Assembly: GCF_021869535.1 (NCBI RefSeq)
Contig: NW_026262582.1
Coordinates: forward strand, 28,582,001 to 28,646,000
DNA: 64,000 bases
Source: Mytilus californianus
Lineage: Eukaryota
Direction: 5' to 3'
Shown: positions 1-64,000 of the stretch, one piece after another
Position numbering within the stretch: the stretch's first letter is position 1
Layout of the letters: every line of letters starts with the position of its first letter
Notes under the pieces: generated by a model
What the model was told of the DNA's origin: nothing
What the model saw: the letters and a program-made list of their open reading frames with translations, nothing else
The model's database searches: none
Position numbers and translations under genes: made by a program

Positions 1-16
1 AAATCATTAAAGAAAC

Positions 17-177
17 AGATTCCACCACTATAACCCGTGTATTACGATATTTCTCCACTCTCCACAGTTAAATTTTAATTATTTAAAATGCTCGGCAAGC
101 CTCGCGCTTTAAATATTAAAATTAAACTGTCTCGAGTGGAGAAATATCGCAACACACGTGTTGCAGTGGTGGAATCT
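17..177. mobile_element. Short near-fully palindromic MITE
   Basis: agattccaccact...gatatttctccactc pairs with gagtggagaaatatc...agtggtggaatct. Confidence 0.8.
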
Positions 178-2313
178 ATATTTATCTATGGGTTGTAATT
201 GGGTTTGAACTAGCTTTTAGTAACTGCAAGTACTCATATTTCGGTGCTTTGTGTCTATTGTGTTTGTGTTTGTTGTTTTTGTACCTCGTACCGATCTCAA
301 AAATTGCAAATGATTTTTACAGTTTGCTAATACACCACTATTCCAGGTTAGGGGAGGGTTGATCGCTCCCGAACATGTTTAACCCCGCCACATTCTTTAT
401 GTGCCTGTCCGAAGTCAGGAGCTTGTAATTCAGTGGTTGTCGTTAATTCGTGCATGTCTGTCATATTTGTTTTTCTAAATAGTTTTGTTATAAATTAGGC
501 CGTTAGTTTTCTCGTTTATATTGTTTCTCATTTTTTTTACTATGTCGGGATTTTTTATGGCTAACTATAGGGTATGGGGTTTTCTCATTGGTGAAGGCCG
601 TACGGTGGCTTATAATTACCCACTGTTACTTCATTTTAAATTCTGGTGGATAGTTGTCTCATAGACAATCATACCACATCTAAATATTTTTTATATTGAG
701 CAAATCGAAAATAATCCAAGCTAATTCATGATATTGTTATATTTTATATCTATTTTGCGTCGTTAGTTTTGAATGATGTAAATGGAAAGTGGATAGCAAA
801 AAATGATCATTTAGGTTCCAAAAAAATTGTTCAAAATGTCATTATATGATTGCATTGTAATAGAATATTCCATAATGTAAATAAATCCCCCCTCTTCTTA
901 AAAAAACAAAGTCTGCTAGAAGAATGTATTGCACGAAAAATAATACCTTCAGAGTTCCGTTGATATTTTATTTATGATATTTTTTTTTTAAATACATAAT
1001 AGTTTAAAAATACCTCGGAAGAATCAAATACCATCAGTCGAATAAAACAGATAATACCACGGAAAAAAAGGAAACATTCGAAAATAAATAGTTCACAAAA
1101 CATTACACATAAAGCTAAAGCTTGAGCAAGAAAAACCCTCCACTCAACTGTAGATGAACTCAGAGGCTCCGGAAGGGTTAACAGATCCTGTTTCACTGGC
1201 GACATCCGCCGCATAATATCTGTTAATTACATTAACAGTCCAGTGATAAAGTGTAACACAATAGAATATTTTTCAATGTTTCCTATACCTGACCCTAAAA
1301 CACCCAAAATCTCTCAGTCTTATCCCTTTTATGATTCATAGACCAGCGGAGCATGTAAATTATCTAAACCTTAAACTTAATAATTAAATATTGAGTCGAA
1401 TCTATAAAAAGTCTTCCCCTTTACTAATCTTCAATAAAACGCAAGTTGTCGGAATAGTACTGATCTAGTCAAATTTATCATGACTATTCAATTCTAAATA
1501 TGATCCAAGTAAGTTGAAATAAAATTTCATTATATTGATTTAAATATTCCTTTCTAACCCATCTTACCAAGTATGAGTGGGATGACATGCTTTTTGGGTG
1601 TGGGATAAAGTTGGGGAAAAAGTAGGGATATTGGATATGGGGTAAAAAGTGGGAATCTGGGATCTTGGAAAAAAAAAACAAAAAAAAAAACGAGGAAGAT
1701 TGAAAAATTACAAAATAAGCACCCCCGTCTCACCCCCTTAATTTTTATTAGGTCAATTTAAGTTGACGAAACGGTTGAATAAGAGGATAACATGTTGAAG
1801 AAAGAATAAAGAGATGACAAGTAAAATCGTTTGTTTCGTAAATTTTATACGCTGCAAAGATCATTTGGGATTGATTGGTTGTTGTTTGTTTACGTCCAGT
1901 GTTAAATATTTCATGCATGAGTACAAATTAACAATTCTAAATTTTAATTACAATAGGTTGGTCGTAGAAAAGGGGTTCGACCGGGATAACGGGCGGGAAA
2001 TTTGGAATGCCACAGGAAAATGAGGGTACATTGTATAGGGAGCTAATTATAGCCTTGCAACAGGCCACCTGCGGACCTCTCAAAGAGTTGTTACACGGGT
2101 TCTTGATGAACAGAGAGTATAACACTCTTTCTATCCTAGACATCAGATTTATCGCCCGAACAGCCGACCGGAAGCCATACCTTGGCAAGAGTTTAATTGC
2201 CGGTCAGAAGAAGACCAAGGGTGACCATATTTCTATCTATAACAGTTTTTCGATTAATCATGTTTTCATTTCAAATTTCCACATGCGGTCATATTCTAAG
2301 GCATAATAGCTTA

Positions 2314-3552
2314 GATGTAACAACGGCATTTTGATATGTTACAATGGTATTTTGATATGCAACAATTGTATTTTGATATGCAACAATGGTATTTTAATAT
2401 GTAACAATGGTATTTTGATATGTAACAATGGCATTTTGATATGTAACAATGGTATTTTGATATGTAACATTAGTATTTAAACATGTAACAATGCGGGTAT
2501 TTGAATATGTAACAATTGTATTTAATATGTAACAATGGTATTTTGATGTGTAACAATGGCATTTTGATGTGTAACAATGGCATTTTGATATGTAACAATG
2601 GTATTTTAACATGTAACAATGGTATTTTAATATGTAATAATGGTATTTTGATATGTAACAAAGGTATTTTAATATGTAACAATGGTATTTTGGTATGTAA
2701 CAATGATATTTTAACATGTTAGAATGGTATTTAAATATAATAATGGTACTGTTATATGTAACAATGGTAATCTGATATGCAATAATGGTATTTTAACATG
2801 TAACAATGGTATTTCGATATGTAATAATGCTATTTTTATATGTAACAAATGTATTTTAATATGTTACAATGGTATTTTGATGTGTAACAATGGCATTTTG
2901 ATATGTAACAATGGTATTTTAACATGTAACAATGGTATTTTAATATGTAATAATGGTATTTTGATATGTAACAAAGGTATTTTAATATGTTACAATGGTA
3001 TTTTGATATGTAACAATGGTATTTGATATGTAACAATGATATTTTGATATGTAACAATGATATTTTAACATGTTAGAATGGTATTTAAATATACTAATGG
3101 TACTGTAATATGTAACAAAGGTATTCTGATATGCAATAATGGTATTGTAACATGTAACAATGGTATTTCGATATGTAATAATGGTATTTTTATATGTAAC
3201 AAAGGTATTTTAATATGTTTCAACGGTATTTTGATATGTAACAATGGTATTTTGATATGTAACGATGGTATTTTGATATGTAACAATGACATTTTAACAT
3301 GTTAGAATGGTATTTAAATATAATAATGGTATTTTAATATGTAACAATGGTATTTTGATATGTAATAATGGTATTTTAATTTGTAACAATGATATTTTAC
3401 CACATAACAATGATATTTGAATATGTAACAATGATATTTTGATATATAACTGGAATATTAACATGTTAGAATGGTATTTAAATATAATAATGGTATATTA
3501 ATATGTAACACAGGTATTTTAGTATGAAACAATGATATTTTGATATGTAACA
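2314..3552. repeat. 21-bp minisatellite (tgtaacaatggtattttgata), about 1.24 kb
   Basis: Direct tandem array; explains the 7-aa periodic ORFs (CNNGILI, YHCYISK, KIPLLHI). Confidence 0.98.
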
Positions 3553-5492
3553 AATGACTCGCATCAATTGTGTTTTACAAATGGATTTAAAATATATGAA
3601 AAAAAACAATAAAACAATCTCCCCTAAACATGCATCCCCCCTCCTCCTGAAAAAAACCATGAAAAACACAACCCAAAATCAGAAAAGATCACAAAAAAAC
3701 TAACAAAATAAAAGTGCTAACCTTTAAACTTCATTGTTTTACACAAAGATTTTTTCCAATACGATATTGTGTAAAGTATAATCACTTGATGAATTTCATA
3801 AGTTTGTAATTACAGGAATAACACGACAGTTCTAAGTAGTGGAGCACTGCCGGCCCTTACAGGTCACCCTAGTTTACAATAATTATTTGTATGCTTTTCA
3901 CCATGTCATCCGTTTCTTTTCAAGTTTGCCTGAGTAGTTTCTGAAGGGTAAGCTGTTAGTTTGTATTGACATGAATTCAGAAATGTTAATGAATTACCAT
4001 GTTGAAGTTATTTAAAAAAGTTAATTAATAAGTAAACAGTTCATTCCTTCAGTACTTTCTTACAAGTGAAAAATTTATATTTACCCCTTCAACAAGAAGA
4101 AACAATATTACAGCCTTCTACAGCTGTGTATTTCTATTTTATAAAGTTTTACTTTTGTTACTAAGGAACAGCATCATTTATATATATTTCACCTACTGGC
4201 CAATGCCGTTTTTTTCAACGATTTTTTAAAATTTTAATTTCAAAAATCATGAAAAAAAAATAATTTGCCAGAAGAGAGGAGGAAGGTAAAAAGGGGATAT
4301 AAGAAACTCACAAATAGGAGGAAACTGACGACATCATTGAAAGGAACGAAAAACGCCAAAACGACTAACAAGTACATAAAACACTTCATAGAAAATCAAT
4401 GAAGGAGTAAAACGACCCCCCACTAGAAACCAGATGTGATCTCACTAAAATGCAAATTTCTCATTTATGCGGTGACGACGATTATCCTCATTTAATTATC
4501 CCGATTCGGAATCAGAAAAAAAACGAGATTTTGTGTATTTAATTTATGAAAGGGTATTAATTTTGACATAAGGGAAAACAAGGACGTAGTGTGACTGCCA
4601 TTGAAAAAAATATCCATCAGTGAAAACACTTATATGTTATAATTGTCAAATGTTATAATTTCATTGAAAATTTTTTGGCTTTCATGCAGAAACAAGATTT
4701 TTCCATACACGCTGTAGCACTTATTAGTCGATTTCGAAAAACGAAACTCGTCAAAGACATACCACAGTCTACAAAACACAATATAGAAAACTGAAGACTG
4801 AGCAACACGAACCCCACCAATAAGCATGAGATTATATATGATTTCTCATTCAAGTCCAACTTTTCTATACCAAATTAACTTACCGGTGCGTATGGATATT
4901 CAGCTGTATCTTGTGGAATATTGTGTACAGTTACGTTTCTTTAAATAACAAGTATATACAACATGTCTTCAATGAAAAATTTGTTCATAACACGTGTTCA
5001 TACATATTTATTTGAATTTGTACTGAACAAATAACCTATATGTTAAATGTTGTTGAGAAGGTAACTTGGTTCTTTTTTTTTTAAATGGCCATTGTTTCAA
5101 ATGTTACATGCGTACAACATGCACTTAAATGACGTTGGTTTCAGGACTAGAACAAGCATGACTGACGTACTTGAGACTTTGCCAAATCGTGCTTTCTTTA
5201 TAGACTACCTTCTATAAAATGAAATTTTTGGACATCAGCCATTTTTTTTCCTTTCAAAAAAAGGGGATATGTGGACATTTTTTCTTTTTGTAGATTTTTA
5301 AAGTAAAAAACAAACACATCTTGTAGCAATTTTAAAGAAAATAATCCTATTGGTTACCTTTTTTTCAATTTTTTGTTTATCTCTTTACTCATTTCAGGAT
5401 AATTTACTACTCAAGCATAACACTACAAGTTCTGCAGTATTGATTGATTGTTTTTTTTGTGTTTTAAGCCACTACATAGCTCTTGTTTATAT

Positions 5493-5593
5493 CCAAACTC
5501 CGAAACAGTAGAAACGTCCGCCTTACTACGCTACGTTGACTTTAGTCACTGCATAGTTTAGCAAAGCTACATCACCACTGTTTCGGAGTTTGG
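5493..5593. mobile_element. 101-bp MITE inserted in the tail of a SINE
   Basis: 17-bp TIRs ccaaactccgaaacagt / actgtttcggagtttgg. Confidence 0.7.
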
Positions 5594-6047
5594 GTTATAT
5601 CGCGACGGCCATGTTTTATAGGTTGCCAATGGACCTGGAGGGAACCACCGATCTTCGGTAGGAAAACTGACAATCCGAATCAAATAAGATTGGAGTCGAA
5701 CCTGTCAGCTGATGGAAATGCACAACAGAACAAACTGAACACTATTTGGTTGGTGGCATGGGGCAAACGTAATTACCGGTTCATAATGATACATCATTGA
5801 ATCAGAATTTTTATAATTTTGTAAACATTTTTCTTCGAAGTTGTTTGGTGTATATGCTAAAAGGTTATGTTTAAATAATATTTTTTCCCGAAAATGAAAC
5901 GAAAAAGTAAATGAAACAGTAACACACATCAACTTATAAACAGAAAATACAATTTGAATCTATTATTGCGAATGACATTAATATTTCTACAAGTCAATAA
6001 GCAGCAGATTATCGCGACCTAAATTGCGTATTTAACGGGTTCCGTTA

Positions 6048-6314
6048 GGGAGCTACCATTTGATTTTTATGGGGGGGATGGGGGGCTAGGATGAAATTTG
6101 AAAAAAATAGGCAGGACAGGAGTTTTGAGTAAAAAAAAAGGCAGGATGAGATTATTTGCAAAAAAAAAAAAAAGGCAGGATGACAATTTATGTTAAAAAA
6201 AAGTCAGTATAAACTAAAAAAAAAATGCAGGACCGAATAGAGTGAAAAATAAAAAGGCAGGACAAAATTTTTCATCCTGGCCCCCCACCCCATAAAAATC
6301 AAATGGTAGCTCCC
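6048..6314. mobile_element. PIF/Harbinger (Tourist-like) MITE
   Basis: TIRs gggagctaccatttgatttttatgggg / ccccataaaaatcaaatggtagctccc; TSD TTA on both sides. Confidence 0.9.
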
Positions 6315-8153
6315 TTATGTCGTCCAATGTTTGATTATATCGAAATCTTGTCTTTTAATTTTCGTAAAAACAAGAGTTCAATATCTTATTAAAGATGGAC
6401 ACTGATCGCAGATAACTCGTCTATAGGTATGGTACGGTAGTTATGTCTGACTATGCAGTATGGGTTGGTCATTGTTGAAGGCCGCACGGTGACCAGTAGT
6501 TGCTTTCATGTTCCGCATGAACTATGGTTGAGAGTTGGCGAAATAGCAATCATACCACATCTTACTTTTAAATGCGATTTCCTGTACATGCATTATGTAA
6601 TAATAAAGCAAATGCATATTGTGGATATATGGGTAATTTTCAAAAAATGTCGAATTTTGAAATTGCAAAATTGATTTAAAGTTACCTATTCAAACAACCC
6701 TCGTCATAAGCAAATCAAAACAAACAGTACTTATAGAACAACATATAAAAAGATGCAATCTTGATAATGTCATACAAGAATATATTGAAACATTTTTTGA
6801 TAGGTCGTGCAATATTTTGTCTCTCCTGTTACCATATTCAAAAGAAATTTCGCGTTATTTAGAAAAGGTTTCGATAAAATTTTAAGCTTGTTTTTCGTAG
6901 CCAGTAAGATCGTTTTCAAGAGTAAAAACTTATATATATATTCATTCTGTGAAATAATAGATTATTTGCCAATTTTCCATGTTGTACTGAAAAATGCCTC
7001 TAAAAATTGGTTTTCAAAGGTTATAAAATAACCACCAGTAATGCAAGTCTAAGAATGCAATTAATAATGATCAGCATTTTTTTTCTCTTCAAATAAACCC
7101 AACATCAAGTAAATCCCTCGCACGTTGGTTTACTTTTGTCTTTATTTTATTGGTAACAGGAACGTACGTTAATGATATATCACTACATTAAGTTCTATCC
7201 TGTTACCTTTTTGTCTATCCTGTTACCGATAGCAGTATTGCACCTGCAAATGCTAAATTGCGAAGATTAAGACGTTATAACCTTTAGATGAATTCAAACA
7301 ACGAAACATTTCGTTATGTGTGCAACTATATGTTATTATAAACTTTTTAAAGACGTTTCTGTTTACTATTGTCTATCCTGTTACTGTAACCATAGCAACC
7401 ATAGTAACAGGATAGACATAACAGGATAGACAAATTTCTTCATTTTTGAATGCTGTTGTGAAATAACTACTCCCTTTGATGAAGTGATAATGTTTTTCTG
7501 TTGTGATTTTTGTTTCCAACACGTTATTGCACTTTTTTAATAGTATAATATTGTAATTAATCAATATGTTGGTAACAGCATAGACATGACAAAAAAGTAC
7601 CCACTATTTTTTTTTCACTAAATGTCTTGAAATTTCTTTTCTCTACACTGTTATACAAGAAACTTGATGTGTTAAATGTTAAGGTTACTTTGCGCTTTTG
7701 AAATCAACACTGACTAGTTCAATATTCATAGGGAGAAAAATTTAACGGCTGGTTTAAGTAGCGGTAACAGGATGGACATGAACTTCATGTACGCTGATTA
7801 AATTTAGTTTGTAGAAAAAATGTTATATATAATAATAAAGAAGCTACGATTTTTCGTTAGAGTTATTATTTACGTTCTAAAAAAGTCCCTTTTGCAGATA
7901 TCAAGGCGATCAGAAAATAGGAAAAAAATCATTTGAAATGAGTTACTCGGACACTGTACGCACATAAATTACGCAAAAATCGGACTTAAATATATTTTAA
8001 TCTTATCAAAATAGATCTAAATCGTGTTTATTATGAATGTTCTGACTCATAAATCCTACAAACTTTCATTTAAACACTTACAACTGCATTTTCCATTAAA
8101 AATTAGCATGGGTGTACTGAAAATTCGACATTTTTTGAAAATGACCCATATAT

Positions 8154-8388
8154 AGAATAATACATGACAAAATCCGTATCGCATGCTGTATCACCACGAG
8201 AAACCAATATCAGTCCCGAGGGCCGAAGGTCCCGATGGCTGATATTGGTCGAGTGGTGATACAGCATGCGATACGCGCCCAAATATCAAAAATCGAAATA
8301 CATTGTTAGATTCAGCATATCGAAGAACCCCATATATTCAATTTTTGTTGAAATCAAACAATATACGGATTTTGCCATGTATTATTCT
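8154..8388. mobile_element. Palindromic MITE with a ~90-bp insert in its right arm
   Basis: The arm agaataatacatgacaaaatccgtatcgcatgctgtatcacc pairs with its complement, which is split at atacg (8271-8275 and 8363-8367). Confidence 0.75.
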
Positions 8389-9105
8389 GTTTATCATATA
8401 TTTTAATAGAATCAGATTCATGGGATATATATTTTTTTTTAAATCGTCCGAAATTATAAGCTAGAAAAGAACATTATGATTTTCCTGTATTTTTCCAGCA
8501 GACTTGTTTTTTTTATAGACTTCCTTATTTGCTTTATATCCACATCGTAATGTCCCCTATAACCTTATCTCATTCTCAATATACGTTAAAGACCATGTAT
8601 TAAAATGCATCCACTAACGATACTGTCCTATTGTTTCAACTAAAATTAATATTTATCAAATAAATATCATAAGATGTAGAAATGTTTAAAGTTTTCTTGT
8701 GTATTTGGCGATGATATTATTTATGATCATTTTAGTTTTCTGACGAGGTGAACAGCATGAAAAATATGTCTTGAAAAGTTTGCTATCTATTCTAACCAAA
8801 TTAAAATCGTAAAAATTTGCATTTGTGTTTAATCCATCAGGTAATTAAAACAAACTTCACGAAAATTATGACCAAATAAACAATAAAACTTTTGATATTT
8901 CTACATTTTATAGTGTCTTTTTTTTATATATAAAAATCGCTCGTAAAATTACTGGATAATAATTTTTTGAAAAATATCGATTTTAGTGGAAATGATGGGA
9001 CATTTGTTTTAGTGGGAACTCATTTTTTTCCTATGCCAGGAAATACAGCAACTGGACGTCATAGGTCAAACGTTGACGTCATTCGAATTATGACGTCACG
9101 CCAGG

Positions 9106-9218
9106 TATGCGATACGGGTTTTGCTATGTGATACGGGGTATGCGATACGGGTTTAGCTATGCGATACGGGGTATATGATACGGGTTTAGCTATGCGATAC
9201 GGGGTATGCGATACAGGG
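9106..9218. repeat. Short tandem array of atgcgatacggg(gt/tttagct), ~33-bp compound unit
   Basis: Alternating 14- and 19-bp subunits are visible. Confidence 0.85.
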
Positions 9219-9981
9219 TAGATGATAAAGACTGAAAAAAGAACCTTTTTTAGATATACAAAATTTCTGTATTTTGTACTAAATATATGATAAACCGGTA
9301 TAATAAAACTTGAGGTTTGTTTTAAAGACGTCTAATTTGCAGTATTTGTGGAATTGGGCACAAGCAAAAAACCTGTATTTAATTATAAGACGTCATAATG
9401 AAAACAGCTACATAACAACTTGACCCAAACTTTGACCGTTTTTACCTGATCATGGCTTGTGTATGATTTGCTCGATTTGGAAACAAATATTGAAGGCAAC
9501 TTGGACCTCTATGGAGACAACTCTGACAATAAGTAGATACGACTCTGTCCGTACGACCACTATTAATCAGCAAAAACACTTACGGTATTGTTAAGTAAGA
9601 TACAAAATGCCCCGGCATGACCAAACGTAAAATAATCAACAACAAGAAAAGAAAAGACAATCACAAGTCTGGTTTTTCCCAACAAAGAACAATATACGAC
9701 AGACAGCAACCAACAAAAACCACCATCTACTGTCTTGGATGAGACTCGCATATAGAATGTGGTGGGGTTTAATCCGCTCTAACCTAGAAAAATGGTGAAA
9801 CATAAAAACAAACTGTAAAAAACATTTAGAAATGGGCTTGATTCATCGTAGAACATGTATTACAAAACCAACAAACAAAAAGACAAAAGCAGAAAGGACC
9901 GATCTTAGAATAGGCCAGGCACAGTTAATAGTTAGAAAGTCCATTTCAACTGAAAAATAAATCGTGCATTCCTAGAATAAA

Positions 9982-10216
9982 GGGCACTGTGGCCGAGTGG
10001 TCCAGCTACTGTATCACTAGCCGGTCAGCAATGAGGTTGTGAGTTCGAATCCCGCACGTACTCTAATCTTAATTGACTAGGATTGTCAGTTTTCCTGTCG
10101 AAGGTCAGTGGATCTTTCCTGGCATTCTGGATCCTCCAACAATAAAACTGACTACAACGAAATAGCACAATAGTATTGAAGGTGGCGTAGAACCCCAATC
10201 AACCAATCAATCAATC
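9982..10216 (+). mobile_element. tRNA-derived SINE
   Basis: A box tggccgagtgg (9990-10000), B box gagttcgaatc (10041-10051), conserved body ggattgtcagttttcct, and (AATC)n tail. Confidence 0.88.
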
Positions 10217-10776
10217 CCAGATGAAAACACCAATCAGTACACATCCAAAGGATTTAGTATAAAGTTAGACGTGTATTGGAGAGTTTAACCCTCCTCTTAC
10301 CTAGAACAGAGGTATGATAAAAAAGTCGAAGAACAATCTGAAAAGAAATAGCTGGAAAGGCTTGACTCATTGGATCGACACGAGACACAAAAAGAAAACA
10401 AACTAAAAAAAAGTCAAAAGACACAAAGTATCGATCTAAGAGTCCTCGCAGTCACTAAAATCTGGTTCACATTAAGCCAATTAAAACTTACAAAATAAAT
10501 AATTTGTTTTCAAAATTAGTATATTTGTTAGTACAAATCCCACGAATTGAGAATACATTTTTTCATAACATATGGTTATATAAGACCAGAACAAACATGA
10601 CGTACTTGTGAAGCCCGCTTCCAGGTGCGGGATTTTCTCGCTATGTTGAAGACCCATTGGGTTGTTTTCTTCTCTTTGGTCGGGTTTTTGTCTTTTTGAC
10701 ACATTCCCCATTTCCATTCTCAATTTTAAATCTTAACAAAGATTAATTCCATGACACCATAATAAAACACAATTTA

Positions 10777-10929
10777 GGAGATAACTGTATTGTATTTTAA
10801 GCTTGGCATTCGTAAAACGCAGATTTGAGTTTACCTAGCGACGTGTAGCGGAGCTAGGTAAAAGGATATTTGCGATGGTAAAATCAAGCTTTACGAAGGC
10901 CAAGCTTAAAATACAATACAGTTATCTCC
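10777..10929. mobile_element. Short palindromic MITE
   Basis: 30-bp perfect arms ggagataactgtattgtattttaagcttgg / ccaagcttaaaatacaatacagttatctcc, plus an inner tttacctagc/gctaggtaaa hairpin. Confidence 0.85.
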
Positions 10930-12808
10930 ATTCTAATGCCACATATTAAAATAAATTCCATTTAATAAATATTTTGGCTAAAAATGCCATAAATGAAAAA
11001 GTCCGCGAAACTGTTGCATCGTCACTGGACGCATTTATACTTTTCGTGCGCTTCTGAATAGTTTCAATATTGACAAAATGAAGAGTCACAAAATGCGACT
11101 TTCATGTTTATTTTTTTTGAGAAATTGCATACCAAAAAAAATAAAAAAATCGAAATTCAAAATGGTGTCTTTCTTAGTTACGGACTGTTAGAACGTGGAA
11201 TCTAACCCTTCAAAATATTTGTCAACGTCCAATGAAAATTATCCTTCAAACGAATTTGCATTAGAATTTTTTTTTCTCAAATCTTTAACTGCCGCTTCAT
11301 GGCTTTGACTAAACATATTCATTTATTACTGCAAAAGTATTTTACTTGTGTGTATTAATTTGGAGATAATGAAAAACAAACTTATTTTAAACACCAAAAC
11401 ATCTAACAAAACATACTAATGTATGCTTTAGAGTCATTAAAATATACATAAAGATACACATCTGTTTTATGGGGAAAAGTTAGGGGTCTGCGTTCAAAAT
11501 TAGTTAATTATTTACAATTTACAACAAGACAAATTAACTTAAAATAAAAAAAAAAGAAACTGGTGTTGGTAAAGAGACAACACGAAGTTGGTGAACGTTT
11601 TTTGACTTTTTTGTTCCCAAAACCTGGACTATAACGGTTTTTTTTTCAGTGCAGAAATCTGAAAAGCAATGATAATTTCAGATTGATTTGCAGCATATAT
11701 TAACACTTTTTAAATTATATTGACTTGAAATGTCAAACGGACCTCCGCTATAAACATGTGATTGTAAAACACAGAGAATAAAATTGAGAATAAAATGAGG
11801 AATGTGTCAAAAAGACAACAACCCGACCAAAGAGCATAAAACAGTGCAAGGCCACCGATGGGTCTCCAACACAGCGAGAAAATCTCGCATCCAGAAGCTG
11901 CACAATACCTTAACAAGCTATTACTTCATAAAAGAAGAAAAACAATGAGAAAAAGGCAATATGCAAACTGGATGTATGTTTCAAATAATATTTACTAATA
12001 TAATTCTGAAAACAAATAATTTTTATAACAAGAACAAATATCGGTATGCGTATCTTTTCGTTCAGTACATATAAGTTAATACGAAAAAGGTTGTTCTAGT
12101 ACAAATATGTCTATAAAATACGACATCTGGGTTAACTTGTATTATTTACGTTTTCAGTTGATTAAAAACTGTGAGCAAATAACGAGAAATTCTGCACTCC
12201 ATTTTCAGTGTCAGTAAGTATGGTTTGTAGAAATTTGATATCTCATGACAAGTCTTAAGTTAGTAAGGGACACGGCCGTCACTCGGCTAACCGAGAGATT
12301 GGTCGGTTAATCTATATTGAGTATGCGGCTATATCGACGGTTGGTCTGTTAATTGGATTGGCTAAAGTCCGTTAATCAGGTGTTATCGAGAAAATACTTG
12401 CAAGTTCAGTATGTTTCATTGTATAACTTTTTAAATATATTTTTTATCATAAAAATTATTCATGTCGGACAAAACAATTCAATGTACTGAATCCAGTGGT
12501 GTAATTATTTTTTTTCTAGCTTCGATAAACAATCAATAAAATGAAAAGGCGGGTTACTCACCAATAAATTTATACACATTTTACACACACAAAATGTACA
12601 CAAAATGACAACTTGGCTGAATTTACTTGCATGCAATATTTTGAACATCGAAAAAAGACAGGCATTATGTTTGTTAACCATATTAATATCATTGTATGAA
12701 AAATCTACACGAAAATCTGTATTTTGGTGATATTAATCAATTTTGATTAAAAACCTGGTCTGTTAATGGATCGGATGTATAAAACCCGGTCTGTTATTTG
12801 GTCTGTTA

Positions 12809-14042
12809 GGGGACGACCATTTGATATTCTTGGGGGGGCCAGGAGGATTTGTTTTTGATCGGTTATTTATTTTTGTAAACTAAGAGGACAGATTATCTAT
12901 TTTCTGCACTGTTGAAGCAAGATTTTTCATTTTCATTAAAGCAAGGGACTGATTATTTATTTTCACAACTATATTTATAATATTTGAAAACATACAATTT
13001 TTAAATTTATTTTTTATTTTAAATAATACATGAATAGTCCAATCATTATGTACCATTTAATCAGAATTAATCATCATCATCTGTAGAAATGAATCTTTTG
13101 AATCCCAACTGCATATACATGTTTTGCATACATACAAGATATTAAAGTTTGGCTGTAATTAGTGTCTTTTAAAAGTATTGCAAATCATTTATGCCGAGCG
13201 GAGCGAGGCTAAAAAAAATTTGAAGGGTTTTGGAGCCGCTGAAGGCCCCAAGTTGCTATAGAACTAATGATGCAAAATGTGTTTCCCATACCCTTTCTTA
13301 ATCTGAAAATGAAAGTTCTGTTTTAATCATTTTTTGACAATATTTTGGTCTCAAAGCAACATATATAGATTCAGTGTAAGACTTAAGTTTTAAGGAACAA
13401 CATCAAAAGACAAAGATAAAGCACAAATTTAATTCACATAGTTAAGTTTGTGGCTGCTGTTTTTTTTTAAACTCTTGATCAAGTTAATAACAAAATTACT
13501 AAATTACAAAAGGAATGCAACACTAACAGAATACAGAAGGGCAATCAATGAACAAAAGACAAATAAATAAGAAACATTGATCCCGTAAAAACAGGAGCTA
13601 CGTCTGAGGGAGAACAGAACTTGCTTCTTGCAAGACACTTGCCGTGAAAACAATTTGATATGAAGACAAGCTTTTGGTTTTGAAATTTCCTACATGAGGC
13701 ATTTGCCTGAATGTAGTTACTGCCATATGTAATAAAAGTGAGTTAAGTGTTCCTGAGACAATATACCTCAAGTTAAATGAAACCCATTTTTCAGACATTT
13801 CAAGAATTTTAAATAATATTTATACTTTTATTATTCAAAGATTTGGGAAGTGAATCTGGTGCAATCTCATGCTCTCAAATAGACCTGCCGAGTTATTTAT
13901 TTTTAATACATTGCAAGTCAGGTTATTTATTTTCAAACTACCACAGAACAAACCATTTATTTTTGTGATTATCAAGGCTGAGTTATTTATTTTCAAAATC
14001 CTCCTGCCCCCCCCCCCCCCAGAATATCAAATGGTCGTCCCC
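12809..14042. mobile_element. PIF/Harbinger-like non-autonomous element, 1.23 kb
   Basis: TIRs ggggacgaccatttgatattct / agaatatcaaatggtcgtcccc; TSD TTA on both sides. An orphan related TIR lies at about 16375-16397. Confidence 0.88.
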
Positions 14043-14159
14043 TTAAGAGTTATGAATGGCAATGAATTCTGTTTCGTTGTTATGAATGACACCAAATTGT
14101 CATCTACATTGGTAACCAGTATATACATCATTTTTATAGTTCGTTCTTATGTTGTACTG

Positions 14160-14520
14160 TTATACCACTGTCCCAGGTTAGGGGAGGGTTGGGATCCCGC
14201 TAACATGTTTAACCCCGCCACATTATGTTTGTATGTGCCTGTCCCAAGTCAGGAGCCTGTAAATCAGTGGTTGTCGTTTGTTTTTGTGCTACATATTTGT
14301 TTTTCGTTCATTTTTTTTTTATATATAAATAAGTCCGTTAGTTTTCTCGTTTGAATTGTTTTACATTGTCATTTCGGGGCCTTTTATAGCTGACTATGCG
14401 GTATGGACTTTGCTCATTGTTGAAGGCCGTACGGTGACCTATAGTTGTTAATTTCTGTGTCATTTTGGTCTCTTGTGGAGAGTTGTCTCATTGGCAATCA
14501 TACCACATCTGTTTTTTTAT
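14160..14520 (+). repeat. High-copy interspersed repeat (ttgaaggccgtacggtgacctatag...ggcaatcataccacatct family)
   Basis: Homologous copies at ~340-690, 6420-6565, 10610-10730 and 31460-31600 (+), and at 11760-11900, 34060-34170 and 45580-45900 (-). Confidence 0.85.
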
Positions 14521-16407
14521 ATCAGAGATAAACGTCGTAATGTAACTAAACATCAGTAAGTAAAATATATTGGGATGCTAAAATATAAAGAATAGAGAAA
14601 GAATAATGAGAAAAATAAATAAAATTTAGAGAAAAGTGACATAACAATTTAAAGAATACAGAAATAAACAACACCCCCAATCCGGACCCTCATGGTATAC
14701 ACGAGAATCTGGATGGAGACGCAGAATATAGAATAATAGATAAGGACAGTAGAGAGTGATGCATTGCTAAAAAAGAGAGAAAAATAACAATTGTTTAAGA
14801 ATACAGCCATGAAACACCCCTTTTTACTATTTAGACCCTCCAAGATGATTGTTAAAACAATTTTGGCATTTATTCCACATCTCCTTATTTTTAAATTAAT
14901 AGTATAGACAACGATATCTATATAGATGCTTTGCAATTTTTATACTGTATATCACTTTATGTTATTTGAGACTGGAGTCCGATAAACATTGACCTCCTGT
15001 CAACCGCTGAATCTGATAGCTCAGTTAATATTGTAAAGTGCAAACAAAACAAAATTTCAGGGGGAGGGAGTGGTTGAAACAGTAACGGATTGCGATGTAC
15101 TCAAATTGGTTACAAATGCTAGAATTTTACAAGCGCACAACTGCAGTTCTCCTCTGCACTTATGTAGAAAGGAACTAAACGGAATAAAATGAATTAAAAC
15201 TTAAGATAATCAAATGTAGCTGCATTCGCTTCTTTCCATTTACTTCTTTAGAATGTTTTGTAAACAACATATGATTAAGTAATAGAACAAAAGAACTAAT
15301 TGGATGATGCTGACGAATTAGGGTTTAACGTCCAGTGGCAAATATCATGTCCATATGAGGACGACAACACGTTATATGTACCCGGTGTTGTATAAGACAG
15401 ACACTTTCAGTCGGATTTTTTAACGTGCTTCTTTGAACAGACACAAAAATCAAGGCTGATTGAAAACGTTAATAATAAATTCATGCATATTCCAGCGGCC
15501 AATCCATATCACGCTATATTGCAGTGACACACCTTTCAATAAAATGCAAAGAAAATCAAAATAAAAATGCTCTTACTACAAGGACCCTGTTGCACCGTAT
15601 TGTCATTTTTTTTTACTCAAGTACATCTCATTCTTAACTTTTTTAATGGGAAATTATAAAGGTAGCAAAACTATTGTCGTGGCTAAATAACTCTTAACTG
15701 ACACAATTTTAATTGTCCAACCCATTAACAGACTTTATTCCCTTAATAGTCACTAAAACGTGGTATTACTCACGTTATATTACAATTATGAAATATTCAC
15801 TAATGTCAATTTAATTTTTAGAACCAAAGTACTATTTTGTGTCCTTTAAATGATATCTAATATTGTTTGTTTCGCCTTTTATTAAAACAATTGCTATGCG
15901 TATAAGCATAAATACCACATACTTGCGCGACGCCTTTTAGTTTTACTGAAGTTATCGCAGACTATGAAATGTTTTTACAGGTGGAAAATGTTCTATGATA
16001 GATATCATTTTGTCAGACACTTTTCTTTTTTTTATTTGGATCTTATAATATGCCAAAAATCTGTATATTTAACAGAGTTGAACATTTAAATTGTGCGTTT
16101 TACTCTTAACAGAAGTATAACCGACCCGATTAACAGACCAACCGCCCATAAGATTTTTTTCTGAGTCAGAAATTTTTTTCGCGAACATTTTTTTGTTTTT
16201 CGACGTTATCAATCAAATTATTTTTTTCAAAATTTAACACTATAAGATAATAGTATGGGGAAAATCTGGATTCAGAATATTTTGTTTTGTCGTCTGCTTG
16301 ACCACAATATTTTTTTTCTTCATCAAATTGGGGATTAGAATATATTTTTTAGGAAAAAAACTATGACCCCTCCCTTGAAGTTAAATGGTCGTTCCCTAAA
16401 TGTTACA

Positions 16408-16550
16408 TTTAAACCAATGACGATGATACATAAACCAATGACGGTGATACATAAACCAATGACGGTGATACATAAACCAATGACGGTGATACATTACATA
16501 AACCAATGACGATGATACATAAAACCAATGACGATGATACATAAACCAAT
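16408..16550. repeat. 21-bp minisatellite (acataaaccaatgacggtgat), about 6-7 copies
   Basis: Direct tandem array; explains the YHRHWFM periodicity in ORF 16396..16833. Confidence 0.92.
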
Positions 16551-16583
16551 TGGCCGTTTCAGAATCTAAAGGACTATGGATAA

Positions 16584-17250
16584 TTATACGCCCGTCAAAA
16601 TTTTGACGGGACGTATTATGGTATGCAAATGTCCGTCTGTCTGTCTGTTTGTCCGTCTGTCCGGCGTCCACATGTTGCACCGTAACTTGAGAACGACTTA
16701 TCCAAATTTCATGAAACTTAACATAGTTGTGTCTTATGATAGTCAAACGATCTGTATACTTTTTGGTGAAAATAAGATTAAAACTTTTTGATAACGGGAC
16801 TTTGTAACTAAAACAGGGGGGTGTTTTTTTCACATGTCGCGCCGTATCTCAAAAACGATTTATGATTATTGCTTAAAACTTTATACACACTTTCCAGATA
16901 TATTAATCTAAAGATCTGTATACTTTTTGGTGATGATTCAAAATTTTAATTTAGAGTTATTGAGTTTTTTATAAAAAAAAAAGGGGGGGGGTCACATGTC
17001 GCGCCGTATCTCAAAAACGATTTATGATTATTGCTTAAAACTTTACACACTTCTTAATTATATTAATCTAAAGATCTGTATACTTTTTGGTGATGATTCA
17101 AAATTCTATTTTAGAGTTATTGATTTTTTTATAAAAAAAAGGGGGGAGGGGGTCACATGTCGCGCCGTATCTCAAAAACGATTTATAATTATTGCATAAA
17201 ACCTCACACACAAGCTACGGGCGTAGTATGCGCTTGTGGTGCAGCTGTTT
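16584..17250 (+). mobile_element. Non-autonomous Helentron-like element (DINE-1/CvA type)
   Basis: Sub-TIR tacgcccgt...acgggcgta, 5' stem-loop cccgtcaaaattttgacggg, GTCY microsatellite, and ~162-bp core repeats at 16831, 16993 and 17154. Confidence 0.85.
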
Positions 17251-18149
17251 GTATTATTGTTCGTATCCCAAAATAGAAATGAATTTCAATTGTTTAGGAC
17301 GTTTATAACCAATCACGACTTTTTGGTGTTTACTTTTAAAAATATTACCCAGAATGCTTTTATATTCCGAACTGTTACATGTTATCCGTCAACTTTTGTC
17401 TGTTTGTCGATTTGACTTAACATGATAAACTGGAAGGGGTATTCAGGCGTTTCAACCAATTCACTTTTCAAAATAATATAGACAATAAGACATCTAAAGA
17501 TTCTAGCTAAGCAAAATATTGTACTATGTTATTAAAAGATTTGAAAAATTATTCTACGCATCGCGCAAATAAATTTTCTCTTTCTGCTTGATGTTCACAG
17601 GCATTGAAAATTTATGTCCCTCCTAAGAAAAGTAGCTCGTAGCATTGGATCTCTAATGGAAGGGTCGATTACAGAATTGGTCAATAAACTATTTTGGGAT
17701 AAGCTTATGAAATTTTGTTATAGTAAAAGAAAATATAAGTTCATGTTAAGGAAAATTGTTTAGGAAAAATTTTCGATTCCGAAAAATTTCGATATATTTT
17801 GTTTGTAGCAATCATAGAAGACATAAAATAGTATTATCCTGATTATGTCGTCATACTGATTTTCAACATCATTTGCAATTCGTTTTACAAATTACAACAC
17901 CCTAAAATAAATTACAAAAGGATAAGAGAAGTCAAAGCTTCGTTGCGTAATGGTAAAGAAGAGAAAATATGTATTACTATACGACATGTATTTTCAAAAT
18001 TTGTGAAAGTTGAAATACAAATTTTTGGCTTTCTATCAGCTGGCAAAAGAAACTTATTAAGTTCTTTGATCGTAGCATATAACACATTATTAGAAATAAG
18101 AACTGATAACAGTACACTTTTCATACTTGTATATAATTGTAAATTCAGA

Positions 18150-19152
18150 AATTATTGTGAATAAACTGTTATCACACAGATATGTCTCGCCCTTTTGTAA
18201 TTTTCATTATGCAAATGTTGAAATTAAAATAGCAATACTTTAACATGTTTCATAAGTTATGCAAATATTCAAAGCCAATGAACCATGACTGAGGTACATG
18301 GCTAAATAATCTCCATGTAAATGAGATGTGCCAAAGCTAATACAACAGCATAGCAAATACCATTGACTTATTATAAGTCGTTCCCTTTAAACAAACCTAA
18401 ACACTAACAAAAACTTGTAAACTATGTAAAAGTTTCAAAGTCAATGAACCATGAAGAGGGGGTGGGGCTATATAATCTTCATGGAAACGATACTTGCAAA
18501 TGCCAATACATTTGCATACCAAATACAGCAGTTCATCTTAAACTCATCTAATCACAAACTAATACATGTAAACTAGGCAAAAGTTTCTAAGTCGATAGAC
18601 CATGACTGAGGGGGCGGAGCCAAATATTCTCCATGGTAATGAGATGTGCTAATGCTTATACAACTGAATTCCAATTAACATTTGTCTACCCTAAATGGTT
18701 CCCCTTGAACTGACCTAATCACAAACTAATACATGTTAACTTAGCAAATTTTTCATAGTCAATAGACCATGACTAAGGGGGCGAAGCCAAATAATCTCCA
18801 TGAAAATGAGAAATGAGAATGCCAATGCTTATACAACTGCATACCAAATATCATTGACCTACCACAAGTGGTTCCCCATAAACTGACTTAATCACAAAAC
18901 TAATACATGTAAAACAAGCAAAAGTTTTAAAGTCAGTAGACCATGACTGAGGGGACAGGGCCAAATAATCTCCATGGAAATGAGATGTGCCAATGCTAAT
19001 TCAAATGCATACCAAATATGATTGACCTACCACTTGTGGTTCACCATAAACTAGACCTTATCACAAACTAATACATTGTTGACGACGCCGCCGCCGACGC
19101 CGGAAACAGCATACCTATGTCTCGCTTTTTGACTGTCAAGGCGAGACAAAAA
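18150..19152 (-). mobile_element. Non-autonomous Helentron-like element with five ~150-175-bp core repeats
   Basis: tgtctcgc/gcgagaca sub-TIRs and hairpin at 19118-19148, (CGC/CGT)n tract at about 19081-19100, and an ..accatgactgagg.. unit repeated five times. Confidence 0.82.
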
Positions 19153-21153
19153 TTGAGATAGGACAGATTTCGAAAAAATTAAAATCGCATTTAAAAATTT
19201 TAATTGCATGATTGATGGCAATTATTAATCGAACATTTATGTCCATTGGAAAATAAATCGCAATAAATATCTGAATTAACTGGTTTAAGCATTTATTTCA
19301 TAGCTATTTTGCTATTAGGAAGTGCAAATATTCATATTATCCCCAACATTGATGTTCATTGACCTTGCTGACCTTTTCGAAATCGTCGATTTTATTGAGT
19401 AGTTAATTTGGATTAGAGTTCAGGATAAGAATTATAAACGTTTATGTTGAAAAAACTGAATTTTAGTCCGCATAAAAAGAGTGCAGCAAAATTTAAAAGG
19501 TGTTTTTAGAAAAATGTACTTTTCAGAAACTTTTTGACAGAACGTGCTTTGTTTAATTCCAGATAGTGACATTCTGATTGAGTATTGATTCGTATTTTGG
19601 TGGTGCATGCCTAACAGAAGACGCGTACCTTGTCGACGTACTAAGTCTCGCTCGCTGTAATGGCTCGTCTGTAGCGATTCCGTCAGTTTTTGTTTGTGAC
19701 CTTGATTAGTCTCTTTTATATTGCATTAACGGGATTTGTACCACGGTAAACTGATGTCACATTAATTTTGTCCTAAATGTTTGAAACTGTCAATTATAGT
19801 TGAACCGTAATACTTTAACCTCAAGGAGAAACTGGTGTTACATGTACTATCCTTGTGTTTAAATGTTTTAAATTTTGCGGACTTACCATATTTTTGTATA
19901 CTATATATAAACCAGTAAATTTTTTGCGGATGCTTTATTTCACGCGAAGTCCTTTTTAGCCGACTTCACGGGGATTTATTTTCACGATTTTCTTATCTTT
20001 TATGTATTTATATAAAAAATTCTAGTTTGCAACGATTTATATTCACGTTATTTTTCTACTCACGAAAAAGTTGCTCGCGAAAATTAATTAGTTAATAGTA
20101 TTTGCCTCCTTGTATCATATTTGTTTTGTCGTTTATAAAATTTGATAGCCTACTCTTTTTTTATTGTTATTTTTAGTGTTAAAGTCATTTGCTCTCAAAA
20201 AGTTCTAGTGCATTATTTACACTTAACATTTCGAATAAATGACTATATAATTTTGTCTTAATCGGTATTTAAATTTTTTTTTATTTAAACATTACATAAC
20301 TTGTACTGTTATACATTTTTAAAAAAGGCACTCCATTCTATCGACACATATAGACGACTTTCAAATTCGTGTATTTTCGAGTAAATTTACTATGTCACAA
20401 TGCTTATATTTAATGACGTCATTTACGCCGATTTACCTCGATCCACCGGTCTAAATTATTCATAAAAATCAACTCGAGATGGTCTATGTTTTTGGATTGC
20501 ATATGAACATGCATTGATCAGACTGCTTTTGACATTTTTACACTGAATCCGTTGGAAATGTATTGATTGACATTTCAGTCTGGGATACCTGATTTATTCA
20601 TTAGTTGTAATTTGGACTTGAACCAGCTTTTTGTATCTGCAATTAAAGTTAGATACTTTGTGTCTTTTTTTTACCTGCCTCACCAGCGGTAAAAACAGGT
20701 TAAGTAACCGCCAAACTCCGTCCGTTCGTCCATACGAAAGACCTTTGGTTTGAAAACTTTCGCCTATATGAAAGGGAATGACGTTGTATTTTGTCTGCTG
20801 CTTGATAATGTTGAAGTACAGCGTCTACAGATACTTCCTGTTTTCCGAAATTTTACAACCCTGTTTGTACAAGAAACAATTCATCATTTTGTTCTTGGCT
20901 TCTATTGAAGGGAATGATTTTATATTTGGTCTGTGAAACCAATTTTGACATTTTCCGTGCAGTCATTTCCTATTTCAAACTTTTCTTGGCTTCTGTTGCA
21001 GGAAATATGAAATTTACGACATCCATTGTACAAGGAATATTTTCATCAATGTTTCCTGGATTCAATAATCTAGAAAATAATAAGTTATGCTTCAATATGC
21101 ATGTTTCCTCAATCAAACGACGCAGGTATTGGTCTTATTTGTTATTGTGTAGA

Positions 21154-21292
21154 GGGGCCTCGGTGGCCGACTGTATCACTAGACTATCAACACTGAGGTT
21201 GTGAGTTCGAATCCGGCTAGTGGCAGGTACGTTTCGACTACAATCTTAAATGACAAGGATTGTCAGTTTTCCTACCGAAGATCGGTGGTTCT
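21154..21292 (+). mobile_element. tRNA-derived SINE, same family, 3'-truncated (further copies on minus at ~5440-5710 and ~36395-36650)
   Basis: ggtggccga...gaggttgtgagttcgaatcc...ggattgtcagttttcctaccgaag. Confidence 0.82.
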
Positions 21293-22134
21293 ATTCACCA
21301 CTATGTTTGACCCTGTCACATATAAAACAAAATCAGTTTAAGATTTAGCTATAAAACCAGGTTTAATCCACAATTTTTTACATAAGGAAATGCCTGAAGC
21401 AAGCCAGAAATATGACAGTTGTTTCCATTTGTTTGATGTGTTTAAGCTTTAGATTTTGCCATTTGTTCGGGACTTTCCGTTTTAAATTTTCCTTTGAGTT
21501 CCGTAATTTTGTTATTTCATTTTTTACCCATACAGTCTAGGCCATATGTCAAACTTCCAATGAAGAAATACTACTTGAAACTAAAAGACACACCAACTGT
21601 TATTGACCCATCATGTATAGTTCATGCGGAACATACTTCTTCCCCAAATATTAACCTCACCACTGAAGCGTGAAAATAAGGTCGACAATATTCCATACAT
21701 TAAATGGAAATACATACCCATTGAATCAATATTGGTTGGCCAATTATGTATAGCTATTGAAAAAAACCAATACCTTATCTAGACAACACAACCTGGCGAC
21801 TACATCGTACAATTGATGTTAGGACCATATAACACCCCAGATGGACATACATTCGTCGAACCATTCCGGGTAGTATTTTTTGTCATGAAAAACAGACTTG
21901 ACATGACAGGTTTGAAATTGAGACCAACGCCATACAACATATCATATTCTCATTGCAACGAATCCCAAAACTGTTGACCTATCATGTATGATAACTGAGA
22001 AAGATTTCGTCCTAAAACGGAACCGGACCTCTGGGGCATGAAGATATTGTCAATGTCAGATGATAATGACTAGTTGAAAATGTCTCACCATTACCATCCT
22101 ACATTAGAATTTTGGCTACGTAAAGTGATATTTA

Positions 22135-23329
22135 TTATGTCACCCGATCGACAATGTCGGGTGACATATTGCTTTTCCTCCGTTTCTTTTTTTTATTAAG
22201 ATCTTTCCTTTCACTATAAGGAAAGACCTTACTGTATTCCTTCTGATTATTATTATTCTTTCCGCCAAACTTTAACGACATTTCCCAAAAAAAGTACGCG
22301 ACATGCTGAAATGATATTAGGTATCAAGTATCGGTTGACCAAAAGCTATCTTGTGGTTAGGGCACCATGCCGTAAGATATCCTTTATACAGGTTTTCTCC
22401 CCTAACACCGAAAACTTTGTTATCATTCAAAAACCGTAACCATAATAGGTAGAAAAAACCGAAGGGTCGAATTTGTTCAGGACTAGACCTTGGTACTTTG
22501 TTAAATTTGGATCGAAAAGATTCAACGACTCATTGGTAGGGTTATGCCCCTTTGAAAATTAACCGATGTCGGTTGGCCACTTAAACTCAGAAACGGTAAG
22601 TTGTAGCAACCTACGATCTTCACCAATGATCACCAATTTATGTGACCTTGAAAATGCCTCAAAGTCAAAGGTCAAGGTCAAAACCTAGATTTTGACCGTA
22701 GCTTGTTATCGGCATTACTCAATAACCGTAAAAGATGGTTGATAAAATGTAATAAAGAAAATGTGTGTCTTATAGAGATCTGCATTTGTTATGTTTGGTC
22801 CAAAATTATTGGACCAACCATTATGGACCAAGAGCACCAAAACTGTTTCCCGGGGTCCAAATGAAGATGTTTTTGCTCATATCTCAAACGAGGTTAGAAA
22901 TAGAAAGAAACTTTGAATTGCAAAAATGTTCAGCATAATATTATCTACATAGTCAGGTCAAGGTCAAGTGTCATAGTCCCTAGCAACGACATAAACCACC
23001 TCAGCAACCATATATTTTTGAACTTAGAAGGCTATGAATAATATAAATGTGACATTTTTAATATACTGGAAATGACATTTTTGTCCCTAGCGACGACATA
23101 TAAGTCCTTACCAATCACTCTTTTTTTTACTTTAAAGGCTATGAATAGTAGATACGGCATTTTTGATACTGGAAGTAATATTTTTTTCCTTAGCAATGAT
23201 TTTTGTCCTTAGCAACCACTTGTTATAAACATAAAAGTCCTTATCAATCATATATTTTTGAACTAAGAAGGCTATCAATAGTATAGATTTGTAAAATTAT
23301 TCTTTTTCCGCCAAACTTTAACGACATTC

Positions 23330-23360
<31 letters not shown>

Positions 23361-23420
23361 AGTTACATGTTGAAATGATATTAAGTAGCAAGTATCTCTT
23401 AGGAGTTATCTCCCCTTAAA
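22135..23420 (+). mobile_element. Helentron-like non-autonomous element; related truncated copies at ~53885-54470 and ~59645-60850
   Basis: 5' hairpin atgtcacccga...tcgggtgacat, (ATT)n tract, internal repeats (caaggtcaaggtca, ccttagcaac), and a partial second unit with a C22 run at 23329-23350. Confidence 0.7.
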
Positions 23421-24107
23421 TATTTGATAAAAGTGATGTGTTGCTAAATCTCATAGTCATCCAATACTGATAGCTCGTCTAAAGTAGGGACGTCCGATCA
23501 GGATTACAACTAGGTTAATGACTGACTTTCAACTCAGGGAAATCCGGGAATTCCAATTATGACGTAAATGAGGGTTCCGAATAAGTGTTCTATATTTAGC
23601 CATTCATTACATTCCTCCCTTTTTCATAGAAATGAGCACAAATCTAATGTTCTTCCGAAACACATGCTAATTATGAATTCAAGTCTGGGTAATGATTTCA
23701 TATAATAACTGTCAGTTATAAACTAATAAATACTTGTCCCAGTAGAAATGGTAAATAATCAGTCCAACAAATGGAACCGGATAACAGTAAATTCTGGTAT
23801 GTATTGTTTATAAACTACTTGGTATCTTTTGGTGTGGATAAACACAGTCAGAGTCATCATCATAAAGTTTTGTCTGAAATATTCTTTGAAGAAAAACAAT
23901 CTATGAGACGAGAAAGCTCCACAGACAATGTTCCATATGAATAAAATGATTAACTGAAATGTACAGTTAATCCAACATTAACGAATGTAAAGCTGAAATT
24001 ATCGTAAACATATATACATACACACAAAGTTAAAGTAACAGATTGATTGACTGGTGTTTGCTTAATGTCCTGTGGCAAACATCTATAGAAATATAGTTAC
24101 GTTTTAA

Positions 24108-24496
24108 GGATGTTTGCTACTCTGTTTTAAAATAACAAGCTTTTTGAAAGACTGTCATAAATTGATAGTATATAAATGAAGGAACTAAAAAAGCAGAAAA
24201 AAATGAAGGGTCCGTGTGCTTGTTTACGAGATATAAGCCATTGAAAATTTGGCGGGAAATGATTCTCTCTAGATTTTTCATACATTTAACATTGGCACCT
24301 TTTTTCTTTCAAAAACATTGAAAAAATAACAAGGATTTTATAAGATTTTCAAATATGGATTTTTAAACTATATGTAATAAAATTATGAAAAGAAAAGTAG
24401 GGGTTAGTGGACAAAATTTCTTAATGGAAAACATGGATAAAACCAGAGGATTCCGAATATCTGACAAAAAATCAAAAACAAGAGGAGCGAACATCC
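24108..24496. mobile_element. MITE with TTAA TSD (Kolobok- or piggyBac-like)
   Basis: ttaa|ggatgtttgct ... agcgaacatcc|ttaa. Confidence 0.75.
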
Positions 24497-24690
24497 TTAA
24501 AACGCAATAGATCTTAAATCCAAACAAATGACGTACAAGTATTCCGATGCTTAGATTTTGTACATGACATTATATTATAGTGCATTCAATATAAATAATA
24601 CAAAATATAAACTATGCACATATTTACAATAAAATTTTAAGACAACATTATAATATACAAACAGTCAGGTAGCAAATACGGACCTAATTT

Positions 24691-26760
24691 TTATGAAACG
24701 ATATCTTTATCAATGGTTGAAGAAACGCTATATTGTGTGTCGGTTATCAAACTTTCATTGTTGATGTCAGTGCTGTAACTGTTCGGACTTTTTACTAATT
24801 TCCCCATTGATATCCAATGTTTTCTATTATTCATTTGCTTTGTTTGAAGTCCCCTTTTAAACCTACTACTGGTTTTCTGTAGAGCTTGCACATCAAGTCG
24901 TTCTTTTCGTATAAGTGTTCTCGAAGTGGTTGGAATTATGTTACTTACGTGTGTATCTTTATTTTTTCTCAGTTTGATCAACTTCCGTCTTTCAAATTTT
25001 ATCTTCTGCACAACATACTTTTTCTTTGTCAGGGATGATTGAGTCTCTTTGTGTGGTTTCTTTTCAGTTTCTGTTTCCCATTTATCATTGATCAGGTTGT
25101 TATGCTTAATTGCTTTCCCCGTGTTTCCTATGTTATGTTCTTCTATATGTATGTCCATGTCATGTTCACATTTTGCATTGATTGTCGGTTGTCTTTTTTC
25201 CGTATGTGCGAACTGGTATCTAAATTTCTTTTCTTCATCATACTCCATTTGCAAATCATCCGTTGTTTGCGTTCCCTGATTTTTCGTCTTCTTTCTCTTA
25301 TGACGGACATCTTTCCGGGATAATTCATCGTCCGTTTGGATGAATTGTTCTGTCTTTAAAATCTGCTCTTTCAGGTGGTAATACATGGTTTCTATGAAAT
25401 AGTGTTTATTTCCTTGAAGAGCAATCTGTCGTTCTCTTTTATCAACATCGTCTCCTGTATATCTTCCATCAACCATTGGTGGTGTTATCCAATATCGATA
25501 TTTTCTACTCTTCAGTTCACAAGTCAGCCATTTATCTGAACGATAAACAGAAGTTGGAGCGAAGCAGTCAATGATGTCACTCAGCAATTCTAACTCATGA
25601 TGATTTAACCGATATAGACATGATGTTCTTTTTATTTCATTTTTCGAGTACGAATTTCTTTCTATTTCATTTTTAGTGTCCTTGTTTTCCCCTCGCTCAT
25701 GTTTGGTCTGAGTTTGTTTGACCTTGTCGTATTTTTGTAAACAAGCATCTGCACTGAGATTGTTGTCTTCCTCCAGTATCGGTATCCGTCTGTTTAATGA
25801 CATCTTTTTATCCAAGTTGTTATTTTCGTCGACAATTGACTGAATCATTAGATGGAGCTTTTTTCGGGTTATTAACCTTGGTGTTTCTGTCTGATTTGTG
25901 GCATTTTCTTTTCTTTCGTTTATCTTCAAAACACAATTACTTTTCTGTTTATTGGAAAATTGGGAAAGTGTAGGTATAATTTGCTCTTTTTCATCTGTTT
26001 CCGATAAAGAATCTTGTTCGTTCTTTGGACTTTCACTTGTTTACATAGTATAATCTTCTCCTTCACTCAAATTTTTAGATGGGGTATAATATTCTGGTTC
26101 ATCGTTATGTACTTTTCTAACTGTTTCTTCTGAATCAACAATTTCATCTGTTCCTTGGCTTCTTACAATTGGATCATGGTCTCCGGTCTTTTCAATCTTT
26201 AAATTGATATCATCTCTTTTGTTTTTCATTTTTGGTTCCCATAAACTTTGGAGCTTTAAATATTCATTTACTTTACCTAATATACAAAGATAACGTTTTG
26301 CTTCATAAACTGAACCTTCGGCGACTACTTTCTCTAATTCTTTCCCTTCCTGATCACAACAAGTATTAGTGAGGTATTTCATAACCAGATGGTCTTTTGC
26401 ATTTTCTGATTCATTTTGAAATGCCCCTTCTACCAACTCTTCAATCCTGTCTGTGAATTCGTCCAATAATTCATCTGGATATTGGAAGATGTTCTCCAGA
26501 TTTTCCAAAATGAGACATGGATAGCTTACTGAATCAAATCGGTCGTTAAAGAGTTTGCACAATTTTTCGTAGTCTGCTTGTACCGTGTATGACCTGTTCT
26601 TATAGAACTTCAATGCTTTTCCAAAAATTCTCGATATGAACGTTTATAATTTTTGCTCACTTTTCCATCCGTTCACAAAAGCTGCAGACTCAATACTTGC
26701 TTTCAGCAGGGACGATCCGAGCGGAGCTGTTCCGTCAAAATTACTCCAATTATTACTCAT
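24691..26760 (-). pseudogene. Ty3/Gypsy-like gag (capsid) ORF continuing in frame into an unknown 449-aa ORF; two in-frame TAA stops
   Basis: The frame from ATG 26760 has no frameshift for 690 codons, with TAA at 26644-26646 and 26041-26043. The N-terminal part reads AAFVNGWKSEQKL*...GKALKFY...DYEKLCKLFNDRF...QYPDELLDEFTDRIEELVEGAF, resembling retrotransposon gag and its major homology region (recognised from memory). Confidence 0.72.
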
Positions 26761-27254
26761 ATTTTGAGTGATTTACTTAATAAGATTAAAGTAAAAGCGA
26801 AACAAACGTTTAAAACACGCAAAAAACTTAGTCTTAGCGGACAAAATTTTTCCCTGCTAGCAACTTTGACATCAGAAGATCTGACGCACAAAACTGCAAC
26901 AGAAACTTTACTGACTACACCTTATTTCACGGTACGCAAACAGTATTAGAGTAAGTATATATACAAAACTATATAATCACAATAAATACAAGTGTATAGA
27001 CATACACTCACACACAAAATCAATAATTGACAATGCAATACAACTATATAAACACGACCTCAAATGACAAACAGTTATATACGAAGACAATTAGACATCA
27101 AATAGTAGTACAATTATACTATCAACACATTCCTTTATCGTAAGTAAGTGAACACTATTTAATGATCAACACAAACAAGACACAATTAAACAAATCAGAA
27201 AAAAAATCTGATACAACTATGACATTAGAAGATCTGACGCACACAGTTGTACCA

Positions 27255-27780
27255 GTATTTTCGAAAAATAGGTTTAGGGACTATGGCATTTATTATTTAC
27301 AATGAAGGTACAGATGATGAAAAAGCTAATTTTTTTGAACATGCTAACAGCAGCATGCACTACTAAAATTCACATACAAGAAATCACAAACTAAAATGCA
27401 GTTTTTAGATGTGTTGGTATTCAAAGGCCCAAGATTTAGAGAAACAGGCATCTTAGACCTCACGACATTCCGAAAAAAACAAAAATGAAAATTATCAGTA
27501 CTTAGAGAGGTCCTCATGCCATCCATCCTCTACTTTCAGAGGCATGATTAAAGGAGAAATGCTTCGCTTTAAGAGGTGTACGAACGATCCTGTAGATTTA
27601 CAAAAACAATACGCGTTAATTTCTGAACGCCTTATTAAAAGAGGATATAAAGAAAATGAAATTAAAACTGTTATGCAGGAAGTGACTGCAAAACAAAGAA
27701 ATGACACATTATTGGATAAACCCAAATCTGTATTACAGTCGTCTCCCTTAGTATTCTCCACAGTGTTTTCAGGAAAATGA
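27255..27780 (+). mobile_element. Penelope-like element (PLE) RT C-terminal fragment, decayed
   Basis: Across frameshifts: RFRDYG..FII..GT..E...FFEHAN..MHLLKFT...FLDVLVFKG...TFRK..N.YQYLERSSCHP...GMIKGEMLRFKR...RLIKRGY, the PLE palm/thumb signature. Confidence 0.85.
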
Positions 27781-28119
27781 AATTAATACAATCTACACCT
27801 TATTTCACAGTACGCAAGCAGTATTAGAGTAAGTATATATACAAAACTATACAATCACAATAAATACAAGTGTATAGATATACACTCACACACAAAATCA
27901 ATAATTGACAATGCAATACAACTATATAAACACGAGTGAGGGGGAAGATTATACTACATAAACAAGAGAAAGTCCAAAGAACGAACCAGATTCTTTATCG
28001 GAAACAGATGAAAAAGAGCAAATTATACCTATACTTTCCCAATTTTCCAATAAACAGAAAACTAATTGTGGTTTGAAGATTTGAACAAAACTATATTTGA
28101 CATCAGAGGATCTGACGCC

Positions 28120-28340
28120 AACGTAATTGTAGGATTAAATATTGTCCGCCATGAAATTATGTCCACCGGACACTTTTTCGTAGTAAATTGTGTCCACGGA
28201 CATAATGTTATTATGAAATATCGTCCGAACCATATTTACCTATGAAATCGTGTCCACAGATGTGAAAAAGAAAGGACAATATTTCATATGAAAAAGTGTC
28301 CTTCATAGAAAGGACAGTATTTCACACGAAAAAGCGTCCA
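28120..28340. repeat. Cluster of ~30-bp spaced gtgtcc/ggaca motifs, probably a subterminal array of a DNA transposon
   Basis: Repeated atgaaa(t)tgtgtcc..ggac motifs in both orientations; the other end was not identified. Confidence 0.45.
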
Positions 28341-30139
28341 CTCTCAATACCTACAAAAAGTTTACTTGATAAATTATTGCCAATTAATTTTAACATTTGC
28401 ATTTTACTATCAAAATTATTTACAGGTGCAACAAATCTGTGTCATCAGATTATGTTATTGTGTTTGGTTAACCTACATATTGTTTTTTTAAATTAACTTT
28501 CTTTTACCTTTTCTAATTAATTAAATGCTGAATAATAATTTGGGTGTGGCTCATTTGAGTGTCTCTTGTATTTGCTGTCTAGATTTTCCATGTAAGATTT
28601 TACCACATTATTTATATCTCTTGGTCAAAGGGAGATAACTTTTTATATTTAACAGTTTACCAAATGTTATTTCTATTTAAGAATTCATGAACAATTCATA
28701 TTAATAAACTTATTATTTTCGTTCAATTGTCCTAGTACATTTAATATTTGATAATTTTGTGCTTGAAATCATATAATTTTGTAGATAAAAGTTTTTTTGT
28801 ATGCTATTAATTCAATTGTACATATTTGAAAAATTTACTTTATGTTTAATTATTTTTGACTTGCATACAACATATGAGATGAGATCCAATAAAATATTAG
28901 TTAATGTCTGAGCAGCACATTGGTTTTGAAATTAGCAATTATGTTAATGTTTGTTGTTTTTGTTTTTTGCTTTTTGCTTTTTGATGTATTTGTTTTTTTT
29001 AGATTGACAAATAATGCTAGCAAGGAAGATTATTCATAAATATTTTTATGATGCCAAACTTGAAAAAAATTGCTTATGTTTGCTATTTGTTATATTGTAA
29101 TGATTCTGAAACAAGCAAACTTAACTAGTTAGCATGTTGCTCTGCCACATACCATTATTTTATTAACTAGTTTGAATTTGATGTAGAACTGAACTTATTT
29201 TAAAAAAAAGTGTATTTTTATATTTGTTTGCATAGTAAAATTGTAGTTCATTGATATAACAAACATTTTGACAGTTGTTTTTTTTTTTATTGATAATCAA
29301 AACAACTCTGTTTTGTCAGTATCTGAATAAAATTAATTTGATAAAGACTTTGTTTCTTTTATTGAAGTATATACATAGGGAGATAATTCAAAATTGTTTT
29401 TTTATTATTCTAACCTGGTTAGAAGTGATAAAAATAACTATGCCCAAGACAGGATTACAATAAGAAAATACAAGTAATTGTTGTGTATGATTATGCTTTG
29501 TCCAAAAGTTTTTGTTATCTCCTGTATTATATATTGTAAAAATCCAAATCACACATAGAGATAGCCTTGTCCTGTAGATTAAATCTAGATTTTGTGTTAT
29601 TTGTATGTCTTAAATTCTAAACCTTTAAGTTCTTATATAAATTCAGAGACATTGGCATTTTTTACATATAGGTAAAGACATACTTACAAACTGGTATTTC
29701 GCTTTGCAAATGAATAACTTATATTCTTTGGATTATAGTTGTAGTTTTATCTTTACAGGCTTCAATGGTACTGACAAATCATACATTTGCACATTGCCAT
29801 TTGAAACCACAAATATTATTCTACTGTTATTAAACAGAGGAACAATCCATGCCTTTCAAGTCTTATACTTTGTAAATATGGATAAGAAAAGTTGGAGGAT
29901 CCATGATTTGTTTCAATAGCTTCAAAGTTGTAATCATTGAATTTTCCTTTTTTTCTTTATTTCGGTTTTTTCTTTAATAAGATATTTCCAAACCAGATAT
30001 TTGAGTTAAAGTAAAAAAAAAACAAAAAAACCCACATATAATTAAATTTAAAAATATTTCATAAATAATCTTGAAATTTATTTGAATTTTTTTTTTTTTA
30101 TTATACTGGAAATTTAATTCTAATTAAATTCTATGTCTA

Positions 30140-30325
30140 TTAAAATTTAATTTATATTAAAAATTCTTTAAATTTGAAATTTATTCAAATTTAATTTATA
30201 TTAAAATTTCTTTAAATTTAAAATGTATTGAAATTTAATTTATATTAAAAATTCTTGAAATTTGAAATTTATTCAAATTTAATCTATATTAAAATTCTTT
30301 AAATTTGAAATTTATTCAGATTTAA
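30140..30325. repeat. AT-only ~44-bp minisatellite, about 4 copies
   Basis: aaatttaatttatattaaaaattctttaaatttgaaatttattc repeated. Confidence 0.8.
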
Positions 30326-30594
30326 AAATATCTTTAAACTAGGTTGAAATTTGGGAATTTATTTGCTTTATTAAATTTAGTTTAAACTTATGTTAAATTA
30401 GAAATTTTCCAGTGAAGTAAATGCATATAATTTTTTTCAATTTGAAATTTAATATGCATAAAATATGCATTTAATTTCATATTAAATGCATCATTTCATG
30501 CAGTTGTGCAAACAGCACAAATTTGGAATTCAAAATAAAAAGTGAACCGAGGCTTACCCTTAGTAAAGCTATTTTGAAAGCCAGAATAATGACT

Positions 30595-31115
30595 GAAACA
30601 TATATTTTATATCAGTTGATACGATTTTCCAGGGCTTATATGTCCTATCATGATTTCCATGATAGATGGTTGCTGCTTACAATGAGGCTATTAATCCAAG
30701 TGTTCCAAAGGTTGATGTTGACCTTACCCCTCCGTACTTTTTAAGGACGCCATCACGAGTAAGTTGGCCATTATGGAATATATGTTTCATAGATGACGAA
30801 GGATATGTTTCATTTGTCGTAGCCACAATTAAGCCCTATTTTCCCGGAATGTGACATACCGAATTAGACTTATCACCGGGTGTGTGCGTACATGAGCAAC
30901 AGAACGGGTCCAACATGTTCAGCAGTATCTGTTTATCATTCAGGATGACCTGGGATCTTCCCCCGGTTTTGCGTGGTTTGTGTTGCTCAGTCTTTTGATT
31001 TTTAATATTGTGTTTTGTGTTTTATTTGGCTTTTGGTCTAATGTTTAATGCCATGGCGGTTTCAGTTCATATTCGACTTTGAATGTCCTTTTAGTATATT
31101 TCCTCTCTCTTGATA
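30595..31115 (+). mobile_element. Decayed PLE-type RT thumb fragment followed by a high-copy 3' repeat
   Basis: YQLIRFSRAYMSYHDFHDRWLLLTMRLL resembles PLE SQLIRY.RAC..Y.DF..R..LLT.KLL. The downstream ...gtgttgctcagtc... segment recurs at about 4770-4830, 33000-33250 and 35270-35420. Confidence 0.65.
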
Positions 31116-32187
31116 AATCCACCCTCTTTTGTAAAAAACTTTGAAACATGGGTGACGTTGTTTTGCTAATTTTTCAGTCAACGTAGCGTTGTTTTTACTT
31201 TTTTTAACTATATAAAAGAAAGTTCTTATAATAATTCCCGTTTATTACATATATTCATTTCACAGTTTAGAAAAGTGTTTGTGCCCATTGATAAATGAAA
31301 ATTTTAATCATGCATGCAAAGGATATATTTTCTTTGCACCATGAAACCATCCTACCAAATTTGTTTCCAAACAAATATTTGATCATTTTTCATTTTTGTT
31401 CAATAAATTTTGTTTACAGGCTTTATTTACACATACCAGTTCAATTAACATACAAACATGGGGCCCTTTATAGCTTGCTGTTCGGTGTGAGCCAAGGCTC
31501 TGTGTTGAAGACCGTACATTGACCTATAATGGTTTACTTTCATAAATTGTGACTTGGATGGAGAGTTGTCTCATTGGCACTCATACCACATCTTCTTATA
31601 TCTATTTTAAAATAATTGTTTTCTTATTCAAAGAAAATAAACTGAAAACTGAATTGTGACTTTTTGTCTTATGACTTTCTGTCCTACATTCTCTTTAAAC
31701 AACTGTCATACCAGTATGAGGTTTAAAAAGCTTAAAAAACACAGACTAAGCTTACCATTTTCTTAGGAAATGCCTGAACCAAGCCAGCAATATGATAGCT
31801 GTTCTGTACACGTTCCGTTGGTTTATGACATTTGATTTTGTCAGTTTCAATGGAGTTCCTCCTTTTTTAATCATTACCATATACTTGAATTGCAAGAAAT
31901 AATTGTTTCTGTTTTATTGTTCAAAAATGATCCTTATAGCGCTAAAGTTACGTATAATTTAGTTATGAAGTTATCTTTGTAGTCAAAATGAAATTAAAGC
32001 TACAAAATGAATAATATAATTGCACTGTTAATGAAAAACTATAACATTGACAAATTGTTAATTATCATGCGATTTATTTCAATGATATTCAAATTTTATT
32101 ACAAATTGACTCATGAACAGTTTTGGTAGCGCGAAAAAAATTGCACGTGCTACTGTCATACTCTTTTAAAATTTTCATGATATCTCG

Positions 32188-32269
32188 TTAATATGTTTGC
32201 TGGTCGACAGTATTTTCTTTCCATAAATTTAAATTCAAATCGGGCAGATTCCTACATTTCTTCAGTTTT
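32188..32269 (-). CDS. Peroxidase exon 12 (last coding exon)
   Basis: tacttatag|AAAACTG...TATTAA; [27 protein letters not shown], matching the family C-terminal C..LP.IDL..W. AATAAA occurs downstream at 32095-32100 and 32073-32078. Confidence 0.88.
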
Positions 32270-35200
32270 CTATAAGTAGACAATATTAAAGATTATCATA
32301 CATGTACATTTTGAATATATTGAACTTTCACCTTGTGTAATAGTCATTTCTCATGTTTAATCTTGTGCAAAATTTCTATTCATAAGATTTCTAATTTCCC
32401 AAATTTGAGCGGTTTTAATATAACATGTAGACAGTAAGTTACATACTTTTTCGTTAGGATAAATTTGTTGATTTCGCTAGAATCTGTCTCAGAATTTCGG
32501 ATTGGTGTAAACACTTTGTGTTCAGTTAATATCTTCACCCGCATAAGATACGTTAAGCATTCCTGCCTTTTATGATTATATCGAAATTAATCAAACTATA
32601 CGTGTTTGATACATTTTTTTCTGCATTTGTGCATTGTGAATAAACTCATCATAGATACCAGGATTAAAATTTTGTATTTGCGCCAAATATGCCTCTCATT
32701 ATAACATTTATATTTCAAATTTGATCTGTTTGGCGTACCACTTGACTGTATGTATATATTTCAGCTACTGGTTGGATTTGTTTCACCTTTAACGGTGTAC
32801 TACGACTGTTATTTTAAAGCAGTAGGTACTTTTCATGTCTAGTTTAAGTTATATTTATCTTACAATGACACCTTACGTTAAATATTAACGAGGAAAGACG
32901 ATACAAAGCAAGCAATCAAATTTCATAGAAAAGACAGAAAATACTGTAATAAATGTCATACAACAATAGAATTTGACCTACCGATTTAGACTGATCACCG
33001 GATTTGTACTACAATGATCAACGCGACGGACGCCATGTGGTGAGCAGGGCCTGCATACCCTTCCGGAGTATATGAGATCATCCCCGGTTTTCGATTGGGT
33101 TCGTGTTGCTCATTCTTTACTTTTCTATGTTGTGTTTTTTTGTACTTTTGTTTGCTTTTTCTTTTGGGTTTTTTTGTTGTTATGTTTTTGCCATGGCATT
33201 GGCAGTTTATTTTTGATTTGAATTTCTGTAGTATTGTTTCTCTTTCTTTATAAAGATTGAAAGAACGAAACAAAGTAAACCATCAAATAAATGTGCATGG
33301 AACAAACTAAAATGAGGTATTCATGTAGTGCAAGTAGTTTTTGATTTGCCCTTTGATTCACTTGCTTTGTAAACATAAAGTTAATCCGTCAAATGTGTTT
33401 GTATGATTTCGAATTCCATACTGAGTTATGTTGGAATTATGACTATTGGAATATTATAAAGTTTACTTTATTCGTAATTTACCTTTTGTTTTTGGGTTGG
33501 ACGAAAGCCTCCTTTTGAATGCGATCCAATTCAAGGTTTTCACAGAGCACTTTGGACATTGTTATCTCTTTGATTGAATTTAGCTGTGCTGAAAGAAAAA
33601 TCAACATACTTGTCATTATAGTTATACAACAAATGACATGAGTGGCGTAAATATATATTATAGATGATTTTATTTTTTTGTCTGTATGACTATCGCACCA
33701 CCCACGGTATATAACTGGTTGACAATGCAGATTATTTGATTCGTTCGGGCCTACTGATATTGTTTAAATAAACCCATCAGAGATACCAGGATTGACATTT
33801 TGTATTTGCGCCAGACGCACGTTTCGTGTACAAAACACTCATCAGTGACGCTCGTATCAAAAAAGGTTTAAGAGGCCAAATAAAGTACGAAGTTGTAGAG
33901 CATTGAGGACCAAAAATTCCTAAAAGTTTTTGCCAAATACAGCTTGGGTAAACGTACCTTCCATTTTATTTCGGATAAGTTGACTAAATTGACAAAAATT
34001 AAACACCTTAGAAGAATTTAAGAGTTACTAAAATCACGGATAATTCTATAAGAAGATGAGGTATGATAGTCAATGTGACAATTATCCACTCAAGATCAAA
34101 CGAAGTTGATGTAAGCAATAATAAGCAACTATACGGGCTTCAACAATGAGAAAAACCCATACCGTATCACATGTATTATCCTTGTTTTAACTGCTTTATA
34201 TATATTATCGTGACTGCTAATGATTCTCCATCGGATTTGTGGTGTTAACAAACATATTCATTTCGTGTTGTGTAAAGCATGCATGTATCTTCACTTTTTT
34301 TTATAAAAGTAAAATACAATTAGAAATATCACTGTTGTTAAGTATAGTAACGTATCATCTATTTTAAAGTATGAACGAAAGACATAGCGGCGTATTTACT
34401 ATTTACCCCAACATATATCAGTACCAAAAAAACCTTACATCTTTAAAAGTAAACTTTCTAGATCTCCCTTTCCATGCTTTTCATTGCTTTCAACAGTTCC
34501 TTATTTTATCTTATTTACCCGCATCTGTTCATCTATGGGTTGATTAATTTAAGATTCATTTAAGAATTGAATGCTTCTTTTTGTAAATTTATGGGGGTAG
34601 GGAGTTATGAGTCAGAAGTTTTTTTCGCTCAAAGCGAACATTTCTTAAAATTTATCACTTTAAGGTATGGGTGCACTTCATATGTGTCGATCATATATAT
34701 CTCAACATACACCGATAAGATTGAACACAAATCCATGTGATTAAACCATAATTACACTTCAACACACACATTGAACAAAAATCCATATGATTGGACCATA
34801 CTAGTAATTATATTTTAACATACTCATATTAAACACAGATCCACATGATTCTACCATGACTATAAATCAACACACACATACTGAACATAGATCCATATCA
34901 TTCGATCATAATCCTATTCAAACATACACACATTTAACACAAATCCATATTGAATACAATAAGCCTCATACCTTTTGTGAAGCCAAAATCTGAGTCTCTC
35001 CTCTCATACCAATATCTATCTCCGCATTTTGTCAGATAAAATTGTTTACCAATCAAACATGCAAATGTTTCTCCAACACGTCCTTTCTTGGACTTCTCTA
35101 GAAGTCCACCGACATACAGATCGACATCGTCAGCAGAACTTAACAATGAAAATTAAAAAAAAAAACCGTTGAAATAAAAAATAAAAAAAAGGATATGAAT

Positions 35201-38200
35201 CATCATCGTTTTAAATAGGACCAACAAAACATATGCCATTAGTGATACATCAAATGTTTACCTTTCCGGAGCATCTGGTTTCAATTTCAGTTTTGAAATG
35301 GTTCAAGATACACGAACCTTGGTTTTCTGTGTAGTGTTTCGTGGACTGTTGTGCCACTTTTCGTCGTTTTTCTTTTGGCTTCTGATTTTTGCAGTTTGTT
35401 GTTCTACCTATGATTTTTATTTTTACACTATTTATTTATGTAAACAACGAAATACAAGATTTAATAAAATAACCTATTGAGACATATTCGAGTGACGAAT
35501 GAATACACTTGCTGAAAAACATTCAAATAACGAAATTAATTGTTGCATCATGATGGAAATTATATTAATTGTCAGTTGTGTTTGACGAAATAACAGAACT
35601 ACAATAAAACGTTATAGAAAGATAACCCCAAACTGATATGAAAAAGACGTAAAAAACAAGCAGGAAAAGAACATTTCCACATAAAATGAGAAAACTTGGA
35701 AATATAAAATGTACTTGTTTTTTTTTTAATATATGTTCCAGCAAATAATTAAACACATTAACAGTCGATATTGTATGAATTCCGTTTAGACAAGCATCAA
35801 CCAAATACCAAATACAATGATGTTAATAGCTTAAGAGCACCGTAAAACTCATCATCGTGTTTGTAGATATTGAAACAAATCCCAAAAAACTCCTGCCCCT
35901 TTAATAGCAGACCTTTTGTTTTGTAATGAAACCAATCATATGGCAAAACGGAATAAAGATTCCATTCCAACTAAAAGTCCTCCCTCAGAGGAACATATTA
36001 ACAAAAGCAAAAGGAAATCAACCTCCAATTCAAATTGCCGAAGCAAGGTTGTCGGCTGTTGAAACTTTTCCGAATTCCTGCGTTGGTCCCGAGTGTATAT
36101 TTTATCTTTCATTGTTATCATTTTTATCGATTATTTCAATTCGTCAATAACGTTACATTTCTCTCATGTAATTACTTACGCATATAATTCTTTGAGGACA
36201 TTTTCAACATCGTTAGGAACTTTAAAGTTTTTAAAATTCAGCCTTTCCAGTCCACAAAATTCCCTCCAGTCGTTATAGCTTGGTGTGCCCTGATCTCGCC
36301 CCCTTTGTATGTTAATGGACAATAAATCTGTATCTCCACCAAACAGCTTGTTACGCATTGCATTCACTCCAAAACTGTAATTGAAAATATTATATTGATT
36401 GATTGATTGAGTTTTTGTACTTTAACACCGCTTACAGCAGTGTGCGCTTTTCGTGGCGACCGGTTTTTATCAGTTGAGTAAGCCGGAGTGCCCTAAGACC
36501 CTAAGATAACCATCGACTTTCTGCAGGAAAACTGGCAATTCAAGTCAATGAAGAATGGAGTCAAACACCTGAAATGTGCGGGGCTAGAGCTCACAACCTA
36601 ATTGTTGACAGGCTGGTGATCGCAGTAGTTTAAATACTTATACCACTTGGAAAATATTATATTCAATAGGGGACATATTTTTGAAAGAGGTAGAAATAGT
36701 AAGAAATTACGGGAAATCATATGCATGCTTTCAAGGAACTTGTCTATTTCAATGATGTTATTCCGTATCTATAAAACATTTTCACCTCCATTATGAAAAT
36801 TATCCCCTCCCCTTTCAACATGGCTGCAATAACCACGAAAGAGCCTATTTAACAAAGAGTTCTTACCTGTCAATTCTATTAGCTGGTTTAAAGGTTAACC
36901 ATCGTATGAAATCTTCAACATTTTCGCCCATATTTGTTTGAATTAGATGTGGAGCCCTAAAGTTGTCAGCAAGAAGTTCAGTAGTGATAGTTTTGTAATC
37001 ATCTTCAAGCAATGACTGCTCCCTCATCGCTTGGGAATGTCCCATTCGAAAGGGTGCTACTGCAAAAGCGTTCCTTACAGAGGCATCAATTTTATCATTA
37101 TAACAGTCATCAAATCCATTTTTTGGGGTTTAAGCTTGTACTTTTTCATAGTTTGTGGAGATAGAATGGCAGGTAGGTACTCTTTATATGTTATGTGCTG
37201 CAATTCCGCTATGACTATTCTTCGTGTTTCTTCGAAAACTCTATCATTTCCCCATTCTGAATTGATTTGTTTCAGTAATTTAGCGATCCTGTTATGTTCC
37301 CTTACAAGAACAAGATGGTTTAATTGGAGACTAGGTGCCTGGTCAGTCCTTGAATCTCCTACATTGAAACAAATAAATAAGATGAAACTTTAAAAAACAC
37401 CTAGTTAAGTTTATTTTGTAATTTCACAGTCTCTCATGAACAAACAAAATTTTTTTTTATTGTCATGACGATAACAAATACTATTTTTAACAAAATTTTT
37501 TTTGATAAATTGCAGTTTTTCAACCTATTTCTATTAGAAAAAAATTATTGATTTATGAACCCTTACACTTATATCTAATAACCAACCGTTTTACTTGAGG
37601 GTTTGGATGAGGGGTCTTTCACTTTGTTATTAAATTTTGATGGTATTTTTACTTGTCTTTAAAAATAATGCTTATTCTTTTAAAATTCTCATGAAAATGA
37701 TTTAACCGTTTTTTTTCTGCAATTATTTGATTTCTTTATTCGAGTTATTCTGTACATCATTCATTTCTGTAATCAGTATTGTATAACCTAATTCTTATAT
37801 TTCCAAATTTGTTTTTTTTAAATTTTTTTGGACACCCTTTATTCCGTATTCTTTATTGTTTTGCTCATTTTCTCTATTCTTTATATTATTTGGTCTTTAT
37901 TCTCTATTCTGTAAACTTAAACCAGACCCTCTTACTTCTGGTGTGTTAATTATTACGTCACCAAAAGCATATTTTGCCCCACTATTGTAAAATTTAGGCA
38001 TGGACACGTACAACAAAACGCATTTCGTATAGAGGCGAACTAAAGATCACTGGAAGAAACAAAATCTAAACAATTACACCCTACTTCAACCAATTTCTTC
38101 TGATGAAATGATATGTGATAACACAATCATTCGATATGAAAAAACATAACATTTCATTTTGGAATACTATTTATTTCCTTACCCGTTAATTGGCAAAAAT

Positions 38201-41200
38201 CAGCTACTGGGTCTATCTTTACGCAAGATCCATTTACGTTCTCAGGTAAATTATTTCCAGGAGAAGTTTTTAAAAGTGCTGAAAATAAAAAAAGTAGTAT
38301 ATGTACCAGCTTCTATTTTCCTTTTGTCAACCTATTGAATACATTTGTTACTAAAAAAATCATTTATATCACGAAATACTAAGGATTTTCAACTCCAAGG
38401 AATATATTACTGTAGCTATATTTGGCAACACCTTTTGTAATTTTGGGTCCTCAATGCTCTTCATCTTCGCTAGCAAAGGGTAACGATCCGACCCGTTCCT
38501 CTTCAACTTAGGCGGATTAAGTAAGAATTTGTGATCAATGACGAAATGATTTCCATTGGACAAAGTTGTACCTAGCGGCATTCAATCAAATTGTCCTTAA
38601 AAATGGTAAATGTGTAAATAAAAAAAACATGTAACAATAAACAGTTGTTATGTGCAGATTGTGCAAATGGTCTTCATCCCCAAAACATTGAGCGGTATTT
38701 AGTGTCAGCTTTGAAGTTCTTAAACAACTTATTGAAAGTTCTTGAGTATTTTCGTCGTGCAGATGTTTGAATGCCGGTGTATATATGAGGTTTCTGTTTA
38801 ACGAAATCTGTAAACACTGGACACTTTTTAACACCTCCGAACTAAAGAGTACAAGTGGTGTTATTGGTCAATGATGATGTAGTCTACGTGGGCGTGACGT
38901 CATCTCTCACTACATTGCATTACGCTGTATACACAGATACTGTCTTAATCTGCAAAGGGTGAAGAGGATCGGGTCGGGTCGAAACTCTTGGCTAACGAAG
39001 ATAAATGCTCTTCATTTTCGTACTTTATTTGGCCTTTTAATTCTTTGGATTTGATCGTCACTAATGAGTTTTTTTCTAGACGAAACTCACTTTTGGCGTT
39101 CAACATGTGTAAGCCTGTATCTATGTTAAGTGGAATTATATTGCATAGAATCTTTTTGTTTTGTTGAAGAACATAATTATGTTGACATGCAGATATTTAT
39201 AGACATATTCCACGCTCATTTAACGCTTTGGGCGCATGCTATTTATGAAACATTTAATTCATATTTATACTGAATAGCGTAGGAAACGAGATATGAGAAT
39301 CCATACATTATTCTTTTTTTCATGAGTGACAGAATTAGGCGGCCACATTTAGACAAGTACCATCATTTATGCATGTTAAGTTCTGTACTTTTAAAAACTT
39401 ACATGAATCCGTAGTATCTCTAAGGGTTGCTAACTGTGCATCAGAACTACCATATACATGGCTGCAATCAATGTATGATGTCACATCGTTGATCTGTTCT
39501 CTATAATCTGAAATGAAAGGAGAAATCACGCTTATACGGAAGAGAATTGCATACCAAATACATTTTAGTTTCATACACACAGATATTTACACAGGAAAAG
39601 CAGACGTATTTGTTGGATATTCTTAAGTGCGTGGATTAGGTGAGCATTCACCATTTAAAGGCACAAACAATCACTTGTTTCCAATGTTATTTTTAGCATG
39701 TGTAAGGCGACAGTTGTTTACCGATGTACAAATCCTGTAATTCGATTAAGAAGTGACAAATTTAAGGCCAAACAAAAATAACCTAGAGAATCGCATGAAC
39801 TGAAAAGGGAACAAAACCGTGGTATGCGTATATTGGGCATGGCCAAAATAAGAAAAACATTTTCATTAAGATGAGCAATAAAGCTTTCAAATTTTAACTT
39901 AAACCTTAATTTAATTATGTTGAACCAGTTATACCAACTACATATGAAATGACTCTATCAAAGTAACGTTGTCAGTTTGTCGATATCACAATAGCAAAAC
40001 ATTTCTATTAACAATAAAATACTACGGAATTGACAATAGGTTTCGTCACACAATAATGTGGACTAAGGGCGCATGTTCTACGGAATTTACCATAGGCTTC
40101 ATCCCCCATTTTTTCCCCATAAAGCACTGGCTCAATACCACTGCTACTGGACTATCAGTCCCTTCCCGAGAGTATCATCAGCACAGTCATAAAAATTATC
40201 AAGAACTAAAGTTTAAACTGACTCACGCAAGTTGACCTCAGATGGATTAGGCTTTTTTTTAAGACCCTTTTTGGTAATATATCTCATATATAACTGTTTA
40301 GGTTCATATACATCCTTGACTTCCAAATATTCGGGTTCGAGTGTTCCTGATGAATGTATATTCAGAAAAGCGCTTTGAACGCAGTGAATTTATAAAGTGT
40401 TGTTTTTAATTTTTGTATACAAACCTTGGCTCAGTATATGAAAATAATATTTATAGAAAAGTAAACAATTTAAAATTTGTTAAAATGAAAACAAAAGAAT
40501 AATTATGTGGTTACGAATGGCACTTTAAGCAGTAGTTTCATTCAAAAAGCTCTTAATGGCAAGGCACTGTTGACTCTTTGTCTGCCTGTGTTTAGTTTCT
40601 TTTTTTGATTTTGCTTTCTGTTTTGAATAACTTCGATTTTCTTTAGATGAAGTCTTGTGCAGAAATATTGCAAATATGTTACTTGTTATATCGGGGGATC
40701 TTTCAGTCCTTTGAAAACTTCTGCATCCAGGGGTAAAATCTTTGTCGTCAGCAGGTATATCAAACGGGAAACATACATCGATGCTTTATAAAAAACAAAT
40801 AAAATAACACATGGTTTGATTAACAGTACAATAAATAAACTCATCATAGATACCAGGATTGACTTTTGTATTTGCGCCAGACGCTCGTTTCGACTAAAAA
40901 AGACTCATTAGTGACGATCGAATCAAAAAGAGTTAAAAAAGCCAAATAAAGTTGAAGAGCAAAACACATTTACAATTAAAACGACTTCATACATACGTAT
41001 GATTTATCATGTATAATGAAAAATTCAAATATCGATTGGGTAATTATGCTTAAATTAATGCTATTTTTTCTCTAAATTTGTATGCCATTATTCTCTATCT
41101 CTATAATATATATTTTAGCATCCCATTACTAGGTCTTTCTACTTTTCCGTGGAAAGACATTTTGCTTTTGCGTTTGTTCTGATAATTAGGTTTATCCATT

Positions 41201-44200
41201 TTTCTGTGCTTTTGTTCAGATTATTATAATCATTAAATTATTTAGAACTGTTTTGGTGTTTCAAATTATGTTGCCTACATATTTGATATATGATATTGAA
41301 CAGTAAATGCGCTTTTGAAACTGGCACCACCTAACCAAACACATTTTTGTAAGATTCGTTCCCTCGAACACTTTTTGTAAGAGTCGTCTTTTTGACCGAC
41401 GCTTTCTGGAGACTCCATATGAGAGGTATTTACCCTTCTGTATTTGAAATAAGTGAAATGAAATTGTAACCGGTAAACCAGAAGTTATAGAGGCATATAG
41501 TCCTTGGTCCACGGTAAAGAATGTAAGGTTACAGTTCGAGGTCATGTTCAAAATTTTGATTTCAACCTATCATATGAAACCAGAAGTGACATTTTTTAAG
41601 TAGCAATCATATCCTTATTTTAAGCAAAAGTTAAAAGAAACCATATATTTTTGGAATCAGCTTCAAGAAAGCTATTGTCTGATACTAGAAATGACATTTT
41701 AAACCCTATTTATTATCTTCACATCATAATATGTGCATTTTAAAGGAAAAGACCGTCATTTGTTCTCTGAACATTTGGTTTTTATTTAGTTTTTTTCAGC
41801 GTGATTGTTTTCTTTTTTGCTATTTTGTTGTTAAGCAAGATATCGCTTTGATATTTGGTGTATGGTATCGAACAGTTATACGCTTATGTAACTGACACCG
41901 CTTAGCCAAATAATTTTCTTTGTAAGAGTTATATCCCCAAACATTGTTTTCTTGTTATTTCTAATACGTCACATCTATAGAAGAAACAGACTAACCCATT
42001 TTTTTAAAATTGCTCGTTATACCCTAAAGATGTTCTGTTTAATTTTGTCTAAATCAGTATAGAGATTGGTTTTTAATTATATATTCAGTTGTTATTATTT
42101 GCCTATTTGCTCGTTATTCTCTATTTTTCGACCAATATTTTTTATTGTGTAAACTCATATCAAATTCTAACCATCTGTATGTGTTTTCTACTTACTCATT
42201 ATTTTCACAGCATTTCAGATCTGAAATTTTAGATGAATGAATTAATGAATAAATAAATGAAGTATATACAGTGTGTGTCAAGGTAGAATGTTTACCACAA
42301 CGGAATCTACATGTTAACATTGTAAAAAAAAAAAAGATACTATTATAATAAAATTAAAATTGACGTTCATACCGCAGTTTTGGTGTGAACATACCATGCA
42401 AATTTTAACAAAATTTTCCGACAGACATTTTAGGTAAATTTCAGCGGTCTGCCCGTTTTCCTTTATATGATACCTTTAGAACTATTCAACCGAAACTTTT
42501 CAAATCTTAGTTTGTTGGTTGAACTTTTATCATGATTTGTTTTAACACCAAATAGAAATATTTTAAGAACATTTCCTACATTTGTGATTTTTTTTTCATT
42601 TATTAAATTCAAGTTAAACTTCTACGGTGAATGAAGCTATTTATGATAAGTATATCCCTACTGTAAAAGTTTTTAATTATGATAATACCACGTTCATTCG
42701 TTTAAAAATTTCATTGCATAAAACTGTAGGAAAAAAATTGAAAAAAATTCCCCATATAAGAAGAAGGCAACTGAAAAATCAAGACCAAAGAAAGAGAAAG
42801 ACGTGCTATTTATTATGAAATTTTGTATGAAACTCCTATTAACATCTATATATCAAGGTTTTAAAAAGGACATAAGTATAAAATACATATATATGTTAAA
42901 TATAATAAATTATCTGTGGCAGTTGTCGTCCGATATTTTGGTTTACACATACCTCTCTTTACTTGTGTCTTTATTAAATCATGGGTAAGTGCTTGTCCAA
43001 AAGCAAAATGCTGACCAGACAGTGTCGGAGACGCTTGGTCGTTAGGTCCTAATTCGTCTGCCATTAGTTTGTTGCTTATCAGTCTAGGGCTTGGTAAATT
43101 ACTTGGAAATCCACCTCTTGGACTATTATCTTCTGCAATGGAGTCTAAACGTATTACACTTATTATATAAAATCGGAACGTATTACACTTAAATCGACGG
43201 TATTACCCTTAAATCGATACGAATTACACTTAAGTCGGAACATATTACACTTAAATCGATACATATTTCACTTAAATCGGTACGTATAACATTTAAATCG
43301 ATATGTATTTCACTTTAATCACAACATACAGGTTGATATACATGTTAAATAAATTGTTCATGCATTTATCGTAGAATATGATTTCTTTGTCTAACCTGCG
43401 GGAAAATATTTATCAACCACTTAAATTTGTGAATGATTCAGCAGACTTTAAAATTCTTAAAAGAATTCTAAAATTTTCAAAACAAATTGTTTATCACCTA
43501 ATTTGTGTAAAAAAAGAATGTTTCGTGCGTGGAATATTTTTTTAATCGTCTTGCATTCACATTAAATGTGTGAATGTGTACAAAACCGTTATATTGGTGT
43601 AACGTGTGCTTCTTTTGTTGAATGAGTAAAATAAGAGCTTGAAAAAACGCGCGTGAGGTGCAAATACACTATTTCAATCCTGGTATCAATGATGAGTTTA
43701 TTTACAGTATTCAAGTCATGTTACTTACCATCGTAATCAATAATGAGATTTCCATTATATTCAAGTCATGTGACTTACCATTGTAATCAATCCTGAGATC
43801 ACCATTATAATCAAGTCCTTTGACTTACCATCGTAATCAATCATGAGATCACCATTATATTCAAGTCATGTGACTTACCATCGTAATCAATCATGAGGTC
43901 ACCATTATATTAAAGTCATGTGACTTACCATCGTAATCAATCATGAGATCACCATTTTATTCAAGTCATGTGACTTACCATCGTAATCAATAATGAGATC
44001 ATCATTATATTCAAGTTATGTGACTTACTATCGTAATCAATAATGAGATTTTCATTATATTCAAGTCATGTGTTTTACCATCGTAATCAATCATGATTTT
44101 TCCATTATTTTCAAGTCATGTGACTTACCATCGTAATCAATAATGAGATTTCCATTATATTCAAGTCATGTGACTTACCATCGTAATCAATCATGAGATC

Positions 44201-46020
44201 ACCATTATGATCAAACCGTCTTTGTGCCGTATTTGCTTTCCCCCATGATGGGTAGATCAGGTTATTACACGATCCGTCATACGTCCTATATTTGGCATTA
44301 GTGGGACAGGATGCGTGTACTGGAAGAAAATAACAAAACAAACTCCCAAACATCTGTTTTAAAAGAAACTTAAAAATGCACAAATACATGAAATAATTAT
44401 CAAAAGGTACCAGGTTTATAATTTGATACGCCAGATGCGCGTTTCATCTACATAAGATTCATAAGTGACGCTCACAAAAACGACAAATAATTGAACACAC
44501 AAGAGGCATCAATACCTGATTGCTATGTTATTAGATCCAAATGGGTGGAGTCTGTCGGTTGAAAGGAAATTTCGAATACATTGTCTAAATGGCTTATTTT
44601 GAGATAATCGTTGTGTTCAAGTCGTCTTTGCATTGTGGTGTGATACATTTACCCGTCATGGGTTGAATATGTTGAAAGAAACACACAAAATGACATAGAT
44701 TTTAACTCATAAGAAGTTTGAATATGTTTTTGCAGCTTTATTATTAATTCCAAGTGGTGCTTAAAAAAAATTCGTAGCATAATGGTATTTTTTCTTTGTT
44801 CTTCGATTGAGTAAACCAGTTATTCTACATATTTTAGAGGAGTTCATTTATTGAATTGATTTTTGTTAGAGCATTATCCAAGCCCGCTTCTAATAGGAAA
44901 ATAGAAAAGAATAGGAGGATTCTAAACCAGGGTATTAACTTTCATCTCAGAAGCGGCTATGCGCTGTATTGATCCGCTTCATTGAACTGGTGAACAATGA
45001 ACGAAAACAAACCCAACAAAACGTTACAGTAATAAAAATTCAAACTCCTTAACCTAGCTCTAAATTAAATCCTGACTCTGTAAACTTGAAGAAAATGAAC
45101 ATTCGAGGGGAGCAGGATCTTCAGGAATTTTCTCCATTTCACAAAGTTCGTTTCTTGTGAATTAGGCATGCTCTAAAAATATTTGTCGCTGGGTGAGCAA
45201 TCTTAGCTGACATTATAGGTTAATGTGTTAATAGGTCCAGCAGCCAAAACTGTGTAAACATACACTACAGACATACAACACATCTGACAAAAATACAAAC
45301 AAAAATATATACCAATAAAGCTAAAAAAAAAAACCTTAACAAAAAATGTATTATTTTAGTTGATAGTAAATTTGACAAAGACGCCCACAAATGTTTTTTT
45401 TTGTAGTCGATCATTCATACAGTATATAATATACACTTTTTCTGTAAAGTATGAATTAAATAAAACATAAATACAAGGGTAAAGAAAATGAAAGCAACGC
45501 TGTTAAAACCTCTCTAGTACGAATTGCGCATAAAAAGACCCACTTGCACCAGGACAGCACACAGCACCAAAACCCAATTGCTCCATCCAAGTCACAATTT
45601 GTAAAAGTAAACCATTATTGGTCAAAGTACGGTCTTCAACCCGGAGCCTTGGATCAAACCGAACAGCAAGCTATAAAGGGTTAAAACAATTACTAGTGTA
45701 TAACCATTCAAACAGAAAAACCAACGGTCTAATCTATATAAAAAAACGAGAAACGAGAAAACACTTATGAACCACATCAACAAACGACAACTACTGAACA
45801 TCAGACTCCTGACTTAAGACAGGTGCAAACAAATGCAGCGGGTTTAAAAGTTTTAATAGGAACAAACCTTCATCCTTATATGAACAAATATCGTTACATC
45901 ACAAAATAGAAAGCCTATCTTATATTTTTAGTGAAGTCGACCCTGGCATAATTTCTTACCTTGAAAAATAACATTGTAAAACAGCCACGAAAACACAAGA
46001 AAAGTCAAACTCCCCATCAT
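32188..46020 (-). CDS. Secreted animal heme peroxidase (peroxidase-cyclooxygenase superfamily; chorion peroxidase/peroxinectin-like), 12 coding exons, ~587 aa, with a 1-nt frameshift in exon 8
   Basis: Hand-spliced translation gives a signal peptide, then [27 protein letters not shown] (distal His), [22 protein letters not shown] (distal Arg), REHNRIA, FRMGHS (proximal His), [49 protein letters not shown]. All 11 introns are GT..AG with matching phases. Exon lengths 61,141,192,25,101,105,96,492,195,167,106,82 sum to 1763, one short of 588 codons. Confidence 0.93.
33483..33588 (-). CDS. Peroxidase exon 11
   Basis: tttttctttcag|CACAG...AAAAG|GTAAAT; [35 protein letters not shown]; 106 nt. Confidence 0.9.
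33808..33851 (-). ncRNA. Minimal type I hammerhead ribozyme, intact core, inside a ~175-bp retrozyme-like repeat (33775-33950)
   Basis: The minus strand reads GCGUCA-CUGAUGA-GUG-uuuugua-CAC-GAAA-C-GUGC-GUC/UGGCGC. Stem I (6 bp), stem II (3 bp), both core boxes and a GUC cleavage triplet are present. Confidence 0.88.
34720..34952. repeat. Degenerate ~55-bp tandem array near the start of intron 10
   Basis: Recurring (t)gaaca(c/t)a(a/g)atcca(t/c)atgatt...ccata motif, 4-5 copies, ending about 20 nt from the donor at 34970-34971. Confidence 0.7.
34972..35138 (-). CDS. Peroxidase exon 10
   Basis: attgttaag|TTCTG...AAAG|GTATGA; [55 protein letters not shown]; 167 nt. Confidence 0.93.
36180..36374 (-). 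CDS. Peroxidase exon 9
   Basis: caattacag|TTTTGG...TATGC|GTAAGT; [42 protein letters not shown]...KELYA; 195 nt. Confidence 0.93.
36867..37358 (-). CDS. Peroxidase exon 8 (distal Arg, proximal His), frameshifted at 37119-37128
   Basis: caatgtag|GAGATTCAAGG...GACAG|GTAAGA; [11 protein letters not shown]...REHNRIA...YKLKPQK, then after a shift GFDDCYND...FRMGHSQ...NRID; 492 nt where 493 is needed. Confidence 0.92.
38183..38278 (-). CDS. Peroxidase exon 7
   Basis: ttttattttcag|CACTT...ACGG|GTAAGG; [33 protein letters not shown]; 96 nt. Confidence 0.92.
38462..39003. mobile_element. Mutator-like MITE with a 9-bp TSD, nested in a retrozyme-like repeat in intron 6
   Basis: Imperfect ~45-bp TIRs (atcttcgctagc...cctcttca / tgaagaggatc...gctaacgaagat); TSD aatgctctt at 38453-38461 and 39004-39012. 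Confidence 0.85.
39403..39507 (-). CDS. Peroxidase exon 6 (Ca-binding loop region)
   Basis: tttcatttcag|ATTAT...TCAT|GTAAGT; [35 protein letters not shown]; 105 nt. Confidence 0.93.
40340..40383 (+). ncRNA. Probable degenerate hammerhead of a second family
   Basis: GUGUUC-CUGAUGA-augUauauuca-GAAA-A-GCGC-UUU/GAACGC. Stem I pairs, but stem II and the triplet are non-canonical. Confidence 0.5.
40683..40783 (-). CDS. Peroxidase exon 5
   Basis: ttttataaag|CATCG...ACAA|GTAACA; [33 protein letters not shown]; 101 nt. Confidence 0.88.
40835..40965 (-). mobile_element. Degenerate hammerhead retrozyme-like repeat (others at 44405-44475 minus, 38411-39125 plus)
   Basis: Same family as the 33.8-kb copy, with CUGAUGA changed to CUAAUGA or CUUAUGA. 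Confidence 0.8.
42196..42220 (-). CDS. Peroxidase exon 4, 25-nt microexon
   Basis: aaaatttcag|ATCTGAAATGCTGTGAAAATAATGA|GTAAGT; DLKCCENND. Supplies the expected Cys-Cys and reconciles phase 1 with phase 2. Confidence 0.85.
42953..43144 (-). CDS. Peroxidase exon 3 (distal His)
   Basis: tttag|ACTCC...AGAG|GTATGT; [28 protein letters not shown]...[16 protein letters not shown]; 192 nt. Confidence 0.93.
43147..43322. repeat. 21-bp minisatellite (acgtattacacttaaatcgat), about 8 copies, abutting the exon-3 acceptor
   Basis: Read directly from the sequence; starts 2 nt from the AG at 43145-43146. Confidence 0.9.
43709..44208 (-). repeat. 50-bp minisatellite, 10 copies, made from the exon2/intron2 junction
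   Basis: The unit tgacttaccatcgtaatcaatcatgagatcaccattatattcaagtcatg recurs at exact 50-bp spacing from 43721 to 44171. Confidence 0.97.
44179..44319 (-). CDS. Peroxidase exon 2
   Basis: ttttcttccag|TACAC...GATG|GTAAGT; [47 protein letters not shown]; 141 nt. Confidence 0.92.
45960..46020 (-). CDS. Peroxidase exon 1 (signal peptide)
   Basis: ATG ATG GGG...CAA G|GTAAGA encodes [20 protein letters not shown]; the phase-1 donor joins exon 2 to give V-H-A-S-C-P, a plausible AxA-like cleavage site. Confidence 0.8.
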
Positions 46021-46035
46021 TTAAGTTACAACGTC

Positions 46036-46072
46036 AAATGATGGTGTTACATTAAAAGATCATGATTATATA
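46036..46072 (-). promoter_or_regulatory. Candidate core promoter of the peroxidase (TATA plus Inr-like)
   Basis: Minus-strand TATATAA at 46066-46072 and TCATTT at 46036-46041, about 30 nt apart and about 20 nt before the ATG. Motif-only evidence in AT-rich DNA. Confidence 0.35.
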
Positions 46073-47644
46073 TGCAATATATATGCAACATTCAATAAAA
46101 TTACCTAATTTGAATAAGCATTCTGATTGGGTGTTACAGCGCTTGAAACATAACATCCTCTTATATTCATCATAATGTATCTTGGAAAAATCAACATGAA
46201 ATTTACATCATGTATGAATAATTCGTAATTTTTCCAATGATTACAAAAAGAAAATTAGACATTAAGGAGGGGACGGTTAGTTGATTTTAAATTTAGTCTT
46301 ATTTATGATTTATTTAAATGACGATTTTGAAACACTCATCAAAAGTCGATTAGATACATAATATCCTGTTCGTTAATTGCATCAATCCATCGACAGTTCT
46401 TTTTTTTTAGTTCATAAATTCTTTATATTATCATGATAATTGTATCATCATAAGTGTAAATATTAGGGACTTTCTGTTTTGAAATTTCCCCGGTGTTCAG
46501 TATTTTCGGGATTTAATTTTTTTCATATATGTTTTATAAAATTGTGAAATGAATTTGTCTATGGGTAGATCAGACGTTTTTTTTCAACGAAATTAAATCA
46601 CTATATATTGCTCCTGTGAAATATCAGAAAATGTTAATATTTGTCGTCTTTTTATTCCATATTATAAGTAACACAGTGTTATAGTAGCCCTATACGATTT
46701 ATTATGAGCCATTTAATTTTATTTGGAATGAGAGCGAGCGGTGGTGGAGCTTCTAACTATTGAGAAAGTGTTTGTAAAGTAACTTTACGGGTATGAATAT
46801 TATTATGCGTTTTGTTGATTTATTAACTTAAAGTACAGTTATAGCATTTCATTCTTTGCAGTCAGGATTTACTTCGTCAAAGTTATCTTGCCATCACGCC
46901 AATAATTTTTAAGTGCGATTGCTCACATGACGGTTGTGTTTAGAAAAAAAATATATCTACTTGCCATTAAGCATAATTTAGTATACTTTTTGGTCAGCTT
47001 AAAACTATTGCCTGATCGGTTAACGGGAGAAATTTATGAAACGTACAAAAAAAAATATCTGATTAAATAATAATTCGCGGAAGGGCAGACTACAATTTGT
47101 TAGAGGTTGAAGACACAAGTCGTTAAGTGGTTTTAGTAAAAAAATGTTATTCGAACACACCTTCTCTGGTGTTTTGACATCTTCATTAGAAAGTTTTTAC
47201 TTGACCTTTATATATCATTTCTTTTGTATTTTATTTAATGTTATACTATGTATATGACCATGTACATTACGCCTGAACATAAAGAAACTGTACCCGAATT
47301 TCTCTTTTCGATGAGATTATTGAAATTTTTTTTCTGTTACGGGGGGAGATATGCAAATGCATGCTTTAAAAAGATTAATCTTTTATCTTTCTGTAGATTT
47401 TTGTCGATGGAATTTATGAGTTTGCGCAAAAAAGATCCACATGTATTTCCATCAGGTACTTTAAACGCCTGTTCTGTGAAAATGTGTCTCTAATTAAAAA
47501 GTTAACATATATCTTGAAGTTCAACACTATAATTTACATTATGTTGTACATGAATTATCATTGCTATGGTTGAAATTATAAATTAACTGTTACTAAACTT
47601 TAAATTTTAGAAATACTAAGGCTTTTCTACCTCCGGAATAAATA

Positions 47645-47825
47645 CCCATAGCTGTATTTGGTAAAACGTTTAGGAATATTTGTTTTTCAATGCTCTTCAA
47701 CTTCGTTCTTTATTTGGCCTTTTTAACTTTTTTTTTATTCGAGCGTCACTGATGAGTCTTTTGTAGACGAAAACGCGCCTGGCGCAAGTTCAGAACTTCA
47801 ATCCTGGTATCTATGATGAGTTTAT
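47645..47825 (+). mobile_element. Hammerhead-bearing retrozyme-like repeat (copies at 53050-53230 and 58495-58680 in the other units)
   Basis: gcgtcactgatgagtcttttgtagacgaa.. core; the GAAA/stem III region is mutated in all three copies. Confidence 0.85.
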
Positions 47826-48159
47826 TCAAGTATTCACATGTTTATATAATATAAGATGAAAAATAATCTTAATTACGCACCTACATCAAACTTTTAAAGC
47901 CTGTAGACAAAGATGTAAACAATTCAAATATACTGAGTCGGCCATTTATACATTTTCTAAAAAGGAATTCCATTTCTTTAGTTTAATTGCAACTGGGTAT
48001 CAGCCTTTTTTTTTAATTATTTTGGATTCAATAATACATATTACCATTTCACACCAATGTTATTTTTTTTCTTTAAAAACAAATTTTGTGATAGCACTGT
48101 AATTATTTATGTTTAACATTTCCCAGTTCCTAATTGAAAGTCTGAAACGTAAACGTGTA

Positions 48160-48535
48160 ACTGTTAAATATCAAATTGGAACCGAGAAATGTCATATTAG
48201 AACTAAGAATTGTCAACTTGGACGTGAGAATTGTCAACTCACAACTAAGAACTTCCAACTTGGAACTGAGAAACGTCAAGTTAGAAGTGAGATATGTCAA
48301 CTGAGAACTAAAAAATGTCAATTTAAAAGTCAGAAATATCAACTTGGAACTAGGAATTGTCAACTTGGAACTTAGAACTGTCAACTCACAACTAGGAAAT
48401 GTCAACTTGGAACTGAGAAACGTAAAGTTAGAAGTGAAGAATGTCAACTTAGAACTAAAAAATTGCCAACTTAAAAGTAAGAAATATCAACTTGGAACTA
48501 ACAAATGTTAACTTGGAACTGAGAAATATCAATTT
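48160..48535. repeat. 21-bp minisatellite (aatgtcaacttggaactgaga); paralogues at ~53560-53650 (shortened) and ~59010-59375
   Basis: Tandem array giving CQLGTEK-type ORFs; present in each duplicated unit. Confidence 0.92.
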
Positions 48536-49329
48536 CTATTTTTGTGACTTCAAAACCATTCCTAATTGAATTTCATTTTCAGTTTTCCTGCCGATTGTTG
48601 TTGATTCCTCCTTTTACTACGGCTTTCTCCACCAATTAAAATTGTTGGTCACTATACAGCAAATAGTGCTGAAAGTGGAGTTAAACACCAACAATCGATC
48701 AACAATATATTTTGTTACTTTTGATAGCTGATATGAGGCGGCAGTTCTTGTTACACTTGTCGTAATCTATCCTGTTTGTCAAAAGTTGTACAAGAAAAAT
48801 GTTTTATTTTTAAATACCGTTATTTAAAGATGATCTCGATCTGTATTTTCAAGGATATGTAGAAGATAAATACTCAATGATACTTAACTTTATTAACAAT
48901 ATTAATGGTGCCAATAAGACTTCACCAAATTTAAATTTCGAAGATAATCAGTGATAATCAAGGCCAAAACATTTGAAAAAACAATTTAATTCAAAACTTA
49001 TTATAAAATATATAGCAGCAAATCAAGTAAACTTGGAAATCATGTTCAAATATCATGTAAAACTGCAAAATCATACAATTATAGTAGTGAAATTGATGAA
49101 AATAACAAAAATTCAAAACAATTTTCGAATAGTTTTAAAAATTTGGGATCACAAAAGATCCTAAATCAAATCCGAATATAGTTCGAAATATCGATAACAA
49201 AAAATTATCAAATGCTTTTCTTTACAACAATAGATAGCTGCAAAGTTAGAAGAAAAAAATTCCAACTGCAAATGGTGTATAGTGACAACTACAAATATTG
49301 AAAAATCTTATTATATTCAGAGAAGGAAA

Positions 49330-50900
49330 TCAGATATAATTTTGATCAATAACAGAGGAATTTGTTTCAAAAGAGCTATGTAGTTTAAATATACGTAAGA
49401 GCATGGGCCTAGATGATATTCCTGAAATGTTTTTTAAGGATGCAGCCCCAAATCTAAAAATTCCCATTAATTCCTTGATAAATTTATCCATTTCTGAATG
49501 TACGGAACCTGACGATCTGAAAATGGCTATGGTCAAGCCCCTATTTAAGAAAGATGACAGACTCAAGCCTGAAAATTACAGGCCTGTCAGTATTCTAAGT
49601 ATTGTTTCTAAAATTCTAGAAAAAGCTGCCTATCAGCAACTTGAAAAATTCTTGATTTCAAATAATTTATTTTTTGAGTTTCAATCAGAATTTAAAAGTT
49701 CTTATTTGACTGATTTTTGTCTCATTCACTTAATTAATCACATCAAAACTCAAACAGCCAAAGTTCTTTTTACATGCTTGTTCCTGTGAGACCTACAGAA
49801 GGCGTTTGACACAGTAGATCATAATATATTATGTGAAAATTTAGAAGTCACTGTGGTTAGATCTATACCTTGGTCCTATTTGAAAAACAGAAAACAGATT
49901 GTGGGTATAAATGGGGTAACTTCAGAAGTGTGTAATATTATTTGTGGTGTCCCTCAAGGGAGATTATTGGGTCCACTATTGTTTTTGATCTATGTCAATG
50001 ATGTTCAGACTAGCATTGACTCAGATTGTAAAGTTTTGATATATGCAGATGATACTGCAATTTTATTTTCCCAAACAGACCCTGGGGTCATCTCTCATAC
50101 ATTATCCAGAAAGTTGGAGTCATGCCATGAGTTGTAAACTGACAATAAATTTTCCTTACATTTAGGAAAGACAGAGAGTATAATTTTTGGCCTGGTCGAA
50201 AACTTCGGTCTCTTATACCAGGTAATTTTGCTATCTCTTGTAATGGTCCTTATATTGAATCCACAAATTTTGTAAAACATTTATGAAATGTAATTGATCA
50301 GTTTCTTACTGGTGATTATATTGTCAATTCTATAATTAAAAAAGTAAATCGGAGACTAATTTTGGTTATATAGAAACAAAGAGTGTCTACATTTTCAATC
50401 TAGGAAAACATTGTGATCTTTTCTGATTCAATGTGATTTTGGTTATGCATGTGGATGCTAGTATGAAGGTTTATCAAAAGAAATGAAGAATTAAAGAGGG
50501 ACGAAAGATACCAGAGGGACAGTCAAACTCATAGATCGAAAACAAACTGACAACGTCATGGCCAAAAATAAAAAGACAAACAGACAAATAATAGTACAGA
50601 TGACACAACATAGAAAACTAAAGACTAAGCAAACTTCAAGTGGCACAAAATATTAGGATTGTGAGATTTGTTCTACAATTACATCCTAGAAAAAGAGTGA
50701 CATATATTGAATTTGAAAAATTAGGTTTTTTGAATATAAGTAATAGAGTCAAACAACTGAGACTCAATCATGTATTCAATATTTATAACAATATATGCCC
50801 CTAATTATTTGAATACTAATGTGAATACTAATGTTGTTAGAAATGAAACATCTTTTAACACACGATCTAGTAACATGAACTTTTTATAAACTTGGAATTA
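49330..50900 (+). mobile_element. Decayed non-LTR retrotransposon RT fragment (L2/CR1 group), unit 1
   Basis: GLDDIP...VKPLFKK...NYRPVSILSIVSKILEK, DLQKAFDTVDH, GVPQG..LGPLLFLIYVND, YADDT; contains an internal TGA and frameshifts. Confidence 0.92.
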
Positions 50901-53900
50901 AAAGGTGTGAATATACCACGTTTTTCCATAATGGAATAAAAGATTGAAACTCGCTGCCAGAAATAGTTAAAAGTGGTTCAAAGAAATATACTTTTAAAAT
51001 ACAAGTAAAACAAATGTTGATGGATAAATTTAAATCCATCTCTAATAGTGAATTTGTTTTATATTAATTTCATTGAAGCTTTGAGCCTTTGTGTGTGATA
51101 ATTTTGAATGATTTTTGTTATTTATATGTGTCAAGCTTGGTGTAAACTGGTAGTCTCTTCCTAAAAGGACCCCACTGGAAAAAGGTTTCAATAACTTGTG
51201 TGGATCATACGTAGGTTTTAGGCTGCAGTGAAAATCTAGTCCATTTAAAATTATTACAGTCTAGTCAAATATTAAAATAATAAAAATTTCAATAATTATA
51301 TATTTTTAATTATGATTTTTAGTGCTTATAACTGTAAATCCTTTAAGTGCCTGTATCTGTAAAATCCTATTCATGACCATCGCTAGATTTGTATGTCATT
51401 TTATTTTAATGTGTCTGTCAATTGCATGCCTTTTATCTTGAATAGATATTATTATAAAACATGCTTCACAGAATATAATTTACATTTTAATTTGAATAAA
51501 CATTCTGATTGAGTGTTACAGCGCTTGAAACATAACATCCTCTTATATTCATCATTAGTTACCTTGGAAAAATCAACATGAAATTTACATCATGAAAGAA
51601 TAATTCGTAATTTTTCGAATAAGTACAAAAACAAATTTAGACATTAAGGAGGGGACGGTTAGTTGATTTTAAATTAAGTCTAATTTATGATTTATCTAAA
51701 TGAAGATTTTGAAACACTCATCAAAAGTCGATTAGATATATAGTATCCTGTTCGTTAATTGCATCAATCCATCGACAGTTCTTTTTTTTTAGTTCATAAA
51801 TTCTTTATATTATCATGATAATTGTATCATCATAAGTGTAAATATTAAGAACGTTCTGTTAAAAAATTTCCTCGGTGTTCAGTATTTTCGGGATTTTATT
51901 TTTTTCATATATATTTTATAAAATTGTGAAATGAATTTGTCTATGGGTAGATCAGACGTTTTTCTTCAACGAAACTAAATCACTTGATATTACTCCTGTG
52001 AAATATCAGAAAATGTTAAAATTTGTCGTCTTTTTATTCCATATTATAAGTAACACAGTGTTATAGTGGCCCTATACGATTTATTCTGAGACATTTAATT
52101 TTATTTGGAGTGAGAGCGAGCGGTGGTGGAGCATCTAACTATTGAGAAAGTGTTTGTAAAGTAACTTTACGGGTATGAATATTATTATGCGTTTTGTTGA
52201 TTTATTAACTTAAAGTACAATTATAGCATTTCATTCTTTGCAGTCAGGATTTACTTCGTCAAAATCATCTTGCCATCACGCCATTAATTTTTAAGTGCGA
52301 TTGCTCACATGACGGTTGCTTTTAGAAAAAAAAATATATCTACCTGCCATTAAGCATAATTTAGTATATTTTTTGGTCAACTTTAAAATATTGCCTGATC
52401 GGTTGACAGGATAAATTTATGAAACGTACACAAAAAAATATCTGATTAAATAATAATTCGCGAAAGGGCAGACTACAATTTTTCAGAGGTTGAAGACACA
52501 AGTCGTTAAGTGGTTTTAGTAAAAAAATGTTATTCGAACACACCTTCTCTGGTGTTTTGGCTTCTTCATTAGAAAGTTTTTACTTGACCCTTATATATCA
52601 TTTCTTTGTTATTTTTTTTAATGTTATATTATGTATATGACCATGTACATTACGCCTGAACATAAAGAAACTGTACCCGAATTTCTCTTTTCGATGAGAT
52701 TATTGCAATTTTTTTCACGCAAAAAAACTGTTACGGGGGGGGGGGGGGGGGGGGGGGGAGTGGGGAGGGGGGGGGGGTATATGCAAATGCATGCTTTGAA
52801 AAGATTAATCTTTTATCTTTCTGTAGATTTTTGTCGATGGAATTTATGCGTTTGCACAAAAAAGATCCATCAGGTACTTTAAACGCCTGTTCTGTGAAAA
52901 TTTGTCTCTAATTAAAAAGTTAACATATATCTTGAAGTTCAACACTATAATTTTTCCTAAGTTGTACATGAATTATCATTGCTATGGTTAAAATTATAAA
53001 TTAACTGCTACCGAAACTTTAAATTGCTTTTCTACCTCCGGAATAGGTTACCATAACTGTATTTGATAAAACGTTTAGGAATATTTGTTTTTCAATGCTC
53101 TTCAACTTCGTCCTTTATTTGGCCTTTTTAACTTTTTTTTTATTTGGGCGTCACTGATGAGTCTTTTGTAGACGAACACGCGTCTGGCGCAAGTTCAAAA
53201 TTTTAATCCTGGTATCTATGATGAGTTTATTCAAGTATTCACATGTATATAAGATGCAAAATAATCTAAATTACGCACCTACATCAAACTTTAAAAGCCC
53301 GTAGACAAAGATGAAAACAGTTCAAATATACTGAGTTGGCCATTTATACATTTTCTAAAAAAGAATTCAATTTCTTTAGTTTAATTTCAACTGGGTATCA
53401 GCCTTTTTTTAAAATTATTTTGGATTCAATAATACATATTACCATTTCACACCAATGTAATTTTTTTCCTAAAAACACAAATTTTATGATAGCACTGTAA
53501 TTATTTATGTTTGACATTTCCAAGTTCCTAATTGAAAGTCTGAAACGTAAACTTGTAACTGAAATATCAAATTGGAACCGAGAAATGTCATATTGGAACT
53601 AAGAATTGTCAACTTGGACGTGAGAATTGTCAATTCACAATTAAGAACTTTTTTATTTTCAGTTTTCCTACCGATTGTTGTTGATTCCCTCCTTTTACTC
53701 CGGCTTCCTCCACCAATTAAAATTGTTGGTCATTATACAGTAAATAGTGCTGAAAGTTGCGTTAAACACCAACAATCGATCAACGATTTTATACATATTT
53801 ACTTTCGATGATTTCCGATAACTAAAAAAAAAAATCAATTTTTAAATCCACTTTAAAAATTTCTTTTTACTTTTTCTAATTTCTTATTAAGGTCTTTCCT

Positions 53901-54769
53901 TTCACTAGAAGGAAAGAACTTACTGTATTTCTTCTGATTATTATTCTTTTTGTTCCGCCAAACTTTGACAAAATTTCCCTCCGTAACCGTAAGCCATGTC
54001 GCTTTCAGGTTCACACTTTGTATCGGTGTCATAAATTCCTACCCGGAATCACCCTGTGAGTCGTAAAATTTTGTCGGTCCGGAGTTATCTCTCCAAAACC
54101 TAAAAACCTTGTTATCATTCAAACACCGTAACAGTAATAGGTACAAAAAAACCGAAGGGTGAAATTTGTTTAGGACCAGACCCTGGTTCTTGGTTACATT
54201 TGGATCGAAAAGATTCAACGACTCATTGGTAGGGTTATGCCCCTATGAAAATTAACAGATGTCGGTTGGCCACTAAAACTCAGAAACCGTAAGTCGTAGA
54301 CACCTAGGATCTTCACCAATCATCATCAATTCATGTGACTTTGAAAAATTCCTCAAGGTCAAATGTGTATGTTGATCGTGACCTTTGACCTAACACCTTG
54401 TTATGGGATAATCTCATCAACCTTAATACTTACAGAAGTGTTGATTAGTGAAAAATGTTTGGGTCATTTGGAGTAAACTTGGAAATCATGTTCAAATATC
54501 ATGTAAAACTGCAAAATCATACAATTATAGCAGTGAAATTGATGAAAATAAAAAAAATTCAAAACAATTTTCGAATAGTTTTAAAAATTTGGGATCCCAA
54601 AAGATCCTAAATCAAATCCAAATATAGTTCGAAATATCGATAACAGAAAATTATCAAATGCTTTTCTTTACAACAATAGATAGCTGCAAAGGAAGAAGAA
54701 AAAAATTCCAAGTGCAAAAGGTTTGTATAGTACCGCTACAAATATTGAAAAATCTTATTATGTTCAGAG

Positions 54770-56350
54770 AAGGAAATCAGATATAATTTTAATCAATAAC
54801 AGAGGAATTTGTTTCGAAAGAGCTATGTAGTTTAAATATACGTAAGAGCATGGGCCTAGATGATATTCCTGCAATGTTTTTTAAGGATGCAACCCCAAAT
54901 CTAAAAATTCCCATTAATTCCTTGATAAATTTATCCATTTCTGAATGTACGGAACCTGACGATCTGAAAATGGCTATGGTCAAGCCCCTATTTAAGAAAG
55001 ATGACAGACTCAAGCCTGAAAATTACAGGCCTGTCAGTATTCTAAGTATTGTTTCTAAAATTCTAGAAAAAGCTGCTTATCAGCAACTTGAAAAATTCTT
55101 GATTTCAAATAATTTATTATTTGAGTTTCAATCAGAATTTAAAAGTTCTTATTTGACTGATTTTTGTCTCATTCACTTAATTAATCACATCAAAACTCAA
55201 ACAGCCAAAGTTCTTTTTACATGCTTGGTCCTGTGAGACCTACAGAAGGCGTTTGACACAGTAGATCATAATATATTATGTGAAAATTTAGAAGTCACTG
55301 TGGTTAGATCTATACCTTGGTCCTATTTGAAAAACAGAAAACAGATTGTGGGTATACATGGGGTAACTTCAGAAGTGTGTAATATTATTTGTGGTGTCCC
55401 TCAAGGGAGATTATTGGGTCCACTATTGTTTTTGATCTATGTCAATGATGTTCAAACTAGCATTGACTCAGATTGTAAAGTTTTAATATATGCAGATGAT
55501 ACTGCAATTTTATTTTCCCAAATAGACCCTTGGGTCATCTCTCATACATTATCCAGAAAGTTGGAGTCATGCCATGAGTTGTAAACTGACAATAAATTTT
55601 CCTTACATTTGGGAAAGACAGAGAGTATAATTTTTGGCCTGGTCGAAAACTTCGGTCTCTTATACCAGGTAATTTTGCTATCTCTTGTAATGGTCCTTAT
55701 ATTGAATCCACAAATTTTGTAAAATATTTATGAATTTTAATTGATCAGTTTCTTACTGGTGATTATATTGTCAATTCTATAATTAAAAAAGTAAATCGGA
55801 GACTAATTTTGGTTATATAGAAACAAAGAGTGTCTACATTTTCAATCTAGGAAAACATTGTGATCTTTTCTGATTCAATGTGATTTTAGTTATGCATGTG
55901 CATGCTAGTATGAAGGTTTATCAAAAGAAATAAAGAATAAAAGAGGGACGAAAGATACCAGAGGGACAGTCAAACTCATAGATCGAAAACAAACTGACAA
56001 CGTCATGGCCAAAAATAAAAAGACAAACAGACAAATAATAGTACAGATGACACAACATAGAAAACTAAAGACTAAGCAAACTTCAAGTGGCACAAAAGAT
56101 TAAGATTGTGAGATTTGTTCTACAATTACATCGTAGAAAAAGAGTGACATATATTGAATTTGAAAAATTAGGTTTTTTTGAATATAAGTAATAGAGTCAA
56201 ACAACTGAGACTCAATCATGTATTCAATATTTATAACAATATATGCCCCTAATTATTTGAATACTAATGTGAATACTAATGTTGTTAGAAATGAAACATC
56301 TTTTAACACACGATCTAGTAACATGAACTTTTTATAAACTTGGAATTAAA
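54770..56350 (+). mobile_element. Decayed L2/CR1-group RT fragment, unit 2
   Basis: Near-identical to unit 1, with the same TGA and the same ~145-bp insert. Confidence 0.92.
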
Positions 56351-59300
56351 AGGTGTGAATATACCACGTTTTTCCATAATGGAATAAAAGATTGAAACTC
56401 GCTGCCAGAAATAGTTAAAAGTGGTTCAAAGAAATATACTTTTAAAATACAAGTAAAACAAATGTTGATGGATAAATTTAAATCCATCTCTAATAGTGAA
56501 TTTGTTTTATATTAATTTCATTGAAGCTTTGAGCCTTTGTGTGTGATAATTTTGAATGATTTTTGTTATTTATATGTGTTAAGCTTGGTGTGAACTGGTA
56601 GTCTCTTCCTAAAAGGACCCCACTGGAAAAAGGTTTCAATAACTTGTGTGGATCATACATAGGTTTTAGGCTGCAGTGAAAATCTAGTCCATTTAAAATT
56701 ATTACAGTTTAGTCAAATATTAAAATAATGAAAATTTCCATAATTATATATTTTAAATTATGATTTTTAGTGCTTATAACTGTAAATCCTTTAAGTGCCT
56801 GTATCTGTAAAATCCTTTTCATGACCATCGCTAGATTTGTATGTCATTTTATTTTAATGTGTCTGTCAATTGCATGCCTTTTATCTTGAATAGATATTAT
56901 TATAAAATATGCTTCACAGAATATAATTTACATTTTAATTTGAATAAACATTCTGATTGAGTGTTACAGCGCTTGAAACATAACATCCTCTTATATTCAT
57001 CATTAGTTACCTTGGAAAAATCAACATGAAATTTACATCATGAAAGAATAATTCGTAATTTTTCGAATAATTACAAAAACAAAATTAGACATTAAGGAGG
57101 GGACGGTTAGTTGATTTTAAATTAAGTCTTATTTATGATTTATCTAAAATGAAGATTTTGAAACACTCATCAAAAGTCGATTAGATATATAGTATCCTGT
57201 TCGTTAATTGCATCAATCCATCGACAGTTGTTTTTTTTTAGTTCACACATTCTTTATATTATCATGATAATTGTATCATCATAAGTGTAAATATTAGGGA
57301 CTTTCTGTTTTGAAATTTCCTCGGTGTTCAGTATTTTCGGGATTTTATTTTTTTCATATATATTTTATAAAATTGTGAAATGAATTTGTCTATGGGTAGA
57401 TCAGACGTTTTTCTTCAACGAAACTAAATCACTTGATATTACTCCTGTGAAATATCAGAAAATGTTAAAATTTGTCGTCTTTTTATTCCATATTAATAAG
57501 TAACACAGTGTTATAGTGGCCCTATACGATTTATTCTGAGACATTTAATTTTATTTGGAGTGAGAGCGAGCGGTGGTGGAGCATCTAACTATTGAGAAAG
57601 TGTTTGTAAAGTAACTTTACGGGTATGAATATTATTATGCGTTTTGTTGATTTATTAACTTAAAGTACAATTATAGCATTTTATTCTTTGCAGTCAGGAT
57701 TTACTTCGTCAAAATCATCTTGCCATCACGCCATTAATTTTCAAGTGCGATTGCTCACATGACGGTTGTTTTTAGAAAAAAAATATATCTAGTTGCCATT
57801 AAGCATAATTTAGTATATTTTTTTGTCAACTTTAAAATATTGCCTGATCGGTTAACAGGATAAATTTATGAAACGTACACAAAAAAATATCTGATTAAAT
57901 AATAATTTGCGGAAGGGCAGACTACAATTTTTCAGAGATTGAAGACACAAGTCGTTAAGTGGTTTTAGTAAAAAAATGTTATTCGAACACACCTTCTCTG
58001 GTGTTTTGGCTTCTTCATTAGAAAGTTTTTACTTGACTGTTATATATCATTTGTTTTGTATTTTTTTAATGTTATATTATGTATATGACCATGTATATTA
58101 CGCCTGAACATGAAGAAACTGTACCCGAATTTCTCTTTTCGATGAGATTATTGCAAATTTTTTTTCACGCAAAAAACTGTTACGGGGGGAGATATGCAAA
58201 TTCATGCTTTAAAAAGATTAATCTTTTATCTTTCTGTAGATTTTGTCGATGGAATTTATGCGTTTGGACAAAAAAGATCAACATGTATTTCCATCAGGTA
58301 CTTTAAACGCCTGTTCTGTGAAAATTTGTCTCTAATTAAAAAGTTAAAAAACATATATCTTGAAGTTCAACACTATAATTTACATAATGTTGTACATGAA
58401 TTATCATTGCTATGGTTAAAATTATAAATTAACTGTTACCAAAACTTTAAATTTTGGAAATACTAAGGCTTTTCTAACTGCGGAATAGATTACCATAGCT
58501 GTATTTGGTAAAACGTTTAGGAATATTTGTTTTTCAATGCTCTTCAACTTCGTTCTTTATTTGACCTTTTTAACTTTTTTTTTATTTGAGCGTCACTGAT
58601 GAGTCTTTTGTAGACGAACACGCGTCTGGCGCAAATTCAAAATTTCGATCCTGATATCTATGATGAGTTTATTCAAGTATTCACATGTATATAAGATGCA
58701 AAATAATCTAAATTACGCACCTACATCAAACTTTTAAAGCCCGTAGACAAAGATGTAAACAATTCAAATATACTGAGTTGGCCATTTATACATTTTCTAA
58801 AAAAGAATTCCATTTCTTTAGTTTAATTTCAACTGGGTATCAGCCTTTTTTTAAAAAATTATTTTGGATTCAATAATACATATTACCATTTCACACCAAT
58901 GCAATTTTTTTTTCTTAAAACACAAATTTTGTGATAGCACTGTAATTATTTATGTTTGACATTTCCCAGTTCCTAATTGAAAGTCTGAAACGTAATCTTG
59001 TAACTGTGAAATATAAAATTGGCACCGAGAAATGTCATATTAGAACTAAAAATTGTCAACTTGGACGTGAGAATTGTCAACTCACAACTAAGAACTTTCA
59101 ACTTGGAACTGAGAAACGTCAAGTTAGAAGTGAGATATGTCAACTGGGAACTAAACAATGTTAATTTAAAAGTCAGAAATATCAACTTGGAACTAAGAAT
59201 TGTCAACTTGGAACTTAGAACTGTTAACTCACAACTAGGAAATGTCAACTTGGAACTGAGAAACGTAAATTTAGAAGGAAGAATGTCAACTTATAACTAA

Positions 59301-61529
59301 AAAATTGCCAACTTAAAAGTAAGAAATATCAACTTGGAACTAACAAATGTCAACTTGGAACTGAGAAATATCAATTTCTATTTTTGTGACTTCAAACCCA
59401 TTCCTTAATGAATTTTATTTTCAGTTTTCCTACCGATTGTTGTTGATTCCCTCCTTTTACTCCAGCTTCCTCCACCAATTAAAATTGTTTGTCATGATAC
59501 AGCAAATAGTGCTGAAAGTGGCGTTAAACACCAACAATCGATCAACGATTTTATACATATTTACTTTCCATGATGTCCGATAATTTAAAAAAAATCAATT
59601 TTTAAATCCACTTTAAAAATTTCTTTTTACTTTTTCTAATTTCTTATTAAGGTCTTTCCTTTCACTAGAAGGAAAGACCTTACTGTATTTCTTCTGATTA
59701 TTATTCTTTTTGTTCCGCCAAACTTTGACAAAATTTCCCTTCGTAACCGTAAGCCGTGTCGCTTTCAGGTTCACACTTTGTATCGGTGTCATAAATTCCT
59801 ACCCGGAACTCACCCTGTGAGTCGTAAAATTTTGTCGGTCCGGAGTTATCTCTCCAAAACCTAAAAACCTTGTTATCATTCAAACACCGTAATTGTAATA
59901 GGTACAAAAAAACGAAGGGTGAAATTTGTTCAGGACCAGACCCTGGTTCTTCGTTACATTTGGATCGAAAAGATTCAATGACTCATTGGTAGGGTTATGC
60001 CCCTATGAAAATTAACAGATGTCGGTTGGCCACTAAAACTCAGAAACCGTAAGTTTTAGACACCTAGGATCTTCACCAATCATCATCAATTCATGTGACT
60101 TTGAAAAATTCCTCAAGGTCAAATGTGTATGTTGAGCTTTACCTCTGACCTAACACCTTGTTATGGGATAATCTCAGCAACCTTAATACTTACAGAAGTG
60201 TTGAATAGTGAAAAATGTTTGGGTCACTTATGTACAACTTTGTTACATTTGACCGAAGAGATTTGACCTTTCTGTAAGGGGCATAACCTTTGTTTTAGGT
60301 TTCTGAAAAGACAAAATCAACTTTTACTATATAACCAAAGGTCCTAGACCCATGGGGGCTTCAACAATGATATTGGGGACTTAACCTTGACAAAGGTCAC
60401 AAGGTCAAAGGTCAAGGTCATGTCCCAGATAGCAAATTATGTGTTTTTGACCTTATATAAAGGATTTAAAGTGTGTTTTAAAGGTTTTTAAGGTTAACCT
60501 TGACCTTTGACCTTACAACTTTTTATTGGATATCTCAAAAACGATAATACTTACAGAAAAAGTAAATAGTGAAAAATGTTTGGGTCATTGCGTCGCAAGT
60601 TTTTAACATTTTGACCGAAAAGATTTGACCTATCCTTATGGAGCATAACCCCGATAACGGTTTTTGACAAGACAAAATTAGCTTTAACTCTTGATCCAAA
60701 GGTCCTAGACCCATGGGGTTATTTTTTAATAACATCGTTTACCAATGACCTTCACAAAGGTCAAAAGGTCAAAAGTCAAGGTCATTTCCTAAATAGCGAA
60801 TTTGTTGTTTTTGTCATATATTAACAGTTTTATGTGTGTTTGAGAGCTTTCCAATGCATTCTACGTCTATTGGAACATGTATTTTACATTTCGAAAAGGA
60901 AAGACCTCTCAATTGTTCAAAAACAATTGACATTTTAATTTTTCAATATATTTTGTTACTTTTGATAGCTGATATGAGGAGGCAATTCTTGTTCCACTTG
61001 TCGTAACCGTCTTTTAATTTATCCTGTTTGTCAAAAGTTGTACAAGAAAAATGTTTTATTTTTAAATACCGTTATTTTAAGATGATCTCGATCTGTATTT
61101 TCAAGGATATATAAACTTGAAATTAGCAAAGAGTTAAATATTGCATTCTATCATATGTAGAAGCTAAATACTCAATGATACTTAACTTTATTAACAATAT
61201 TAATGGTACAAATAAGACTGGAAATCATGTTCAAATATCATGTAAAACTGCAAAATCATACAATTAAAGTAGTGAAATTGATGAAAATAACAAAAATTCA
61301 AAACAATTTTCGAATATTTTTTAAATTTTAAAAATTTGGGATCCCAAAAGATCCTAAATCAGATCCAAATATAGTTCGAAATATTGATAACAAAAAATTA
61401 TCAAATGCTTTTCTTTACAACAATAGATAGCTGCAAAGTTAGTAAACAAAATACCAGGTGCAAATGGTTTGTATAGTGCCACTACAAATATTGAAAAATC
61501 TTATTATGTTCAGAGAAGGAAATCTGATA

Positions 61530-62810
61530 TAATTTTAATCAATAACAGAGGAATTAGTTTATAAAGAGCTATGTAGTTTAAATATACGTAAGAGCATGGG
61601 CCTAGATGATATTCCTGCAATGTGTTTTAAGGATGCAGCCCCAAATCTAAAAATTCCCATTAATTCCTTGATAAATTTATCCATTTCTGAATGTACGGAA
61701 CCTGACGATCTGAAAATGGCTATGGTCAAGCCCCTATTTAAGAAAGATGACAGACTCAAGCCTGAAAATTACAGGCCTGTCAGTATTCTAAGTATTGTTT
61801 CTAAAATTCTAGAAAAAGCTGCCTATCAGCAACTTGAAAAATTCTTGATTTCAAATGATTGGTCCTGTGAGACCTACAGAAGGCGTTTGACACAGTAGAT
61901 CATAATATATTATGTGAAAAATTAGAAGTCCCTGTGGTTAGATCTATACCTTGGTCCTATTTGAAAAACAGAAAACAGGTAGTGGGTATAAATTGGGTAA
62001 CTTCAGAAGTGTGTAATATTACATGTGGTGTCCCTCAAGGGAGATTACTGGGTCCACTATTGTTTTTGATTTATGTCAATGATGTTCAAACTAGCATTGA
62101 CTCAGATTGTAAAGTTTTGATATATTCAGATGATACTGCAATTTTATTTTCCCAAATAGACCCTGGGGTCATCTCTCATACATTATCCAGAAAGTTGGAG
62201 TCATGCCATGAGTTGTAAACTGACAATAAATTTTCCTTACATTTGGGAAAGACAGAGAGTATAAATTTTGGCCTGGTAGAAAACTTCGGTCTCTTATACC
62301 AGGTAATTTTGCTATCTCTTGTAATGGTCCTTATATTTAATCCACAAACTTTGTAAAATATTTATGAATTATAATTGATCAGTTTCTTACTGGTGATTTT
62401 ATTGTCAATTCTATAATAAAAAAGTAAATCGGAGACTAATTTTTGTTATATAGTAACAAAGAGTGTCTACATTTTCAATCTAGGAAAACACTGTGATCTG
62501 TTCTGATTCAATGTCATTTTGGTTATGCATCTGCATGCTAGTATGAAGGTTTATCAAAAGAAATGAAGAATAAACTTCAAGTGGCACAACATATTAAGAT
62601 TGTGAGATTTGTTCTACAATTACATCCTAGAAATAGAATGACATATATTGAAATTGAGAAATAAGGTTTTTTGAATATAAGTAATAGAGTCAAACAACTG
62701 AGACTCAATCATGTATTCAATATTCATAACAATATATGCCCATAATTATTTCAATACTAATGTTGGTAGAAATGAAACATCTTTAACACACGATCTAGTA
62801 ACATGAAATT
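61530..62810 (+). mobile_element. Decayed L2/CR1-group RT fragment, unit 3
   Basis: Same motifs (YSDDT here); about 100 bp deleted near 61858; lacks the 145-bp insert. Confidence 0.9.
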
Positions 62811-64000
62811 TTATAAACTTGGAATTAAAAGGTGTGAATATACCACGTTTTTCTATAATGGAATAAAAGATTGAAACTCGCTGCCAGAAAAAGTTAAAAG
62901 TGGTTCAAAGAAATATACTTTTAAAATACAAGTAAAACAAATGTTGATGGATAAATTTAAATCCATCTCTAATAGTGAATTTGTTTTATATTAATTTTAT
63001 TGAGGCTTTGAGCCTTTGTCCGTGATAATTTTGAATGATTTTTTGTTATTTATATGTGTCCAGCTTGGTGTGAACTGGTAGTCTCTTCCTAAAAGGACCC
63101 CGCTGGAAATAAGTTTCAATAACTTGTGTGGGTCATACTTAGGTTTTAGGCTGCAGTGAAAATCTAGTCCATTTAAAATTATTACAGTCTAGTCAAATAT
63201 TAAAATAATGAAAATTTCCATAATTATATATTTTAAATTATGATTTTTAGTTCTTATAACTGTAAATCCTTTTAGTGTCTGTATCTGTAAAATCCTATTC
63301 ATGACCATCGCTAGATTTGTATGTCATTTTATTTTAATGTGTCTGCCAATTTCATGCCTTTTATCTTAAGAATAAATATTATCATAAAACATGCTTCACA
63401 GAATATAATTTACATTTAAATTATTTTTTGCAGCGCCATTTGACCGTCAAGCAAATTAAAGCGAGCATTTGTTATACATTTGTAATTCTATTTGTCTATC
63501 TTGTTTGTTAAAAGTCTGATGAATATTGATTTAGGTTATATGTTAAGTAAGGTTACATTTATCTTTTTCAATGATGTTTAATAGCCTGCAACACATTTTA
63601 TTTTCATTTTAGACATGTCATAAACAGGTTCGTTATATGTAGTTCATGTTTGCTTATGTTGTGTAATTATAACATAAAATAACACAGATATTGGAATAGA
63701 TAGTAGATAAACATTGCGTTTATTGCATGTTTCAACATTATAAATGATAATGATCTATTTCAAAGTGACTGATTATTACACAAAAATGAAGTTAATTTTA
63801 AAGTTGATTTTAAGTTTACTTTAATATATACTTTATTATGTACGCCAATATTTGGTTATAAATATTAAAAGTTATGTAATGTTATGTAACGCGAATGTAA
63901 ACAAACGTGCACTGGAAGGTAAATAGTAACACCTGAATCTTAAAGAACACATTAAATACATCAAATCATTTAACAACTTATACGGAAGAGGATTGCATAC

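What the first reader, a model, noticed from the sequence alone, without database searches (positions are those of the whole stretch)
43709..44208. A splice donor amplified into a 10-copy, indel-free 50-bp array
The repeat unit is the last ~30 nt of peroxidase exon 2 plus the first ~20 nt of intron 2. The pre-mRNA therefore carries ten successive donors (GATG|GTAAGTC) at 44178, 44128 ... 43728. Eight are full consensus, one has -1 G>A (44029) and one is GTAAAAC (about 44078). The second donor adds 50 nt and shifts the frame; all later ones lie beyond the in-frame stop at 44111-44113. Only the first donor yields protein. Inference: copy number could act as a rheostat diverting transcripts to NMD, or the array could work as a U1 snRNP-loading enhancer. 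A VNTR built from a functional splice site is unusual.
Basis: partly seen in the sequence, partly recalled or inferred. Interest (0 to 1): 0.75.

Follow-up and report, generated by a model that had tools for sequence, protein, structure and literature searches.

The report
Splice-donor "mirage" minisatellite in mussel peroxidase
In a California mussel peroxidase gene, the end of exon 2 and its splice signal are copied ten times in tandem; the repeat is real and old, being shared by five mussel species with 3 to about 14 copies, but it belongs to a known kind of repeat ("mirage", as in human F7 intron 7) whose extra signals probably lie unused in the intron.

Summary
Window 43709-44208 (minus strand) is ten indel-free 50-bp units. 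Each unit is the last 30 nt of exon 2 of an animal haem peroxidase plus the first 20 nt of intron 2. Eight units carry the identical donor ATG|GTAAGT. Only donor 1 keeps the reading frame.

- **Correction:** homology puts the acceptor at 43133 (exon 3 starts at 43132), not 43144.
- **Not an artefact:** the genome is Mytilus californianus. Orthologues in M. coruscus (~14 units), M. galloprovincialis (3 and 4 units in two assemblies), M. trossulus (3) and M. edulis (3) carry the same array at the same junction.
- **Age:** units shared between species show the expanded array predates the californianus/coruscus split.
- **Origin:** single-copy paralogues have a (T)TGAATA direct repeat 51 bp apart around the junction, which fits a microhomology-mediated first duplication.
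- **Splicing:** every annotated orthologue joins exon 2 to exon 3 from donor 1. The coding sequence is under purifying selection (omega about 0.2).
- **Selection on decoys:** I found no signal that the decoy donors are either preserved or destroyed.

This is a known class: "mirages" in amphioxus, and human F7, IFI6, CBS, LMNB2 and PDGFA. This scan has already reported many mirages elsewhere in this genome. The reference copy also carries a 1-nt frameshift in exon 6.

The parts
45960..46020 (-). Exon 1 coding part (signal peptide, [10 protein letters not shown]...IFQ). It ends in phase 1 before a GTAAGA donor.
   Evidence: tblastn of P0152 and P0303; sequence read.
44179..44319 (-). Exon 2 (141 nt), encoding ...[17 protein letters not shown]...MIDYD. 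Its last 30 nt form the start of repeat unit 1.
   Evidence: Pfam PF03098 positions 1-26. The boundary position and phase 1 are shared by at least 10 paralogues and by the orthologous proteins.
43709..44208 (-). Ten tandem 50-bp units: the 'mirage' minisatellite.
   Evidence: TRF; unit table.
44177..44178 (-). GT of the authentic donor (donor 1), ATG|GTAAGT. It forms 7 contiguous base pairs (-1 to +6) with the canonical U1 5' end.
   Evidence: The U1 genes of this genome begin ATACTTACCTG.
43727..44128 (-). Span holding the nine decoy donors. Their GTs begin at 44128, 44078, 44028, 43978, 43928, 43878, 43828, 43778 and 43728. Seven carry the 9-mer ATG|GTAAGT, one is GTAAAA and one is ATA|GTAAGT.
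44111..44113 (-). TGA in the exon-2 frame, inside unit 2. It terminates any product made from donors 3-10.
   Evidence: ORF 44111..44389; frame table.
43133..44178 (-). Intron 2 (1046 nt). 450 nt of it are decoy units.
43170..43320 (-). Second minisatellite in intron 2 (21 bp x 7.2). It ends 36 nt upstream of the acceptor. The same repeat sits at the same place in paralogue B and in other species.
   Evidence: TRF.
43133..43134 (-). AG of the acceptor supported by homology (ccattgcag|AAGAT).
   Evidence: Conserved in paralogue B. The proteins read DYD|(D/E)DNSPRGG.
42953..43132 (-). Exon 3 ([23 protein letters not shown]...[11 protein letters not shown]).
   Evidence: Pfam positions 37-91.
37119..37124 (-). 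A6 run in exon 6, one base shorter than in every paralogue and orthologue. It shifts the frame ahead of the FRMGH (proximal His) motif, and the shifted frame stops at 37075-37077.

Best explanation
This is a boundary-spanning ('mirage') minisatellite. A 50-51-bp segment covering the last 30 nt of exon 2 and the first 20 nt of intron 2 was first duplicated in tandem. The likely cause was slippage or unequal exchange between a pre-existing 6-7-bp direct repeat, (T)TGAATA, that brackets exactly that segment in the single-copy paralogues. The duplicated segment then gained and lost units like any VNTR. The first unit keeps the ancestral exon end and donor. The other nine units lie inside intron 2 and are removed with it. 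Inferred, not shown: the spliceosome uses donor 1 almost exclusively, as in human F7 intron 7. The proposed reasons are 5'-to-3' oriented selection and definition of the 141-nt exon 2. Any leak to a decoy would give an NMD-prone mRNA with a premature stop. On this reading the array is a tolerated, essentially neutral by-product of a minisatellite-rich genome, not a regulatory device.
For: - **Structure and frame:**
- **Not a dispersed repeat:** the own-genome search finds only this locus and one single-copy unit in paralogue B, 100 kb away.
- **Microhomology:** TTGAATA lies 51 bp apart in paralogue B, and TGAATA 51 bp apart in the more distant paralogue C (dS about 0.6). The array in the window starts and ends at this motif.
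- **Ancestral boundary:** the junction position and phase are shared by at least 10 paralogues.
- **Same array in orthologues:**
  - M. coruscus L056, about 14 units
  - M. galloprovincialis L031, 3 units, and L057, 4 units
  - M. trossulus L058, 3 units
  - M. edulis L059, 3 units
- **Old expansion:** the last two M. californianus units carry the same private variants (ACAATG, GTAAGTAA) as the last two M. coruscus units.
- **Donor 1 in annotation:** all five annotated orthologous proteins, including RefSeq XP_063417265 and XP_076088293, read MIDYD|(D/E)DNSPRGG.
- **Purifying selection alongside the array:**
  - omega 0.17-0.29 in all orthologue pairs
  - calA branch: 5 synonymous vs 4 non-synonymous changes, with about 3.8 times more non-synonymous sites
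  - the M. coruscus orthologue with about 14 units has no stop or frameshift in the stretches aligned to P0152
- **No selection signal on decoy motifs:** 25/326 vs 111/1484 mismatches, p=0.9.
- **Rate near background:** junction arrays occur at 2 of 42 paralogue exon-2 junctions. Minisatellites cover 5.95% of this window.
- **Precedent:** in human F7 IVS7 only the most upstream of 5-9 identical donors is used, and mirages do not disturb splicing in amphioxus (PMC1557585, PMC3087553).
Against:
- **These donors are far stronger than the F7 ones.** They pair with U1 over 7 contiguous bp and sit 50 nt apart. That is the regime in which duplicated strong sites splice almost wholly from the intron-proximal, most downstream site in vitro and in HeLa cells (PMC3413131). 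Consensus-strength pseudo-sites also did compete in the F7 system.
- **In IFI6 and CBS the two nearest pseudo-sites are used**.
- **GT is unchanged in all 37 decoys** (0/74 positions). This could hint at constraint, although the units are not independent.
- **The reference M. californianus copy has a frameshift in exon 6**. In this individual the gene may be null.
- **No protein for this gene appeared in the database searches**.
Confidence: 0.66

Rival explanations
1. Leaky decoys act as a dial. A meaningful fraction of transcripts splice from decoy donors, all of which give premature stops, so unit number (3 to about 14) sets how much mRNA is lost to NMD.
For: Seven decoys are identical in the 9-mer to the real donor and share 30 nt of exonic context. 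Strong duplicated 5' splice sites at least 45 nt apart favour the downstream site in vitro and in HeLa cells (PMC3413131). The proximal pseudo-sites are used in IFI6 and CBS, and the CBS VNTR is associated with enzyme activity (reference list of PMC1557585). Copy number differs strongly between clades and within M. galloprovincialis.
Against: All annotated orthologues use donor 1. The coding sequence stays under purifying selection with 10-14 units present since before the californianus/coruscus split. Decoy motifs show no excess conservation. No RNA data were available.
Confidence: 0.15
2. U1-loading element. The decoys are not spliced but recruit extra U1 snRNPs. These would raise the efficiency of donor 1 or protect the intron from premature cleavage and polyadenylation.
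For: The U1 5' end is canonical, and each decoy can form 7 contiguous base pairs with it. Two U1 snRNPs can sit on one pre-mRNA with two strong sites (PMC3413131). GT is unchanged in all 37 decoys of seven arrays.
Against: Decoy 9-mers as a whole vary as much as the rest of the unit. The +5 G>A weakening recurs in many units. Paralogues B and C and dozens of other family members do without any array. Edulis-complex species keep only 2-3 weakened decoys.
Confidence: 0.05
3. The M. californianus copy is a recently dead gene, so what the decoys do to its mRNA no longer matters. The array is then a relic drifting in a pseudogene.
For: A 1-nt deletion in an A-run of exon 6 shifts the frame ahead of the proximal-His motif. 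It is unique to this assembly among eight compared copies. No protein of this gene appears in two database searches. A second M. coruscus copy (L032, 8 units) is clearly decayed, with 2 stops, frameshifts and omega about 0.4.
Against: There is only one defect. All splice sites are intact. There are no stops, and omega is about 0.2 on the calA branch. The orthologue in M. coruscus, with an even longer array, has no stop or frameshift in the aligned stretches. The deletion could be a heterozygous null allele or a homopolymer error. This reading also does not explain the array in the other species.
Confidence: 0.12
4. Assembly artefact: the true copy number is lower or the array is a mis-join.
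For: None found. It could not be checked with reads.
Against: Nine of the ten units differ from each other by 1-9 substitutions, unlike an artefactual expansion. Arrays at the same junction occur in six other assemblies of four other species. The last two units correspond one-to-one with those of M. coruscus.
Confidence: 0.02

Closest known systems
Human F7 intron 7 minisatellite (37 bp, 5-9 copies; Borensztajn et al. 2006, PMC1557585)
   Same: The first unit spans the exon/intron boundary, so the authentic donor is followed by identical pseudo-donors. Copy number is polymorphic. The downstream sites would give non-functional mRNA. In F7 only the most upstream site is used.
   Different: The F7 unit takes only 4 nt of exon, against 30 nt here. 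The F7 donor is weak (UGG|gugggu), whereas these are near-consensus (AUG|GUAAGU, 7 bp to U1). Splicing was measured for F7 and not here. This one is in a mollusc and is conserved in position across five species.
'Mirage' minisatellites of amphioxus (Adh3, globin genes BflGb6 and BflGb9; Ebner et al. 2010, PMC3087553)
   Same: They are tandem duplications of an exon-intron boundary inside an invertebrate gene. Unit number varies between haplotypes. Edge units escape homogenisation. Regular splicing is apparently undisturbed.
   Different: Amphioxus units are 10-160 bp and often involve acceptors. No cross-species series of copy number or microhomology origin was described in the text I read.
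Human IFI6 (6-16) intron 2 and CBS intron 13 minisatellites (cited in PMC1557585)
   Same: They are donor-reiterating minisatellites at an exon/intron boundary.
   Different: There the two nearest pseudo-sites are used constitutively. From my own memory of the literature, not read here, the IFI6 unit is 12 nt and so in frame. Here the 50-nt unit shifts the frame, and a stop lies in unit 2.
Duplicated strong 5' splice sites in model pre-mRNAs (Hodson et al. 2012, PMC3413131)
   Same: Two or more high-affinity U1 sites at least 45 nt apart compete for one acceptor.
   Different: Those are artificial constructs, and the intron-proximal site wins. That rule, applied here, would predict use of donor 10 and loss of the protein, which the selection data argue against.
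Other junction-spanning arrays in this genome
   Same: A distant peroxidase paralogue (L016, G000:C88:135547.6-135548.8 kb) has about 14 units of 78-91 bp. Each unit is built from the exon-2 end plus a GATG|GTACGT donor at the homologous junction. Earlier notes of this scan list many more.
   Different: These are independent events with unrelated unit sequences. The 78-nt unit of L016 is a multiple of three.

Membership tests
Boundary-spanning ('mirage' / F7-type) minisatellite | Head-to-tail tandem array of a 10-200-bp unit | tested here: met
   TRF: period 50, 10.0 copies, 0% indels.
Boundary-spanning ('mirage' / F7-type) minisatellite | The first (or last) unit contains the authentic exon-intron junction | tested here: met
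   Unit 1 is the last 30 nt of exon 2 plus 20 nt of intron. The boundary is fixed by at least 10 paralogues and 5 orthologous proteins.
Boundary-spanning ('mirage' / F7-type) minisatellite | The splice-site consensus is reiterated within the intron | tested here: met
   Nine decoy GTs, seven of them with the identical 9-mer.
Boundary-spanning ('mirage' / F7-type) minisatellite | Unit number varies between haplotypes or taxa | tested here: met
   3, 3, 3, 4, 10 and about 14 units in orthologues of five species. Two M. galloprovincialis assemblies differ, 3 vs 4. Not tested within M. californianus.
Boundary-spanning ('mirage' / F7-type) minisatellite | mRNA made from the authentic site; pseudo-sites silent or nearly so (typical, not strictly defining) | not testable with these tools
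The only indirect support is annotated orthologues joining from donor 1.
Regulated unproductive splicing (alternative 5' site coupled to NMD) | Transcripts spliced from the alternative sites exist and carry premature stops | tested here: inconclusive
   Premature stops are predicted for all nine decoys. The existence of such transcripts was not tested.
Regulated unproductive splicing (alternative 5' site coupled to NMD) | Conservation of the alternative sites beyond the neutral level | tested here: not met
   Decoy 9-mers have 7.7% mismatches vs 7.5% elsewhere in the unit, p=0.9. GT is unchanged at 0/74 positions, but the units are not independent.
Dispersed satellite or transposon-borne repeat that happened to supply a donor | Copies of the unit elsewhere in the genome | tested here: not met
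   The own-genome search gives only this locus and the single unit of paralogue B.
Animal haem peroxidase (PF03098) gene | Pfam domain over the curated cut-off on the exons, with the proximal-His motif present | tested here: met
   Four exon pieces score 28.6-56.7 bits against a cut-off of 25. FRMGH is present but lies downstream of a 1-nt frameshift in this assembly.

The most novel reading that the evidence does not exclude
This array, with its 3-to-14-unit series across Mytilus, is a natural experiment that sets two published rules of 5' splice-site choice against each other. One rule says the most upstream site wins by oriented scanning (F7). The other says the intron-proximal site wins when sites are strong and at least 45 nt apart. 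Here the sites are near-consensus and 50 nt apart. Two outcomes would be new. First, molluscan spliceosomes might pick donor 1 exclusively even against 9-13 equally strong downstream sites, which would show that exon definition or scanning overrides occupancy-based choice in vivo. Second, decoy use might rise with unit number, so that the Pacific clade (10-14 units) expresses less productive mRNA than the edulis complex (3-4 weakened units). That would be a heritable expression dial.
Probability: 0.12. Interest if true: 0.6.

Novelty: new member of a known kind. Interest (0 to 1): 0.3.

Why it matters
As one instance it is ordinary: a further example of a described repeat type, and this scan has already met many in the same genome. 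Its value is as a well-characterised case.

- The donors are near-consensus, unlike the weak sites of F7.
- The origin by microhomology can be read from the single-copy paralogues.
- Orthologues give a graded copy-number series, 3 to about 14, over a known phylogeny, with the coding sequence still under selection.

This makes it a convenient natural substrate for asking how a spliceosome chooses among many identical strong donors, and whether such arrays carry a fitness cost. It also warns annotators. Ab initio models in M. coruscus read through the repeats as coding sequence (P0165, P0168).

Tried and rejected
1. **RNA and DNA reads.** There are no junction counts, no read check of copy number and no read check of the exon-6 frameshift.
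2. **Read-through ORF search.** I searched the 92-aa ORF that reads through from exon 2 into unit 2, hoping to find alleles in genomic contigs. Nothing was found.
3. **Dispersed repeat or transposon origin.** Rejected: the unit occurs nowhere else in the genome except once in paralogue B.
4. **Assembly artefact.** Rejected on unit diversity and on six other assemblies.
Rejected in favour of 43132.
6. **Selection on decoy donors, for or against.** No signal within the window (3/90 vs 27/410, p=0.33) or pooled over seven arrays (p=0.9).
7. **A shared ancestral frameshift.** I first took L032 (P0165) for the M. coruscus orthologue and considered a frameshift shared with calA. The cluster look-up showed that the true orthologue is P0303/L056, which has no frameshift there, and that L032 is a separate decayed copy.
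8. **Arrays next to exon 2 in paralogues L041 and L044.** They are purely intronic and do not span the junction.
9. **Programmed frameshifting or transcriptional slippage at the A-run.** Considered only as a thought. There is no evidence for it, and I did not pursue it.
10. **Joined exon model.** Inside one script exon 2, with added units, was placed before exon 3 only to read the frame.
Full report
**1. What is there**

On the minus strand, window 44208-43709 consists of ten head-to-tail units of exactly 50 nt. TRF gives period 50, 10.0 copies, 90% matches, no indels and score 792. The sequence was read and cut into units. The units differ from their consensus at 30 of 500 positions. Each unit is 30 nt of coding sequence (...NGDLMIDYD) followed by G|GTAAGTCACATGACTTGAAT.

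The 9-mer ATG|GTAAGT is identical in eight units. Unit 3 reads GTAAAA. Unit 4 has A at -1 (44029).

**2. The gene**

Pieces of the minus strand match the Pfam family An_peroxidase, PF03098. A homologue from the representative search and its relatives gave the exon map:
- exon 1: 46020-45960
- exon 2: 44319-44179
- exon 3: 43132-42953
- further exons near 40779, 39505, 38282, 37362-36867, 36376, 35137, 33583 and 32271

Intron 2 is 1046 nt, and 450 nt of it are decoy units.

The acceptor is the AG at 43134-43133. The motif ccattgcag|AAGAT is conserved in the neighbouring paralogue.

Frame consequences:
- Only donor 1 is in frame.
- Donor 2 gives a stop in exon 3.
- Donors 3-10 lie beyond the TGA at 44113-44111.

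In one search, exon 2, with added units, was placed before exon 3 inside a script only to read the frame.

**3. Whose genome**

Proteins named Mytilus californianus sit on a contig of 80,295,649 bp. That is the length of G000:C2, which holds the window. The gene belongs to a large family, with at least 48 exon-2-like matches.

It lies in a local cluster of three copies:
- A: the window gene.
- B: 100 kb downstream.
- C: just upstream of the window.

The exon-2/intron-2 boundary and its phase are the same in at least 10 paralogues. Donor 1 is therefore the ancestral site.

**4. Origin**

The unit is not a dispersed repeat. The whole-genome search finds only this array and a single copy in paralogue B.

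In B, the motif TTGAATA occurs once in the exon and once in the intron, 51 bp apart, bracketing exactly the segment that is repeated in A. In the much older paralogue C (dS about 0.6), TGAATA occurs at the same two places, also 51 bp apart. The array in A begins and ends at this motif.

I infer that the first duplication arose by slippage or unequal exchange between these short direct repeats. Later gains and losses followed the usual minisatellite route.

**5. It is real and old**

The cluster that holds the best homologue (P0152) contains the orthologues from four other species. Their loci all carry the same array at the same junction:

| Species | Locus | Units |
|---|---|---|
| M. coruscus | L056 | about 14 |
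| M. galloprovincialis | L031 | 3 |
| M. galloprovincialis | L057 | 4 |
| M. trossulus | L058 | 3 |
| M. edulis | L059 | 3 |
| M. coruscus, second decayed copy | L032 | 8 |

- Unit types are shared across species (GGTGAT, GGAAAT, GGTAAT).
- The last two M. californianus units carry the same private changes as the last two M. coruscus units (ACAATG; GTAAGTAA).
- A three-unit state therefore goes back to the common ancestor of these species.
- The expanded state predates the californianus/coruscus split (dS 0.054).
- The two M. galloprovincialis assemblies differ by one unit, so it is a true VNTR.
- These data exclude an assembly artefact.

**6. Does it matter to the gene?**

- **Annotation:** all five annotated orthologous proteins, two of them RefSeq models, join exon 2 to exon 3 from donor 1.
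- **Selection on the coding sequence:** omega is 0.17-0.29 in every orthologue pair. On the branch leading to the window gene there are 5 synonymous and 4 non-synonymous changes, with about 3.8 times more non-synonymous sites.
- **Orthologue state:** the M. coruscus orthologue with about 14 units has no stop or frameshift in the stretches aligned to P0152.
- **Decoy motifs:** they vary as much as the rest of the unit, 3/90 vs 27/410 in the window (p=0.33) and 25/326 vs 111/1484 over seven arrays (p=0.9). This gives no sign of selection to keep or to kill them.
- **The GT dinucleotide:** it is unchanged in all 37 decoys. The units share ancestry, so I do not read this as constraint.
- **Rate of junction arrays:** they occur at 2 of 42 examined exon-2 junctions of the family. 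That is close to the 5.95% of this window covered by minisatellites, as expected if such duplications are tolerated. Both numbers are small samples.

**7. Comparison with what is known**

Borensztajn et al. (PMC1557585) describe the human F7 intron-7 minisatellite. It has 37-bp units in 5-9 copies, and its first unit spans the boundary. Only the most upstream of the identical donors is used. They list further human cases: IFI6, CBS, LMNB2 and PDGFA. In amphioxus the same structures are called 'mirages' and do not disturb splicing (PMC3087553). The window's array meets every structural criterion of this class.

It differs in donor strength. The U1 genes of this genome start ATACTTACCTG, so each site can form 7 contiguous base pairs, and the sites are 50 nt apart. 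For such strong sites at least 45 nt apart, model substrates splice almost wholly from the intron-proximal site (PMC3413131). In the F7 system, pseudo-sites of perfect consensus did compete.

Published rules therefore do not predict the outcome here. The selection data and the annotations favour donor 1.

**8. What could not be done**

The rheostat and U1-loading ideas are therefore neither supported nor excluded.

**9. Caveat on the reference copy**

Exon 6 of the window gene has an A-run (37124-37119) that is one base shorter than in both paralogues and in all orthologues. This shifts the frame ahead of the proximal-His motif. It is the only defect. It may be a null allele, a very recent loss or a homopolymer error. 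No protein of this gene turned up in the database searches.

**10. Earlier notes of this scan**

After I had reached the F7 comparison, a word search showed that other agents had filed many junction arrays of this genome as 'mirages'. That gave me the term and led me to PMC3087553, which I read myself. I did not test their loci.

**Verdict**

The feature is real, old and well defined. It is a new member of a known kind, and its function is most likely none.

Noticed in passing
L016 1599-2721 (= G000:C88:135547667-135548789): A distant peroxidase paralogue has an independent junction-spanning array at the homologous exon-2/intron-2 boundary. It has about 14 units of 78-91 bp, each holding ...YPEWGKSFTPQ..IPAQY.DG plus a GATG|GTACGT donor, and most units keep the GT. 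Orthologues in M. edulis, M. trossulus and M. galloprovincialis are annotated as joining YEDG|IDYPRD from the first donor. An M. coruscus ab initio model (P0168) reads the repeats as protein.
   Followed up: partly
window 37119-37124 (minus strand): A 1-nt deletion in an A-run of exon 6 shifts the frame of the window's peroxidase ahead of the FRMGH motif. It is unique among eight compared copies. The decayed M. coruscus copy (L032) has a different 4-nt deletion and an A10 run at the same spot, so the site is indel-prone.
   Followed up: partly
window 43170-43320; L004 240-670; L031 6352-6500; L032 6889-7016: A 21-bp minisatellite (cgatttaagtgtaatacgttc) lies just upstream of the intron-2 acceptor in gene A (7 units), paralogue B (20 units) and the orthologues. 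Each unit contains tttaag, a possible weak acceptor. An M. coruscus ab initio model (P0165) appears to start exon 3 upstream of the usual acceptor, near this repeat.
   Followed up: no
L032 (M. coruscus GCA_011752425.2, CACVKT020007550.1:310275-334440): This is an extra A-like peroxidase copy about 100 kb from the true orthologue. It carries 8 units, two of them 54 nt long, together with two in-frame stops, frameshifts in exons 2 and 6, and omega about 0.4. It is a decaying duplicate that kept its array.
   Followed up: partly
G000:C165:31974814-32006668: At least 20 U1 snRNA genes lie in a tandem array with a 1324-bp period, nearly all with the same score. A second, looser cluster lies on C1 near 49.39-49.43 Mb.
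   Followed up: no
window 2315-3553, 48166-48532, 59028-59374: Other long 21-bp-period minisatellites occur in the window (59, 17 and 16 units). Overall, 5.95% of the window is in arrays with period at least 10 and at least 3 copies.
   Followed up: no
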